A stretch of 64,000 nt of DNA from Promethearchaeia archaeon (GTDB lineage: Archaea > Asgardarchaeota > Lokiarchaeia > Sigyniarchaeales > SOKP01): contig JAHQWK010000023.1 of the NCBI GenBank assembly GCA_029856145.1, positions 32,001 to 96,000 on the forward strand. The letters run 5' to 3'. The notes under the pieces were generated by a model. It did no database searches and was not told the origin of the DNA. It worked only from the letters and a program-made list of their open reading frames with translations. Both the position numbers and the translations under genes were made by a program. This document shows, piece after piece, positions 1 through 64,000 of the stretch (positions within the stretch are counted from its first letter, which is position 1; the number at the start of each line of letters is the position of its first letter).

Positions 1-761
1 TGACCATCAACATCAGGACCTTCAACACAAGCAAAATGGATTTCACCGTCTTTTGCCGGGAATCTACACCCCCCACACATTCCTGTACCGTCTATCATTA
101 TAGTATTTAAAGATACAAATGTTTTTACCTTTGGTAAACCTTCAATACCACTTGTTAGTTCTGCAACGTTTTTCATCATTATCATGGGACCGATTGTTAT
201 TACTAAGCTAATTTTATCTTTATTAATTATCTCTCTTAGAGGTTTAGTAACAAATCCTTCTACGCCTTCACTTCCATCATTGGTACAAATAATTACTCTT
301 TCACTAACCTCAGCCATTTTTTCTCTCCAAAATACAAGATCTTTAGTTCGAGCCCCTAATATTGAGATGATTCTATTACCCGCTTGCTTTAATTCTTTTG
401 CTTGAGGATAACAAGGAGCAATTCCCACACCACCACCAATTATAATTATTGGATGTTCATATTTCTCTACGTGTATCTTATTTCCTAAAGGTCCGACTAC
501 ATCTAAAATTTCATCACCTTCATCTTGATGAGAAAGTAATAATGTAGATTTTCCTACAACTTGAATCACAAGTGTAATAATACCTTTTTCTCTATCATAA
601 TCAGCGATGGTAAGAGGTATTCTTTCTCCCCTTTCGTTAATTCTAATTAAGACAAAATTCCCTGCAAATGCTTTTTTTGCTATAAGTGGAGCATATATAT
701 CCATCTCATATAATGTACCACTATTTCCAAGTTGAATTTTTTTCAAAATCTTATAAGGCAA
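1..761 (-). CDS. NfnA/SudB-type ferredoxin-NADP+ reductase small subunit (FAD/NAD-binding, 2Fe-2S); runs off the window edge
   Basis: Not in the ORF track. Manual translation from TTG 761 gives ERIPLTIAD, VVGPLG, GGGVGIAP, DGTGMCGGCR and CVEGP motifs. Confidence 0.9.
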   Translation of the reverse strand, partial: MPYKILKKIQLGNSGTLYEMDIYAPLIAKKAFAGNFVLIRINERGERIPLTIADYDREKGIITLVIQVVGKSTLLLSHQDEGDEILDVVGPLGNKIHVEKYEHPIIIIGGGVGIAPCYPQAKELKQAGNRIISILGARTKDLVFWREKMAEVSERVIICTNDGSEGVEGFVTKPLREIINKDKISLVITIGPMIMMKNVAELTSGIEGLPKVKTFVSLNTIMIDGTGMCGGCRFPAKDGEIHFACVEGPDVDG

Positions 762-1115
762 TATTAACCATCTTAATTTTGATTATAAATCACAGATTAA
801 TTTTAAATAAAAACTCATTTTCTAATTGAAGGTATAATTTAATCTAAAAAAATATTTTCTTATATACAATAGTAACGGGAATTCATTCCCTCATTTCGCT
901 TGCAATTTGAGTATAGAAAATAAATGAAAGTGATGTAATGTTCTAAGTCCATTTAATAAAAAACTCTAATTAGAAAAAAACTAATTGACTAATTGATAAA
1001 ATTAATTTTCTAAAAAGCTTTTTAAATATTAAGAATAAATTATTTCCAATTTATTAAATATAATTTAATATAGTTTTAGCAACAATTCTCATAATCTCTT
1101 TAATATTTAGTAATT

Positions 1116-2675
1116 ATGGACATTATAGTTGTATTAGATTTTGGTGGACAATACACACATTTAATTAATCGCCGAATACGAGATTTGGGAGTATATTCTG
1201 AAATTTTACCTTATGATGTAGATATTGAAAAATTGAAAAAAAAAAATCCTAAAGCTATTATACTATCTGGTGGTCCAGGAAGTGTTTATGAAAAAAATAG
1301 CCCACAATTAAAGAATGAGTTTTTTGAATTTACTACCAGAAATAAAATTCCAGTTCTAGGGATTTGTTATGGGCATCATTTAATTATGCATCTATTAGGA
1401 GGTAAAATTGAACCTAAAGAAGCTAAAGAATATGGAAGGACTAATCTCATAATTATCGAGCCAGATTTAATATTTGATTCATTAGGAAAAGAAGAAATAG
1501 TGTGGATGTCTCACGGAGACCAGATCACCGAGATTGTTAAAGGATTTAAAGCATATGCTAAAACTGAAACTTGTCCTGTAGCTGCTTATGGGAATCAAGA
1601 AAAGCTATTATATGGGTTTCAATTCCATCCAGAAGTCTCAAATACTCCAAACGGAAATAAAATATTGGAGAATTTCCTATATAAAATTGCTAGTTGTAAA
1701 AAAGAATGGAAATTGGAAGGATGGATTGATAGAACAGTTGAAGAGATAAGAAAAGAAATTGGTCCTAATAATAGGGTTATTTTGGGATTAAGTGGCGGGG
1801 TTGATTCTTCTGTTACTGCTGTTCTTCTTCAAAAAGCAATAGGTGATCGATTGCATTGCATATTTGTCAATAATGGTGTGTTAAGAAAGAATGAAGAAAA
1901 GGAAGTTCAGGAAACGTTTAAAAAGAAATTAAAATTTAAAAATTTTCATTATGTTGATGCAGAAGATCTTTTTCTAAAAAGGCTTGCAGAGGTTGAAGAT
2001 CCTGAAGAAAAACGTCGCATAATTGGGCACACATTTATAGGAGTTTTTGAGAATAAAACTATTGAATTAGAAAAAGCTCATCCAGATATCAAGTATCTCG
2101 CACAAGGTACTATTTATCCTGATCGTGTTGAAACAAGTGCTACAAGTAAAGTTTCAGCCAAAATTAAATCTCACCATAACCTTACCCTCCCAGATGATAT
2201 GAAATTAAAGATAATAGAGCCCTTAAGGGATTTATATAAAGATGAAGTTAGGAAGATTGGTTTAAAATTAGGGTTACCAGAATATATTATAAATCGTCAT
2301 CCATTTCCTGGACCTGGATTAGCAGTAAGAATAGTAGGTCCAATTGATAAAGATAAATTAATGATTTTAAGAAGTGCAGATGAAATTTTAATAGAAGAGA
2401 TTAGAAACGCAGGAATTTATGACCAAATCTGGCAAGCTTTTTGTGTGTTTCTTCCTTTGAAGACTGTTGGAATAATGGGTGATTATCGTACCTATGAATA
2501 CATTTGTTCTATAAGAATAGTTGAATCAACTGATGCGATGACAGCTAATTTTACGAAACTAGATTGGGATCTCCTTGAAAGAATAGGAACTAGAATTGCT
2601 AATGAAGTTAAAGGAATAAATCGTGTTGTGTACGATATTTCAAATAAACCACCCAGTACGATAGAATATGAGTAA
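1116..2675 (+). CDS. guaA: GMP synthase (fused GATase + ATPPase)
   Basis: LDFGGQY, GICYG, QFHPE, SGGVDS, KSHHN, RHPFPGPGL, KPPSTIEYE. Confidence 0.97.
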   Translation: MDIIVVLDFGGQYTHLINRRIRDLGVYSEILPYDVDIEKLKKKNPKAIILSGGPGSVYEKNSPQLKNEFFEFTTRNKIPVLGICYGHHLIMHLLGGKIEPKEAKEYGRTNLIIIEPDLIFDSLGKEEIVWMSHGDQITEIVKGFKAYAKTETCPVAAYGNQEKLLYGFQFHPEVSNTPNGNKILENFLYKIASCKKEWKLEGWIDRTVEEIRKEIGPNNRVILGLSGGVDSSVTAVLLQKAIGDRLHCIFVNNGVLRKNEEKEVQETFKKKLKFKNFHYVDAEDLFLKRLAEVEDPEEKRRIIGHTFIGVFENKTIELEKAHPDIKYLAQGTIYPDRVETSATSKVSAKIKSHHNLTLPDDMKLKIIEPLRDLYKDEVRKIGLKLGLPEYIINRHPFPGPGLAVRIVGPIDKDKLMILRSADEILIEEIRNAGIYDQIWQAFCVFLPLKTVGIMGDYRTYEYICSIRIVESTDAMTANFTKLDWDLLERIGTRIANEVKGINRVVYDISNKPPSTIEYE

Positions 2676-2778
2676 ATCATATAATATTGATAATATCTAG
2701 TTTTAAATTTTTTCTAATAGATTTTAATTGGTATGTAAATTAGATCCTATAAAATCATATTTTTATAAATTGATTATA

Positions 2779-4569
2779 ATGACACAAGAAGAAATTGCGT
2801 GGGATTTAACAGAAATATATTCTGGTTATGATGACCCTAAAATCACTGAAAATATGAATAGACTTTCGAAAGAAGCTATTGATTTCATAAAGGATTATAA
2901 AGGGAAAATCAATACCCCTGATTTCACATCTCAAAAATTATTAGAATTATTCCAAAAACAAGAAAAATTTATGGCTAATATTGATGAAATAGAACTTTAT
3001 TCAAATAGATTATATAGTGGGAATATGACTATTCCTGAAAGTGAAACGTTGAAAAATCGAGTTGAAGATTTTACAACCAAGATTGCTAAAGATTTAGCAT
3101 TTCTAGAGTTAGAAGTTGCTAAATATGTATACAAAAATGGTAAGATAATAGATGATCCAATTCTCTCTAATTACAAACACAGATTAGAAAAAATTAAAAG
3201 AGCATATCCTCATTATTTATCGGAAGTGGAAGAGCAATTAATCCTTGAAAAAGATCAATATGGAGTTAGAGCTTGGAGTAATCTACAGTCAAAATGGCTA
3301 AATACAAGAAAAATAGTAGTAAATGTTGAGGGCGAAGAAAAAGAATTATCATATGGAGAAGTTAATGCTTTACTTAGACACCCAGATAGAACAACACGAA
3401 TATCAGCGAATAAATCTATATATGGTTTATTAGGCAAAGAAGAATATGTATTTTCCTCAGCTCTACGAAGTGTTTGTGGAGATTGGCTTAATAATTCAAA
3501 AAGACGGAAATATGACAGCCCAATGCATGATAGTCTTATTGTAAACGATACAACTCAGGAGATTATTGATAATTTAATGAAAGCAATTGAAGAAGGTGTA
3601 GGAGTATATCGTAAATATTTAAATCTCAAGACGAAAATTTTAGGTTTTCCAAAATTAAACTGTGCTGATGTTCGTGCTCCGCTTCCGATTGCTCAACATA
3701 AAAACTATTCATGGGACAAAGCGAAAGAACTTGTAATTCAGGCTTATGAAAAATTTGATCATGGATTTGTAAATTATGTAGAAGATATGTTCAACCGAAA
3801 TCATATCGATGCAAGTCCTAGAAGGGGTAAGAGAAATGGAGCAAATTGTGCCTCATGGTTTAAGGGTACGTCTGCTTTTATTCTTATGACGTATACCGGC
3901 GAAATAAATGAAATTTTTACTCTTATTCATGAACTTGGACATGCTATCCATGATTATTTAGCCATTCAAAAACAAACTTACATTAACATTCATCCTGGTT
4001 ACACAGTTGCAGAAACCGCATCTACTTTTGGGGAATTACTCTTAACAGATCTCCTTCTTGAAACTGCAGAATCAAAAGAAGAAAAGATGGCAATATTGGG
4101 AAATATACTAGATGATGCGGGACAAGCTGCTTTTCAAGTGAGTGCAAGAGTTTGGTTTGAACAAGACTTATATAAAGCTATTGATAAAGGCGAGAATTTA
4201 GATGGAAAAACGATTTCAAAATATTGGTGTGCGGGAAGAGATAAAATATATGGAGACTCTGTAGAATGGTTTGAAGAGATGGACTGGGAATGGACCATGA
4301 AACCACATTATTATATTCCAAATTTTCGATTCTATAATTATCCCTATGTTTATGCCCAATTATTCGTTTATGCTTTATATCAAACCTATAAAAAAGAGGG
4401 CAAAGAATTTGTTCCAAAATTCAAGAAACTTCTCGCTGCAGGAGGGAGTGTTTCGCCTGAGGAGCTTGGTAAAATTGTGGGATTAGATATCACCAAAAAA
4501 GATTTCTGGAAATTAGGAATAAAGCAATATGAAGATTTCGTAAACCAATTGGAAAAACTTATGAAATAG
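2779..4569 (+). CDS. Oligoendopeptidase F (M3B)
   Basis: HELGH zinc motif, AETASTFGE, FYNYPY; ATG 2779 (MTQEEIAWDL) preferred over the upstream TTG. Confidence 0.92.
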   Translation: MTQEEIAWDLTEIYSGYDDPKITENMNRLSKEAIDFIKDYKGKINTPDFTSQKLLELFQKQEKFMANIDEIELYSNRLYSGNMTIPESETLKNRVEDFTTKIAKDLAFLELEVAKYVYKNGKIIDDPILSNYKHRLEKIKRAYPHYLSEVEEQLILEKDQYGVRAWSNLQSKWLNTRKIVVNVEGEEKELSYGEVNALLRHPDRTTRISANKSIYGLLGKEEYVFSSALRSVCGDWLNNSKRRKYDSPMHDSLIVNDTTQEIIDNLMKAIEEGVGVYRKYLNLKTKILGFPKLNCADVRAPLPIAQHKNYSWDKAKELVIQAYEKFDHGFVNYVEDMFNRNHIDASPRRGKRNGANCASWFKGTSAFILMTYTGEINEIFTLIHELGHAIHDYLAIQKQTYINIHPGYTVAETASTFGELLLTDLLLETAESKEEKMAILGNILDDAGQAAFQVSARVWFEQDLYKAIDKGENLDGKTISKYWCAGRDKIYGDSVEWFEEMDWEWTMKPHYYIPNFRFYNYPYVYAQLFVYALYQTYKKEGKEFVPKFKKLLAAGGSVSPEELGKIVGLDITKKDFWKLGIKQYEDFVNQLEKLMK

Positions 4570-4688
4570 TACATTCTGCTAATAAAAAAAAATTATTTTT
4601 TTTATAAATTTCTTTCCTTCCTTTTAAAAAACTTTATTTTGAATTTTCTTTACAATTTTGCAGCAGAAGATTTAGTATTGTGAAGTGG

Positions 4689-4731
4689 AGCTCTTGCCAT
4701 GGATTTTTTTTTACTTCCCATGGCAAGAGTT
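4689..4731. other. Strong inverted repeat/hairpin between convergent genes
   Basis: ctcttgccatgg (4691-4702) and ccatggcaagag (4718-4729) form a perfect 12-bp stem; function unknown. Confidence 0.6.
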
Positions 4732-4951
4732 GTGAACAAATGGCTAATTGCTTGCTCTGTCCTGTAAGGGGTGGATGAAGGAAGCTTGGAGGTAATAAAT
4801 TAATAAACAAATTTATCTAAGGTGTAGAGTTTGAACTTTTCTTTATGGAATCATACTTATACTTTTATCAGCACAATTGAATGTCAATCCATCCACCCAA
4901 GTTCTGAATTTTATATCATTACCAGACTTTTTTTAAACACCTCCTTATTGT

Positions 4952-5263
4952 TTATTCATAGAGTATAACATAACCTTTTATTTCCATATTTTTTTGACGC
5001 TTAAATCTTTTAGAAGTTTCGCAATTCCAATCATAATAAATAGGTTCTTCATCATCAACAACAATCATTTCTAAGATTTCTTTTGTGTATAATTCAAAAG
5101 ATTCATAATTTATTATATCGGGATTACAATTCCATTTATGATCTTTTTTACTGGCACTAAATATCATACCAAAATGAATGGAATTACAGCAGCTAATTTT
5201 TCTTCCATAAGAAAATTCTTCTCCACATTCCTCGCATTTTATCATCAATTTTTTACCTCCCAT
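4952..5263 (-). CDS. Small hypothetical protein with N-terminal CxxC and two WNC motifs
   Basis: KCEECGEEF..CC; GGAGGT at 5260-5255 suggests a true start at 5248 or 5245. Confidence 0.7.
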   Translation of the reverse strand: MGGKKLMIKCEECGEEFSYGRKISCCNSIHFGMIFSASKKDHKWNCNPDIINYESFELYTKEILEMIVVDDEEPIYYDWNCETSKRFKRQKNMEIKGYVILYE

Positions 5264-5274
5264 TTTATTTTGCT

Positions 5275-5529
5275 TTATAGGGCTTCGTACTTTCTTGGCT
5301 TTTTATCATAGTGGATTATTAGTTTCTCCGGCATTTTTTCTTTAATTCTTTTTATTATTTTTGAAAGTCCATTAGGGCTACTATACCCCATAGCCACTGA
5401 CCACTCTGCTGCTGAAGAAATTCCAATTTCTTTTAACTTTTCTAAACATATTTGCTCATATGTTCTTGGAATATTTTCAATCATCTTTAACTTCTCTTGA
5501 AATCGAGTTCTAAATTGTTTTAAGGTCAT
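5275..5529 (-). CDS. Small winged-HTH-like protein
   Basis: 84 aa; SAAEWSVAMGYSSPNGLSKII resembles a helix-turn-helix; palindrome just upstream. Confidence 0.65.
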   Translation of the reverse strand: MTLKQFRTRFQEKLKMIENIPRTYEQICLEKLKEIGISSAAEWSVAMGYSSPNGLSKIIKRIKEKMPEKLIIHYDKKPRKYEAL

Positions 5530-5555
5530 TTTTTTTTCAATAAATTATATTATCT

Positions 5556-5573
5556 GTGGGAAAGATTTCCCAC
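5556..5573. promoter_or_regulatory. Palindromic operator candidate GTGGGAAA-GA-TTTCCCAC
   Basis: Perfect 8-bp arms lying between a minus-strand TTTATAAA TATA-like box (~5611-5604) and the HTH gene start. Confidence 0.6.
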
Positions 5574-5851
5574 TATTCTTTTATGATTAAATAACTATAC
5601 ATATTTATAAACTTATCGATCAAAATCTAAACATTTTTGTAAATTATGAAATTGAATACTGAATAATCATATAGGTATTGGTTCAAATTTATGAAAATTA
5701 TTACAATAAATTGTTATTTTTGGTTTTCAAGAATAAACATTATTATAAAACACAGTTAAATAACTAAACAAATTCATAAATCTCTTAAAATAACTAAATA
5801 ATGTATTTAAGAAAGATCAAAAAAAGATTTGTTTTCGAGAAATAATACATA

Positions 5852-6349
5852 TTACTTTTTTTTTCCTTCCTTTTCTAATAATTCTATAAATGAACTACTT
5901 TCTTTAATAATATTTAAGACGATATGAGTGTTAGTACGCTCGACATAAGGAGAAGTATGAATTTCCTTTATCATTTTACTTAGATCTTCTCGATTATTAA
6001 ATCTCGTGAGAATTAAAGCATCGTATTCTCCAGTAATATCGTAAACTGCAAAGACATTTGGATTTTTTGCAATACTACGTTCAACTTCTAGCATTTTTCC
6101 TTTTGAAATCGTTAATTCGATAACAGCAATAATATCGTATCCCAGTTTTTCATAATCGATATTCACAGCATAATTTTTAATAATACCTTTATTTTCTAAC
6201 TCTTCTACATGCCTTTTAATCGTTACAGGTGATTTATTATCCAAATCTTTCGCTATTTGGCGAAGTGAGATTCGACTATCTTCACTTAATTTCTTTAGAA
6301 TTTTAATATCTATTTTAGAAAATTCTTTAAAACTTGAATTCACAGTCAT
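5852..6349 (-). CDS. Lrp/AsnC family transcriptional regulator
   Basis: IDIKILKKLSEDSRISLRQIA HTH; YDITGEYD RAM domain; divergent from glnA. Confidence 0.93.
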   Translation of the reverse strand: MTVNSSFKEFSKIDIKILKKLSEDSRISLRQIAKDLDNKSPVTIKRHVEELENKGIIKNYAVNIDYEKLGYDIIAVIELTISKGKMLEVERSIAKNPNVFAVYDITGEYDALILTRFNNREDLSKMIKEIHTSPYVERTNTHIVLNIIKESSSFIELLEKEGKKK

Positions 6350-6597
6350 AATGCTACATAATTATATAATTATTATAAAAGTATGCAATCGTTCATAAGA
6401 CACATGCAAAAATAATCAGATGATCATTATTTATTGCGACAAAAATCACCAAATTAAATGAACGATCACTCTATTTAATTATTATTGAACATTTATAAAC
6501 TTTTTCCTCTAGGAAGTGATCAAAAAATCAGATTTAAATATAATTATGTACTATCTGATAATATTGAAATTAAAAAAATATTTGAATTTGATTATTT

Positions 6598-7956
6598 ATG
6601 ATTGAAAGAGACAATCCAAAAAGGAAAGATTTATGTGACAGAGTTATTGAAACTGTGAAGGAAAATGATATTAAATTCATATACCTTCAATTTACGGACA
6701 TCCATGGCATTATCAAAAGTTTTGAAATTAATAGTAAACGGATTGAGGATTTCTTCGATATTGGTGAAAGTTTTGATGGAAGTTCTATCACTGGGTATGG
6801 AGCGATCGAAGAATCTGATAAAGTAGCATTACCTGATCCATCTACATTTTATATAATACCATGGAGGAATGATAATCGGAAGGTTGCGAGAGTTTTTTGT
6901 GATATTTATAACCCAGATGGCACGAGGTATAGCGGAGATCCTCGTTTCATTCTTCAAAAAGCTGTCAAAAAGGCTGAACAACATGGATATACTTTTTATT
7001 GTGCCCCCGAAATGGAATTTTTTATTCTTGAAAAGGGTACTAAAGAAGAAGTATTTAATCCCTCTGATATGAGAGGTTATTTTGATTATGATCCCTATGA
7101 TATTAATGAAAGAATGCGGTATACGATAGCAGAATATTGTGATGTAATGGGAATTGAGATTGAGGCGCTCCATCATGAAGTCGCTTTAGGGCAACATGAG
7201 GTTGATTTTCGTTATGATAAAGCAGTTAACTCTGCGGATAATACTAATACAATTAAAATGATAATTAAAACTGTAGCTGCAAAGAATAATATGACTGCTA
7301 CATTTATGCCTAAACCTTTTCATGGTATAAATGGTTCTGGTATGCATGTTCATCAATCATTGTGGAAAAATGGAAATAACGTTTTTTATGATAAAGCAGA
7401 TAAAGATAATATTTCTATTATAATGAAAAAATGGATTGGTGGGCAATTGAAACATGCTCAAGCAATGTGTGCTGTATTAAGCAGTTGGCCAAATTCTTAT
7501 AAGAGATTAGTTCCTGGATATGAAGCTCCTGTGTATATTGCGTGGGGATTTAGAAATCGTTCACCGCTTATCCGAGTTCCTGATTTTCATGGAAAACCTA
7601 ATGCTGCTCGATGTGAGATTCGATGTCCTGATCCCGCAGGAAACCCTTATCTTCAATTTGCGGTCTTATTATCTACAGGTTTAGATGGAGTTCTATCAGA
7701 AAGTACTGAGATACCTGAACACCGAGATGAAAATGTTTATAAACTCACAACAAAAGATATGGAAAAAGCAGGTATAAAAGCACTGCCAGGAAGTCTAAGT
7801 GAAGCATTAAAAGAATTTAGACAATCAGAATTCATGAAAGAAGTATTTGGAGAACAACCATTCAAGAATTTCTATTATGCTAAATTGGAAGAAAATGATA
7901 AGTATAAAGTAATAGTGAATGAGTGGGAGAGGTCAAGGTATATAACTCGTTTATAA
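6598..7956 (+). CDS. glnA: Glutamine synthetase type I
   Basis: FDGSSI, HHEVALGQHE, FMPKPFHGINGSGMHVHQS, RLVPGYEAP, NPYL. Confidence 0.96.
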   Translation: MIERDNPKRKDLCDRVIETVKENDIKFIYLQFTDIHGIIKSFEINSKRIEDFFDIGESFDGSSITGYGAIEESDKVALPDPSTFYIIPWRNDNRKVARVFCDIYNPDGTRYSGDPRFILQKAVKKAEQHGYTFYCAPEMEFFILEKGTKEEVFNPSDMRGYFDYDPYDINERMRYTIAEYCDVMGIEIEALHHEVALGQHEVDFRYDKAVNSADNTNTIKMIIKTVAAKNNMTATFMPKPFHGINGSGMHVHQSLWKNGNNVFYDKADKDNISIIMKKWIGGQLKHAQAMCAVLSSWPNSYKRLVPGYEAPVYIAWGFRNRSPLIRVPDFHGKPNAARCEIRCPDPAGNPYLQFAVLLSTGLDGVLSESTEIPEHRDENVYKLTTKDMEKAGIKALPGSLSEALKEFRQSEFMKEVFGEQPFKNFYYAKLEENDKYKVIVNEWERSRYITRL

Positions 7957-8003
7957 TATTAAATACTGTCAATTCCTTGATGATCTTAACTTTTAACAAT
8001 CGA

Positions 8004-8255
8004 TTAAAATAATTCAGGGTACATCTTTTCAATATTTTCCATAGCTTCAAAAAGTAAATTGTTCAATATAATATTGTCATACACATATGTATGTTCTAGC
8101 ATATAATCTAAAATAGCGTTGGCAATTTCCTTATCTTTTTTAGTAAAGTTTTCTTTTTTAAATTTAAACAGAATGTTGAATTCTTCTTTTATCCATACCA
8201 ACTCTTCTTTCAAACTCTCTTCTAAAATTTCATGATGTCTAACACTAACTTTCAT
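8004..8255 (-). CDS. Hypothetical protein
   Basis: 83-aa ORF preceded by a GAGGT RBS. Confidence 0.7.
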   Translation of the reverse strand: MKVSVRHHEILEESLKEELVWIKEEFNILFKFKKENFTKKDKEIANAILDYMLEHTYVYDNIILNNLLFEAMENIEKMYPELF

Positions 8256-8514
8256 TATAATACCTCAATCCTATAAAAATTATATAATCTTACTTGTTCT
8301 TTATGGTAGATGAAATAACATAATTATAAATATTTTTTATAGACCATTTTTTGTATAGTACCCAAGATATCATACAAAAAGATTTATAAAGTGATTTTTT
8401 TCGAATTAGCCGTTAAAGATTTGTATTATTCAAAATATTTATATAAACTCATAACATTATTGCATTTTAACTAATTATTATATACTAAACGTATATTCTA
8501 AGAGGCGATATTTA

Positions 8515-10098
8515 ATTTCTGATTTAAATGAAAATACAAATGTAAAATCAAATGCAATAAAAGAATGGTATCAAAACTTAAAGGAGAGTCATAGAAATAT
8601 TTTTTTAACATTTTTTATAGCGATCTTAATTCTCCTCATTGGATTAATACTAGGTTTTGCTTTTACGATAGGTATACCAGGTGACATAGCAATCGCAATG
8701 ACAAAAGTCCCCAGTATTTTACAATTATGCATATTACCAGTTTTAGTTGGTGTAGGTTTATCGATTTTATTTGGCAGAGTTTCTTCTAAAGTTAAGGGTA
8801 GATGGTTTGATAAACTAATCCAATTATTTTGTATATTGGCAATTTCAGCGCCTGTATTCTATATTGGGATGGCACTTCAATACAATCTGTGTTATGTGGC
8901 GGGACTCTGTAGTTTTGTAGGAAACTATGTATTACCGCATTCTATTTTACTTATTGTAATTCCTGCACTTATTATTTGGCAAACCCACCCTTATTTCATA
9001 AATAGAACACATAAAAAGTCAGTAATTTCGAATACTCTCATAACTGGAATAAGTTTAGGTTTTGTTTTATTTGTTTATACATTATTAGATATAACATTTG
9101 GTCTAAATGGATTTGGGGATCTTTTAGTAAATTCAATAAATTTCGGTAGTTATACTGGAGTTTTATTTGTTCTAATAATAATTTTCTTTATAGTGACGCT
9201 ATTCTCAAACCTGCTTTTCAGTGGCTCTAGATACATACAAAGTGAATATTTTAAGCGAAAAACTGAGTTTATAGATGAAGTAAATACAGAAAAAGAAAGC
9301 GATGAAATTACTATTAGTACGAAAATAAAGACGTATTTATTGAACAGGCTTAAATCACCCTATTTTTACATTGGTGCGGTTTTAGTGTCTATCATTATTG
9401 TTATTGCGATATCCCCGAATTTGTTAACACCATACTCCTTACAAGAAGCTGTGGGTATTTACCCCGGATCTTGGGACCCTCCATCTCCAGACCACCCCTT
9501 AGGACAAGGAGTATTTGGACGAGATATACTAGCGCTAATAGCGTGGGGGATACAAGATTTAATTCTTTTTGGCATTGGAGCAGTTCTTATAGGTTTGATA
9601 GGGGGAGTAATATTAGGAGTAATATTAGGGTATATTGTTGGGAAATTCAATCGATGGGGATATAACGCTGTTATTGGATCTATGATACTTTTTTATATAC
9701 TTCCAATATTTGTTTATGTTATAGTGTCGATGACTATATTTGGATCTTCAAGTCTTATAACCATGTTAACTATTGGTGTTTTATTAATACCTAGTTTTGC
9801 ACGAGGATTTTTACCCGGTGTATCAAGGAAGAGCAATATAGAAAGAGGTGTTAAATCGCTAATCAGCCAAATTCCATTAAATTTTGCAATTTTTGCTATG
9901 ATCTATACCGCAATAGGATTTTTAGGGTTTTCGGGGTTACCATATCAATTGGGAAATATAATTAGTCAAGCGCGTTCACAAATACTTATAGCACCTTGGG
10001 GTTTCAGTTGGGCTGGAGCTATGATTTCAATAATAATCTTAAGTTTTCTCCTTTTCCATATAGGACTCAAGGATTATAAACCAAAACTAAGAAAATAA
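8515..10098 (+). CDS. Fused OppB/OppC (DppB/DppC)-like ABC peptide permease
   Basis: N-half ISAPVFYIG..FGLNGFGDLL; C-half PPSPDHPLGQGVFGRDIL..APW. Frame is open from ATT 8515 after GAGGCGA and encodes a TM helix before ATG 8698. Confidence 0.75.
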   Translation: MSDLNENTNVKSNAIKEWYQNLKESHRNIFLTFFIAILILLIGLILGFAFTIGIPGDIAIAMTKVPSILQLCILPVLVGVGLSILFGRVSSKVKGRWFDKLIQLFCILAISAPVFYIGMALQYNLCYVAGLCSFVGNYVLPHSILLIVIPALIIWQTHPYFINRTHKKSVISNTLITGISLGFVLFVYTLLDITFGLNGFGDLLVNSINFGSYTGVLFVLIIIFFIVTLFSNLLFSGSRYIQSEYFKRKTEFIDEVNTEKESDEITISTKIKTYLLNRLKSPYFYIGAVLVSIIIVIAISPNLLTPYSLQEAVGIYPGSWDPPSPDHPLGQGVFGRDILALIAWGIQDLILFGIGAVLIGLIGGVILGVILGYIVGKFNRWGYNAVIGSMILFYILPIFVYVIVSMTIFGSSSLITMLTIGVLLIPSFARGFLPGVSRKSNIERGVKSLISQIPLNFAIFAMIYTAIGFLGFSGLPYQLGNIISQARSQILIAPWGFSWAGAMISIIILSFLLFHIGLKDYKPKLRK

Positions 10099-10237
10099 TT
10101 TCAATAATTTTTTTTATTTCTTTTTGTATTAAAAATACCATTATTTTGTAAATATAATTTTATATAAGTTTTTTAAAAAATTGTATATTATTATGTGTTA
10201 TCTCTAAATTTCGAAAAGAATTAGAGGAAAGAATTTT

Positions 10238-10771
10238 ATGGCAGAAACTAAAGATTTTGTTTTTATATTTCCTATAATCGCTGCAGCAGTGTTATTGATA
10301 TCACTTTTATTCCCAATAATGTCAGTAAGCATATTTTATTCTGGAATTATTGATCCTGCTATAGTTGGAGATTTACTACCATTTGGAGGAGGAATCATGG
10401 ACGAACTTGCTCCATTCCTCTTATTAGTTCCCGAACTATCAAGTCTTCAAAGTGGGTTCTTATTTCTTGGAATTGGTTTTACTGCCTTTTTCATACTTGG
10501 AGCTGTGCTATTAATAGTTTCAGGAATTCGAGTTAAAACCGGCAGAAAAGAACTTAAAAAAGCGAGAAAAAAATGGTTAAGAAATGGATTATCTTATATT
10601 ATATCTGAAATGATATTATTTTTAATTTTGCTATATGGGGTTCCATACGGTTTTCAACAACTTGGGATTGCACTTGAAATAAGCTTTTTTATGGGAATTG
10701 GGATGATTTTAATAATCATTGCAGGGGGAATATTAATTTTAGCATATATCCTCGCAAAAATAAAAGACTAA
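10238..10771 (+). CDS. Membrane protein (about 4 TM), unknown function
   Basis: Four hydrophobic segments. Confidence 0.75.
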   Translation: MAETKDFVFIFPIIAAAVLLISLLFPIMSVSIFYSGIIDPAIVGDLLPFGGGIMDELAPFLLLVPELSSLQSGFLFLGIGFTAFFILGAVLLIVSGIRVKTGRKELKKARKKWLRNGLSYIISEMILFLILLYGVPYGFQQLGIALEISFFMGIGMILIIIAGGILILAYILAKIKD

Positions 10772-10820
10772 TTAAGAATTAAACTTTTTTCTATTTTTTT
10801 AATGATTAACATCAAGCATT

Positions 10821-12629
10821 TTATACTATTTCTTTCATTTTTTCAATATATTCTAAAGTCTGATGTCGAAAATATGTGTTATAAAGCTCTGCATACATCC
10901 CGCCTTTTGTCATCAACTCATCATGATTACCCTCTTCTACAATCTTCCCATGGTCAAGTACAATAATCCTATCTACATGGCGTACTGTCCAGAGGCGATG
11001 AGCAATTATAATTGATGTACGACCTTTTATCGTTTTTTGTAAAGCATCCTGAATTCGAGTTTCGGTGAAAGGGTCAACTGAGGCAGTGGCTTCATCTAAA
11101 ATAAGAATAGTGGGATTTTCTAATAGAACACGAGCAAAAACCACTAATTGACGCTGTCCCATCGAGATTAAACTTCCTCTTTCACCAGTTTTTGTTCCTA
11201 ATCCTCTTGACAAATCCTTTACCCAATCAGAGCCGCTTGTTGATTCCAAAGCATTATATACATCTTTTCTTGTAGCCTTTCTATTACCATATTTTATATT
11301 ATTTTCAATTGTATCTGCCCAGAGGAATGGAGTTTGTGGAATGATCCCTATCTGTTTTCTGTATTCCTTGAGATCAAAATTTCTTATGTTTATTCCATCT
11401 ATTAAAATATCACCCCCTTGAAATTCATAAAATCTCGCTAATAATTTTGCTAAGCTTGATTTTCCAGCACCAGTATGACCAACAATTGCAAGAGATTCTC
11501 CAGAATCAATCTTTAGACTGAAATTCTTGAAAACTTCTTTTGATTCTTCATATTTGAAGGAAAGATTTTTGAATTCAATTTCACCATTAAGTTTGAATGG
11601 TTTTATATTATCTTTTTGAACCACTAAAGGTATTGTATCAATGAGAGCAAATATCCTTTCTGATGCAGCCATACCCGTCTGGAAAGTAGGCCAAAAAGAT
11701 GCTAAAGTTAATAGAGGAAAGAACAGATATGTCAAACCTTGTATAAATAAACTAAACTCTCCCACACTTATACTATTTCCTAAAACACTAGTTCCACCAT
11801 AAAATATTAATAATGTTAATACTATTCCCTGTATGATACCTAATGAAGGAAATATTGCATTTAGTACAAAAGCTCTTCGTAAATTAACTCTATAAGATGT
11901 AGTATTGACTTCATTGAAATTATTATATAATTTATCCTCTTGTCGAAATGTTTTTGCTATTTGAATACCGGAAATACTTTCTTTAACGTATGCATTGACA
12001 GAAGCTAGCGCTCTTTGTCCTAAAAGTGTTTTTAATCGAGCTAATTTTCTAAAGGATAATGCTAAGACAAAAAATAGTGGAAAAGTGATGATAGTGATTA
12101 GTGTTAATATAAGATTGATGAAAGACATAATAATTAGCAAAAATATAATGACCAATATTGAAGAAATTAATTGAAGCGTTAAATCTACAGTTTGTCCGAA
12201 ATCCCGTGAATCAGTATTTGTCCTTGATACTATTTTTCCAATAGGATTTCGATCAAAAAATGAAAGATCGTGATTTAAAACAGCTTGTCCAGCATCTCGT
12301 CTTAGATCTAAAACAACATTTCCGATTACTTGTACAGAATATTTTACAGTAAAATAATTAAAAACCCAAGATAATAGATTTAGTATAAGAATAACACTTA
12401 ATAAGAAAAAGAGATAGGAAATATTTCTAATTGTTTCTAAATTATTAATTGCTAAACTAACAAGAACAGGCACAAAAGCATAAGTAAGTGAAGAAATTGT
12501 TAAGAAAAGAATCACGACTGCCATTGAGCGTTTATATGGGCGGAAATAATGAAAGATCCGTTTTAATAAAACCTTATCTCTATAAACTTTATCATAGCTT
12601 TCTGCTTCCAAGCCAATATACATTCCCAT
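10821..12629 (-). CDS. ABC exporter (TMD + NBD), heterodimer subunit
   Basis: GHTGAGKS, ISMGQRQ, LDEAT, IAHRL. Confidence 0.93.
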   Translation of the reverse strand: MGMYIGLEAESYDKVYRDKVLLKRIFHYFRPYKRSMAVVILFLTISSLTYAFVPVLVSLAINNLETIRNISYLFFLLSVILILNLLSWVFNYFTVKYSVQVIGNVVLDLRRDAGQAVLNHDLSFFDRNPIGKIVSRTNTDSRDFGQTVDLTLQLISSILVIIFLLIIMSFINLILTLITIITFPLFFVLALSFRKLARLKTLLGQRALASVNAYVKESISGIQIAKTFRQEDKLYNNFNEVNTTSYRVNLRRAFVLNAIFPSLGIIQGIVLTLLIFYGGTSVLGNSISVGEFSLFIQGLTYLFFPLLTLASFWPTFQTGMAASERIFALIDTIPLVVQKDNIKPFKLNGEIEFKNLSFKYEESKEVFKNFSLKIDSGESLAIVGHTGAGKSSLAKLLARFYEFQGGDILIDGINIRNFDLKEYRKQIGIIPQTPFLWADTIENNIKYGNRKATRKDVYNALESTSGSDWVKDLSRGLGTKTGERGSLISMGQRQLVVFARVLLENPTILILDEATASVDPFTETRIQDALQKTIKGRTSIIIAHRLWTVRHVDRIIVLDHGKIVEEGNHDELMTKGGMYAELYNTYFRHQTLEYIEKMKEIV

Positions 12630-14468
12630 TTAGGAAACCTCTTTTTGATTAATTAGCTTATTGATATCAATATCAAATTTTTTTATAAATATTTTTTGAT
12701 ATTCTTCTGAAGATTTCAAGAGATCTTCATGAGTACCCATAGCAGAAATTTCACCTTTTTTCAAGACAATTATTAAATCCGCCCATCGAATTTGGGAAAG
12801 TCTATGTGTTATGAGAATTGTAGTTCTATCTTTAAGAATATTTCGAATTGCTCGTTGTATTTTGTCCTCAGTATTTGAATCGATTGCTGAAGTTGAATCA
12901 TCTAAAATGAGAATTTTTGGATCAGAGAGAAAAGCGCGGGCTATTGCTATTCTTTGCCGTTCACCCCCACTTAATTGAACTCCCCTTTCTCCTACATCTG
13001 ATTGATATTGATTTGAAAATTGACTAATAAAATCATTAGCTTGGGCTTCGTTAGCAACTTGAATGATTTCATCCATTGAGGAAGTTCTCCCAAAAGATAT
13101 ATTATTGAATATGGTATCAGAAAATAAGAAAATATCTTGCTCAATAAATGAAATCTGACTTCTTAATGATTCTAATGCATATTCTCGTATATCTAAATTA
13201 TCAATCAAAATTTTCCCTTCATTCACATCATACAAGCGAGAAATCAATTTAGTTAAGGTTGATTTTCCAGACCCAGTAGTTCCCACAAGTGCCACAGTTT
13301 GACCAGGTTGAACTTTAAAAGTAATATTTTTTAATATTGGTTTTTTACTTTCAGGATAGGTAAATGATACGTTTTCAAACTGGATTTCCCCTTTTATTAC
13401 TCTTGTAAAACCTTTTATATTTTCATCAATTTCAGTTTCTCTATTCATTAATTCAAGTAATCTTTCAGAGCTTGTAATGGCTAGTCGAATGATCGCAAAT
13501 ACAAAAATAGAGATAAAAGTTGGAAAACGTAATTGTACTATTAATCCATAATAAGCAATGATTTCTCCTATACTCATTAAATTTAAAAAATTCAAAATGA
13601 TGGCATGAGCAAATCCAAAGGTGATAACTATAGATAATACTAGGATTGGAAGATATTTTGCTTGAACTCTTCCTTGATCGATGTATGCATCTCGATACCA
13701 TTTAGCCTTTGAATAATATTTTTCTATTTCCTTAGCTTCCTGAACGGTAGCTTTAACCACTTCTATTCCAGTGAGAGTTTCATTTAATGTGGCATTCATC
13801 ATTCCAAATGATCCTCTCAATCTTCCTGTGATTGGTCCTAATTTACGAACATATGATCTTAAGAGGAATAAAAAGAGTACAGAAAATAATAAAGGGGCAA
13901 GTATTAATTGAGGCGGATAAAATATGATAATATAAATAAGAGGTACAATTAAAGAGGTAAATGATTCAAAAATCAAAGAAAGTGCGGGACTTATCAAAAA
14001 ATTAAGCATCCTAACATCATCTGTCACTCTTGCCATTAAATCTCCAATTTTTTGTTGCTCATGAAATGATTGACTCTTTCCTAAGAGATTTGTATAAAAT
14101 TCTCTCCTACAATCTCTCTCCATTCTTTGCGCGATGACTTCTCGTAACATGTAATTTGCCAACCTCATTATAGGTGTTCCCACACTTAATAGTAAGATAA
14201 TTGCAGTGTAAAAAGATAACGTAGAATAATTACCGATTAAAAAATCTGATATAGCATTTCCAATTATTACCATTATAATGGAAGATAGATTTGAAGTAAT
14301 TATAGTTGTAAACAAAACAATGATAAATAGGAGTTTATTTGAACCATGAAAAATATGCTTCAATATCCATCTTCGAGAACCTTTTCGACGAGCTTTCTCA
14401 AAAGGATCTTTTCCCGGAGAAAATTCAACATGTCTAGAGGTATTTGCTGGAAAAATTTTAGTAGTCAT
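12630..14468 (-). CDS. ABC exporter (TMD + NBD), heterodimer subunit with degenerate Walker B
   Basis: GTTGSGKS, LSGGERQR, LDDST; abuts its partner gene. Confidence 0.93.
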   Translation of the reverse strand: MTTKIFPANTSRHVEFSPGKDPFEKARRKGSRRWILKHIFHGSNKLLFIIVLFTTIITSNLSSIIMVIIGNAISDFLIGNYSTLSFYTAIILLLSVGTPIMRLANYMLREVIAQRMERDCRREFYTNLLGKSQSFHEQQKIGDLMARVTDDVRMLNFLISPALSLIFESFTSLIVPLIYIIIFYPPQLILAPLLFSVLFLFLLRSYVRKLGPITGRLRGSFGMMNATLNETLTGIEVVKATVQEAKEIEKYYSKAKWYRDAYIDQGRVQAKYLPILVLSIVITFGFAHAIILNFLNLMSIGEIIAYYGLIVQLRFPTFISIFVFAIIRLAITSSERLLELMNRETEIDENIKGFTRVIKGEIQFENVSFTYPESKKPILKNITFKVQPGQTVALVGTTGSGKSTLTKLISRLYDVNEGKILIDNLDIREYALESLRSQISFIEQDIFLFSDTIFNNISFGRTSSMDEIIQVANEAQANDFISQFSNQYQSDVGERGVQLSGGERQRIAIARAFLSDPKILILDDSTSAIDSNTEDKIQRAIRNILKDRTTILITHRLSQIRWADLIIVLKKGEISAMGTHEDLLKSSEEYQKIFIKKFDIDINKLINQKEVS

Positions 14469-14597
14469 TAATTTATTTTATGGTGTTTTGACGCTATAAA
14501 TTGTTTTAAAATTAGAATTAATTAATATTTAAGAGATTTTAGTTTATAATTTATTTCCAAACCACCAAATCCTTTCATAAAATGGTGTGATAATCTA

Positions 14598-14768
14598 ATT
14601 TATATAGAAAAAATTTTTCTCGTAAGACAAAATGAACTTGAAGAGCTTAAAAATTCGATAAATTGGTTAAATTACGAAGGATTAAATATAACAAAAAAAG
14701 GAGAATTAAATAAGTCGCTTGAAAAATTCAAAAAGATAAGAGCCCTGCTAAGGAACTATTTTAAGTAA
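14598..14768 (+). CDS. Possible small helical (TPR-like) protein or gene fragment, 56 aa
   Basis: Open frame IYIEKIFLVRQNELEELKNSINWLNYEG...RNYFK; only an ATT start is available. Confidence 0.3.
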   Translation: MYIEKIFLVRQNELEELKNSINWLNYEGLNITKKGELNKSLEKFKKIRALLRNYFK

Positions 14769-14932
14769 TTTATTGTTTTTTAGTAAAAATCTGAGTAGGA
14801 TGAATAATCCGTCGTGGAATCCTTTCCAAAAATTCATTTTATATTTCAGTATATTAACCCATTAATAATACTCCTTGATACCTATGAAATATTAAAGATA
14901 AATTTTAATATAATTAGTTTTATTAGATAATT

Positions 14933-15079
14933 GTGTCGGATAAAGATATTGCTTATGACGTCAGGTTGGAAGAAAAATTAGAGCTCATAAAATTACAAAT
15001 ATGGATTAACGAAGAGCTACAGCTTCAGCCTCGCCAATTTCATGAACTTATTATCCAAAACTATGTCAAAAAAGGTTAA
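14933..15079 (+). CDS. Possible small protein, 48 aa
   Basis: GTG start; MSDKDIAYDVRLEEKLELIKLQIWINEELQLQPRQFHELIIQNYVKKG. Confidence 0.4.
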   Translation: MSDKDIAYDVRLEEKLELIKLQIWINEELQLQPRQFHELIIQNYVKKG

Positions 15080-15155
15080 AAAAATTAATTTTAAGAAATT
15101 TTTGATCATAAATTTCCCACTTCTTATAAAAATTTAATAATGGATTCATTTATTG

Positions 15156-15440
15156 TCAAAATGGATAATTCTTCTTAGTACTAATTAGAGTAGTCGTTGC
15201 CTCAATCCATTGAGATAATTCTAATTCAGTTCTACAGAATGAAACAATTTTATCTAAATCCTCAAGATTGTTAAAGAAGCACTCTACTAATAAATCCCAG
15301 CCCCCATATACTGGAGTAACATAATTAATCTGCCAATCTTCATTTGAATTGCTAGATTTTAAATCTTTTAGTTTTTCTGTAACTTTCCATTGCGTACCAA
15401 TGATTTTCAATCGAATTAAAATGTATCCACGATAATAGAT
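15156..15440 (-). CDS. Stand-alone Lrp/AsnC ligand-binding (RAM) domain protein
   Basis: PVYGGWDLLVE motif; first beta strand RGYILIRL lies upstream of TTG 15410, so the start is probably non-canonical. Confidence 0.75.
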   Translation of the reverse strand: MYYRGYILIRLKIIGTQWKVTEKLKDLKSSNSNEDWQINYVTPVYGGWDLLVECFFNNLEDLDKIVSFCRTELELSQWIEATTTLISTKKNYPF

Positions 15441-15594
15441 AAGTATTACACCTAATTTAATAAATGACTCAATAACTAAGAGAATTTCATAATAGAGATG
15501 ATTTGAAATTTAATTTTTAAAATTTTTCAAGATTATTATTAATAATTAATTTAAAGATTCTAAAACTTCATTTTTATTTTCTTTTCAATTTATA

Positions 15595-18500
15595 TTACCA
15601 ATACACTTCTTTTAATGTTTCATGGTACTCATTAAGAGATTTAATCTCAACTTTTTTCTTACGAACATTTTCAATAGCATCAATAATAGCTTTAGCAAGT
15701 TGTAGATTAATTATAACAGGAATATTATAATCTACGGCCATTCTCCTTATTTTATATTCATCTTCTATTATTGTTTTAAATAGTTCTTCTACTTTAGTAG
15801 GCATTGGAATATTAATTACCATATCTATATGGCCTTCTTGTAAGCACGCCATTATATTGGGTTCTTTTCCATACTCATGGACTTTATATAATTTTACTGC
15901 TTCAATTCCATTATTCTTCAAAGTTAAAGCTGTATCTTCTGTAGCAAAAATACTAAATCCAAGAGTTTTTAATTTTTTAGCAAGAGGAATAACTTGTTTC
16001 TTCAATTCATCTCCTCCTACAGAAATCAATACATTCCCTCCTTCGATTGGAATGTCCATTTCTGTAGCTTCTAAAGCTTTTACAAGTGCATCTTGAAAAT
16101 TATCTCCGATGATTCCGATCTCGCCCGTTGATGCCATTTCGACACCAAGCAGAAAATCAGCCTTGTCTAATCTCATAAATGAGAACATAGGGGCTTTTAT
16201 ACCAACAAATTCTCCATAAGGGAGTTTTAGAAGCCTTTCTGGAATTTTATTACCCATAATTACCTCAGCTGCTAATCTCATTAAGTTAATTCCTCTTGTT
16301 TTTGATACATAAGGCATACTACGACTTGAACGCAAATTACATTCAATTACATAAACGTCTCCATTTTTTACTAAATATTGGACATTAAATGGTCCTTGTA
16401 TTTTAAGTGCTAAAGCAATCTGATTTGTATATTTCTCTATTACCTCGATAACCTCTTTAGAAACCGTTTGAGGAGGAATTACCATAGTAGCATCTCCACT
16501 ATGGATACCTGCATTTTCTATATGTTCAACAATAGCACCTATTAATACATTTTCTCCGTCAGAAATACCATCACATTCAATTTCTCTGGCGTTAGTGAAA
16601 AATTTAGTTATAACAACAGGATATTCGCTCGAAACAGAAGCAGCAAGATCAAGCGTATCCCTAAGTGTTTTTTCATCATAAGAAACTCTCATAGCAGCAC
16701 CACTTAACACGTAAGAAGGTCTAACTAATACAGGATAACCTACTTCTGTAGCGAATTGTAAGGCATCATTTTTATCCGTTAATGTCTTCCATTCTGGTTG
16801 TTTTATATTTAATTGATCTAACAATGCACTAAATTTACTTCTATCTTCTGCCATATCAATTCTCGAGCCATGAGTTCCAAGAATTTTGAGATTTGTTTTT
16901 CTAAAAAATTCGGAGTATTTTGAAATTTTAGCTGCTAAATTATTTGCGATTTGGCCACCCGCAGATACGACAATACCAGTTGCTTTTTCAAGTTCACAAA
17001 TGTCAAGTACTCTTTCACCAGAAATTTCTTCAAAATATAATTTATCAGATATATCATAATCGGTAGACACAGTTTCAGGATTATAATTAATCATTATTGC
17101 TTGATCAATACCAAGTTTTTTTAAACCCCATAAACAGTTAACAGATCCCCAATCAAACTCAACTGAAGCTCCGATACGATAAGTTCCTGAACCTAATACA
17201 ATTACTTTACTGAGACTTGAGTCATTTTCTTTTTCGAAATCAATATCATGTTCCGAAGCACCATAAGTTAAGTATAAATAGTTAGTAATAGCAGGCCATT
17301 CAGCAGCTAAAGTATCAATTCGTTTAACATATGGTTTAATCCCCAACCTTCTTCTCATTTGTCTTATGAATATTGTATCAACACTCATAATTTTAGCAAT
17401 TTGACCATCAGAAAATCCATATCGTTTAGCTCTTTCTAACCAGTATCGTTTTTCATCATCCCTAGTCTCTAATAAATCAAGATCTTGAAGTTGACGTTCA
17501 ATGTCAATAATATTTTTCAGTTTATATAAAAACCACTTATCTACTCGTGATAAGCGATATATTTCATCAAGAGAAATACCTCTTTTTATTGCTTCAGTAA
17601 TCCTAAATACTCGTAAATCTGTAGGATTTCTTAAAGCATATTTTAATTCATTTATATCTTCAATTGGATCTAAATCATTTGCTACAAAACCTTTCATACC
17701 GATATCAAGCATTCTAATGGCTTTTTGTAAAACTTCTTCAAAAGTTCTCCCAATTGCCATTACTTCACCTACACTTTTCATCTGAGAACCTATTCTACGA
17801 TCGACTCTTTGAAATTTTGTCAAGTCCCATCTCGGAATTTTAAGTACTAAATAATCTAATGCAGGTTCGAAACAAGCGGTTGTAATTCCAGTAATCTTAT
17901 TTTTTAATTCTGGTAATGTGTATCCAATTGCTAGCTTTGCTGCTATATATGCTAATGGATACCCTGTTGCTTTAGATGCAAGTGCGGAAGATCTTGAAAG
18001 CCGAGCGTTTACTTCTATTGCTCTAAACTCTTTAGAAAAGGGATCTAGCCCGTATTGAATATTGCATTCTCCTATAATACCAAGGTTTCGAATGACTCTT
18101 ATAGAAGCTGAACGGAGCATATGGTACTCCTCATTTGTGAGGGTTTGGCTAGGACTTACAACAAGCGATTCTCCTGTATGAATTCCAACCGGATCGAAGT
18201 TTTCCATATTACAATTAATAAAACAGTTATCTTCAGAGTCTCTTACGACTTCATATTCTATCTCTTTCCAACCCCATATACTTTCTTCTATTAAAATCTG
18301 ATGTATTCTTGATTGAGCTAATCCTTTTTTTGCCATTCTTTCGAATTCTTTTATATTATCAACAATACCAGATCCCCTTCCACCCAATGTATACGCTACT
18401 CGTATCATACATGGAAATCCGATTTTTTTTACTGCTTTTAGTGCTTCACTATAAGAATTTACCGCCTGACTTTTACACACTTTAACATTTGATCCTTCCA

Positions 18501-18906
18501 TTGCTTTTACAAAAAGATCTCTATCTTCAGTAACTTCAATAGCTTCGATTGGTGTTCCAAGTACTCTTACATTATATTTCTCTAAAACTCCTGCTTCATT
18601 TAATTCAACACCTACATTTAAAGCAGTTTGACCTCCAAATGCTAATAAAACACCATCTGGCTTTTCTTTTTTTATTACTTCCTCTACGTATTTAACATTT
18701 ATTGGCAATAGGTAAACTTTATCAGATAATTCTGGATCTGTTTGGATTGTAGCAATATTTGGGTTAATTAGAATAGTCTCAATTCCTTCTTCTTTAAGTG
18801 CTTTTAATACTTGACTTCCAGAATAATCAAATTCCCCGGCTTGACCGATACGGATTCCTCCAGATCCTAAGACCAATGCCTTTTTTATTGTTTTATCTAA
18901 TGGCAT
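15595..18906 (-). CDS. carB: Carbamoyl-phosphate synthase large subunit
   Basis: GSGGIRIGQAGEFDYSG, duplicated ATP-grasp, NPETVSTDYD, MGS domain; start at MPLDK. Confidence 0.97.
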   Translation of the reverse strand: MPLDKTIKKALVLGSGGIRIGQAGEFDYSGSQVLKALKEEGIETILINPNIATIQTDPELSDKVYLLPINVKYVEEVIKKEKPDGVLLAFGGQTALNVGVELNEAGVLEKYNVRVLGTPIEAIEVTEDRDLFVKAMEGSNVKVCKSQAVNSYSEALKAVKKIGFPCMIRVAYTLGGRGSGIVDNIKEFERMAKKGLAQSRIHQILIEESIWGWKEIEYEVVRDSEDNCFINCNMENFDPVGIHTGESLVVSPSQTLTNEEYHMLRSASIRVIRNLGIIGECNIQYGLDPFSKEFRAIEVNARLSRSSALASKATGYPLAYIAAKLAIGYTLPELKNKITGITTACFEPALDYLVLKIPRWDLTKFQRVDRRIGSQMKSVGEVMAIGRTFEEVLQKAIRMLDIGMKGFVANDLDPIEDINELKYALRNPTDLRVFRITEAIKRGISLDEIYRLSRVDKWFLYKLKNIIDIERQLQDLDLLETRDDEKRYWLERAKRYGFSDGQIAKIMSVDTIFIRQMRRRLGIKPYVKRIDTLAAEWPAITNYLYLTYGASEHDIDFEKENDSSLSKVIVLGSGTYRIGASVEFDWGSVNCLWGLKKLGIDQAIMINYNPETVSTDYDISDKLYFEEISGERVLDICELEKATGIVVSAGGQIANNLAAKISKYSEFFRKTNLKILGTHGSRIDMAEDRSKFSALLDQLNIKQPEWKTLTDKNDALQFATEVGYPVLVRPSYVLSGAAMRVSYDEKTLRDTLDLAASVSSEYPVVITKFFTNAREIECDGISDGENVLIGAIVEHIENAGIHSGDATMVIPPQTVSKEVIEVIEKYTNQIALALKIQGPFNVQYLVKNGDVYVIECNLRSSRSMPYVSKTRGINLMRLAAEVIMGNKIPERLLKLPYGEFVGIKAPMFSFMRLDKADFLLGVEMASTGEIGIIGDNFQDALVKALEATEMDIPIEGGNVLISVGGDELKKQVIPLAKKLKTLGFSIFATEDTALTLKNNGIEAVKLYKVHEYGKEPNIMACLQEGHIDMVINIPMPTKVEELFKTIIEDEYKIRRMAVDYNIPVIINLQLAKAIIDAIENVRKKKVEIKSLNEYHETLKEVYW

Positions 18907-18910
18907 CAAT

Positions 18911-20044
18911 CTATAACTCCATAAATTCAACAAATTTATCAAATAGATATAAAGAATCTAAAGGTCCAGGGCAAGCCTCAGGATGGAATTGAACCGCAAA
19001 AATGGGTTTGGTTTTATGAATTAATCCTTCATTAGAATTATCATCAATATTTTTAAGGAATTCCTTAAAACCCCCCTTTTCAAAATCCTTAACACAGAAT
19101 CCATGATTCTGAGATGTGATATAACACTGATGAGTTTCTGGGTTTATAACTGTTTTATTTCCTCCCCTATGACCATATTTTAATTTATATGAAGAGCCAC
19201 CTGCTCCTAACCCAATGATTTGATTGCCTAAACAAATTCCCATAGTTGGAATATTATTTTTAATCAAATTTCTAGCAACTTCTATCGCACCTTTATACAT
19301 TGCAGGATCTCCTGGTCCGTTAGAAATGAACACACCATCTGGATTATATTTCATGATTTGATTATAATCATAGTTAAAGGGTACAAGAATGACTTCAATC
19401 CCTCTACCCACAAAATTTCTGAGAATATTGTTTTTAACTCCCAAATCTAACACAACAACTTTCCCTTTTGACTTTGGAGGTATAAATCTCTTAATATTAT
19501 TAGTTGACACCTCGCTTGCTAAATGTCTAAGATTTGGATCTTGAACTTTTTTGACTTCTTCTCTCAATTTATTTATATCAGGCTTTTCCCCTGGATTATA
19601 AACAGCAAGTAACCCTACTTGAACACCCTCTTCCCTTAAAATTTTGGTTAATGCTCTAGTGTCAATCCATTCAATTCCAGGAACATCTTCTTCAAGAAGA
19701 AATTCATTCAGAGTTTTTACACTTTCATAATGGCTTGGATTTTTACAACATTCATTAACTATATACCCACTTATTTTAATTGAATCTGATTCAAAATTTT
19801 TGTGAATTCCAAATTCATCTTTTTCCCAAGCGGGAACTCCATAATTCCCAACAAGAGGGTGAGTCATAACAACAATTTGGCCATGATATGAGGGATCTGT
19901 TAAAGTTTCATTATATCCAGCACCGGTAATTGTGGTGAAAACAATTTCTCCCCCTGCTTTTTTCGTCGCTCCAAAGCCGACGCCTTCAAAATACCTTCCG
20001 TCTTGAAGCATCAAAATAGCTGGTCTTTCTTTCTTATAAAGCAT
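18911..20044 (-). CDS. carA: Carbamoyl-phosphate synthase small subunit
   Basis: TDPSYHGQ, SNGPGDP, GICLG, SQNHGF, QFHPEA. Confidence 0.97.
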   Translation of the reverse strand: MLYKKERPAILMLQDGRYFEGVGFGATKKAGGEIVFTTITGAGYNETLTDPSYHGQIVVMTHPLVGNYGVPAWEKDEFGIHKNFESDSIKISGYIVNECCKNPSHYESVKTLNEFLLEEDVPGIEWIDTRALTKILREEGVQVGLLAVYNPGEKPDINKLREEVKKVQDPNLRHLASEVSTNNIKRFIPPKSKGKVVVLDLGVKNNILRNFVGRGIEVILVPFNYDYNQIMKYNPDGVFISNGPGDPAMYKGAIEVARNLIKNNIPTMGICLGNQIIGLGAGGSSYKLKYGHRGGNKTVINPETHQCYITSQNHGFCVKDFEKGGFKEFLKNIDDNSNEGLIHKTKPIFAVQFHPEACPGPLDSLYLFDKFVEFMEL

Positions 20045-20141
20045 TGACTCTTTTGTAATGTTCTTCTTTTAAATCCTTAAAATAAAGATAGCTAATCCTT
20101 TTTTTTAAGATTATTTATTAACTAGTTAAATAAAGTATAGT

Positions 20142-21233
20142 TTAAATAGAGCTACTTGGTGGTGGTGAGTAAGAAGAATATAATTCTTTTTTAATACTCT
20201 CCCCCTTTGCTTTAAGAAATTCTTGTATAGTGGTTTTTATTGATTGAATTATTGATTCCAGATTAATTTCCTCATAAGTATTAAACCATGAATAGTTTTG
20301 AGTTTTGAACTTTTCTAAATCTTTGGATTCTTGTAAAATTATTATATTCTGGTCAATTAAAAATGATGGATCTAATATATTCTCCTCTCCATCCTCTAGT
20401 TTTTTCACATTTAGGAGCATACACTCAAGTAAATCATCATAGAAAAGAAGTGGAATGTACTTTAACAATTTTGGTTTTATATTATCTAAAGATGAGTCTA
20501 GTTTTTCTAAGTTATCTGGTAAGCCAATTTCAGAAAGATCAAACACATCAAGATTTATGAGTTCTGGATGAAATTGTACCTGTTCTATTTTTTTCATTTT
20601 TTTACGGTATGTTGCTATTTTTTTAGTATACAATTTAACATGGATCTGCAAATGTGTTGTTTCAATTAATATTGAGTTTTCTTCTATTCTCTTTTCGCAA
20701 AGATGTTGAATATTTTTGCAATAGTTTGTTGCCGCAGTTATTAGATCTTCATCATTAAGTTTTGCTTTCAATAAATTATCAACATATGACTTTAAAAATG
20801 CTGAGAAATCATTCTCAAGGTCTAATAATTTAGCATACAGAAATTTTGTAGAATCCCACCATTTTTGTGCTTTTTTGGATGTAAGAGAAAGAGCAAATGT
20901 ATCAAAAGCACGAATTTCTGTGAAATTAATCAACTGTTCCACCCCATATTGAAGAAACATAGTAGGATTGATTATAGCATTGAGATCATCCATAAGTGAA
21001 AAAGAAAGGGGTTCTCTGGGACGAATTAAAAGAGATTGTTCACCATTAAATACACGATCCACTCTCATGGGGAGAGGCATAATTGGATTAGTAATGATCT
21101 TCTTTAATAGTGCCACATCGCGTTCCGATTCAAAACCTGTGAGATCAGGAGGAAAAACTTCTAAATAAAAGAAAAAAGGGGCAGCGTCATATTTGAACGT
21201 TTTAAATTTATTAATTGGTTTAAAAGAGATCAC
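20142..21233 (-). CDS. Hypothetical protein
   Basis: 363-aa ORF 5 nt downstream of the TetR gene; no motif recognised. Confidence 0.8.
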   Translation of the reverse strand: MISFKPINKFKTFKYDAAPFFFYLEVFPPDLTGFESERDVALLKKIITNPIMPLPMRVDRVFNGEQSLLIRPREPLSFSLMDDLNAIINPTMFLQYGVEQLINFTEIRAFDTFALSLTSKKAQKWWDSTKFLYAKLLDLENDFSAFLKSYVDNLLKAKLNDEDLITAATNYCKNIQHLCEKRIEENSILIETTHLQIHVKLYTKKIATYRKKMKKIEQVQFHPELINLDVFDLSEIGLPDNLEKLDSSLDNIKPKLLKYIPLLFYDDLLECMLLNVKKLEDGEENILDPSFLIDQNIIILQESKDLEKFKTQNYSWFNTYEEINLESIIQSIKTTIQEFLKAKGESIKKELYSSYSPPPSSSI

Positions 21234-21238
21234 CTACG

Positions 21239-21961
21239 TTATTTGGTGCTTAAATCTTTTTGAGCTAAAGATGAATCTGTTAATGATTTTTCCAATTTAC
21301 TTAAAACAAAATTTTGAAAATCTTTTCTAGAAAAGTCTGCTTGATCAAACTGGATTATTTCACTTGCAAGATTACCATTAAAGTTTTCACTTTGCTCGAT
21401 TATTCTCATATGTCTATCTACAATAGCAGCACCCAAAATTAGACTATAAGTATAGAAAGATAGCATTCCTGCATTAGACTCTTTAATTTCGTTATCATTA
21501 ATTCCATTCTGTATAACTTTTGCTGTACCCTTTAAAAAATTGAATTTTCGATATTCCTTTTCAAAAGGACCCATTTTATCAGAAGAAGGAGCCTCAATAA
21601 AATGCATCATACTAAAAGCTCCAAAATCTTTATCAGCAAACTGTAAAAAGTTTTCAAAAATCTTCATTAAAAGATCGATTGTTGATGTTTTATGATTTTT
21701 AATAATTTCGATATTTTCATCTCTATATTGATTAAAAAATTTATTCCGGATCGCAATCCACAATTCTCTCTTACTTTCTACATAATTATATAAATTATTC
21801 TGGTTCATTCCGAGGTTTTTTGCTAATCCTCGTAGACTGAAGCCATCTCTTCCCTTTTCTAAAAATAAGTCCTTTCCTGCTTTCAAAATCCGTTCAAATT
21901 GAGCTGCTTTTTTCTCAGGTGAACGACTTCGAGATTTTTTTTTTTTAGTCTTTACGCTCAT
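21239..21961 (-). CDS. TetR/AcrR family regulator
   Basis: ILKAGKDLFLEKGRDGFSLRGLAKNLGM..NLYNYVESKREL. Confidence 0.92.
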   Translation of the reverse strand: MSVKTKKKKSRSRSPEKKAAQFERILKAGKDLFLEKGRDGFSLRGLAKNLGMNQNNLYNYVESKRELWIAIRNKFFNQYRDENIEIIKNHKTSTIDLLMKIFENFLQFADKDFGAFSMMHFIEAPSSDKMGPFEKEYRKFNFLKGTAKVIQNGINDNEIKESNAGMLSFYTYSLILGAAIVDRHMRIIEQSENFNGNLASEIIQFDQADFSRKDFQNFVLSKLEKSLTDSSLAQKDLSTK

Positions 21962-22328
21962 CTTAAACTTCCATAAATTTCATTTAGAAAGATTCAATTA
22001 ATAAAATAATCGAAAATTAGTTTAAATTACATTTTTAATTAATTCATAACAAATTATTAAGATTAGCACATTGAAAAGAATATTTTCAGTATTAAATCAT
22101 CAGAAAAAAAATATTATTTATCAAGATTAAAAATTGTTATTAAGAGAGAAAAGTGAGAAGGGAATCATGAAACAGATAAAAATTAAAAGGTGATCATCTT
22201 CTCTTTTTTCTCTCTACTGAATAGATAAAATAGTGATCAATAAGAAATTTCATAAAAAATATTTAAACTTCGCAGATTTTTTCTAATTAAAATTTAATTT
22301 AAAAATAAAAAAGAGTAGTGGATTAAAA

Positions 22329-24605
22329 ATAGAAATAAAACAAAATGATGTCAAAATAATTAAAACTGGTTGTTGTCATGATTGCGGTGGGCGATGTGTT
22401 TTAAAAGCACATGTAAAAGATGGAAAAATTTTAAGATTTGAAACAGATAATGAGGAACTACCGCAATTAAGAGCCTGTTTGCGAGGAAGGGCATATAGAC
22501 AACGGGTCTACTCAGACGATAGACTTAGATCTCCGTTACGTCGAGTGGGTAATCGAGGTGAAGGTATATTTGAAAGAATATCTTGGGATGAAGCATTAAA
22601 TGAAGTGGCTAATAAGATTAAAGAGATAAAGCAAAAACATGGTAATTCTGCAATTTTACTTGTCCCTGGTGGAGGTAATCAAGGAATGCTACATGGCATT
22701 ATCCCTCATGCCTTAATGCTTCATCAAATCGGTGGGTATACTCGAATGTGGGGTGCTCCTTCTTACGAAGGGGCTCTTTTTGCTTCTATGGCAACCTATG
22801 GAACAATGATGACAGGGAATGCACGTGAAGATTTACTTAATTCTAAACTAATCATAATGTGGGGTTGGAATCCAGCAAATACTATTTGGGATCCTGGAAC
22901 CAGCTTATGGTTGGCTAAAGCCCGAGAACAAGGAATTAAAATTGTGTCAATTGATCCAATTTTTACAGATTCAGCAGCAGTTTTAGCTGATGAATGGATT
23001 CCTATTCGCCCCGGTACCGATACTGCTGCTCTTATTGCTATATCTTATGTTATAATAAGTGAAAACCTTCATGATATGGATTTTATAAAAAATTATACTA
23101 TTGGTTTTGAAAAATTTAGGGATTATGTACTTGGATTGGAAGATGATCAACCCAAAACACCTGAATGGGCAGAAGAAATAACTATGATTTCTGCAGAAAC
23201 TATTAGAAATTTGGCACGAGAGTATGCCATAAACAAACCAGCAGCGCTTATTGCAGGCTGGGGACCTGCTCGGACTGCTTTTGGAGAACAATATTCTCGA
23301 GCAGCAAATGTGTTATGTACAATAACGGGTAATATTGGAATTAATGGAGGATATGCCGCTGGTTTTATGAGATCGTATTATAGCCGTGAGAGAATTTTAA
23401 CGGGAAGTAAAAAAAAATCTGGCCCTTTCAAGCCTGATGATGAAACTCCTAAAAGACCAAGACTTCAAGATAATCCTGTTGATTTTGGAGCAGCTCCCCG
23501 CGAAGAAAGTTTATATAAATTAAAAGGTGGAACCAATCCCGCAAATACTCGTATTCACTATAATGATTATTATAATGCAATATTAAAAGGTTGTAAAGGG
23601 GGTTATCCTACTGATATTAAAATGGCTTATATTGCAGGAACTAATCGATTAAACCAGTTTCCCAATGTAAATAAAGGAGTCAAAGCGTTAAAATCTCTTG
23701 ATTTTATTGTAATTTATGAACAATTTATGACTCCAACAGCTCAATTAGCAGATATTGTTTTACCTGTAAACACTTTCATGGAACGCAATGATGTAGCAGT
23801 TCCTTGGCTAGGAGCACCCTATTATATCTATTTAAATAAAGCTATTGATTCTTTATATGAATCAAAATCTGATTTGGAAATATGTAAGGAATTATCTAAG
23901 AAATTAGATATTGAACAAAGTCTATTAGATTTACCTGAAGAACAAATCTTAAAGCTTTTTACAGCTCCTCGTAAAGATATAAAAAGTTATAATAAAATGA
24001 AAAGAGACGGATATTTTAAAGTTAAAGTAGATGAGCCTTTTATTGCTTTTAAGGATCAAATTGAAGACTTTGAAAAAAATCCTTTTCCTACTCTATCAGG
24101 TAAGATTGAGATTTATTGTGAACATATAGCTGAGAAAAATAATCCATTAATGCCTCCAATTCCTAAATATTTAACCCATGATGAGCATTATGACTCTCCC
24201 ATAGCAAAGAAGTATTCATTACAATTACTCACACCCCATAATAAAAGGAGAACTCATTCTAGTTTACATAATATCCCTTGGTTAGAAGAAATTGAGCCTC
24301 ATGCTGTTTGGATTAATCCAGTTGATGCATCGAAACGAAATATAAATAATGGGGATTTGGTAGATATTTTCAACGATCGAGGTAGAATGAGAATTCCCGC
24401 TAAGGTTACTGAACGTATAATACCGGGAGCAGTTTGTGTGTATCAAGGAGCATGGTATAATCCTGATAAGGACGGTGTGGATCTCGGAGGATGTGCTAAT
24501 ATCTTAACAAAGGATGTCTATTCTCCGGGAGGAGCCTTTCCTTTGAATAGTTCTTTAGTGGAAATAGAATTGTCTCCGAATAATAAATTGGAGGAGATGC
24601 AATGA
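22329..24605 (+). CDS. DMSO-reductase-family bis-MGD oxidoreductase catalytic subunit (DmsA-like), no Tat signal
   Basis: CCHDCGGRC...RACLRGR Fe-S motif lies upstream of TTG 22479; WGWNP, IRPGTDTA, TLSGKIE, RTHSS; ATA 22329 start is inferred. Confidence 0.88.
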   Translation: MEIKQNDVKIIKTGCCHDCGGRCVLKAHVKDGKILRFETDNEELPQLRACLRGRAYRQRVYSDDRLRSPLRRVGNRGEGIFERISWDEALNEVANKIKEIKQKHGNSAILLVPGGGNQGMLHGIIPHALMLHQIGGYTRMWGAPSYEGALFASMATYGTMMTGNAREDLLNSKLIIMWGWNPANTIWDPGTSLWLAKAREQGIKIVSIDPIFTDSAAVLADEWIPIRPGTDTAALIAISYVIISENLHDMDFIKNYTIGFEKFRDYVLGLEDDQPKTPEWAEEITMISAETIRNLAREYAINKPAALIAGWGPARTAFGEQYSRAANVLCTITGNIGINGGYAAGFMRSYYSRERILTGSKKKSGPFKPDDETPKRPRLQDNPVDFGAAPREESLYKLKGGTNPANTRIHYNDYYNAILKGCKGGYPTDIKMAYIAGTNRLNQFPNVNKGVKALKSLDFIVIYEQFMTPTAQLADIVLPVNTFMERNDVAVPWLGAPYYIYLNKAIDSLYESKSDLEICKELSKKLDIEQSLLDLPEEQILKLFTAPRKDIKSYNKMKRDGYFKVKVDEPFIAFKDQIEDFEKNPFPTLSGKIEIYCEHIAEKNNPLMPPIPKYLTHDEHYDSPIAKKYSLQLLTPHNKRRTHSSLHNIPWLEEIEPHAVWINPVDASKRNINNGDLVDIFNDRGRMRIPAKVTERIIPGAVCVYQGAWYNPDKDGVDLGGCANILTKDVYSPGGAFPLNSSLVEIELSPNNKLEEMQ

Positions 24606-25168
24606 ATCAGATGGGATTTTATTTCGATCAAACACGTTGTATAGGTTGTTATACATGTTCTGTTGCGTGTAAAGACTGGCACAATATTCCAGAGAAAGTA
24701 AATTGGAGACAAATCAAAGTTTTAGAAGATGGAAAATTTCCTAATTTATATCTAGCTTATCTTTCTTCTTCTTGTTATCATTGTAAAGAACCACCTTGTA
24801 TTAAAGTTTGTCCCGTGGGCGCAATAAAGAAGAGAGAAAAAGATGGTATTGTCATTGTTGAATCTAGTAAATGTTTAGGTAATGAAGAATGTGATTCGAA
24901 ATGTCTAAAGGCTTGTCCTTATGATATTCCGCAGTTTGGTCCTGAAAGAGGAGGAAAAATGCAAAAATGTGATTTTTGTTTAGAACGTTTAGAAAAAGGA
25001 CAACAAACTATTTGTGTTGAGGCTTGTCCCATGTTTGCTCTTGATGCGGGCCCTTTAGATGAGTTAAAGGATAAATATGGAGATGTAGTTGAAGCAGAAG
25101 GTTTTAAGTATTTTGAGAAATTTAAACCATCTATATTACATAAACCTAAATTAAAAAACTTAGATTAA
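24602..25168 (+). CDS. DmsB-like 4Fe-4S subunit
   Basis: CIGCYTCSVAC, CYHCKEPPCIKVCP, CLKACPY, KCDFC, CVEACP. Confidence 0.93.
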   Translation: MNQMGFYFDQTRCIGCYTCSVACKDWHNIPEKVNWRQIKVLEDGKFPNLYLAYLSSSCYHCKEPPCIKVCPVGAIKKREKDGIVIVESSKCLGNEECDSKCLKACPYDIPQFGPERGGKMQKCDFCLERLEKGQQTICVEACPMFALDAGPLDELKDKYGDVVEAEGFKYFEKFKPSILHKPKLKNLD

Positions 25169-25261
25169 TAAATTATTCAAATTTTTAAATAAAATATCTT
25201 AATTTTTTATTTTATTAGATAATTTCATTATATTATAGAATTTTAAAGAAGTGAAAATGAA

Positions 25262-26557
25262 TTGGAACTAAAGGAAGTATGGTTAATTGATTATGCCCGG
25301 ACCGCATTTTCTCGTTCTAGGCCAAATCAACCTGAAAGAGATGTGTTTGGTGAAATTCGTGGAGACGAATTACTTGCTAGACTCATTATGAAATTTTTTG
25401 ATAGAAAGTTAGCTGATAAAGGAATAACAAAGAAAGATATTGAGGAAGTCTCTGTAGGAGTTGCTTCAGGGGTTCTTGAAAACTGGACTTACGGGGCGAA
25501 AATTCCTCTTTACTTATCGGGATTTCCAAATGAAGTTTCTTCCTTCTTTATAGATAAACAATGTGCTTCAGCAGGTGCCGGAATGCATATGTTAACAATG
25601 GAAATCATGACAGGGAATACTAAGTGTGCATTAGCAACTGGTTTTGAACATATGACCCGTATTAGAAGAATTGGTATAGACCCCGCAATAGAGAGATATG
25701 AAGATGAGAATAGCATCTTTTATCATCCAGAATATGATATGGTTAATTCAACTAACATGCTACAAACAGCACAAAGATTATATGAAGAAGAAGTACCTAA
25801 ATTTACAAAAGAAGATATGGATAAATTTGGAGTGAGATCGCATAATTTAACTATTAAAAGCCAAGAAGAAAAATGGTTCACATCTGGTGTGAATGGTGGG
25901 GAAATTATTCCAATTGAAGCTCACTTAGAAGGGAATGTTGAAGAGTCAATAATGGTAGATAGGGATATGGCAGCTAGAAAATCTACTTTGGAAGGAGTTG
26001 CTGGATTACGTAGAATATCTGTTCCTTTTTATTTGGAGAAAAATGGAGGTAAAAAGGGTTATATTAAAAGAGAAGGCACTGAGGAAGGGGTGATAACAGC
26101 CGGAAATTCTTCTCCCTTGAATGCAGGAGCTACAGCTGCAGTCCTTATGGAAGCAGAAGAAGCGAAAAAGAGAGACCTTGAACCCTTGGCCCGCATAGTT
26201 TCAATTGGTTGGGCAGGAGTGGATCCAAGAGTTATGGGACGGGGTCCTGTTCCTGCTACCCGCAAAGCCTTAGAATATGCTAATTTAAGTGCTGAAGATA
26301 TCGATTATTGGGAAATTAACGAAGCTTTTTGTATCGTTGCCTTAAATTGTATGGAAAAATTCAATATTCCAGAAGAAAAAGTTAATATTATGGGAGGATC
26401 AACTGCAATTGGCCATCCATTAGGAGCTACAATGCTTCGCCTTACAGGAACATTAGCAAGAATTTTAAGAGATAAGAAAGCAAAATACGGAGTGGCTAAC
26501 GCTTGTTGTGGCGGCGGACAGGGAGTTGCGACTATTATAGAGAATTTTAATATATAA
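25262..26557 (+). CDS. Acetyl-CoA C-acyltransferase (thiolase)
   Basis: [39 protein letters not shown]. Confidence 0.93.
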
Positions 26558-26747
26558 AATTAACTATTATCTTAAGATCTATCATTAAGATAATTTTAAA
26601 TTAATATTAGAGCTAATTTTTCCTTTTTCTTAAACATAAATTTAAATTGATCTTCTAGGTTATTTAATTATCTGACTGAATTAATGAATTAAATTTAACT
26701 AAATATTAAATTTCTAACATTTTATTTAATTTAAATATGATTTAATT

Positions 26748-29606
26748 ATGGAAGTTTTTTTGAAAAGGGCTGAACGTTCTTTTAAGAGTAAGATTGGAGA
26801 AGATAAAACAAATACTATTTTAAATAATATAAAAAAAGCTACTAATGAAATTCCTGCTAAATTCAGGAGAACAATTGGTTCAGAAATACCGAAATTCTTA
26901 TTTAATTACTCACAAGAGATTGAAGATGTGTCTCCTGCGATTACTGAGGGTGTTTTGAATTATATTTTCATATTTGCAGAGTCATTGAAAGATCTCGTAA
27001 ATAAGGATAGAAATCAAGTAAATCAAATGTTAATAAATAGAAGTAATAGTGAAATGCGAAATCTTTCAGATTTATTAAATGCATTTGTTGAAAAAGCAAA
27101 AAAAGGTGAAGCAATAGAAAATCTCGAAACTTTTGAAGATTTATTGATATATATGGTTGGTGGAAAAGCAGAAGTCACCCAGATGAACGATGTTGAATTA
27201 TTTTTTAAGCGAGCTGATAAGAATTTTTCTGAAAGATTAGGAGAAGTAAAATTTCAATTTTATTCAGAAGAACTTAAGAAATCATTCAAACAAATCGATG
27301 AATTACATCGAGATCAAATGAGCTCCGAAATTTCAAAATATTTATTCAAGTTCTCCCAAAATATTGATAACTTTTCTACAGAAACATTAGACAGTATATT
27401 GGCACAAATTTTGTTATTTTCTAATTCAATAACTGATTTAGATGGAAAAACATGGGATCAAATTAATCAAGAAATAAGAAGAAGAAGTAACAATAAATTG
27501 CATTCTTTAGTTGATTTATTCAAAGCGTTTTTAGAAGAAGCTAAAGAAGGAAATTTATTAGAAAATAACAATGAACTTGAAGATATATTAACTCATTTAT
27601 TTGGAGAAGAAGAAGAGCGAGTTCAATTTACAGATATAGAAGCTTTTTTAAAAAGAGCAGAAAAAAAATATGCATTAATTCTCGGACAAGATATGATTCA
27701 AATGCTTATGGAAGAACTATTAGATGCAATTGATCAAATTCCCGAGCAACATAGAGAGTACCTCGGATCGGATCTTGCAAAATATTTATTTAAATATTCA
27801 GAAACCGCTTCAATTCACGATCCAGAGAATTTAGAATTAATATTTAATGGAGCAATTATGTTCGCTAATTCATTGGTCGATATTGGGGATTCAAATAAGG
27901 CAGAAGTTAATCAATTCATTATAAATAGATCGAATCATAAAGTCCGTGGATTATTCGATTTATATCTAGCATTTCTTGAAAAAAATAAAGTTCGTATGCC
28001 TTTTTCTCTAGAACCAAATTTTGATGAAATCCTTGTTCATACACTGGGGAGATATAGTGGTCCGAAAGTTCTAGAGCAAGGAGGATTAATTCATGACTTA
28101 TTGTTAGATCATCATGAAGAAATTCCATCAGCAATCGAGCATTCAAGTTGGGCGAAAGCTTTAATTGAAATAATCCCTCGCTATTTAGATATTCTACCAA
28201 AAGCTGAAGGAGATCGAATTTTAGACTTTTTATGGGAAAACAAATTACCAGAGGATGAAATTATTGAGAAATATAGAACTAAAATTTTGGAATTTCCTAG
28301 AGAAAAAGAAAAAACATTCATGTTCAGATTAATGAATATGCTAACAAATCAGATTTTAGTTGATGAAGTGAAAGACAAAGTATTAGCAGGATCTTTAGCT
28401 CTTAGAATCCTTGGAGGCATTTTTGTGGAAATTTTTGGTGGACGAAATGCCCAAATACGAGCAATTCGGCTTAATCAATTATTAAAAGATAGAAAAGTTT
28501 CAAATTTAGAAAATAAAAAGAAAATTGATGAGCACATTAACAAAATACTGGAAGAAGATTTGAAAGCTATTCAAAAAAGAACTATGACAATAAACACTAT
28601 TATTCCAATATTGACTAAGAAAAGATATTTCATTAAAACTTACGATATAGTTACAAAAGACTTTCCAGAATTTATTGTCAAAATGATCACTGTGAGAGAG
28701 GAGGAGCGATTGAAGGATATTGGTGAAGAATATAAGAAGCCAGGCATTTCAGGAGAGTTAATACAACTAGTTAATGATTTTTTGATTGAGCTTGAATTAG
28801 CAAGAAGATTCTATAAAAAATATTTTGAAGAAATGTATTCAATAGCTATGGATGCTCAAAAAAATATGTTAACTATTAGAAAATTCTTTAAATCTTTGGT
28901 GGAACTTAGTGACAATATAGAAGCTATTGAGTTTTTTGAGAGACCTATTGCAAATACAGAACACACGATTTACATTTCGTTATTAAAATATTTGTATGAG
29001 TGTTTACCAGAAGTGTTTGAGATAACTCGAACCATTCTTGATGAACAAGAATATCAAAAGAAGATAATGAAATTAGATACTTATCTAAGTAATTGGAAAC
29101 TAGAACAACTAAATTTAGAAATCAGAGAAACTGAAAACAAAATTAATGAATATGAAGAGATGGAAGAATGGGACGCTACAGATAAGATAAGGAATTTAAC
29201 TAAATTTCTTAATAGGGACAAAAATGAGCTTAAATTCTATGATATAATGTTTAAACTCCTCAAAGAAACAGAAAAAGCTGGTGAAATTATAAATAAAAGA
29301 TTAGATTTCTCAAAAAATCTTTTAAAATTTTCAGACTCTATAAAAAAGGTACATCCCAACCTCCCAGCAGCTTTAAATGATTACTTGGAAAATTTATATG
29401 ACTTCACTCAAGAAATAGATAAAATCATAGAAGAATTAAAAAAGAAAAGTTCTTCTGGTATTATATCTCCTTTTGATTTTAGAGAAAGGAATGATGCAGC
29501 AGAAATATCAAAAAAAGAATTAAAATCTCTCTGTTCAAATGAAGATTTTATGAATCATATTAAATCTATGTTAGAAATCTCAAAAACAAATAAGTTACAA
29601 TATTAA
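26748..29606 (+). CDS. 952-aa helical protein with three N-terminal 148-aa repeats
   Basis: Repeats start at aa 1, 149 and 297; coiled-coil-like C-terminus. Confidence 0.85.
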   Translation: MEVFLKRAERSFKSKIGEDKTNTILNNIKKATNEIPAKFRRTIGSEIPKFLFNYSQEIEDVSPAITEGVLNYIFIFAESLKDLVNKDRNQVNQMLINRSNSEMRNLSDLLNAFVEKAKKGEAIENLETFEDLLIYMVGGKAEVTQMNDVELFFKRADKNFSERLGEVKFQFYSEELKKSFKQIDELHRDQMSSEISKYLFKFSQNIDNFSTETLDSILAQILLFSNSITDLDGKTWDQINQEIRRRSNNKLHSLVDLFKAFLEEAKEGNLLENNNELEDILTHLFGEEEERVQFTDIEAFLKRAEKKYALILGQDMIQMLMEELLDAIDQIPEQHREYLGSDLAKYLFKYSETASIHDPENLELIFNGAIMFANSLVDIGDSNKAEVNQFIINRSNHKVRGLFDLYLAFLEKNKVRMPFSLEPNFDEILVHTLGRYSGPKVLEQGGLIHDLLLDHHEEIPSAIEHSSWAKALIEIIPRYLDILPKAEGDRILDFLWENKLPEDEIIEKYRTKILEFPREKEKTFMFRLMNMLTNQILVDEVKDKVLAGSLALRILGGIFVEIFGGRNAQIRAIRLNQLLKDRKVSNLENKKKIDEHINKILEEDLKAIQKRTMTINTIIPILTKKRYFIKTYDIVTKDFPEFIVKMITVREEERLKDIGEEYKKPGISGELIQLVNDFLIELELARRFYKKYFEEMYSIAMDAQKNMLTIRKFFKSLVELSDNIEAIEFFERPIANTEHTIYISLLKYLYECLPEVFEITRTILDEQEYQKKIMKLDTYLSNWKLEQLNLEIRETENKINEYEEMEEWDATDKIRNLTKFLNRDKNELKFYDIMFKLLKETEKAGEIINKRLDFSKNLLKFSDSIKKVHPNLPAALNDYLENLYDFTQEIDKIIEELKKKSSSGIISPFDFRERNDAAEISKKELKSLCSNEDFMNHIKSMLEISKTNKLQY

Positions 29607-29620
29607 GAAAAGAATTTTAT

Positions 29621-31066
29621 TCAATCAATCTCAAGAATCCTTTTTACTAATTTTTTCTTTTCTGCTAAATTAGCTTGACGAGATATCATAATTCTTTGTG
29701 CTTGAGGAGACCCCGCTCCATGCATAGACTCTGTTTTATAACTGACAGAAGCTACACCCATAGTTAGGTTCTCTATAAAACGTAAAACTTTATATCTATC
29801 TTCAGCACAAATTCCTTCACATGTAGTCAAGTACTTTTCAATTAAAGGCCCTATTTCTTCCGATTTAAGATCTGCCTCAGAAGGCATTGTACAAATCATA
29901 CCTCCTGCAATATCTTCAGCAAGTCTTCCAATTTCATAGGGAAAGCGTGTAACATTTTGTTTACATACATTAGCTAATAACATATCCATTTCATAGTTTC
30001 CTGCTTCTCTTTGAAAACCTAATGAACTACATGCAATCCCACAACTATATAAAGTTTCATTTAAATGTGTCATTTCAACAAGTTTATCTCTAATATGTGA
30101 TGCTTTTTCAGTACCATTATATTCTGAGATTAGAGCTGTCGCTCCTATTAACACGTCTCCAACACCCACTTTACATCCACCATAAGATTGTCGGTGAAAT
30201 CCTGCAAATCGATTAACTAATTCTCCCGAAAATTCAACTTCACCCTTCATAAAAATATTTTCTTTAGGAATAAAGACATCATCGAAGATTACAAAAATTT
30301 CTTGACCTCCATACTTGAAATTACCGATATCTAATTTACCATCTTCTATCTTCCGTGTATCGCACGATTGTCTCCCATATACTAATGTTATTCCCTTTTC
30401 ATTTGTATCTATTCCAAAACTTACAGCATATTCCTCTTCACCTAGTCTTAATGAAAGAGTAGGCATAATGATTGCCCGATGTGAGTTAAGAAATCCTGTT
30501 TGATGTACTTTAGCCCCTCTAACTATGAGCCCATCATCATTCTCATTAACTATATGTAGATAAGCATCAGGATCTGGTTGATCTTTGGGTCTTTTACTTC
30601 GATCTCCCTTAGTATCTGTCATTGCCCCATCAACCATTAGATCTTGTATTTGAACTTCAGTCCAATATTTTATAAATCGTTTATGATAGTTTGTATTATT
30701 TTTTTTATCCATTTCATAAGTAATACTGTATAAAGCATTCGCAGTGTCAAAACCTACACATCTTTGAAAACAACAGACTGTATATTGCCCCAATAATCTT
30801 TGCATTTTAACTTTTTTTACTAAATCCTCTGTAGATTGGTGAATATGAGTGAATCGATTTATGATTTCTCCAGTAAGATGTGATTTTGTCGTCATTATAT
30901 CTTTATATTCTTCCATTTGGGCTAATTCATAAATCTTCATTACAGTATTAATTGAAGGTTTGATAATCGGATGATTCCAAAATTCCTTTACTTTTTCACC
31001 AAACAAATATAAATTTACTGGACGTTTAATACTTTCTAAATACTCTTCAGGTGTTTTTAATGGCAT
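29621..31066 (-). CDS. abfD: 4-hydroxybutyryl-CoA dehydratase
   Basis: CFQRCVGFD, MTDTKGDRS, FHRQSYGGCK, HGAGSPQAQ. Confidence 0.9.
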   Translation of the reverse strand: MPLKTPEEYLESIKRPVNLYLFGEKVKEFWNHPIIKPSINTVMKIYELAQMEEYKDIMTTKSHLTGEIINRFTHIHQSTEDLVKKVKMQRLLGQYTVCCFQRCVGFDTANALYSITYEMDKKNNTNYHKRFIKYWTEVQIQDLMVDGAMTDTKGDRSKRPKDQPDPDAYLHIVNENDDGLIVRGAKVHQTGFLNSHRAIIMPTLSLRLGEEEYAVSFGIDTNEKGITLVYGRQSCDTRKIEDGKLDIGNFKYGGQEIFVIFDDVFIPKENIFMKGEVEFSGELVNRFAGFHRQSYGGCKVGVGDVLIGATALISEYNGTEKASHIRDKLVEMTHLNETLYSCGIACSSLGFQREAGNYEMDMLLANVCKQNVTRFPYEIGRLAEDIAGGMICTMPSEADLKSEEIGPLIEKYLTTCEGICAEDRYKVLRFIENLTMGVASVSYKTESMHGAGSPQAQRIMISRQANLAEKKKLVKRILEID

Positions 31067-31166
31067 GATCTAGTTAATTCTTATAATTTTGTATTAGTTA
31101 ATTAGAAGAAAATTGAATTTTTATAGATACCTAAATTAAATAATGAGAGAAATTAAGCTTTTAATT

Positions 31167-32870
31167 CTATTTTTTTCTATTTACACACGCTTTGATAAAG
31201 TCTAAGTAAAGGGGGGATGGATTATACGGACGTGATTTAAATTCGGGATGGAATTGAGTACCAACCATCCAATGATCTTTTCTATCTAATTCTATACTAT
31301 TAATTATTTTTCCAGTTTCATCTCGGCTAGATACTCGCAAACCTTTTTCTTTGGCTTCAATATTTATAAATTTCTCTTGAATGTGAAATCTATGTCGATA
31401 CCGTTCAAATATTTCCTCTTGTTTATATGCTTCATAAAGCCGTGTACCTTTCTCAACAACTATTTTTTGAGCACCTAATCTCATAGTGCCACCAATTTCA
31501 GTTACTCCTTTCTGACTTTCTAAAATATCTACAACGGGATATGGAGTATTAGGATCAATTTCAGTTGAATTTGCTTTTTTTAAACCCAGATATTTTCTAC
31601 AGAAAGCTACAAAAAATAATTGAGCTCCGAAGCATATTCCAAGAAAGGGAATTTTTTCTTCCATAGCATATTCTGCTGATTTTATCATCCCTTCTACTGC
31701 TCTTTCCCCAAATCCAGGAGTAAGTAAAATACCATCACAATCTTTCAGCTGTTCCATAATATTTGTATTTCCTTCTATATTAACCATTTTCAATTCTGTT
31801 TTATACCCTAAATGAGCAGCAGCGTCTTCTAAAGCAACATTAATAGAAATATAAGAATCTGAAATGTTAAAATATTTTCCTGGCATTCCGATTTTAACGG
31901 TTTTTTTAGCTTTTTTAAATAGTTCAACCATCTTTACCCATTCAGAGTAATTTGTTACCTCACTATAGGCAACCAATTTTGCCTTCAAATCAATAAGTTC
32001 GCAAATAAGATCTCCTAATCCCTGTTCCTCGAACAATAGAGGTAATTCATAAACGATTTCTAAATCTGGGTTAGAAATTACAGCATTTTCGGGGACGTTA
32101 GAATATAGGGATATTTTTCTTTTAATGTCATTATCTAAAGGTTTTTCGCTTCTGCCTATTATTAAATCGGGTTGTAATCCTAGACTTTGGAGCATCTTCA
32201 CACTATGCTGCGTCGGCTTTGATTTCTGTTGCCCTACAGCTCTAGAATAAGGAATAAGAGTAACATGAACAAAAGCAGTTCGCTTTGGATATGCTAATTT
32301 TAATTGTCGAAATGCTTCTAGAAATATGCTTGATTCTAAATCTCCTACTGTACCTCCACATTCAATTAATAACACATCTAAATCTTCTTTTTCAGCAATT
32401 TCCATTAATCGTTCCTTTATTATATCTGTTACATGCGGTATTATTTGAACAGTTTTCCCCAAAAATCTTCCCTTTCTTTCACTAAGGATTGTAGAAAGAT
32501 AAATTTGGCCTGATGTTATATTATGGGATGGGTGCATCTCAATTCCTAGTATTCTAGAATAAGTGCCAAAATCCTGATCAATTTCAGAAATTCTATATGA
32601 TCTTTCATCAGATCCAGGGACTGGTCTAAAATTCCATACATCTTCGGTAATAAAACATTCTCCATGCTCAATTGGGTTCAGAGTCCCGGGATCTACATTT
32701 AAATATGGATCTATTTTAACTACTGATACTTTAAAACCACGAAATTGAAGTACCTTACCAATACTGGCAGTTGCGACGCCCTTGCCATAGCCTATTATAA
32801 TGAAATATTATAATATTATGCCAGACATCACACCGCCCGTTACAAATACAAATTTACTACTCGAATTCAT
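31167..32870 (-). CDS. pyrG: CTP synthase split by a 30-nt insert (exon 1 32870-32817, exon 2 32786-31167; 557 aa if spliced)
   Basis: KFVFVTGGVMSG[I]GKGVATASIG, KIDPYLNVDPGT, GKTVQIIPH, GGTVGDLE, KSKPTQ, GICFG, QFHPEF. Confidence 0.93.
32787..32816 (-). other. Putative BHB/BHL-type mRNA intron in pyrG
   Basis: 30 nt, in-frame TAA at 32810-32808, perfect 9-bp internal hairpin, flanking exon-exon helix; removal restores SGIGKG. Confidence 0.7.
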
Positions 32871-33159
32871 AATTTATACTACTATTTTAAAAACCAATTT
32901 AATTTTTAATCAAACTATTTAAACAAAATTATAAAAAGAAAGCAATTTTTAAAAGAATTTCTAAATCATTACATAAGTTACTTCATGATACTTTCAGTTA
33001 TTTTCCTTTAAAAATTCGATCGCTTTTTGTAATTAATGATTTTATCGCTGTTATAGAATAAAATCTTCAATATTAAGTTTATTCTTATTTTATGATGCCC
33101 GCATGAAAAAATATATAAAATAAAAAGAACATTAAAGTGAACTAAGATTATTTAAAAAC

Positions 33160-34371
33160 TTATTCAAATTCAAAGACTACCTTAAGTGAGTCATGTTCAC
33201 TCTTGTTTGAAGCCACTTCCAATGCCTCTTTATATTTTTCCAAGGAAAACTTATGAGTTATAAAATCGCTCACCTTGACTTGTCCAGATGATATTAAAGC
33301 TAAAGCAATTTGCAAAGTTCGTTTTTTCTCACCATTAATAATTTCAGTACCAAAGGTATTTGAGGCAATAACAGTTATTTCTTTAACAAATAATGGTGTC
33401 CAATCGAGTTCCAAATTAGCAGGTTGTCCTATTAATATGAGAGTCCCTTTTGGTTTTACTAATCTAAGGCTAGTAGTTAAAGATGATGGAATTCCTACAC
33501 AATCAAAAATAATGTCCGCACCACCCCCGACAAGTAATGGATCTTGTAATGGTGGTGACACTGTCCTTACTCCTAATTTTCTTGCGATTTTTCTTATAAA
33601 TGTACTCTTACTTGCTAAAAAAACCTCATCTGCACCCATTTTCGTCGCTAAATCAATTTGAGACTGTCTTGTATCAATAGCTATGATTTTACAATTTGAG
33701 AATGCTTTCAAGGCTAATATCGAACATAATCCCATTACCCCACATCCAACAATTATTACTTTTTCATTTTCTTTTGGAATCTTTTTCAATACTCCATGAA
33801 TTGAACCTGCTAAGGGTTCGGAAATCAAAGCATCTTCAAAAGAAATTGAATCTGAAATCTTTAAAACCTGATTTTTATGCGCAATAACATATTCTCCCCA
33901 CCCTCCACCAGTATCTTTACAAAAACCCATCATAAATCCTGGAGAAATATCACCTTTATCGACATTATAACATAAAATAAAATCTCCTTCTTTGCAAGCA
34001 TCACATAATTCAAGGCCCCTTACTTCACAACTTAGGACTTCATCAATTAATACTCTATCTCCAACAGATAAATTCTTCACATTTGCTCCTACTTCAGTAA
34101 TAGTCCCTACAATTTCATGACCTGGAACTGCAGGAGTAGATATAAAATTAAGTTGATAAGTAGATTGCTTAATCTCTAATATATGGATATCTGTTCCACA
34201 AATACCTCCTAATTTTACCTTTATTTTAACCCAATTATCATTGATTAATTCTGGTTCAGGAACATCATCATATGTTACTAATTCATGGATTTTAGATGTA
34301 AAATTAGGATCTGATCTCTTTTTATTTAATAATTCGAGAAATTTTTCAGCGGTTATTCTTAAAGCTTTCAT
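33160..34371 (-). CDS. Zn-dependent medium-chain dehydrogenase
   Basis: GICGTD, GHE, C..CDAC..C, GCGVMG. Confidence 0.92.
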   Translation of the reverse strand: MKALRITAEKFLELLNKKRSDPNFTSKIHELVTYDDVPEPELINDNWVKIKVKLGGICGTDIHILEIKQSTYQLNFISTPAVPGHEIVGTITEVGANVKNLSVGDRVLIDEVLSCEVRGLELCDACKEGDFILCYNVDKGDISPGFMMGFCKDTGGGWGEYVIAHKNQVLKISDSISFEDALISEPLAGSIHGVLKKIPKENEKVIIVGCGVMGLCSILALKAFSNCKIIAIDTRQSQIDLATKMGADEVFLASKSTFIRKIARKLGVRTVSPPLQDPLLVGGGADIIFDCVGIPSSLTTSLRLVKPKGTLILIGQPANLELDWTPLFVKEITVIASNTFGTEIINGEKKRTLQIALALISSGQVKVSDFITHKFSLEKYKEALEVASNKSEHDSLKVVFEFE

Positions 34372-34445
34372 ATTACAAATTTTATTTTAATTCCAATTAT
34401 ATTTTTACAATTATTTCATAAATAAAAGAATAAGAAAGTAGAAAT

Positions 34446-36158
34446 TTATAAAATTCCCATACTACCCATAAGTTTTGTTGTGTCTGGTGTTTCAAACCCA
34501 ATCTTCACATCTAAGACTGCAGGTTTTCCAGAATTTTTAGCTCTTTCGAATGCAGGTTTTATCTCATTAGGATCAGTTATAACTTCCCCGTAACAACCAA
34601 AACTTTCTGCACATTTTGCATAATCAAATTCTGGCAAGTCTACATCAATATAACGTTTCCCTTTAAAAAGTTTCTGTCCAGATTTAATCATACCCCATGA
34701 ACTATTATTAGCTATAACATATACTAGATTTTTTAAATTTAATCTCACAGCGGTTTCTAAATCTTGCACATTAATCATAAATGCCCCATCACCTGCTATT
34801 GCCACTACCTGTTTATCAGGTTTTGCTAATTTAGCACCAATTCCATAAGGTACAGCAGTACCTAATTGGCCCATACCTGTAGCGGCTAGAGTTGAGAGTG
34901 GTTTTCGTATATTGTAATCATAAATTTGTTCTGCTGCAGAAACAGAAATATCTCCCCCATCAAGTATTAAAATAGCATCTTCATCCATTTCTTCAAAGAT
35001 ATCTTTAAGGAGTCTTTTTGGCATTATAGGGATTTTATCTTTGGATAATTTCTTATTTAATTTTTCAATATTATTCTGTCGAGTTTGAATAAGTTCTTCT
35101 AACCATTCTCTACTATCTACTCTATCTATTTTTTTTACTTTTTCAAGGATTTGGGTCAAAAATTGCTTACAATCACCAATAATACCCAATGTTATTGGTT
35201 TCGCACGGCCAATTATTGAAGGATCAATATCTACCTGGATTAAAGTTTGAGAATCTTTCCAAAAAGGCTCATCGCCATGCGCCAGAGTCCATGAAAATTT
35301 ACATCCTAGAGCAATAATCACGTCTGCTTCTGGTATTATTTTTAATCCCATACCAGCAACACCTGCTCCAAATAAATATTGTGATTTTTCTGGTATAGTA
35401 CCTATTCCAGAACTAGTCGTTATTACAGGTAGTTGTAAATAATCAACAAATTCTTCTAATTCATTCCAAGCTTCTGCTCGTGAAACCCCTCCTCCTGATA
35501 CTATTAATGGTTTTTCTGCATTTAATAATAGTTCTAAAGCTTCTTCTATTAATTCATCCTTAATAGCCGGCTTTTCAATAGCACGATATTTTTCAATATT
35601 TAAAATTTCTAGTTGATCCTCTTCAATCTCCTCAAGAAAAGCATCCTCAAATATTTCTAATAAAACAGGTTGAGATCGACCACCTAATGCTTCTCTAAAT
35701 GCTTTATGAACCGCATCTGGGATTTCTTTGAGTTTGCGAATACTTTTCTGATATTTTGTTATTGGTTTATACATTGTAATTTGATCAAGACTGCCTTGTA
35801 AAGTAAAAGAGTCCTGAAACTCAGAATTTACTTGAGGTACAATTGCAATAATAGGAATATTATCAGCCCAAGCGGCACCAACTCCGGATATTAGATTTAT
35901 GGCTCCAGGACCAGCTGTTCCAAAACAGATACCTGGAGTGTTTGTTACTCTCGTCCACGCATCAGCTGCATGACCTGCTGATGCTTCATGTCTGAATAAA
36001 ACAGTATCTATTCCTTGTTCTCTCCCCCATTTGTATATTGCATCGTACATGTTTAAAAATTGTCCACCAGGGACACCGAATAAATATTTAATATTTTCCT
36101 TTAGAAGACATTTTACTAATACGTCTCCACCATTTATCATTTTCTTTTCTTCCGCCAT
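34446..36158 (-). CDS. ThDP-dependent enzyme (acetolactate synthase / 2-hydroxyacyl-CoA lyase family)
   Basis: RHEASAGHAAD, TAGPG, GDGAF...NNSSWG. Confidence 0.9.
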   Translation of the reverse strand: MAEEKKMINGGDVLVKCLLKENIKYLFGVPGGQFLNMYDAIYKWGREQGIDTVLFRHEASAGHAADAWTRVTNTPGICFGTAGPGAINLISGVGAAWADNIPIIAIVPQVNSEFQDSFTLQGSLDQITMYKPITKYQKSIRKLKEIPDAVHKAFREALGGRSQPVLLEIFEDAFLEEIEEDQLEILNIEKYRAIEKPAIKDELIEEALELLLNAEKPLIVSGGGVSRAEAWNELEEFVDYLQLPVITTSSGIGTIPEKSQYLFGAGVAGMGLKIIPEADVIIALGCKFSWTLAHGDEPFWKDSQTLIQVDIDPSIIGRAKPITLGIIGDCKQFLTQILEKVKKIDRVDSREWLEELIQTRQNNIEKLNKKLSKDKIPIMPKRLLKDIFEEMDEDAILILDGGDISVSAAEQIYDYNIRKPLSTLAATGMGQLGTAVPYGIGAKLAKPDKQVVAIAGDGAFMINVQDLETAVRLNLKNLVYVIANNSSWGMIKSGQKLFKGKRYIDVDLPEFDYAKCAESFGCYGEVITDPNEIKPAFERAKNSGKPAVLDVKIGFETPDTTKLMGSMGIL

Positions 36159-36225
36159 AATATTCACTTAATTTAAAACATTTCATAAAGATTGATTTAA
36201 ACTTTATATTTTTTAGTTTAAATAA

Positions 36226-37200
36226 TTATCTAATTACTTTAATATCATAAGATAAAGGTTCAGGAATGCTTTGGACAATATTGTGCTTGATGTTAAGCTT
36301 TTCTAATGCATTGAGTGAAGTAATAAATTGCGGAATTTCCTTTAATTGATTGTAGCTTAAATCTAATTCTTTAAGTTGTGTTAATTTTTTTAGAGAGAAA
36401 GGTAATTTTTTTAATCCAATTCTTCGGAGGGTTAACTTTTTTAAATAAATTAAGGATCCTATTGATTCTGGAATTGATGATATTACAACGTCATTATGGG
36501 TATATTTTCTTAATGAACATAAGTACACATCAAGATCTTGTAGTTTAGAAAGAGAATTGACGATATCTGTGTTATTTTTAATAAATTTCCAATTAAAATA
36601 ATTAAAATTTAAAATTTCGACATGTCTATCTTTGATAGCTAACCAAGGTTCACCATTTTTAATATCGCTTAAAGTTTCAAAATGCTTATAACTAAAAGGA
36701 TCTATCACATAATTTCTTTTACCCTTAGCAAACAGCACTTCCAAATCTAAAAAAAATTTTGATTCTTGAGGAACTACTCCAATTTTGGTAGAGAATTGAT
36801 CATTCCAGTTGATTAAATCCTTTTTCATCAACTTTAATTGAGGAGAATCAAATTTCTCCATGGAATTAAAAAATAGATTTAAAACTAATGGGGATCTTTC
36901 ATGATGAATGGCCCATCTTAAAGCAGAAAGACCATATTCTAGATAATTATGAATTATATATTTTGCTACTGAAGCTCTCACAATCGCGTTTTCATCAGAT
37001 ATCAAGTAATTCTCTAGGATTTTAAATATCTTTTCACTCTGAACATTTAAATTTTCCAAGGTTTTAATGCTCTCTACACGAATCTCTATGTTATCACTAC
37101 CCTCAATTAATGAAATTAACAGTTCTACTGCATTTTCTCTTACTAAATCTCCAGTTGATAGGTCCTTTTGGATTTTTTCTGGTGTTAGAGATTCTTTCAT
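36226..37200 (-). CDS. HEAT-repeat + leucine-rich-repeat protein
   Basis: LISDENAIVRASVA HEAT-like motif; C-terminal LKELDLSYNQLKEIP LRRs. Confidence 0.85.
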   Translation of the reverse strand: MKESLTPEKIQKDLSTGDLVRENAVELLISLIEGSDNIEIRVESIKTLENLNVQSEKIFKILENYLISDENAIVRASVAKYIIHNYLEYGLSALRWAIHHERSPLVLNLFFNSMEKFDSPQLKLMKKDLINWNDQFSTKIGVVPQESKFFLDLEVLFAKGKRNYVIDPFSYKHFETLSDIKNGEPWLAIKDRHVEILNFNYFNWKFIKNNTDIVNSLSKLQDLDVYLCSLRKYTHNDVVISSIPESIGSLIYLKKLTLRRIGLKKLPFSLKKLTQLKELDLSYNQLKEIPQFITSLNALEKLNIKHNIVQSIPEPLSYDIKVIR

Positions 37201-37208
37201 TTACCTAT

Positions 37209-37289
37209 TTAAGATTAATATTTCTTAAAAACCAAATATATATCAAATCTTATTAAGATTAATATTTCATAAAAACTGAATATTTATCA
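37209..37289. repeat. Imperfect tandem duplication (2 x 37 nt, period 44) in a divergent promoter region
   Basis: ttaagattaatatttc(t/a)taaaaac(ca/tg)aatat(a/t)tatca at 37209 and 37253; 4 mismatches. Confidence 0.75.
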
Positions 37290-37339
37290 GCTAACAATTA
37301 ATATATACTCGAAGATTTTATGAAAGTACGATTTTTGGT

Positions 37340-37702
37340 GTGGTTGTTGTGATTGATGAGAGGAGAATTGTTTGGAAGAAGTGCAAAAATTGTGGTTTTT
37401 TGCAGCATAAGACACATTTAAGGTGTTTAGAATGTAAGAAGGGAGATTTTGAAACGGTTGAAGTATCTGGATCATGCAAGTTATTATCTTATACAATTTT
37501 AACAGCACCTCCAGCAGAATTTCGAGATAAAATATCTTATGCAATTGGTATTGTAGAATTTGAAAATGGAATTAAAGGGCTTGGACAAATCACAACTCAA
37601 GATAATTTACATATTGGAATGAAATTAAAACCTATATACAAAAAGATTTGTGAAAATTTAGATGGAAAGGAAATTCATGCTTATGTTTTTGAACCAATAT
37701 AA
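37340..37702 (+). CDS. DUF35-type Zn-ribbon + OB-fold protein
   Basis: CKNCG..CLEC, SYTIL..PPAEF..YAIGIVEF. Confidence 0.85.
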   Translation: MVVVIDERRIVWKKCKNCGFLQHKTHLRCLECKKGDFETVEVSGSCKLLSYTILTAPPAEFRDKISYAIGIVEFENGIKGLGQITTQDNLHIGMKLKPIYKKICENLDGKEIHAYVFEPI

Positions 37703-37727
37703 TATTTAAAAAAGTGGTTAAAATACT

Positions 37728-39404
37728 ATGTTATCAAAAGAAGAAATTGAGAAAATTGAAGTTAAAAAGAAGGAATGGGAAGAAAAATTCTTATCTAAAT
37801 TTGTTGAGAAGGGAGAAACGAAGGAGAAATTTGAAACTCCTTCAGGTATTCCCTTAAAACATGTTTATAGTCCAGATGATATTAAAAGTATAAATTACAT
37901 AGAAGATCTTGGATTTCCTGGAGCACCTCCATTCACAAGGGGAGTATATCCAAATATGTATCGTGGAAGAATTTGGACTATGCGACAATATGGAGGGTTT
38001 GCTGACGCAGCGAAAACAAACGAGAGATTTAAATATCTAATATCACAAGGACAAAAGGGATTATCTATAGCATTTGATCTTCCTACTCAGATGGGATATA
38101 ACTCTGATGATAAGATTTGTATAGGTGAGGTTGGACGGATTGGGGTAACTGTAAATTCCTTAAAAGATTTTGAAAAAATATTTGAAGGAATCTCCTTAGA
38201 TGATGTCTCAACAAGTATGACCATAAATGCACCAACAGCGGTAATTTTAGCCATGTATATTGCTGTTGGAGAAAATCAAGGAGTGAAACTAGAACAGTTA
38301 ACTGGTACTGTTCAAAATGATATTTTAAAAGAATATGTTGCAAGAGGTACCTATATATTCCCCCCAAAACCCTCTTTAAGACTTACTGCTGATGTAGTTG
38401 AATATTGTTCAAAATATCTTCCAAGATTTAATTCTATTAGTATTAGTGGCTACCATATGCGTGAAGCAGGATGTAATGCTTTCCAAGAGATTGCATTTAC
38501 ATTAGCTGATGGTATCGCATATGTTGAAGAGGTCATTAAGCGAGGAATTGATATAGATGATTTTGCTTCTAGATTATCATTTTTTTTCACTACTCACAAC
38601 AATTTTTTTGAAGAAATTGCCAAATTAAGAGCTGCTAGAAGATTATGGTCGAAACTTATGAAAGAACGTTTCAAAGCAAAAAATCCTGAATCATTAAGAT
38701 TAAGATTTCACACTCAGACTGCAGGAGTTACTTTAACAGCTCAACAACCGCAAGTAAATATAATTAGAGTAGCTGTTCAAGCTTTAGCTGCAATTCTAGG
38801 CGGTACACAGTCATTACATACCTGTGGTGCTGATGAAGCATTAGCAATTCCAACTGAAGAATCAGTTAAATTATCTTTAAGAACCCAACAAGTTCTTGCT
38901 TATGAGACAGGGGTTACTGATGTTGTAGATCCTTTAGGTGGCTCATATTACATTGAATATTTAACAAATAAATTAGCAGAAAAAGCGTTAGAATATATTG
39001 AAAAAATAGATCATATGGGGGGTATAACAGAAGCTATTGAAAAGGCATTTATTCAGCAAGAAATTCAAAATAACGCTTATAGAGAACAGTTAAAAATAGA
39101 AGAAGGAGAAAATAAAGTAATTGGTGTAAACATATTCTGTACAAATGAAGAGTGTAAAATAGATACATTTAAGTATGATCAGCATGCCGAAAGGAGAATC
39201 ATAAATTCTTTGAATGAATTAAAAGCAGTACGAAATGAAAATTTAGTAAAAGAAAATTTAAATAAGTTGAAAAAAATTGCTCAATCTTCAGAAAATATAA
39301 TGCCAATAATGATAAAGACAGTGAAAACATATGCTACAATTCAAGAAATATGTGATATTTTGAGAGAAGTATTCGGAGAATACGAAAGTCCTCAAATTTT
39401 TTAA
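37728..39404 (+). CDS. Methylmalonyl-CoA mutase, substrate-binding large subunit
   Basis: PFTRGVY, WTMRQYGGF (Tyr type), QNDILKEY.ARG, ISGYHMREAG; no B12-binding domain. Confidence 0.92.
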   Translation: MLSKEEIEKIEVKKKEWEEKFLSKFVEKGETKEKFETPSGIPLKHVYSPDDIKSINYIEDLGFPGAPPFTRGVYPNMYRGRIWTMRQYGGFADAAKTNERFKYLISQGQKGLSIAFDLPTQMGYNSDDKICIGEVGRIGVTVNSLKDFEKIFEGISLDDVSTSMTINAPTAVILAMYIAVGENQGVKLEQLTGTVQNDILKEYVARGTYIFPPKPSLRLTADVVEYCSKYLPRFNSISISGYHMREAGCNAFQEIAFTLADGIAYVEEVIKRGIDIDDFASRLSFFFTTHNNFFEEIAKLRAARRLWSKLMKERFKAKNPESLRLRFHTQTAGVTLTAQQPQVNIIRVAVQALAAILGGTQSLHTCGADEALAIPTEESVKLSLRTQQVLAYETGVTDVVDPLGGSYYIEYLTNKLAEKALEYIEKIDHMGGITEAIEKAFIQQEIQNNAYREQLKIEEGENKVIGVNIFCTNEECKIDTFKYDQHAERRIINSLNELKAVRNENLVKENLNKLKKIAQSSENIMPIMIKTVKTYATIQEICDILREVFGEYESPQIF

Positions 39405-39448
39405 ATTTCTCAACTAGTTTAAATATAAATGGGGTATTTTAAAAAAAC

Positions 39449-39949
39449 ATGTCCAATCTTGATGAAGAAACAAAAAAACGCTCAGAAAAGATGATAAACC
39501 TATTTAATACTTTTAAAAAACAAGAATTAAAAAACCTACCAGTTCCTCCTTTTACAAAATGGGCTAATGGGAAAATAATAAAAGCAGAGTTTGGTTTAAT
39601 GGAATTAGAATTTGAAGTAAGACCTGAAATGGCTAATCCAACGAACTTACTACATGGTGGAATACAATGTGCGTTAATGGATGATGTGATAGGGATTACT
39701 ACCGCCACTTTGGGATATAAAGGGTTTCCAATTAGCATAGACTTCCATGTGGATTACTTAGGAAAAGTGCAAGTTGGTGAAAAAATAAGAGTGATTGGTG
39801 TAATTATTCGGGAGGGAAGAAATATTATCCATGCAAATGCAGAAATTCGTGATATGAAAAATAATCTAATTTCAACTGGTAATTCAAATCTACTGAAGAC
39901 TCAGTTTATACCAGATTATGTAAAAACTGCTGATAAACTAGAAAATTAA
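39449..39949 (+). CDS. PaaI-family thioesterase
   Basis: NPTNLLHGGIQCALMD. Confidence 0.9.
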   Translation: MSNLDEETKKRSEKMINLFNTFKKQELKNLPVPPFTKWANGKIIKAEFGLMELEFEVRPEMANPTNLLHGGIQCALMDDVIGITTATLGYKGFPISIDFHVDYLGKVQVGEKIRVIGVIIREGRNIIHANAEIRDMKNNLISTGNSNLLKTQFIPDYVKTADKLEN

Positions 39950-41383
39950 TCAAGAATGTTCCAATCTTTTTTTATAATTTGTAATCTTTGAGAGTAATGG
40001 AATAACTTCAAGTGGATCTCCAAAAACTGGAACTCTTCTCTCAATTAACTTTTTTGAAATTCTATCTCTTTCTTCTGGGCGATTCAAGCGTTGAATTATA
40101 GGAATTAATGGTTTATTGTGTTTATGACCTAAACTTAAGCTTTCTATCATATTAGATTCAAAAGACTGATTATCCATTGATTTAAAGACTGTAGTTAAAT
40201 AAAAACTAGGTAAATCTAATATTAAACCATCTATTTTTTTGTCAGTTAAAGCAAGATCAATTGTTTCATATACAGCATTTTCAAAGAAAAACTGTGCTGC
40301 TAAATCTAAAGGATTTTTTGAACTTGTTCCAGGTAACAATAATTTTAAATTTAATTTCTCTTGAATTTTTGGAGTAAAAGGAGGAACTTTCATTCCTTCT
40401 TTTTCAAGTAGATCAACTAAAAGAACACCATAACCTCCACTGATACTAAAAACTGCCAGGTTATTTAATTCGAAAATTCCATAACAATCAATTAAACGAG
40501 CAGCATATAATAATTGTTCTAAAGTATTAACTTGAATAATATTATACTGTTTAAGAAAGGCTTCCCAGAGTCGCTTGTCTCCTGAGATTGAAGCCGTATG
40601 GGTTTTAGCTGCAATTGATCCAGTTTCAGATTGCCCTCCTTTCAAGACGATAATAGGTTTTTTATTTTGATTGAGAACTTTTTTTAAGTCTTCAATTCTG
40701 CCTTCTTTAATACCCTCTAAATAACATAAAATAATAGTGGTTTCTGGATCATTACTTAAAAAATATATTAAATCAACAAAATCCAAATCAGCACCATTTC
40801 CAAATGAAAATACTTTCGAAAAATTAATCCCGATGGCATTCGCACCATAAATAGCAATATTACATATCCCCCCAGACTGTGCAATAAATCCTATGTTTCC
40901 TGGTGTTGTTGGAAATTGTGGGCGCCAAGCTATCCCTAATTTAGGATAAAATAATCCCATCCCGTTTGGTCCTAATACCCTTACCTTATTTTGTGCTTGC
41001 TTCAATATTTCCTTTTCTAATTGAATGCCTTCTTCCGTACCTGAATCAGAAAATTCAGAAGTAAAAATAGTTACTAATTTTACCTTTTTTTTTACACAAG
41101 CTTTCATTGTACTTAATATTTGAGATGGAGGAACTGCTATGAATGCAAAATCGACTTCTCCAGGGATTTCTTCTAATGATGAATAAATATTTTCCTTGTT
41201 GAAATTGTGTATTTTATCAACAGTTGGGTGTACAGCATAAATAGGACCTTCAAAATAATCTGCATGATTTTTTAAAAAAAAATATTCTCGTTTTTTGGAG
41301 GGGCCAATCACAGCTATAGATTTAATACTATTAATAAAAGAAATATCCTTAATGCTAAACTCTTGAGAATTTATCTTAGGCAT
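39950..41383 (-). CDS. Acyl-CoA synthetase (ADP-forming) alpha-subunit family
   Basis: VLGPNGMG, AQSGG, FGNGAD, AAKTHTAS, NPLDL. Confidence 0.88.
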   Translation of the reverse strand: MPKINSQEFSIKDISFINSIKSIAVIGPSKKREYFFLKNHADYFEGPIYAVHPTVDKIHNFNKENIYSSLEEIPGEVDFAFIAVPPSQILSTMKACVKKKVKLVTIFTSEFSDSGTEEGIQLEKEILKQAQNKVRVLGPNGMGLFYPKLGIAWRPQFPTTPGNIGFIAQSGGICNIAIYGANAIGINFSKVFSFGNGADLDFVDLIYFLSNDPETTIILCYLEGIKEGRIEDLKKVLNQNKKPIIVLKGGQSETGSIAAKTHTASISGDKRLWEAFLKQYNIIQVNTLEQLLYAARLIDCYGIFELNNLAVFSISGGYGVLLVDLLEKEGMKVPPFTPKIQEKLNLKLLLPGTSSKNPLDLAAQFFFENAVYETIDLALTDKKIDGLILDLPSFYLTTVFKSMDNQSFESNMIESLSLGHKHNKPLIPIIQRLNRPEERDRISKKLIERRVPVFGDPLEVIPLLSKITNYKKRLEHS

Positions 41384-41573
41384 TAATATTTTAAATATAA
41401 TGTGTAATAAATTTTTTAAGATTTGTTAATTGTTCTTAAATCTGTTATTTTAGAGTAATAAAAGAATTTTAATATCCTATACGTGTTTCTTGTTAGGGAA
41501 TTGGTAATTAATTATAAATAATTATTAAGTTGTACTTATAAATAATAAGTTTATAAAAGAGTTTTATTTCTCA

Positions 41574-41875
41574 TTTTCAATTTTGTCAAATGAAAAAAAA
41601 AAATTTATATATTAAATGGCATAATAAAGAATCACTGAAAATGTCTAGAATTTCGTAGGGTGTAAATCACTTGCAGAAATTTTTCGACTTTTTGGCTTTG
41701 TTCGTAGTATCTTAAAAGTTATTGGATTTTAGATATTAAACAGCAAAAATGGAAAAGAAATTTCCAACAAATTTAAAAAAAAAAAATGAGATGAAAAAGT
41801 AATGAGAAAAAAATTTGTTACAATTCTAGTAGTCCTCGCCTTTTTAAGTGTTGCTGGTTTTACAGCAATTTTTAA
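41574..41875 (+). repeat. Copy 1 of duplicated promoter + long 5' leader + signal-peptide segment
   Basis: Aligns with 44287-44591: ttttcaattttgtcaaatgaaa, aatttcgtagggt..aaatcacttgcagaaattt, aaagaaatttccaacaaatttaaaa..atgagatga. Confidence 0.85.
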
Positions 41876-44024
41876 TGTAAGAGGAGATATCGCGGCTGAA
41901 TATGATGGGTTTGATATCGAAAGAATCGATGGTTGCAAACATGCTGATGAATTATCACTTGAGGGTGTAGAATTTACTAATCCTAATAGTCCATGGGAAT
42001 ATCCTGTCATTGACGATTATAAGGGCACTTTAGACTGGATATTTTTTGATAATATATTCAATGGAACTTACGGAAATATCTGGGTAAGTATAGATCCTGT
42101 TTATGACGAATATTTTGATCTTGGTCCCGAAGGTTATAGTCCTGAGGATATCTGGGCTTTTGGTTATCCTTGGACTCCTACTGGTTACCCTGATCCTAGT
42201 TATCCAGGTGGCTATTATTTACCTCCTGGGTATAGAGACACTATAACTGGACAAGATCTATTAGAGGTGTTATACGAATTCGATAATAACATACATGATA
42301 AAGATGTAGAACATTTTGGTCAATATGCTGATCGAGCAGGACCATATGGTGACTATAAGACCCAAATAATGATATTCAATGTTCGTGATGAATGGTTCTA
42401 CGATCCTGTAAACGCTGCAGGGTTCATCGAAGGATATTTCTGGAGTTCTATCGCCAATTGGGGTGCAAACGCATTCCACATGGATTCATATCAATGGTGG
42501 AGGAGACAAGGTGAAACTCCACCTATGGTAGATCCTTTAACTGGATTTGATTATTATTATCTGAGCGTTAAAGCATGGGAATATGAAGGAACATTTGCTC
42601 ATGAATTCCAACATCTTATTCATTATGATCAGGACCCTGATGAAGAATCCTGGGTAGATGAAGGTTGTGCAACTTTAGCTGAATGGCTTTGCGGATATGG
42701 CTTTTCACCAGGGCATATTTCAGAGTATTTACTCTGGCACTGGGACACTCCATTGACAATCTGGGAACAATATTTAGCTGATTATGGTGCATCATTCTTA
42801 TGGACCTTCTATATGTATGAACATTATGGTGGAGCTGATTTCTTATGGGATCTCGTTCAAGACCAAGCTAACGGAATAGCTGGATATGAAAATGTATTAG
42901 CTGCTCATGGTATAGATAGGACATTTGATCAAATCTTTCAAGATTGGTGTATCGCAAATTATCTTGATGATACTTCATTCGCTAAAGGAAGATATGGTTA
43001 TTATGAATTAGATCTACCTTCTGAAAACTCAGATGGGATGAGTATACAGTTATCAATGGATTTGTGGGCTGATTGGTATGCAGGTACCGGCTTGTTCGAT
43101 TGGTTTGTGGATGAATATCCATATAATGGTGCTTATATAGCGGCTGGTCGTGGTTTGCAATACACTGCAAATTATGTCAAATTCACAGACATGCCACTCT
43201 TATTTGAAGTAGGATTTGACGGTGATGATTTCTGTGGCGCTGCACCAACTAGTGGTACACATAATTGGTATTCTAATGGTGGAGCATGGTCATGGTTTTC
43301 ACTTGGTCAGACTTTTGATGTCCCTGCTACAGGAGCAACCTTACACTTCTCTAACTATTACTCAATCGAACCAGATTGGGACTATGGTTATATTGAAGTT
43401 CATGACCTTACTACTGATGAGTGGACAACGCTTCCAGGTCTTACAACAACGACTTATCTAGGGCATGCTCAAGATAATGAACACACTCCCCTTCATAGAG
43501 AACCAACCACCTATAATGAAACAGGAACATGGAACTGTTTTACAGGAGAAAGTTATGGATTATATACGGAAGAAATGGATCTTACACCTTTTGCTGGACA
43601 TACTATAGAACTATACTTCACTTATTGGACTGATGGATTCACAGTTGCTTCAGGATGGTATCTTGACGATATTGAAATCCCTGAAATTGGGTTCTATGAT
43701 GATTGTGAGACTGAAGGTGCCTGGGTATTCAATGGATGGAGCTTAAATGACGAGATCATCTATAATAACTTTGAATTAAGTTTCATCAAAACATCCACCT
43801 TAACGAAGAGGAATGGTGACGTATGGAACACATGGAACAGGATTTATGGTATGCACCTCGATGATGATACCGAAGAAGGACTTAAGTGGTTGCTTACGCT
43901 TAACAACAAACGTATTTCAACTGAAGTTATAATGGTGGTTGCAAACCAACCAGGTTATGAACATACATTTGGAACCAGCTACTCTTACACTGCAGATTCA
44001 TGGAATTGGCGTTGCCGCTGGTAG
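41802..44024 (+). CDS. Secreted zinc metallopeptidase (M30/M6 immune-inhibitor-A-like)
   Basis: Signal peptide MRKKFVTILVVLAFL; HEFQHLIH..EESWVDEG; IEPDWDYGYIEV and GWYLDDI C-terminal domain. Confidence 0.85.
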   Translation: MRKKFVTILVVLAFLSVAGFTAIFNVRGDIAAEYDGFDIERIDGCKHADELSLEGVEFTNPNSPWEYPVIDDYKGTLDWIFFDNIFNGTYGNIWVSIDPVYDEYFDLGPEGYSPEDIWAFGYPWTPTGYPDPSYPGGYYLPPGYRDTITGQDLLEVLYEFDNNIHDKDVEHFGQYADRAGPYGDYKTQIMIFNVRDEWFYDPVNAAGFIEGYFWSSIANWGANAFHMDSYQWWRRQGETPPMVDPLTGFDYYYLSVKAWEYEGTFAHEFQHLIHYDQDPDEESWVDEGCATLAEWLCGYGFSPGHISEYLLWHWDTPLTIWEQYLADYGASFLWTFYMYEHYGGADFLWDLVQDQANGIAGYENVLAAHGIDRTFDQIFQDWCIANYLDDTSFAKGRYGYYELDLPSENSDGMSIQLSMDLWADWYAGTGLFDWFVDEYPYNGAYIAAGRGLQYTANYVKFTDMPLLFEVGFDGDDFCGAAPTSGTHNWYSNGGAWSWFSLGQTFDVPATGATLHFSNYYSIEPDWDYGYIEVHDLTTDEWTTLPGLTTTTYLGHAQDNEHTPLHREPTTYNETGTWNCFTGESYGLYTEEMDLTPFAGHTIELYFTYWTDGFTVASGWYLDDIEIPEIGFYDDCETEGAWVFNGWSLNDEIIYNNFELSFIKTSTLTKRNGDVWNTWNRIYGMHLDDDTEEGLKWLLTLNNKRISTEVIMVVANQPGYEHTFGTSYSYTADSWNWRCRW

Positions 44025-44286
44025 AATAAAAATTAACAATATATTTCCAGTAAAAAAACTAAATAAACTTTTTTTTATTTTTTTGAATTGATTTATTCAA
44101 TATCTATTTATTCGATTTTTTAAATAAATAGTTATCAATATTCTGTAACTATACAAAAATTAAGTTATTTGAAGCATGCACAAGAGATGGTTATAAACCA
44201 AAATTGGTACTTTTGACTTAAAATATATGATAATGTGGAAAGAAAGATGGAGATTTACTTATAATCTAATAAAAAATAATTTTTGT

Positions 44287-44591
44287 TTTTCAATTTTGTC
44301 AAATGAAAAAAAGATTTATAATTAATCGATATAATACAAATCTCAATAAATTTGTCAATAATTTCGTAGGGTAGAAATCACTTGCAGAAATTTAATGACA
44401 TTTTGGTTATGTTCATATTATCTTTAAAAATTGCATAGATTTGGGATATATGAACTGCAATAATGAAAAAGAAATTTCCAACAAATTTAAAAAAAAAATG
44501 AGATGATATAAAAATCGAATAGATCTCTATATTCTTTGTTATAATAGTCTTCACACATTTAAATGTTAGCTTGTATATTTTCATTTTTTAA
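44287..44591 (+). pseudogene. Copy 2 of promoter/leader with a decayed signal-peptide remnant of a lost peptidase paralog
   Basis: 44514-44591 reads IE*ISIFFVIIVFTHLNVSLYIFIF*, aligning with VVLAFLSVAGFTAIF; no start codon, internal stop. Confidence 0.7.
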
Positions 44592-44800
44592 TTAAAATTC
44601 TGAATGTCAAAATATGGAGATAAGTTTTTGGGATTTAAAGTTATTAAAGACAAAAGATAAAGATCTACTTCTTTGGATTACTTTAACAATCTATAGAATA
44701 TGGAAAAAAAATTTTAATTGCTTGTATTTTTAAAGAATGGTTAATTAAATGAAGTTAAATTGGCAGAAATGGTTTGAATATCTAAAGAAGGCAAATCAAT

Positions 44801-45742
44801 TTGGGTAGTAAAGATTTTAAGATTTCAAAACTGCTATCTGAATTAAGAAAAAATAGCTTATCTGGGGCAAGTGAATTAATCTTTAAGGCTTTAGATATAA
44901 TAAGGTTTCAATTAAAACTAGTTGAAGACCCAAATAAAAATATCGAAGGGAAAATGGTCGATTTAATAGTAAAAATTATTAATTCACGTCCAAGTATGGC
45001 ATCTCTTATTAACACAATGGGATATATTATCCAATGTTCAGAAACTCTGAATAAAAGATCAATAGAAGAAAGAATAAATCAGTTTGAAAAAGAGAGAATT
45101 AGGAGGAATATAGCTTTAGAAAAAAACTTCAAGGAATTTTTAAGTATAAAGGCAAAGCTTCATCGTAAAATATTGCTTATTTCATATAGTTCTACAATTG
45201 TAAATCTTCTATTGAAATACAATAATTATGATATGGAAATATACGTTCTCGAATCCAGACCATTATTGGAAGGACAAAAAACTGCCGAAATTTTATCTCA
45301 ATATTTTAAAACACACCTTATAATTGATGCTGCGATTGGAAAGTTTATTGATCAAATTGATTTAGTGCTAATTGGTGTTGATAGTATCTTAAAAGATGGA
45401 TCAATTATCAATAAAATTGGTACATATCCTTTAGCACTGTTAGCAAAGATAAGCAAAAAAAGTGTTTATGCAGTATGTGATTCTTTTAAATATAACTTAA
45501 GAAGCCATTTTGGTGAAAAAATCTTAATTGAACAAAAACCTTCAAATGAGATTTATAATAAAGAGAGAAAATATGAAAACTTAGAAGTACATAATTATTA
45601 TTTTGATACAACACCTTCTAAATACATAACAGGAATTATTTCTGACTATGGAATCTTAAGAATTCACGATTTTCTGGAAAAAGTGCGACAAGATTTACCA
45701 ATCGAGTGGTTTAAATATTTTATACATAACAAAAAGATATGA
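44801..45742 (+). CDS. eIF2B alpha/beta/delta family protein
   Basis: GASEL, RPSMA, SYSST, ESRPLLEG, GVDSI..NKIGT, FDTTP. Confidence 0.88.
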   Translation: MGSKDFKISKLLSELRKNSLSGASELIFKALDIIRFQLKLVEDPNKNIEGKMVDLIVKIINSRPSMASLINTMGYIIQCSETLNKRSIEERINQFEKERIRRNIALEKNFKEFLSIKAKLHRKILLISYSSTIVNLLLKYNNYDMEIYVLESRPLLEGQKTAEILSQYFKTHLIIDAAIGKFIDQIDLVLIGVDSILKDGSIINKIGTYPLALLAKISKKSVYAVCDSFKYNLRSHFGEKILIEQKPSNEIYNKERKYENLEVHNYYFDTTPSKYITGIISDYGILRIHDFLEKVRQDLPIEWFKYFIHNKKI

Positions 45743-46989
45743 TTTTAAAATCAAAAATGAATGTTCAAGAATTAAATACAAAAATAAGAGATGAAGGATT
45801 TTCTGATAAGAAACCTAATGAAGATATTGCTTATCAAATAACAGAAAAACTTGCTTTCCCCCGGTTAGTTGGTTCAAAAGGGGAGAAGAAAGCTATCCAA
45901 ATCATTCTTGATGAATTTAAAAAAGTGGAATATAATACTATCCATCGAGAAAGTTTTAAGACGTCATTCTATAATTGGATTTTCTTAAGATATGCGTTTA
46001 TACCAATTGGAATTGGTTTAATTCTATTAGCTGTTTCATTTTTCATAAATTCGTGGCTTACTCTCGGTTTTATTGCTTTAAATATCTTTATGGCTTCAAA
46101 AATTCTTGGATTAGCAACTACGGATAAAATTCATTTATTAAAAGATAGAGAAAAGAATTATGATACAGAAAATATATATGTTGATTTAAAAAGTAAGAAT
46201 GCAAAAGCAACGATTATTTTTATGGGTCATTGGGATTCAAAGTCACAAACCTTTCCCTCATCCATAAGAATTATCATAAGTTTAATTACACTATTAAGTT
46301 TTTTCATAATGCTCCTTATATATCTTATTTTTGCCATAATTGAATTAATATTCTCCTTTAATAATTCTATAGCGGATTTTGTTTTACTTTATTCTAGCAT
46401 TACTTTTGCTATTATCGCTAATCTGAATTATTTCAATAAAACGGGGAATAATTCTCCTGGAGCATACGATAACGCAGCAGCAGTAGGAGTTATTATTGAG
46501 CTTGCTAGATATTTTAAAGAAAATCCACTTGAAAATATAGATCTTATTTGCCTTTGTACAAGTAGTGAAGAACTGAATCTAGGGGGAGCTAAGGATTTTA
46601 TTAAAAACCATAAGCATGATTTTGATAAAAAATCGACTTACTTCATTAATTTTGATCTTATAGGTGGTAAAGAATTAATAAAAGTAGTAACTTCATATGG
46701 AATTCCTCGAAAAGAATCATCGAAAAAGCTTAATGATTTATTTTTAACTAGTGCTAAAGAATTGAACATTAAAGCGAATAAAACATATTTAATTACTGGT
46801 GCATGGTCTGATTATATGCCTATTGTTCAAGAAGGTTTTGAGGCTTGTTGGATTGGTTCTCAACCTGGATTAAAATATGTGCATACGAAGAAAGACGATA
46901 TGAATTTAGTTTCGAAACAAGGAATAAGAAACATCCTTCTATTATGTGTAGACGTAGTAAATAAAATAAATGATGAATTAAATTTGTAA
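45739..46989 (+). CDS. Membrane-embedded M28 peptidase
   Basis: PRLVGS, GHWDS, GAYDNAAAV, SEELNLGG, WSDY, HTKKD; two TM hairpins. Confidence 0.88.
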   Translation: MILKSKMNVQELNTKIRDEGFSDKKPNEDIAYQITEKLAFPRLVGSKGEKKAIQIILDEFKKVEYNTIHRESFKTSFYNWIFLRYAFIPIGIGLILLAVSFFINSWLTLGFIALNIFMASKILGLATTDKIHLLKDREKNYDTENIYVDLKSKNAKATIIFMGHWDSKSQTFPSSIRIIISLITLLSFFIMLLIYLIFAIIELIFSFNNSIADFVLLYSSITFAIIANLNYFNKTGNNSPGAYDNAAAVGVIIELARYFKENPLENIDLICLCTSSEELNLGGAKDFIKNHKHDFDKKSTYFINFDLIGGKELIKVVTSYGIPRKESSKKLNDLFLTSAKELNIKANKTYLITGAWSDYMPIVQEGFEACWIGSQPGLKYVHTKKDDMNLVSKQGIRNILLLCVDVVNKINDELNL

Positions 46990-47131
46990 TTCAATATTTT
47001 ATATTAACTCCCCTATTTTTGATAATGAGACTATAAGAAAGTTTTAAGAAAGATTAAGCATAACTTAATTTTTATCCTAAAATTTATTTAATAAAAATTG
47101 ATTTTTTAAAAAATTTAAGAGTTATTTTAAT

Positions 47132-48121
47132 ATGTTAACTCCAGAACAGATGAAAGAAATTTTAAAAGAAAATGTAATTAATCTTAGGTTTCACGCTCGT
47201 GGTGGACAAGGAGGAGTTACTGCTTCTAACCTATGTGTTGAAGCATTTTATGGTTATGGTGTATGTCAACCCTTATTTGGGGCAGAACGTATGGGATCTC
47301 CTACTGAAAGTTATGTCAGGCTTAGCGGAAATGAAGATTTGGTAAGAACTAATGAGCAAGTTTATGCTCCACACGCAGTTTCTGTATTGGATCCCTCTCT
47401 TTTAGGAGAAGTTGATGTAATAGCGGGGATCGCTCCTGGAGGGTGGCTTATTGTTAATACTACTATGGATCAGGTCTCTATTCAAGAAATTATTGGTCGA
47501 AAAGATATCAATATTGCAACAATAGATGCACTAAACATTGCAATGGAAATTTTTGGTAGAAACATTACAAACACTATCATTTTAGGAGCCTTATTAAGAG
47601 TGGTTCCTATATTTTCCATTGATGCATTAGCAGATGCAATAATGCGTCGATTTAAAGGTGAAATTGCGGGGAAAAATGTTGTTGCTATAAAACAGGCTTA
47701 TGAAGAAACTTGTATATATGAAACTCCAGATGCTCCTGCTATTGATTTTACGATTGATACAAAAGTTCCTTGGCAACAAGTATATCCTGGATTGCCTGGA
47801 TTTAAAGAACTGGATGATGCGGGAGTATGGTACTGTGATGAAGATGTTATAGAAATTGGGAGTAAGCAAGTAAATACGGGTTCTTGGGGTGAATGGGATA
47901 TGATTTGGGACGAAGAAAAATGTACTGACTGTGCTCAATGCTGGTATATTTGTCCTGATTTCACAATTATTAGAGAAAAAGGAGAAGATGGGCTATGGCA
48001 TATGAAGGGTATTGACCAAGCTCATTGTAAATCTTGTCAAAATTGTCTAGAGATCTGTCCTGTTCAAGCTATTACTAAAAAATTAAAACAAGGTCCGGCT
48101 TCATGTGCCGTGCCTGAATGA
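47132..48121 (+). CDS. 2-oxoacid:ferredoxin oxidoreductase gamma-delta fusion
   Basis: HARGGQG, FGAERMGSP, NTIILGA; C-terminal CTDCAQCWYICP and CKSCQNCLEICP. Confidence 0.9.
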   Translation: MLTPEQMKEILKENVINLRFHARGGQGGVTASNLCVEAFYGYGVCQPLFGAERMGSPTESYVRLSGNEDLVRTNEQVYAPHAVSVLDPSLLGEVDVIAGIAPGGWLIVNTTMDQVSIQEIIGRKDINIATIDALNIAMEIFGRNITNTIILGALLRVVPIFSIDALADAIMRRFKGEIAGKNVVAIKQAYEETCIYETPDAPAIDFTIDTKVPWQQVYPGLPGFKELDDAGVWYCDEDVIEIGSKQVNTGSWGEWDMIWDEEKCTDCAQCWYICPDFTIIREKGEDGLWHMKGIDQAHCKSCQNCLEICPVQAITKKLKQGPASCAVPE

Positions 48122-49365
48122 AGGAGGGAAATATTATGAGTATAGAACCGATGAGAATATTTTTTAAAGAAATTAAAGAACCTATCGAAACAACAATGAT
48201 AGGAAATTATGCTGTCGCGGGTGGAGTGACTCAAACAGATCCTGATGTTATTTGTGCTTTTCCTATTACTCCTCAAACTCAATCTGTTGAAGGTTTATCT
48301 GATGTTGTTCATCACGGAAGATTAAAAGCAGCTTTTGTAAATGTTGAATCAGAATTAGCTGCGATAAGTTATTCAACTGCTGCTTGTGCAGCAGGAGCAA
48401 GATCTTTTACGGCAACAGCAAGTCAAGGTTATTTACTAATGACTGAAGGACTTCCAATGGCTGTAGGATGGAGACTGCCTTTAACAATGATGATTTCTGC
48501 TAGAGCTTTTAATTCACCTAATTTATCTATTTGGAATTCTTGGGAATATACACAAGTTAATTCTGAACTTGGTTGGAATATAATTGTTTCTGAAAATGTT
48601 CAAGAAACTTATGACGCAGCAATCCTTTCAGTCATGATTTCAGAGGAATCATTATTTCCAACTATATTTGTACATGATGGTTTTATAATATCTCATTCAG
48701 TCCAGAAATTAACATTAATCCCAGATGAAACCGTTACAAGAATGACGCCTAAAAAACCAAGAAATACTATTGATCCATCAAGACCAGGAACCTGGGGAGG
48801 TATTGTTACTCCTTCCTATTTTATGGAAGGACGAGCTAAACTAGAAGAAGCTAAACAACCAGTTTTAAGCCAAATGACTGATGTATTCAAAAAATTCAAA
48901 ACAGAAACTGGAAGAGAATATAATCTGATTGAAACTTATAATTTGAATAACTCATCTAAAACTGCTTTTTGTACTATGGGTTCATTAAGTGGGAATATTA
49001 TTAGTTGGTTGACAAAAAACAAGGATATTGGTTTAATTAAAATCAGAGCATATCGACCATTTCCATATAAAGAATTACGTAAAATAGTAGAAGAATATAA
49101 TTTAGAAAAATTAATTCTTTTAGAAAAAAGCGATTCACTAAATGGGATGTTACCACCATTTTCAATGTCAATTGCTTCTGCTCTATATCCATTGGGTACA
49201 CTTTTTAGAAGCTTTATTGTTGGTTTAGGCGGAAGAGATGTTACACGAGATGAGTTTGATATAGCAAAAAAGAAAATGGAATCTGTAACAGATATGAAGG
49301 GACAATTATATCAATATCTAGGAGTCAGAGAAACAAAACAAAAAATTTCAGGGGTGAATCAATAA
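48118..49365 (+). CDS. porA: 2-oxoacid:ferredoxin oxidoreductase alpha subunit
   Basis: FPITPQT, VESE, TATASQG, DGFIISH, GLGGRD. Confidence 0.9.
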   Translation: MKEGNIMSIEPMRIFFKEIKEPIETTMIGNYAVAGGVTQTDPDVICAFPITPQTQSVEGLSDVVHHGRLKAAFVNVESELAAISYSTAACAAGARSFTATASQGYLLMTEGLPMAVGWRLPLTMMISARAFNSPNLSIWNSWEYTQVNSELGWNIIVSENVQETYDAAILSVMISEESLFPTIFVHDGFIISHSVQKLTLIPDETVTRMTPKKPRNTIDPSRPGTWGGIVTPSYFMEGRAKLEEAKQPVLSQMTDVFKKFKTETGREYNLIETYNLNNSSKTAFCTMGSLSGNIISWLTKNKDIGLIKIRAYRPFPYKELRKIVEEYNLEKLILLEKSDSLNGMLPPFSMSIASALYPLGTLFRSFIVGLGGRDVTRDEFDIAKKKMESVTDMKGQLYQYLGVRETKQKISGVNQ

Positions 49366-50454
49366 ATGTCAAAACCAGAGAGGAATATTATAAATTTTGA
49401 TGATATCTTAGCCAGAAGTGAAAAATCCAATGTTTTATTTTTCAATTATGATAATGAAGCTTTTATGAATACGGGAATCCAAGAAAGTGGAGGAACACCA
49501 CCCTATGCTTCTACAACAACGGGTCCTGCGGGAGAGAAAATTCCAGGGAAAATAGGTGTAAAACAGGATTTAGTGACTCCATTTGCTTTCTACGGAACTA
49601 AAAAACTCTTCTTAGCCACAGTAAATCCCGCATATCCAAATGACTTTATGGGAAAAGTAGCCGACGCACTTAAATCAAATGGTTCTGCTTTCATCCAAGC
49701 ATATTCTGATTGTATGAGAGGATGGAGACATGCTGCTGCTGATGCCTTAAGTATCTCCAAACTAGCAACTGATTGTGGATATTGGCCTCTTTACACAGTG
49801 AGAGTGGAAGATGGTATACCCATTTTTACTTATTATCGTGGATTAGATATTGATAAAGATAAATTTGTAGAATATCTTAAATCAATGGGTAAGTTCAAGC
49901 ATTTATTTAAACCTAAATTTATGGAAAAAGAAATTGATGAGATTATCTATTTAACAGAACAACGAAATAATAAATTGAAAGGATTAATCGATCAATTTGG
50001 TGCTGAAAAACCTATAGATGTCTATAGAGTTAATCGAAAGAAACTCCAACCTCAAATCCATTTACAGCCAGGTCATGGTTTATGTCCTGGATGTGGAGCT
50101 GGGATGGTTTTAAATCAAATGGCAACTGCAGCAACCGCTGTTGCTGATACAAACATAATTTATGTTAATAATACAAGTTGTTCAGAAGTTTCAACTTCAA
50201 AAGATAACGTAACTTCCTGGAATGTTCCTTGGGTTCACCATTTATTTGAATCTGGTGCTACTGTTGCTGAAGCTATCTCAACCGCAAAAAAAATTATGAA
50301 AGCTAAAGATCTTTATAGTCAAGAAATTCCTTGGATCATTCACATAGCAGGAGATGGCTCTACGTATGATATTGGTTTTCAATTCCTTAAAGCTGCACTT
50401 ATAAGAACGAGTAGTTTTGTGGAAATGAATGAGTATTTGAAAAATCAAAAATAA
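49366..50454 (+). CDS. porB: 2-oxoacid:ferredoxin oxidoreductase beta subunit, circularly permuted
   Basis: YDNEAFMNTGIQ near the N-terminus; PGHGLCPGCG and GDGSTYDIGFQ near the C-terminus. Confidence 0.9.
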   Translation: MSKPERNIINFDDILARSEKSNVLFFNYDNEAFMNTGIQESGGTPPYASTTTGPAGEKIPGKIGVKQDLVTPFAFYGTKKLFLATVNPAYPNDFMGKVADALKSNGSAFIQAYSDCMRGWRHAAADALSISKLATDCGYWPLYTVRVEDGIPIFTYYRGLDIDKDKFVEYLKSMGKFKHLFKPKFMEKEIDEIIYLTEQRNNKLKGLIDQFGAEKPIDVYRVNRKKLQPQIHLQPGHGLCPGCGAGMVLNQMATAATAVADTNIIYVNNTSCSEVSTSKDNVTSWNVPWVHHLFESGATVAEAISTAKKIMKAKDLYSQEIPWIIHIAGDGSTYDIGFQFLKAALIRTSSFVEMNEYLKNQK

Positions 50455-50493
50455 ATTTTATTAATTAATCCTTTTTTTCTTTCTGTTTTTATT

Positions 50494-51408
50494 TTAACTT
50501 TCTTCTAATTTCACGTATAATTTTCTTTTAAATTGAGCGTGATATAATTCACAACGAATGGAGTTTCTGATTATATAACCACTTATTTGAAAAATCGAAT
50601 CTTCTAGAATATAGTCGTGATACATTGATGCTCTACAAGGATATGAATAATGAGCTTTATTTATTTCCTCAATTAAGCTAAATTCATCTTGATTTTCTTT
50701 ATTAAAACATTTCAATTTCAATTTTTGAATAATATAGTTAGTTGATCCACATGGAGCGCTCTGTAATATACATGCATCCTCTATTGATCTACCATCATTA
50801 CTCATTAAGATAGATATAATTGGTACTCCTATCCGAAAATGATCTATGAACTCATCAATATAATTCCGTTGTTTTGTTATATGAAATCCTACTTTATTAT
50901 ATTGGTCTTCTTCTTTACTTAGTGAACAGAAAGGTTTTGGAAATGCAGCTTGAATATTATATTGTTCAAATTCAAATAAAATCTTAACTTGAAGTTCTGG
51001 AGAAACCCACTTAGGATTTTCAATTGGAACAATTACGGCTTTAACTCCTTTATCTTTCAAATATTCAGGTAATTTGACAAGTAAATTTTTATGGATGCCA
51101 ATCACTAATAAAAAGTCAATAGGGGGAATTTCTTCTGGTAAAAAATTGATATTCTCTTCTTCAGCCCTATTAAAATCTCCTCCAACTTTAATATAGAAAT
51201 AAATTTTACTAGCATGACCTTTTAGATATTTACGACATTGAATACAATCTATTTTATTTTCTGATATTTGACAAGCATTGCAAAATTTTAAGTCATTTAT
51301 TAAATGCCCAATGAATTTATTCGCTAATTCTTTGGTTTCAGGTTCTTTACCATAAAAAATTCCTAATTTATAGTCTTTTTTACTTAACATAGATTTAACT
51401 TTCAACAT
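50494..51408 (-). CDS. DUF166-like protein
   Basis: PKPFCSL, SAPCGST, YPCRASM. Confidence 0.75.
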   Translation of the reverse strand: MLKVKSMLSKKDYKLGIFYGKEPETKELANKFIGHLINDLKFCNACQISENKIDCIQCRKYLKGHASKIYFYIKVGGDFNRAEEENINFLPEEIPPIDFLLVIGIHKNLLVKLPEYLKDKGVKAVIVPIENPKWVSPELQVKILFEFEQYNIQAAFPKPFCSLSKEEDQYNKVGFHITKQRNYIDEFIDHFRIGVPIISILMSNDGRSIEDACILQSAPCGSTNYIIQKLKLKCFNKENQDEFSLIEEINKAHYSYPCRASMYHDYILEDSIFQISGYIIRNSIRCELYHAQFKRKLYVKLEES

Positions 51409-51457
51409 ATTTTATTGTATTTTTCATATTAAGGTGTTCTTTAATTAAAAAATTAAA

Positions 51458-51685
51458 TTAAAAAAAAAAATCACAAAAGCATTTTTTAAAATCCTTTAAG
51501 AAAGAATTATTGGTTTTCTCAAATTTAGTATGGTCAAACCATTTAAAATATCTTTGATAAAAGTTTGAATTATCACTATTACTAAAATAATTAGTAAGAG
51601 AATTTTCATAATCGTATAATTTCAAGCTGTTTATTTCTGCGATATTAGTTTTTTGAAAAATTGATAGAATTACGGAATCAGACAT
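51458..51685 (-). CDS. Hypothetical protein
   Basis: 75-aa ORF, co-oriented with neighbours, AGGGG upstream. Confidence 0.4.
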   Translation of the reverse strand: MSDSVILSIFQKTNIAEINSLKLYDYENSLTNYFSNSDNSNFYQRYFKWFDHTKFEKTNNSFLKDFKKCFCDFFF

Positions 51686-51718
51686 TTTTTAAGTCCCCTG
51701 TTATTTTTGATCATTATC

Positions 51719-52753
51719 TCAATTTACCATGCAATATGCACTCTTTAGACATTTCTCAGCACTACCCACAATTGAATTAATAATATCTGAGACACTCTCA
51801 ATTTCCTCAACCAGTCCACAACTCTGTCCTAAGAGAATAATACCATTCTCAACATCTCCCTTATATGCTTTCTCTAAATTTATTACGCCATCTCTTATTA
51901 CTGACATAGAAGTTTCTCCAGCTCTTTTTTCTGTTTTATTTAAAACAGTAGTGGCATTTCTTGCATAATTATTCTTCAACACACGGGCAGGCCCAAAAAC
52001 TCCTGTAACTAATTTTGTATCAGAAATTGATGAATTTTTAACTTCATTTTTGTAATTTTCATGAAAATCACATTCCATTGACGCAATGAGTCTTGTTCCC
52101 ATAGCAATTGCCCCTGCACCCATAGCTAAAGCGGAAGCTAATCCTTCTCCAGTACCATAGCCTCCACAAGCAATCATAGGAATTTCTGGGAATTTTTGTC
52201 TAATTTGTTGTAATAGAATTAATGTGCTTGTATTTTCATAAGATTGATGACCTCCACCTTCATGTCCGGTTGCGACTATCCCATCAACACCATTCTTTAT
52301 CACCTTTTTAGCTAACTCTAAAGAAGGTATTACATGAAAATGCTTAATATTTGATGTTTCTTTTAGAGCCTTAAAATACTTGTTATATAATATTTTTGGA
52401 GATCCTGCGCTTGTAATTAAATAGGTGCATTGGTCTTTGATTTTAGGATTGTCCATTATAAATCTTGGAATTTGCCTACATAATTTTATCGCATCAGGTT
52501 GCAGTGCTGCGGTTCTAATATTCAACCCAAAAGGCTTATCAGTATACTCAACTACTGTTTTCATGCTTTCTTTAATTTGATTTAAAGTAATTCCTTCACT
52601 TAATGTTACATGGCTTAAAACACCTAAGCCCCCTGCCTCTGAGACCGCAATTGTTAATTTTGTCGTGTAAAAGGGCCCCATGGGTGCTGCAACTATTGGA
52701 TGTTTAATACCTAACATTTCAGTTATGTTTGTTTTTATAACCATTTTTTCCAA
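51719..52753 (-). CDS. Nitronate monooxygenase / FabK-like FMN oxidoreductase
   Basis: HPIVAAPMG, VSEAGGLG, EGGGH, ACGG, MGTR. Confidence 0.88.
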   Translation of the reverse strand: MEKMVIKTNITEMLGIKHPIVAAPMGPFYTTKLTIAVSEAGGLGVLSHVTLSEGITLNQIKESMKTVVEYTDKPFGLNIRTAALQPDAIKLCRQIPRFIMDNPKIKDQCTYLITSAGSPKILYNKYFKALKETSNIKHFHVIPSLELAKKVIKNGVDGIVATGHEGGGHQSYENTSTLILLQQIRQKFPEIPMIACGGYGTGEGLASALAMGAGAIAMGTRLIASMECDFHENYKNEVKNSSISDTKLVTGVFGPARVLKNNYARNATTVLNKTEKRAGETSMSVIRDGVINLEKAYKGDVENGIILLGQSCGLVEEIESVSDIINSIVGSAEKCLKSAYCMVN

Positions 52754-52962
52754 CCTTTTTTTATTAAATTTTTCTTTATTTTTTATTAAATGAATATCTA
52801 TTCAGTGTAATATTTATTTGATTTAATAGATATTAAGTTGAATAATCAGCATCATATATAAGTTTAACCAATTCGCCAATATTAGTATAATGTGTATATT
52901 AAATATGATTTCTATGGGGGATCTTTAAGGAATAAAGGAATTTATCAAATAAATTAAAAATT

Positions 52963-52982
52963 TTGAATGAACAGTCATTCAA
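52963..52982. promoter_or_regulatory. TetR/FadR-box-like palindrome TTGAATGA-ACAG-TCATTCAA
   Basis: Perfect 8-bp arms with a 4-nt spacer, between divergent acyl-CoA genes. Confidence 0.65.
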
Positions 52983-53104
52983 TATCAAAGTAGGAGTAGT
53001 ATTTGATTTAATCCGTGTTATTAAAAAAAGTAATCCAAATTAATAAATCAATTATCATAAATAAATTCATTAAATTTTTTATTTCTAAAAATTTATGTTT
53101 TTCC

Positions 53105-53872
53105 ATGGTAGTTCTTATAGAAATAGATTATCCTGTTTATACAATTATTATAAATAACCCCGAAGTTAAAAATGCTGTTGATGGCCCTACTGCTAAAGAG
53201 CTTGCTGAGGCTTTTCGAAAATTTGAAAGTGATGACAAAGCTGAAGTTGCAGTGTTATGGGGTGCTAATGGAACATTTTGTTCTGGCGCTAACTTAAAAG
53301 CTATAGCTAAGGGTAATGGAAATCGAATTGAAAAAGATGGAAATGGTCCAATGGGACCTACAAGGATGAGAATATCTAAACCAGTAATTGCGGCAGTAGC
53401 AGGACATGCTGTTGCGGGAGGTCTTGAATTAGCATTATGGTGTGATTTACGAGTTGTAGAGAAAAGTGCGATATTTGGTGTGTTCTGTCGCAGGTTTGGT
53501 GTGCCCTTAATTGATGGCGGAACAGTTCGTTTACCTCGGCTTATTGGTTTAAGTAGAGCACTGGATATGATCCTTACGGGGCGTCCTGTAACTGCTGATG
53601 AAGCATATTCATGGGGCCTTGCTAATCGAATTGTTGAGGATGGTCAATCAAGACAAGAGGCAGAAAAGTTAGGGAGAGAAATAGCTAAATTTCCAAAAAT
53701 CTGCATGAGAAATGATCGGTTATCCACCTATGATCAATTTGGTTTAAATATAGGTGGTGCTATGGCAAAAGAATTTGAATATGGTTTGAAGACTTTAGAA
53801 AAAGGGGAGTATTTAAGGGGGAGTGAAGCTTTTAGTAAAGGGAAGGGTAAACACGGAACTTTTAATGATTAA
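53105..53872 (+). CDS. Enoyl-CoA hydratase/isomerase (crotonase)
   Basis: NAVDG, FCSGANL, AVAGGLELALWCD, GVPLIDGG; ATG 53105 preferred. Confidence 0.92.
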   Translation: MVVLIEIDYPVYTIIINNPEVKNAVDGPTAKELAEAFRKFESDDKAEVAVLWGANGTFCSGANLKAIAKGNGNRIEKDGNGPMGPTRMRISKPVIAAVAGHAVAGGLELALWCDLRVVEKSAIFGVFCRRFGVPLIDGGTVRLPRLIGLSRALDMILTGRPVTADEAYSWGLANRIVEDGQSRQEAEKLGREIAKFPKICMRNDRLSTYDQFGLNIGGAMAKEFEYGLKTLEKGEYLRGSEAFSKGKGKHGTFND

Positions 53873-53916
53873 GAAATAATTTTAAATATCTCAAAATTAT
53901 TTAATTTGGTGATATT

Positions 53917-54333
53917 ATGATTATTTTTGATGAATTTAGGGTAAAAACACCAGAAAGACAAGTATTAATTGATGTAACACATGAAATTGATCAAAGGGTT
54001 AGAGCATATAATGTGAAAGAAGGAGTGTGTCGAGTATACATACCACATACTACTGCGGGCATAACTATTAATGAAAATGCAGATCCTTCTGTTATTAAAG
54101 ATATCAGTAATTATTTGAGTAAATTAATCCCAAAAGGGGGTGGATTAGGTTATTCATTTAAACATGGTGAAGGAAATTCTGATGCTCATATTAAATGTTC
54201 ATTAACTGGGCATTCGATTGATGTTTTGATTCATGAAAATAGATTGATGCTAGGTACTTGGCAAGGAATATTGCTTACGGAGTATGATGGCCCTAGAAAC
54301 AGGAGAGTTTATATACAAATTCAAGGTGAATAA
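53917..54333 (+). CDS. yjbQ: YjbQ/UPF0047 protein
   Basis: PHTTAGITINE, HGEGNSDAH, LGTWQG..EYDGPR. Confidence 0.92.
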   Translation: MIIFDEFRVKTPERQVLIDVTHEIDQRVRAYNVKEGVCRVYIPHTTAGITINENADPSVIKDISNYLSKLIPKGGGLGYSFKHGEGNSDAHIKCSLTGHSIDVLIHENRLMLGTWQGILLTEYDGPRNRRVYIQIQGE

Positions 54334-54394
54334 TACTATTAAATAAACATCTACTTAAAGAGTTATATAAAGAAATAAAAAAACAGGTAAAATT

Positions 54395-55783
54395 TTAGAC
54401 TTTATGAAAATAGTAGCGATCAAATGTCAAATCTACTTTATTAGTTGCATCATCTATAAAGAATTGAACTTTTATTTCTTGGTTTGGATAAGCAACTGGA
54501 ACATAGAATTTCAATTCATCAAAGTTTTCAAGGGTTAGTGGTAAAGTTATTGGCTTAGGTTCAATTGGGTCTTCAAGTTTTAAAAATAAAATACCATTAG
54601 TAAGCGTGATTTCCATTGTTTGAATCTCTTTATATGTCTTATATTTCCCAGTCAGTAATTTCAATTTTTTATGAACATTCAAAAATGGAGCAGCTTCATT
54701 GATATCTTTATTTAAGAGAATTCCAAGGACCTTACGAGCAATAGCACCAATTACTCCCGATGCATCACAATTTGCCCCTACAATAACCCCCATTTTCTGT
54801 TCGGGAATAATTGCTAAAAAGGCTGTTGAAGTTGCTATATTTCCGCCATGTTGTACTAGTCTATGGCTAAGAAAGTCTTTTTCAGTTATCCAACCAAAAC
54901 AATACCAAGCATCTTTAGCACCATAAGGTGTCTTTATATAAGGCTTCCACATTTCTTCTATTGACGATTTTTGCAGAATCTCTGAATCATTAAATTTTCC
55001 ACCATTAATCAGCATAATAATGTAATTTTGCATTTCTTTAACTGAGCTTAATAAACCTCCAGGTGCATAGACAAACTTATCAAATGGATGATTTGAGGGT
55101 TTAAAAGGATTTTTTTCTTCAGAAGGAAGATACCCCGTTAAGACATCTTCATCTTTCTCAAATTCTTTCTTTAAATATATGGATCTATTCATCTTAAGAG
55201 GTTTTAAGATATTTTTCCCAATGTATTCATTAAATTCCATACCTGTTAGTTTTTCAATGATTAAACCTGCACATGTAAACATATCATTATTATAGAAAAA
55301 GTTTTTATCAGGTTTGTCAAATACTTCTGAAATTGCACTATTCATATGAAGTAGAAAGTCGTTCACACTACTCATAGGAATAATAGTATCAATTGAACCT
55401 AACTGTCTCGCTATTGCTATAACATTTCCATCTAATTCAGGAATGCCTGAGGAATGAGATAACATATGACAAATTTTTATTGGATTTGAGTCATCTCCTA
55501 ATTTTAAGTTTAAATATTTATTTACTGGGTCTTGAAGATTGATTTTTCCCTGCTCGACTAGCTGCATTATAGCAATTGTGGTAAATGATTTTGATATTGA
55601 CCCAACCCCAAATAATGTGTCCTCTGTGAATGGAAGATTTTTTTCTAGATTTCTTGCTCCAAATCCTTTAGCATAAAATGGTTTTTCATCTTTGACAATT
55701 CCAATCGCGAATCCCGGAATTTTAAATTCCCTCATTAATTCTATTATTTCTTTCTCAAGCATTTCAATTTGGGTTTCGTTCAT
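54395..55783 (-). CDS. Serine hydrolase, beta-lactamase/S12 family
   Basis: GSISKS (SxxK), YNN, HGG; start at MNETQ. Confidence 0.9.
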   Translation of the reverse strand: MNETQIEMLEKEIIELMREFKIPGFAIGIVKDEKPFYAKGFGARNLEKNLPFTEDTLFGVGSISKSFTTIAIMQLVEQGKINLQDPVNKYLNLKLGDDSNPIKICHMLSHSSGIPELDGNVIAIARQLGSIDTIIPMSSVNDFLLHMNSAISEVFDKPDKNFFYNNDMFTCAGLIIEKLTGMEFNEYIGKNILKPLKMNRSIYLKKEFEKDEDVLTGYLPSEEKNPFKPSNHPFDKFVYAPGGLLSSVKEMQNYIIMLINGGKFNDSEILQKSSIEEMWKPYIKTPYGAKDAWYCFGWITEKDFLSHRLVQHGGNIATSTAFLAIIPEQKMGVIVGANCDASGVIGAIARKVLGILLNKDINEAAPFLNVHKKLKLLTGKYKTYKEIQTMEITLTNGILFLKLEDPIEPKPITLPLTLENFDELKFYVPVAYPNQEIKVQFFIDDATNKVDLTFDRYYFHKV

Positions 55784-55909
55784 TATTCTCACTTTTAGAA
55801 AAAAAACACATGATATTAAGACTATAAAAACATATTTAACATTTTCCTTCAATAGGGAAAAAAAAATTTATTAAAACAAAAGCTTCAATTATTAATATCT
55901 TATTTAATA

Positions 55910-56608
55910 TTATTCCAAAGCTTTTTTAATTGCTGCTCTTGCTAGTATTCTAGTAGAATCTAAAGTAGGTAAAGGACAATCATTTGGGTCAACAAGTAGA
56001 GGTAGCTCTGTGCATCCAAGAACAACAGCGTCGCATTTATTCTTAGCTAGTTTTTGAATAATTTTATTAAATTCTTTTCTAGATTCTTCTGTAAAAACCC
56101 CATTCACTAATTCTTCAAAAATAACCTTATCAACTTTTTCTTGATCAGAAGCAATTGGAATCTCACACGTTATTCCAAATTTCTTAAGAGCATCAGGATA
56201 AACGGGAGAATTCATAAGATATTTTGTGCCCAATATTCCTAAATATTTATATTTTTTTTGTTTCGCCTCCCCGCCTACAACTTCAGCAATATGAAGCCAT
56301 GGAATAGGTGATTTAGATATCATCAAATTATAGGCTTGGTGTATTGTATTATCTGGACAAATTGCAAATTCTGCTCCTGCTTTTGCTACAATTTGTGCTG
56401 ATTTAAGCATTAATTCCGCTACTCCTTCCCAATTTCCATTCCATATATGCTGCATATAATCAGAAAGAGGTGGTGTGTGCATTGTTATTTCAGGATGCCT
56501 ATATTTAAATAGTTTTTCCTGGGCTTCTATACAAATTGTTTTATAACAAAGAGCAGCTCCTTCTGCACTGCAACCAACAATTCCAATATGTTTTACCAAA
56601 TTAAACAC
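55910..56608 (-). CDS. Aspartate/glutamate racemase family
   Basis: CPDNTIH, LGT, LGCTELP. Confidence 0.88.
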   Translation of the reverse strand: MFNLVKHIGIVGCSAEGAALCYKTICIEAQEKLFKYRHPEITMHTPPLSDYMQHIWNGNWEGVAELMLKSAQIVAKAGAEFAICPDNTIHQAYNLMISKSPIPWLHIAEVVGGEAKQKKYKYLGILGTKYLMNSPVYPDALKKFGITCEIPIASDQEKVDKVIFEELVNGVFTEESRKEFNKIIQKLAKNKCDAVVLGCTELPLLVDPNDCPLPTLDSTRILARAAIKKALE

Positions 56609-56765
56609 CTTTTTAATTTAACTATTAGATTTCTACTAAATTTAATTTTAATATATTTTAATGATATTTTGAAATATTTAAGTTTTTTATTTGAATTTAT
56701 AATTTAAATTAAAAAAAGAACTTAAAGACTTTTTGTAATTTTCACAGTATATAAGAATTCTAATT

Positions 56766-57953
56766 CTATACGTATTCTATTGTAGCGGGAGGTTTAGGTG
56801 TAACATCATAATAAATAAACCTAGTTCCAGGGATTTGAAGTAATTTTTTAGATAATTCATTTAGTAAATTTATCGGTAAGTTAGTAACAGTCGCGGTTCT
56901 TGCGTCCTTACTATTAACTGATCTAATTACAATATCATATTGACCTTCTTCTTTACCCTTCAATTCATATAATAATCTTGCGTATCCTTTTATTTGAGAA
57001 GCTTTTTTAGTAAGTATTTCATAATCCCATTCTCCTTTTTCACATAAAGGCATTTCATATATTCTCTTCCCTTCCACTAACCCAGTAACTTTTTTATCAA
57101 GGATATTTTCACTTATAGCAGCAAATATTTGAAATGGTTCTTGTTCTCCATCATTATTTATAATCATAGTTTTTCCATATTTTTCTTTATAATAATCTTC
57201 AACAGAAGATTCAATGAAGTCATGGACATTCTTTTCAAAAACAAGGTTTTCTTCAGTGACCGGTCCGATAATTCTAGCTGAAAGCGCAGGACCTGGAAAC
57301 GCTTTTCTATAAATAAGATCGTGTGGCATATTGAAATATTCAAGGATTTGACGTACTTCATGTTTTGTAAGGCTGGCAACTGGTTGAATTGTTGCCTCAA
57401 CATCGTATTCAATTTCAACATTATGTTGGCTTTTTACGAATCCTTCAATGTGGTTCTCCATTAGCACTTTTTCCTCCTCAAGGCTCATAGTTTCCTTCAA
57501 GTCAGTGATCTTAACTCCAAAGCTTTCCTCAATATCAGGAAGTATAGTTCCATCTGCGAGTAAATCGCAATTTTCTTCCCGAATTACTTTACTTATAATT
57601 TCTGAATAAGCTGCTTTAAAGAGTTTTCTTTTTTCTTCAGCGTTCCCTTCACCATAGATTTTTGGAAGAAACTCATTCCTAATATCTATTACTCTCAGAT
57701 CAGGAAAGAATTTTTTTATATAATCTCGTTCTTCCACTCCCTTGATAATCCTCATGAGGCCATGGTCAATAAACACAGGAATCGTATTGATTTTCGCTTC
57801 TTTTAGTAAAAGATATGTGGTAGAACTATCAATACCTCCAGATAGAGCACAAAAAACCTTCTTACCCCTTGCATGTTTTAGCAAGAATTGGATTGCTGCT
57901 TTAGCAAACTTTTTAGGTTCTTTAGGTGGGTTTATTAATCTATGATTTAACAT
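56766..57953 (-). CDS. Divergent GMP-synthase ATPPase subunit (no GATase domain)
   Basis: SGGIDS, DHGLMR, KSQHN, FPGPALSARI, YDVTPKPPATIEY. Confidence 0.85.
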   Translation of the reverse strand: MLNHRLINPPKEPKKFAKAAIQFLLKHARGKKVFCALSGGIDSSTTYLLLKEAKINTIPVFIDHGLMRIIKGVEERDYIKKFFPDLRVIDIRNEFLPKIYGEGNAEEKRKLFKAAYSEIISKVIREENCDLLADGTILPDIEESFGVKITDLKETMSLEEEKVLMENHIEGFVKSQHNVEIEYDVEATIQPVASLTKHEVRQILEYFNMPHDLIYRKAFPGPALSARIIGPVTEENLVFEKNVHDFIESSVEDYYKEKYGKTMIINNDGEQEPFQIFAAISENILDKKVTGLVEGKRIYEMPLCEKGEWDYEILTKKASQIKGYARLLYELKGKEEGQYDIVIRSVNSKDARTATVTNLPINLLNELSKKLLQIPGTRFIYYDVTPKPPATIEYV

Positions 57954-58088
57954 AGAATAGGTAAATTCAATTCCTAAATTAAGTGTAGTTATTAAGTGGT
58001 TATGATTTATGATTTATTCACATATTTCTAAATGAATTTACTTTTTATAAGGCAAAGAAATAATTGCATGATTTGAGTGTTAAATGGT

Positions 58089-58949
58089 ATGGACAAAATT
58101 AGAAAAATTAAAGTAACATTAAATAGTAGACCTACATTTGAAGGGGCTGGGGTACGATTAAAACGAGCCTTTGGATATTCCGATTCATCCTTAGATCCAT
58201 TTTTACTTCTTGATGATTTTCATTCAGGTGATCCTAGAGATTACATGGCAGGATTTCCCTGGCATCCTCACCGTGGTATAGAAACGATTACATATATGCT
58301 ACATGGTAAAGTTAAACACGGTGATAGTTTAGGTAATGGTGGAGTTATTGAAGCTGGTGATGTCCAGTGGATGACTGCTGGATCTGGTATTATTCATCAA
58401 GAAATGCCTAAAAGAGATAAAAATGATACATTACTCTGGGGATTCCAACTTTGGGCAAATCTTCCTGCTTCACATAAAATGATGGATCCGAGATATCGAG
58501 ATATAAAAAAGTCTCAAATTCCAGAAGTGTATTTGAACGATGATAAAGTTAGAATTAAGATAATTTCTGGTGAATTAAATGAGGTTAAAGGCCCTGTGCA
58601 AGACATTATCACTGACCCTGAATATTTAGATATCATAATAGGTCCACAATCGGAATTAGTTCATCCTATAAGAGAAGGGTATAATGTTATTGCGTACACA
58701 ATTGAAGGTGAGGGATATTTCGATGATGATAAAAGAGAACTAGTAAAAAAAGAAACATTAGTAATCTACCGAGAGGGAGATGAAATAAAAGTTACTACAG
58801 AAAAAGAAAAAGTTCGCTTCTTATTAGTATCTGGGAAACCATTAAAAGAATCTGTTGCTTGGCGTGGACCGATTGTAATGAACACAGATGAAGAATTGAG
58901 AATAGCTTTCGAAGAATTTCAAAACGGTACATTCATTAAGCATCAATAA
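58089..58949 (+). CDS. Pirin family protein
   Basis: DPFLLLD, HPHRGIETITY, WMTAGSGIIHQE, GPIVMN. Confidence 0.95.
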   Translation: MDKIRKIKVTLNSRPTFEGAGVRLKRAFGYSDSSLDPFLLLDDFHSGDPRDYMAGFPWHPHRGIETITYMLHGKVKHGDSLGNGGVIEAGDVQWMTAGSGIIHQEMPKRDKNDTLLWGFQLWANLPASHKMMDPRYRDIKKSQIPEVYLNDDKVRIKIISGELNEVKGPVQDIITDPEYLDIIIGPQSELVHPIREGYNVIAYTIEGEGYFDDDKRELVKKETLVIYREGDEIKVTTEKEKVRFLLVSGKPLKESVAWRGPIVMNTDEELRIAFEEFQNGTFIKHQ

Positions 58950-59048
58950 GAACCAAAAAATAGAATAAATTGACTACTTTTATTATTTGCATAATTTTAA
59001 ATGATTGGATTATTATCAATTATTTAAAATTACTTACGTGAAAAACTT

Positions 59049-59318
59049 TTGGAAGAAGAAATCTCTTCAGAACTTAGAGAAAAAATTCATAAGAATGTGG
59101 ATAAAATATTTGATAAATGGTTTGATAAAGCTTCGAAAGGTGAATCTATAGAAGGAATAGTTAAAAGTCTCATGGTTGAAAAGGTAATGAACGTTCTCGG
59201 AGCAATGATAAAGAGAACTGTTGTAAAAAAAGTAGCCAAAAAAGCGGTAAAGAAAGCAGTTGATAAATATTGGGAGAAAAATCGAGATAGTATTTTGGAA
59301 AAAATTAAAAATTTATAA
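59049..59318 (+). CDS. Hypothetical small basic helical protein
   Basis: 89-aa ORF. Confidence 0.7.
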   Translation: MEEEISSELREKIHKNVDKIFDKWFDKASKGESIEGIVKSLMVEKVMNVLGAMIKRTVVKKVAKKAVKKAVDKYWEKNRDSILEKIKNL

Positions 59319-59398
59319 GTTTTTTATTCTTTTTTTAAGAGAATCTCTCTATTATATTGATTTATAATTCAAAATTTAATTAATTTAATAGGTTTATT

Positions 59399-60259
59399 AT
59401 GATCTCTAGAAATAATTTTAAGATTTTTGATGCACATCTTCATACTTATGGAATCTTTCTTAGTCCTCATGAAGATATAATAAGTTATATGGATCATCAC
59501 AATGTAGAAAAAGCGATAATAACAACGATAAATAGAGCTAAATTTCACAATAAGCAAAAAGAATATGCTTCTAATATGGATGATCGAGATGATCTTAGCA
59601 AATATTTAGATGATTTTAAGAATATAATACCAAAAGGACAATTGTCTCATAAAGATGTAATAGATATCACAAATAAAGCACCAGACAGGTTTTATAAGTT
59701 TTTCTGGTTCAACCCAAAATTAAATCCTGAAGAAGAGGAAAATAATTATAAAATATTGGAAGATCACTTTAAAAAAAGCTTTATAGGAGTTAAAATACAT
59801 GGTAGTTTTAATTTTTTTAAATTTCCTAAAGACATTTTAAAGTTAGCTGCATTTATGCAAGATTTTGATAAGAAAATCATACTTTTCATCCATTCACATC
59901 CAAAAACTAAATTCTATGATGGTTCTGAGCCACAAGATATTGCAAAGTTAGCAAGAAAATTCCCAGATTTAAGAATTATTGTTGGACATGCAGCATATTG
60001 TATGGAATATGCTGTGGGTGTAGGATTATTATTGAAGAAGTTTGATAATATATACTTTGAAACAAGTTGTTCTGTTTCTTTAGGTATATATAATCTTATT
60101 AAAACATTAGGTCATAAAAGATTATTATTTGGCTCTGACTCACCAACAACTTCAACTTTACCAATTGAAATTGAAAAAATAATATCACTTCCAAGAACCT
60201 CAAATGAAGTAAAACAGGATATTTTTTATAATAATGTATCAAACCTACTGAAGTCATAA
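59399..60259 (+). CDS. Amidohydrolase_2 family metal-dependent hydrolase
   Basis: DAHLH, GVKIH, FIHS, IVGH, FGSD. Confidence 0.88.
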   Translation: MISRNNFKIFDAHLHTYGIFLSPHEDIISYMDHHNVEKAIITTINRAKFHNKQKEYASNMDDRDDLSKYLDDFKNIIPKGQLSHKDVIDITNKAPDRFYKFFWFNPKLNPEEEENNYKILEDHFKKSFIGVKIHGSFNFFKFPKDILKLAAFMQDFDKKIILFIHSHPKTKFYDGSEPQDIAKLARKFPDLRIIVGHAAYCMEYAVGVGLLLKKFDNIYFETSCSVSLGIYNLIKTLGHKRLLFGSDSPTTSTLPIEIEKIISLPRTSNEVKQDIFYNNVSNLLKS

Positions 60260-60535
60260 ACTCATTATTGATAAAGCACTAATTAAACATTAAGATTTAG
60301 TTTTACAAGAATTTTTAATTTCTTAAAAATTCCTTAAATTTTGACAGAGCTTATAAGTTTATCATTTTTGTAAATCTTGAATTTATTAATGTGATAATTT
60401 GTTATTTGCTTATTATTAAATTGTGAGATATTTAATCATATTTCCTTTTTTTATTTTCAATTTAATAATAAATCAATTAAAAGACAAATCCTATCTTTTT
60501 TTAATTATAAATTATAAAAATATAAAGATGATTAA

Positions 60536-61108
60536 GTGAGTTATTTAAGGGACAATAAAGTCTGGGAGGAAGAAGATAATATAAATTGGGATGTTGTAAA
60601 AATTTCGAAAGTTGACGACAAAATTATTCAAAGATTAATAATGAATCTAACTTTAGATACGTCTGATTTATCACAGAACTTTTTTATATCTTTTGAAAGC
60701 CTTTTGAAACTAGGAAAGAAGATAGAACCAGTTCTCGATTCTTTTATTCAAGAAACATCTGAAATTCATAATTTTAAAGTTGATATTTTCAACTTTATTT
60801 TCGATTTTATAAAAAATAACACTCTCAAGTATGTCTTGGTACCTCAATTATATCATCCTGATTTTATTACAAGAGCTAGAACGATATTAAGACTTGAATT
60901 AGCAGGTGATATGAATTATCTTAACTTTATACTACCCCTATTAAATGATCCTGACGATTCTGTTCGTTGGGCAGTAATCCGATTTTTAAACACACATTTA
61001 CATCTCATAAATAATCCTTTAGTTTATAAGGAATTAAAGAGTCATATTGAGAAAGAATTAAATCCTGTAATTAAAGAGAAAATGATAGAATTATTAAAAA
61101 AAAAGTGA
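60536..61108 (+). CDS. HEAT-repeat protein
   Basis: LLNDPDDSVRWAVI. Confidence 0.8.
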   Translation: MSYLRDNKVWEEEDNINWDVVKISKVDDKIIQRLIMNLTLDTSDLSQNFFISFESLLKLGKKIEPVLDSFIQETSEIHNFKVDIFNFIFDFIKNNTLKYVLVPQLYHPDFITRARTILRLELAGDMNYLNFILPLLNDPDDSVRWAVIRFLNTHLHLINNPLVYKELKSHIEKELNPVIKEKMIELLKKK

Positions 61109-61524
61109 AAAGGACTTTTCCTTTAATTCTATATTTTCAATCATGCAAGTTGTTTATAGATTTAATAATAAACCTCGTCAGCATAGAAAAGACTTAAAAT
61201 TATATCTTGGTCCTTCATTTAATTTTTTCATAGAGGTGATGCTTTATTCTAATCCCAATAAAAAAAATACTATAGAGTTTTAAGTTTTAGTTTTTCGAAA
61301 AAAAAGGTTTGACATATTTAAAAGTAAAAATCACTTCAGTTTTTGAGTTTCATATAATGTATGTGCTTAAAACTAAAACAAAAAAATTTCAAATTATATT
61401 TAAAAAGGTTGGAATTCATTAAAGTAATAATATAAGAGGTATAATAATATAAATACTAAAATTGATTTATTTACCTAATTACTCAAGGTTTAATTAATAA
61501 TTAAAGAAAAAGCGTGTTAAGACT

Positions 61525-62058
61525 ATGTGTGCGAATTATCATTATACATATAAGATTTTGCTTTTAGGTGATGCTAGTGTCGGAAAAACATCATTTACAA
61601 AAAGATATTGTTATAATATATTTAATCCAAGCGAGAGATTAACTATCGGTGTTGATTTTCACGTTAAAACAATCGAATTAAATGAAAAGCGAATTAAATT
61701 ACAATTATGGGATGTTGGAGGAGAAGAACGTTTTCGGTTTTTATTACCCACATACTGTTTAGGCGCAAATGCAGCATTTTTACTTTATGATATTACTAGA
61801 CCCTCTACTTTAGATAATATTTCAGAATGGATCACGATTGTTAGGCAAAAAGGTGGACAAATTCCAATTATGCTCGTTGGGTCAAAATTAGACCTTGAAA
61901 AATCTCAACGACAGGTTCAAAGAGAATATGGAATACAAATTGCTGAAAAAAATGATATGGCCAGTTTTGCCGAAATTTCAGCTAAAGAGAATGCCAACGT
62001 GGATGATGCTTTTAAAGTTCTTACTGAACTCACATTAGAAAAAACAGGTAATAGGTGA
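61525..62058 (+). CDS. Rab-like small GTPase
   Basis: GDASVGKT, TIGVDF, KLQLWDVGG, YDIT, GSKLD, SAK. Confidence 0.93.
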   Translation: MCANYHYTYKILLLGDASVGKTSFTKRYCYNIFNPSERLTIGVDFHVKTIELNEKRIKLQLWDVGGEERFRFLLPTYCLGANAAFLLYDITRPSTLDNISEWITIVRQKGGQIPIMLVGSKLDLEKSQRQVQREYGIQIAEKNDMASFAEISAKENANVDDAFKVLTELTLEKTGNR

Positions 62059-62062
62059 TGTA

Positions 62063-63025
62063 ATGGAAGAAACCGAATTTTTACCCCTTAGCCAATTATT
62101 CGATTCAATTGGCATCATAGAAAAAGGTATTGAAAGAATATACCATTACCTCCTATTGAACAAAAGAATAGATAATTTAAAAGAGGTGTGTGATCAATTT
62201 AATCTCTCATTAAAAAGAGGTTATAAAATCTGTTCAGTATTAAGTGATCTAGGTCTTGTACAGATTTATGATAGACCTATGAAAATCCACATTGCTAATC
62301 CAATAATGACATTATGGCAAAATATCATACATAAACGAATCGAAGATCTTCAAAATGAATTCCAAGAGAAAAGAGATAAGTGTGAATCTGCTCTTGATGG
62401 TTTTATTAAAAAATTTAGAATGGATGAAGAAGTAATTCAAGAACCTGTTGAATTTATTAACTATAATGTCAAAAATTTTGATGAATCATATCATTCCTTC
62501 TTGGCTCAAAGTGAAAGTAAAATTGCGATAGGCATTAGATATGAGAATCCTTTGATTGATTTGATACATAAATATGGTTATAATAAGGTTCCGAGTGAAA
62601 TAAGCGAATCTATAAAAACAGGAATGAATAGAATTAAAGAGAATCTGAAAAATATCACTATTCAAGTTATTTTTCATTCCGATGTTGTTAAAGACCTTAT
62701 AAATAGACGGGAATTTGAACTACTCACAAATCATATTGAACATTTCAATTTGGAGTTTAAAAATATATTAATTCATGTAACAGATGAAAACTTTAGTAAC
62801 TTTAGTCTAACTGATAATGAGCTAATTCAACCTAGCTTTGATCCTGCATTTGAGCTTATAGGAGTATATATCTCAAGAAACAGAAGTATATATCAAATCT
62901 TCGATGAAAAATTTATTCAAATTTTTAAAAATGGTATCCCAATTAAGCAATTTTTAAAAGATAAAGAAGAAATCAAAATAGATTCTCTTTCAGAGACTCA
63001 ACAATTTGTTTTATGTATACTGTGA
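62063..63025 (+). CDS. TrmB-like wHTH regulator
   Basis: RIYHYLL...LKRGYKICSVLSDLGLV...RP, then a coiled coil and a putative effector domain. Confidence 0.6.
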   Translation: MEETEFLPLSQLFDSIGIIEKGIERIYHYLLLNKRIDNLKEVCDQFNLSLKRGYKICSVLSDLGLVQIYDRPMKIHIANPIMTLWQNIIHKRIEDLQNEFQEKRDKCESALDGFIKKFRMDEEVIQEPVEFINYNVKNFDESYHSFLAQSESKIAIGIRYENPLIDLIHKYGYNKVPSEISESIKTGMNRIKENLKNITIQVIFHSDVVKDLINRREFELLTNHIEHFNLEFKNILIHVTDENFSNFSLTDNELIQPSFDPAFELIGVYISRNRSIYQIFDEKFIQIFKNGIPIKQFLKDKEEIKIDSLSETQQFVLCIL

Positions 63026-63056
63026 TTCACAAGAAATAAAAAATTAAAAATTATAA

Positions 63057-64000
63057 TTATTGTTTTTTCTTTTTTTGCATTGCTTTTCCAAACTTTTCAA
63101 GCATTTTTCGAGGAGTAACTGTTGGCCTTTCATATCTTTTTAATTTTGATTTTATCCCAAAAAGGTACTTGGCAATGTTTTTTAGCTTTTCAGTATCATA
63201 ACGCATCATCATAGTAATTGTCTCCATGGCGGGTGACCCACCACCATGCAAACCAGCAACCTGCATTAGACCAGCTAGATCGGAAACTAACAAAGCTTCT
63301 ATCCCCCGAAAACAACGATACATATATTCAGGTTTAACTCTAGGATTTCTTTTTAAATATTTCATAGCAAGATCTCCTACCTCTTCAGAAAAGAATGAAC
63401 CTTCATATGGTAAAGTCGCAACTATACCTCCAGATAAATCCGCGAGAATTTTGTATTCTTCATATATATTTTCTCCTGCTAATCTTCTACCTGCATTTGT
63501 AAGGATTTCATCTGGAATCTGGGTGCCTGAAGGAGATTTTTCTGAATGTTTTGCACTTGACTCTCCAGCAGCAAAAACTAGTTCAGCAATACCAATAATA
63601 TGTGATAATTTATCTTGCACATGAGACGCTTTTTCAATACCGTTATATTCTGCAACTAGGGCAGCGGATGAAGCTAAAATTTCCGAAACTGCCGGTTTAC
63701 ACCCAGTATAGGAGTGTCTATGATAATGAGCAAACATTAAAGCTAAAAATCCAGCATATGAGGTTTGACGTGGATCACCATGACCATTCAGAAAAACCCG
63801 TTCATTTGGGATGAAAACGTCATCAAAAATAATGAATGTCTCTGCATCACCCATATTTAATCCTGGAGCATCAGCGTATTTACTTTTTCGGTAATACGCA
63901 GGTCTTGTAAGTAGCTTCACACCATCCCAATCTCCAGGTAAAGCAAATGCAACTGCATAGTCCTTATCTTCTGGCCCCATATATCTACATGGAACTGCTA
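63057..64000 (-). CDS. 4-hydroxybutyryl-CoA dehydratase / HpaB family paralog (5' part outside the window)
   Basis: YAVAFA, IIFDDVFIP.ERVF, YHRHSYTGCK, HGGGSP. Confidence 0.88.
   Translation of the reverse strand, partial: AVPCRYMGPEDKDYAVAFALPGDWDGVKLLTRPAYYRKSKYADAPGLNMGDAETFIIFDDVFIPNERVFLNGHGDPRQTSYAGFLALMFAHYHRHSYTGCKPAVSEILASSAALVAEYNGIEKASHVQDKLSHIIGIAELVFAAGESSAKHSEKSPSGTQIPDEILTNAGRRLAGENIYEEYKILADLSGGIVATLPYEGSFFSEEVGDLAMKYLKRNPRVKPEYMYRCFRGIEALLVSDLAGLMQVAGLHGGGSPAMETITMMMRYDTEKLKNIAKYLFGIKSKLKRYERPTVTPRKMLEKFGKAMQKKKKQ

What the first reader, a model, noticed from the sequence alone, without database searches (positions are those of the whole stretch)
32765..32870. Candidate EndA-type (BHB/BHL) intron in the pyrG mRNA of an Asgard-like archaeon
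Seen: the mRNA reads GGCGGU GUGAUGUCU GGCA UA^A [UAUUAUAAU AUUUC AUUAUAAUA] GGCU AU^G GCAA GGGCGUCGC A ACUGCC. The insert lies in the conserved TGG..SG.GKG motif, has an in-frame UAA, and contains a perfect 9-bp hairpin. The exons pair (GUGAUGUCU with GGGCGUCGC; GGCGGU with ACUGCC) and use GC-rich codons (GGC, GTC, GCC) in an otherwise A/T-ending gene. Established: EndA cuts after the 2nd nt of each 3-nt bulge flanking a 4-bp helix; such mRNA introns are known for crenarchaeal cbf5. Applying that rule gives 1+23+4+2 = 30 nt (32816-32787) and joins TCT GGC ATA|GGC AAG GGC = SGIGKG. The rest of the gene is intact. Inference: CTP synthase expression needs tRNA-type splicing, possibly as a regulatory step. 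Caveat: the motif is relaxed (GGCA/GGCU helix has one A-G mismatch and one G-U; the 3' bulge is a 7-nt loop).
Basis: partly seen in the sequence, partly recalled or inferred. Interest (0 to 1): 0.93.

Follow-up and report, generated by a model that had tools for sequence, protein, structure and literature searches.

The report
tRNA-type intron in Lokiarchaeal pyrG
The only CTP synthase gene of this Loki-type Asgard archaeon is broken by a 30-base insert that related genomes keep in the shape cut by the archaeal tRNA-splicing enzyme, so its messenger RNA very probably has to be spliced, which the papers I could search show inside a coding sequence for only one other archaeal gene (cbf5).

Summary
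Observation confirmed; intron reading supported at about 0.9; the 'regulatory step' is unsupported. The single pyrG is split at SGI|GKG by 30 nt (32816-32787) carrying an in-frame TAA. An independent contig carries the same insert, so it is no assembly error. Fourteen distinct copies in this genus keep a bulge-helix-bulge fold (96% of cells paired, five pairs with double changes, one between exon and intron; 0/500 shuffles). Only the EndA cut register both fits that fold and restores SGIGKG in all 14. Interrupted genes stay under purifying selection (dN/dS 0.03-0.06 in nine of ten pairs, as in intact ones). Stop type varies, and another genus has a 32-nt frameshifting insert at the same site, which argues against readthrough. 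The host encodes a two-subunit EndA with the broad-specificity loop, plus RtcB. Presence is patchy on the gene tree (at least 8 changes), which fits a dispensable, repeatedly lost intron. Two other pyrG sites in other Asgard lineages and uL11 in this genome carry similar inserts. No spliced RNA was found, so splicing remains inferred. This scan reported the same kind of intron before on other DNA, including the two other pyrG sites.

The parts
32817..32870 (-). pyrG exon 1, 18 codons, ending in Ser-Gly-Ile
   Evidence: matches the N-terminus of intact relatives
32787..32816 (-). candidate 30-nt intron (1 + 9 stem + 5 loop + 9 stem + 4 + 2)
   Evidence: absent from intact relatives, present at this site in 14 distinct copies; register test
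32819..32822 (-). exon strand of the 4-bp central helix H (GGCA)
   Evidence: pairs with 32792-32789; 94.6% of cells paired, one exon-intron double change
32816..32818 (-). 5' three-base bulge UA|A, predicted 5' cut between 32817 and 32816
   Evidence: invariant in 14 copies; EndA rule as described in PMC2738675
32793..32815 (-). intron hairpin h': 9-bp stem, loop AUUUC; holds the in-frame TAA at 32810-32808
   Evidence: 96% paired, 4 pairs with double changes
32789..32792 (-). intron strand of the central helix (GGCU here, UGCU in most copies)
32786..32788 (-). 3' bulge AU|G, predicted 3' cut between 32787 and 32786; first A invariant; closed by one pair (32823 with 32785) or open as a larger loop
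32766..32837 (-). exon-exon pairing around the intron (32837-32826 with 32778-32766 is the better kept part)
   Evidence: duplex energy -19.2 in interrupted vs -8.6 kcal/mol in intact sister alleles
31167..32786 (-). pyrG exon 2, 539 codons, intact synthetase remainder and glutaminase domain (GICFG cysteine, HPE motif)
   Evidence: TIGR00337 PyrG 597 bits, over cut-off

Best explanation
The insert is a small tRNA-type (relaxed bulge-helix-bulge) intron in the pyrG messenger. The transcript folds so that the last bases of exon 1 and the end of the insert form a 4-bp helix between two 3-base bulges; the host's two-subunit splicing endonuclease EndA cuts after the second base of each bulge and RtcB joins the exons, restoring SGIGKG of the nucleotide-binding motif and a 557-residue CTP synthase. 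It behaves as a tolerated, constitutively removed element that is kept spliceable by selection where present and is lost precisely and often. Shown: the insert, its conserved and covarying fold, the unique register, selection on the gene, presence of the enzymes' genes. Inferred: transcription, cleavage, ligation, which enzyme acts, and that removal is constitutive.
For: Only pyrG in a 97%-complete genome. Same 30-nt insert in 7 of about 39 genus genomes with the 5' end assembled, plus 7 further contigs. BHB pairs in 14 copies: 95.9% paired, 5 pairs and 9 cells with double changes, 0/500 shuffles, slid controls 26-47%. G070 changes the exon Gly codon GGC to GGT together with the partner base in the insert. 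Of ten deletion registers only offset 0 scores H 3.79/4, h' 7.71/8, closing pair 14/14, and it gives VMSGIGKGV in all. Insert identity 0.81 vs 0.44 at four-fold sites; GGY-ATA before the junction in 15/15 interrupted vs 13/69 intact genes; synonymous sharing is confined to codons 12-18. dN/dS 0.026-0.058 in nine pairs of interrupted genes and 0.126 in one close pair, vs 0.027-0.059 among intact genes; the 83 codons before the first internal ATG are equally constrained. EndA catalytic subunit is closest to Aeropyrum pernix 3P1Z chain B, with the loop lysine and catalytic histidine aligned; the second subunit lacks that histidine; RtcB intact. That EndA type cleaves relaxed motifs and is reported for Asgard (PMC5829648). 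Host tRNA-Ser and tRNA-Gln introns also have 3/4 central helices. Independent inserts at two more pyrG sites and in uL11 obey the same rule.
Against: No spliced transcript, circular intron or peptide was found. In this copy the central helix has near-zero predicted probability and the BHB fold costs 4.4 kcal/mol over the best fold, though three host tRNA introns cost 4.3-4.7 by the same measure. The outer exon helix next to the 3' bulge is a single pair. The 32-nt copy in G225 has only 2/4 central pairs. Copies are related, so shuffle and Fisher values overstate significance.
Confidence: 0.9

Rival explanations
1. The gene is a pseudogene: the insert inactivated a dispensable pyrG.
For: In-frame stop; pyrG was not found in 13 of 54 genus genomes, and four 97-99% complete ones had no match to the C-terminal part either; G075 holds an intact second copy.
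Against: dN/dS equals that of intact genes across dS 0.25-1.7 and no interrupted gene has a second lesion; the insert is better conserved than neutral sites and covaries; six of seven insert-bearing genomes show no other copy, and the G075 second copy is distant and may be contamination (8%).
Confidence: 0.02
2. Translational recoding: the ribosome reads through the stop or hops over the hairpin (T4 gene 60-like), or restarts downstream, with no RNA cutting.
For: All 14 genus copies are 30 nt, a multiple of three; a stable stop-containing hairpin follows the junction.
Against: Stops vary (TAA, TAG, TAG-TGA, one or two, two positions); readthrough would put ten residues into an ungapped motif; a 32-nt insert at the same site and 28, 31 and 32-nt inserts elsewhere shift the frame yet restore the protein at the EndA register; hopping does not explain exon-intron covariation of the 4-bp helix, and the codons at the two ends do not match in most copies; a restart would lose the TGG..SG motif, which stays conserved.
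Confidence: 0.04
3. It is a spliced intron, but one whose removal is regulated (for example by a competing fold that responds to nucleotide levels), making it a control element for CTP synthesis.
For: This copy has a competing fold more stable than the BHB fold; pyrG has been hit at three or more independent sites in Asgard archaea.
Against: At least 8 gains or losses among close relatives; the competing fold is weak or absent in several copies (central helix probability 0.5-0.9 in three); like inserts sit in uL11, a cold-shock protein and NifU of the same genome; no sensing element was identified.
Confidence: 0.08
4. The insert is removed or absent at the DNA level in living cells: assembly artefact, or a DNA element that excises.
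For: Short AT-rich hairpin with a GGC repeat near both ends.
Against: Identical in an independent assembly and divergent in 13 further copies; deletion between the GGC repeats gives SGY, SGK or a stop, not SGI; the sequence occurs only in pyrG among 54 genomes and not in viral contigs.
Confidence: 0.01

Closest known systems
cbf5 pre-mRNA intron of Crenarchaeota (Desulfurococcales, Sulfolobales; PMC2738675, PMC10485636)
   Same: Short intron inside a conserved catalytic-site motif of a protein gene; relaxed BHB at the exon-intron borders; cuts predicted between bulge bases 2 and 3; host has the two-subunit EndA type
   Different: Different gene and phylum; cbf5 splicing is shown by cDNA and in vitro cleavage, this is not; the cbf5 intron is old with few losses, this one is patchy within one genus; here several genes of one genome are affected
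HVO_1309 5' UTR intron of Haloferax volcanii (PMC7714728)
   Same: BHB intron in an mRNA removed by EndA
   Different: Lies outside the coding sequence, 46 nt, homodimeric enzyme; does not break a reading frame
Asgard tRNA introns (bioRxiv 10.64898/2026.10.13.758758) and relaxed HBh'/BHL tRNA introns (PMC5829648)
   Same: Size (host tRNA introns 18-30 nt), hairpin form, imperfect central helix, repeated gain in Asgard lineages
   Different: Target is an mRNA; no sequence match between this insert and any other locus of the genome above 23/30; that preprint does not treat mRNA

Membership tests
Archaeal BHB (EndA-type) intron | Intervening sequence absent from homologues, whose removal restores the conserved product | tested here: met
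Archaeal BHB (EndA-type) intron | 4-bp central helix formed by exon 1 end and intron end | tested here: met
   3/4 here, 4/4 in 11 of 14 copies, one exon-intron double change
Archaeal BHB (EndA-type) intron | Two 3-base bulges with junctions after the second base of each | tested here: met
   register test; structure and protein criteria coincide at offset 0
Archaeal BHB (EndA-type) intron | Intron-side helix h' | tested here: met
   9 bp, 96% paired, 4 pairs with double changes
Strict hBHBh' motif | Exon-side helix h of two or more pairs directly closing the 3' bulge | tested here: not met
   one pair in 14/14, second pair in 2 of 7; so it is a relaxed motif (HBh'/BHL-like), as for cbf5
Archaeal BHB (EndA-type) intron | Host encodes an EndA able to cut relaxed motifs, and a ligase | tested here: met
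   genes only; substrate range taken from PMC5829648
Archaeal BHB (EndA-type) intron | Spliced RNA and excised (circular) intron exist in cells | tested here: inconclusive
   no RNA-derived contig found by protein look-ups; raw reads not searchable
Archaeal BHB (EndA-type) intron | Cleavage by EndA in vitro | not testable with these tools
   needs biochemistry
Group I/II or spliceosomal intron | Ribozyme core, or GT...AG ends | tested here: not met
   30 nt, ends AT...AT, no Rfam match
MITE or repeat element | Multiple dispersed copies | tested here: not met

The most novel reading that the evidence does not exclude
EndA/RtcB splicing of protein-coding messages is routine in Asgard archaea: tiny BHB introns repeatedly invade and leave conserved motifs of core genes (pyrG at three or more independent sites, uL11 and others), giving the closest prokaryotic relatives of eukaryotes an intron-in-mRNA system with fast turnover that standard annotation reads as truncated genes.
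Probability: 0.8. Interest if true: 0.88.

Novelty: new variant of a known kind. Interest (0 to 1): 0.78.

Why it matters
Reviews up to 2023 list two archaeal mRNAs as EndA substrates, only cbf5 inside a coding sequence (PMC10485636, PMC7714728); seven literature searches found no report for Asgard mRNAs or for pyrG. A stop-carrying, covarying intron in a single-copy metabolic gene, with sisters that lack it, gives a direct test system for how introns enter and leave protein genes in the lineage closest to eukaryotes. It also has a practical side: public records call these genes as truncated proteins beginning MCYGKG, MYYGKG or at residue 102, so Asgard gene sets and 'missing gene' claims may be affected.

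Tried and rejected
Search for spliced RNA: no intact protein in the database equals the joined product of any insert-bearing gene. The best candidate, P0157 with the same N-terminus, lies on a DNA metagenome scaffold and has different synonymous codons; P0151, P0126 and P0004 are likewise other intact alleles. The same search for the cold-shock gene gave no identical full-length protein. Source of the insert: no second copy in the genome, the genus or viral contigs; no Rfam family. Alternative deletion registers rejected. One clade of insert-bearing genes rejected (AU p = 2e-5); whether this reflects one gain with many losses or sideways spread is not resolved. RNAalifold did not recover the central helix on 7 copies. 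My genome-wide motif scans are noisy and incomplete: they recover pyrG, uL11, a cold-shock gene and NifU among 39-45 mostly false candidates, so no genome total is claimed. Splits of PF06418 matches in G051, G059 and genus g21 are in-frame loop insertions, not introns. The bacterial promoter scan was uninformative. Searches were input slips; 65 was corrected, 83 replaced.

Full report
1. Observation. The minus strand carries a CTP synthase gene from 32870 to 31167. Read straight through, it gives 18 normal codons, ten codons with a TAA in third place, then GKGVATAS and 539 codons to the end. The region folds better than all 200 shuffles (z -3.7). It is the only PF06418 match in a genome rated 97% complete. 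Exon 2 alone passes the PyrG cut-off, and intact relatives align without a gap across SGIGKG to solved CTP synthases. A JGI contig from a separate assembly, 99.64% identical, has the same insert. Close relatives are Promethearchaeota (Loki-type) genomes.

2. Distribution. Among 54 genomes of the genus, seven carry a 30-nt stop-containing insert at this junction: G000, G001, G008, G015, G061 (Loki_b32), G070 and G075. A metagenome scan and protein look-ups added seven more copies. All other relatives read SGIGKG or a close variant without a break. On a maximum-likelihood tree of the joined coding sequences the insert-bearing genes are interleaved with intact ones: 10 changes, at least 8 forced by strongly supported branches, one clade rejected at p = 2e-5. 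The intact sisters have the exact motif, so each loss (or gain) is precise.

3. Structure. On 14 copies the BHB model (one closing pair, 4-bp central helix, 9-bp intron stem) has 95.9% of cells paired, five pairs with changes on both sides, none of 500 shuffles as high, and slid controls at 26-47% (related sequences inflate such tests). The most telling change is in G070, where the exon glycine codon went from GGC to GGT while the partner base inside the insert went from G to A. I tried all ten ways of deleting 30 nt around the junction. The insert is far better conserved than four-fold sites (0.81 vs 0.44), and the two codons that form the central helix and 5' bulge are GGY-ATA in 15/15 interrupted genes against 13/69 intact ones. 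Shared synonymous codons are confined to codons 12-18. Caveat: in this copy a competing fold is 4.4 kcal/mol more stable than the BHB fold; three of four host tRNA introns tested show 4.3-4.7 by the same measure.

4. Selection. dN/dS between interrupted genes is 0.026-0.058 in nine pairs (dS 0.25-1.7) and 0.126 in one close partial pair; intact pairs give 0.027-0.059. The 83 codons between the junction and the first internal ATG are as constrained as in intact genes, and exon 1 keeps its residues. No interrupted gene has a second lesion. A pseudogene or an internal restart is therefore unlikely. Stops inside the insert differ among copies, and G225 in another genus has 32 nt at the same junction, which readthrough cannot rescue.

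5. Machinery. The genome has two EndA genes. One is closest to the catalytic subunit of Aeropyrum pernix (3P1Z chain B, E 1e-34) and aligns through the crenarchaeal-type loop with its lysine and through the catalytic histidine; the other lacks that histidine, as expected of a structural subunit. PMC5829648 reports that this enzyme type cleaves relaxed motifs and that Asgard archaea have it. RtcB is intact. Host tRNA-Ser(CGA) and tRNA-Gln(CUG) introns have 3/4 central helices, so the host enzyme must already accept such mismatches (inference).

6. Not an isolated case. A search of 400 genomes of the phylum exposed two more pyrG sites: 31 nt after DQDFGT in eight genomes of four genera, and 31-32 nt within KIDPY in four genomes of another family; both restore the motif at the EndA register. 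In this genome uL11 is split by 28 nt with a perfect central helix, shared by 12 genus genomes, and cold-shock and NifU genes carry like inserts. Earlier notes of this scan describe the same kind of intron on other DNA, including those two pyrG sites, and some claim RNA evidence; I found the two sites before the look-up, and I did not verify the RNA claims.

7. Mechanism. Most likely (0.9): transcription of the whole gene, folding of the junction into a relaxed BHB, two cuts by EndA after the second base of each bulge, exon joining by RtcB, translation of a 557-residue enzyme. Shown are the anatomy, covariation, register, selection and enzyme genes; cutting and joining are inferred from cbf5 (PMC2738675; PMC10485636). 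I found no spliced sequence. Regulation is not supported: sisters do without the insert, the competing fold is not conserved, and unrelated genes carry the same kind of element. How it spreads is open; it has no other copy in the genome, the genus or viral contigs.

8. Comparison and novelty. It works like the cbf5 intron and meets every sequence-level feature of an archaeal BHB intron except a full exon-side helix, so it is a relaxed motif; the in vivo and in vitro features are untested. Published archaeal mRNA substrates are cbf5 and the 5' UTR of HVO_1309. Seven searches of the paper library found nothing on pyrG or on Asgard mRNA introns; a 2026 preprint on Asgard tRNA introns does not mention mRNA. 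Subscription journals are not covered, so prior publication cannot be excluded. The chemistry is known; the gene, the lineage, the multi-gene scale and the fast turnover are new. Verdict: new variant of a known kind, interest 0.78.

Noticed in passing
L160-L167 (G207, G215-G220, G228), pyrG after DQDFGT: A second, independent 31-nt frameshifting BHB-type insert in 8 genomes of four other genera; varied stem sequences, fixed central helix GUAC/GUAA, exon helix of 4-5 bp; removal gives DQDFGTYERF in all.
   Followed up: partly
L148-L151 (G083-G086, another Asgard family), pyrG in KIDPY|LN: A third site: 31-32 nt inserts with a full 4/4 central helix and 2-4 bp exon helix, a textbook motif.
   Followed up: partly
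L145 (G225, same family, other genus), pyrG SGI|GKG: 32-nt insert at the very same junction as the finding, different sequence, only 2/4 central pairs; either a diverged homologue or a separate gain.
   Followed up: partly
G000:C28:14768-14741 (-), L206-L217: The uL11 ribosomal protein gene of this genome is split by a 28-nt frameshifting insert with a 4/4 central helix, shared by 12 genus genomes including the closed genome CP070831; about 24 others are intact. Like pyrG it follows GGCATA. Further uL11 breaks nearer the start appear in G008, G016, G065, G067 and others.
   Followed up: partly
G000:C6:11627-11598 (-) and G000:C10:33334-33363 (+): 30-nt stop-carrying BHB-like inserts in a cold-shock protein gene (VK|WFN) and a NifU-domain gene.
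   Followed up: partly
G011, G071, G017, G065: No pyrG found in four genus genomes rated 97-99% complete, by family and by protein search; 13 of 54 lack the N-terminal domain match. Real loss or assembly gap not resolved.
   Followed up: partly
G000 tRNAs (C2, C3, C7, C9, C18, C20, C22): Many tRNA genes carry 16-43 nt inserts, some at non-standard positions that ARAGORN misplaces; only 27 calls in a 97%-complete genome, several spurious.
   Followed up: no
G146:C27:5334-6122: pyrG of another Asgard family with one in-frame TGA and no length change.
   Followed up: no
window 29621-31066 (-) and 33160-34371 (-): pyrG lies between a zinc-dependent dehydrogenase gene and an HpaB-family (4-hydroxybutyryl-CoA dehydratase-like) gene; the same neighbours flank insert-bearing copies L224 and L225, and the HpaB gene follows the intact copy L175.
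   Followed up: no
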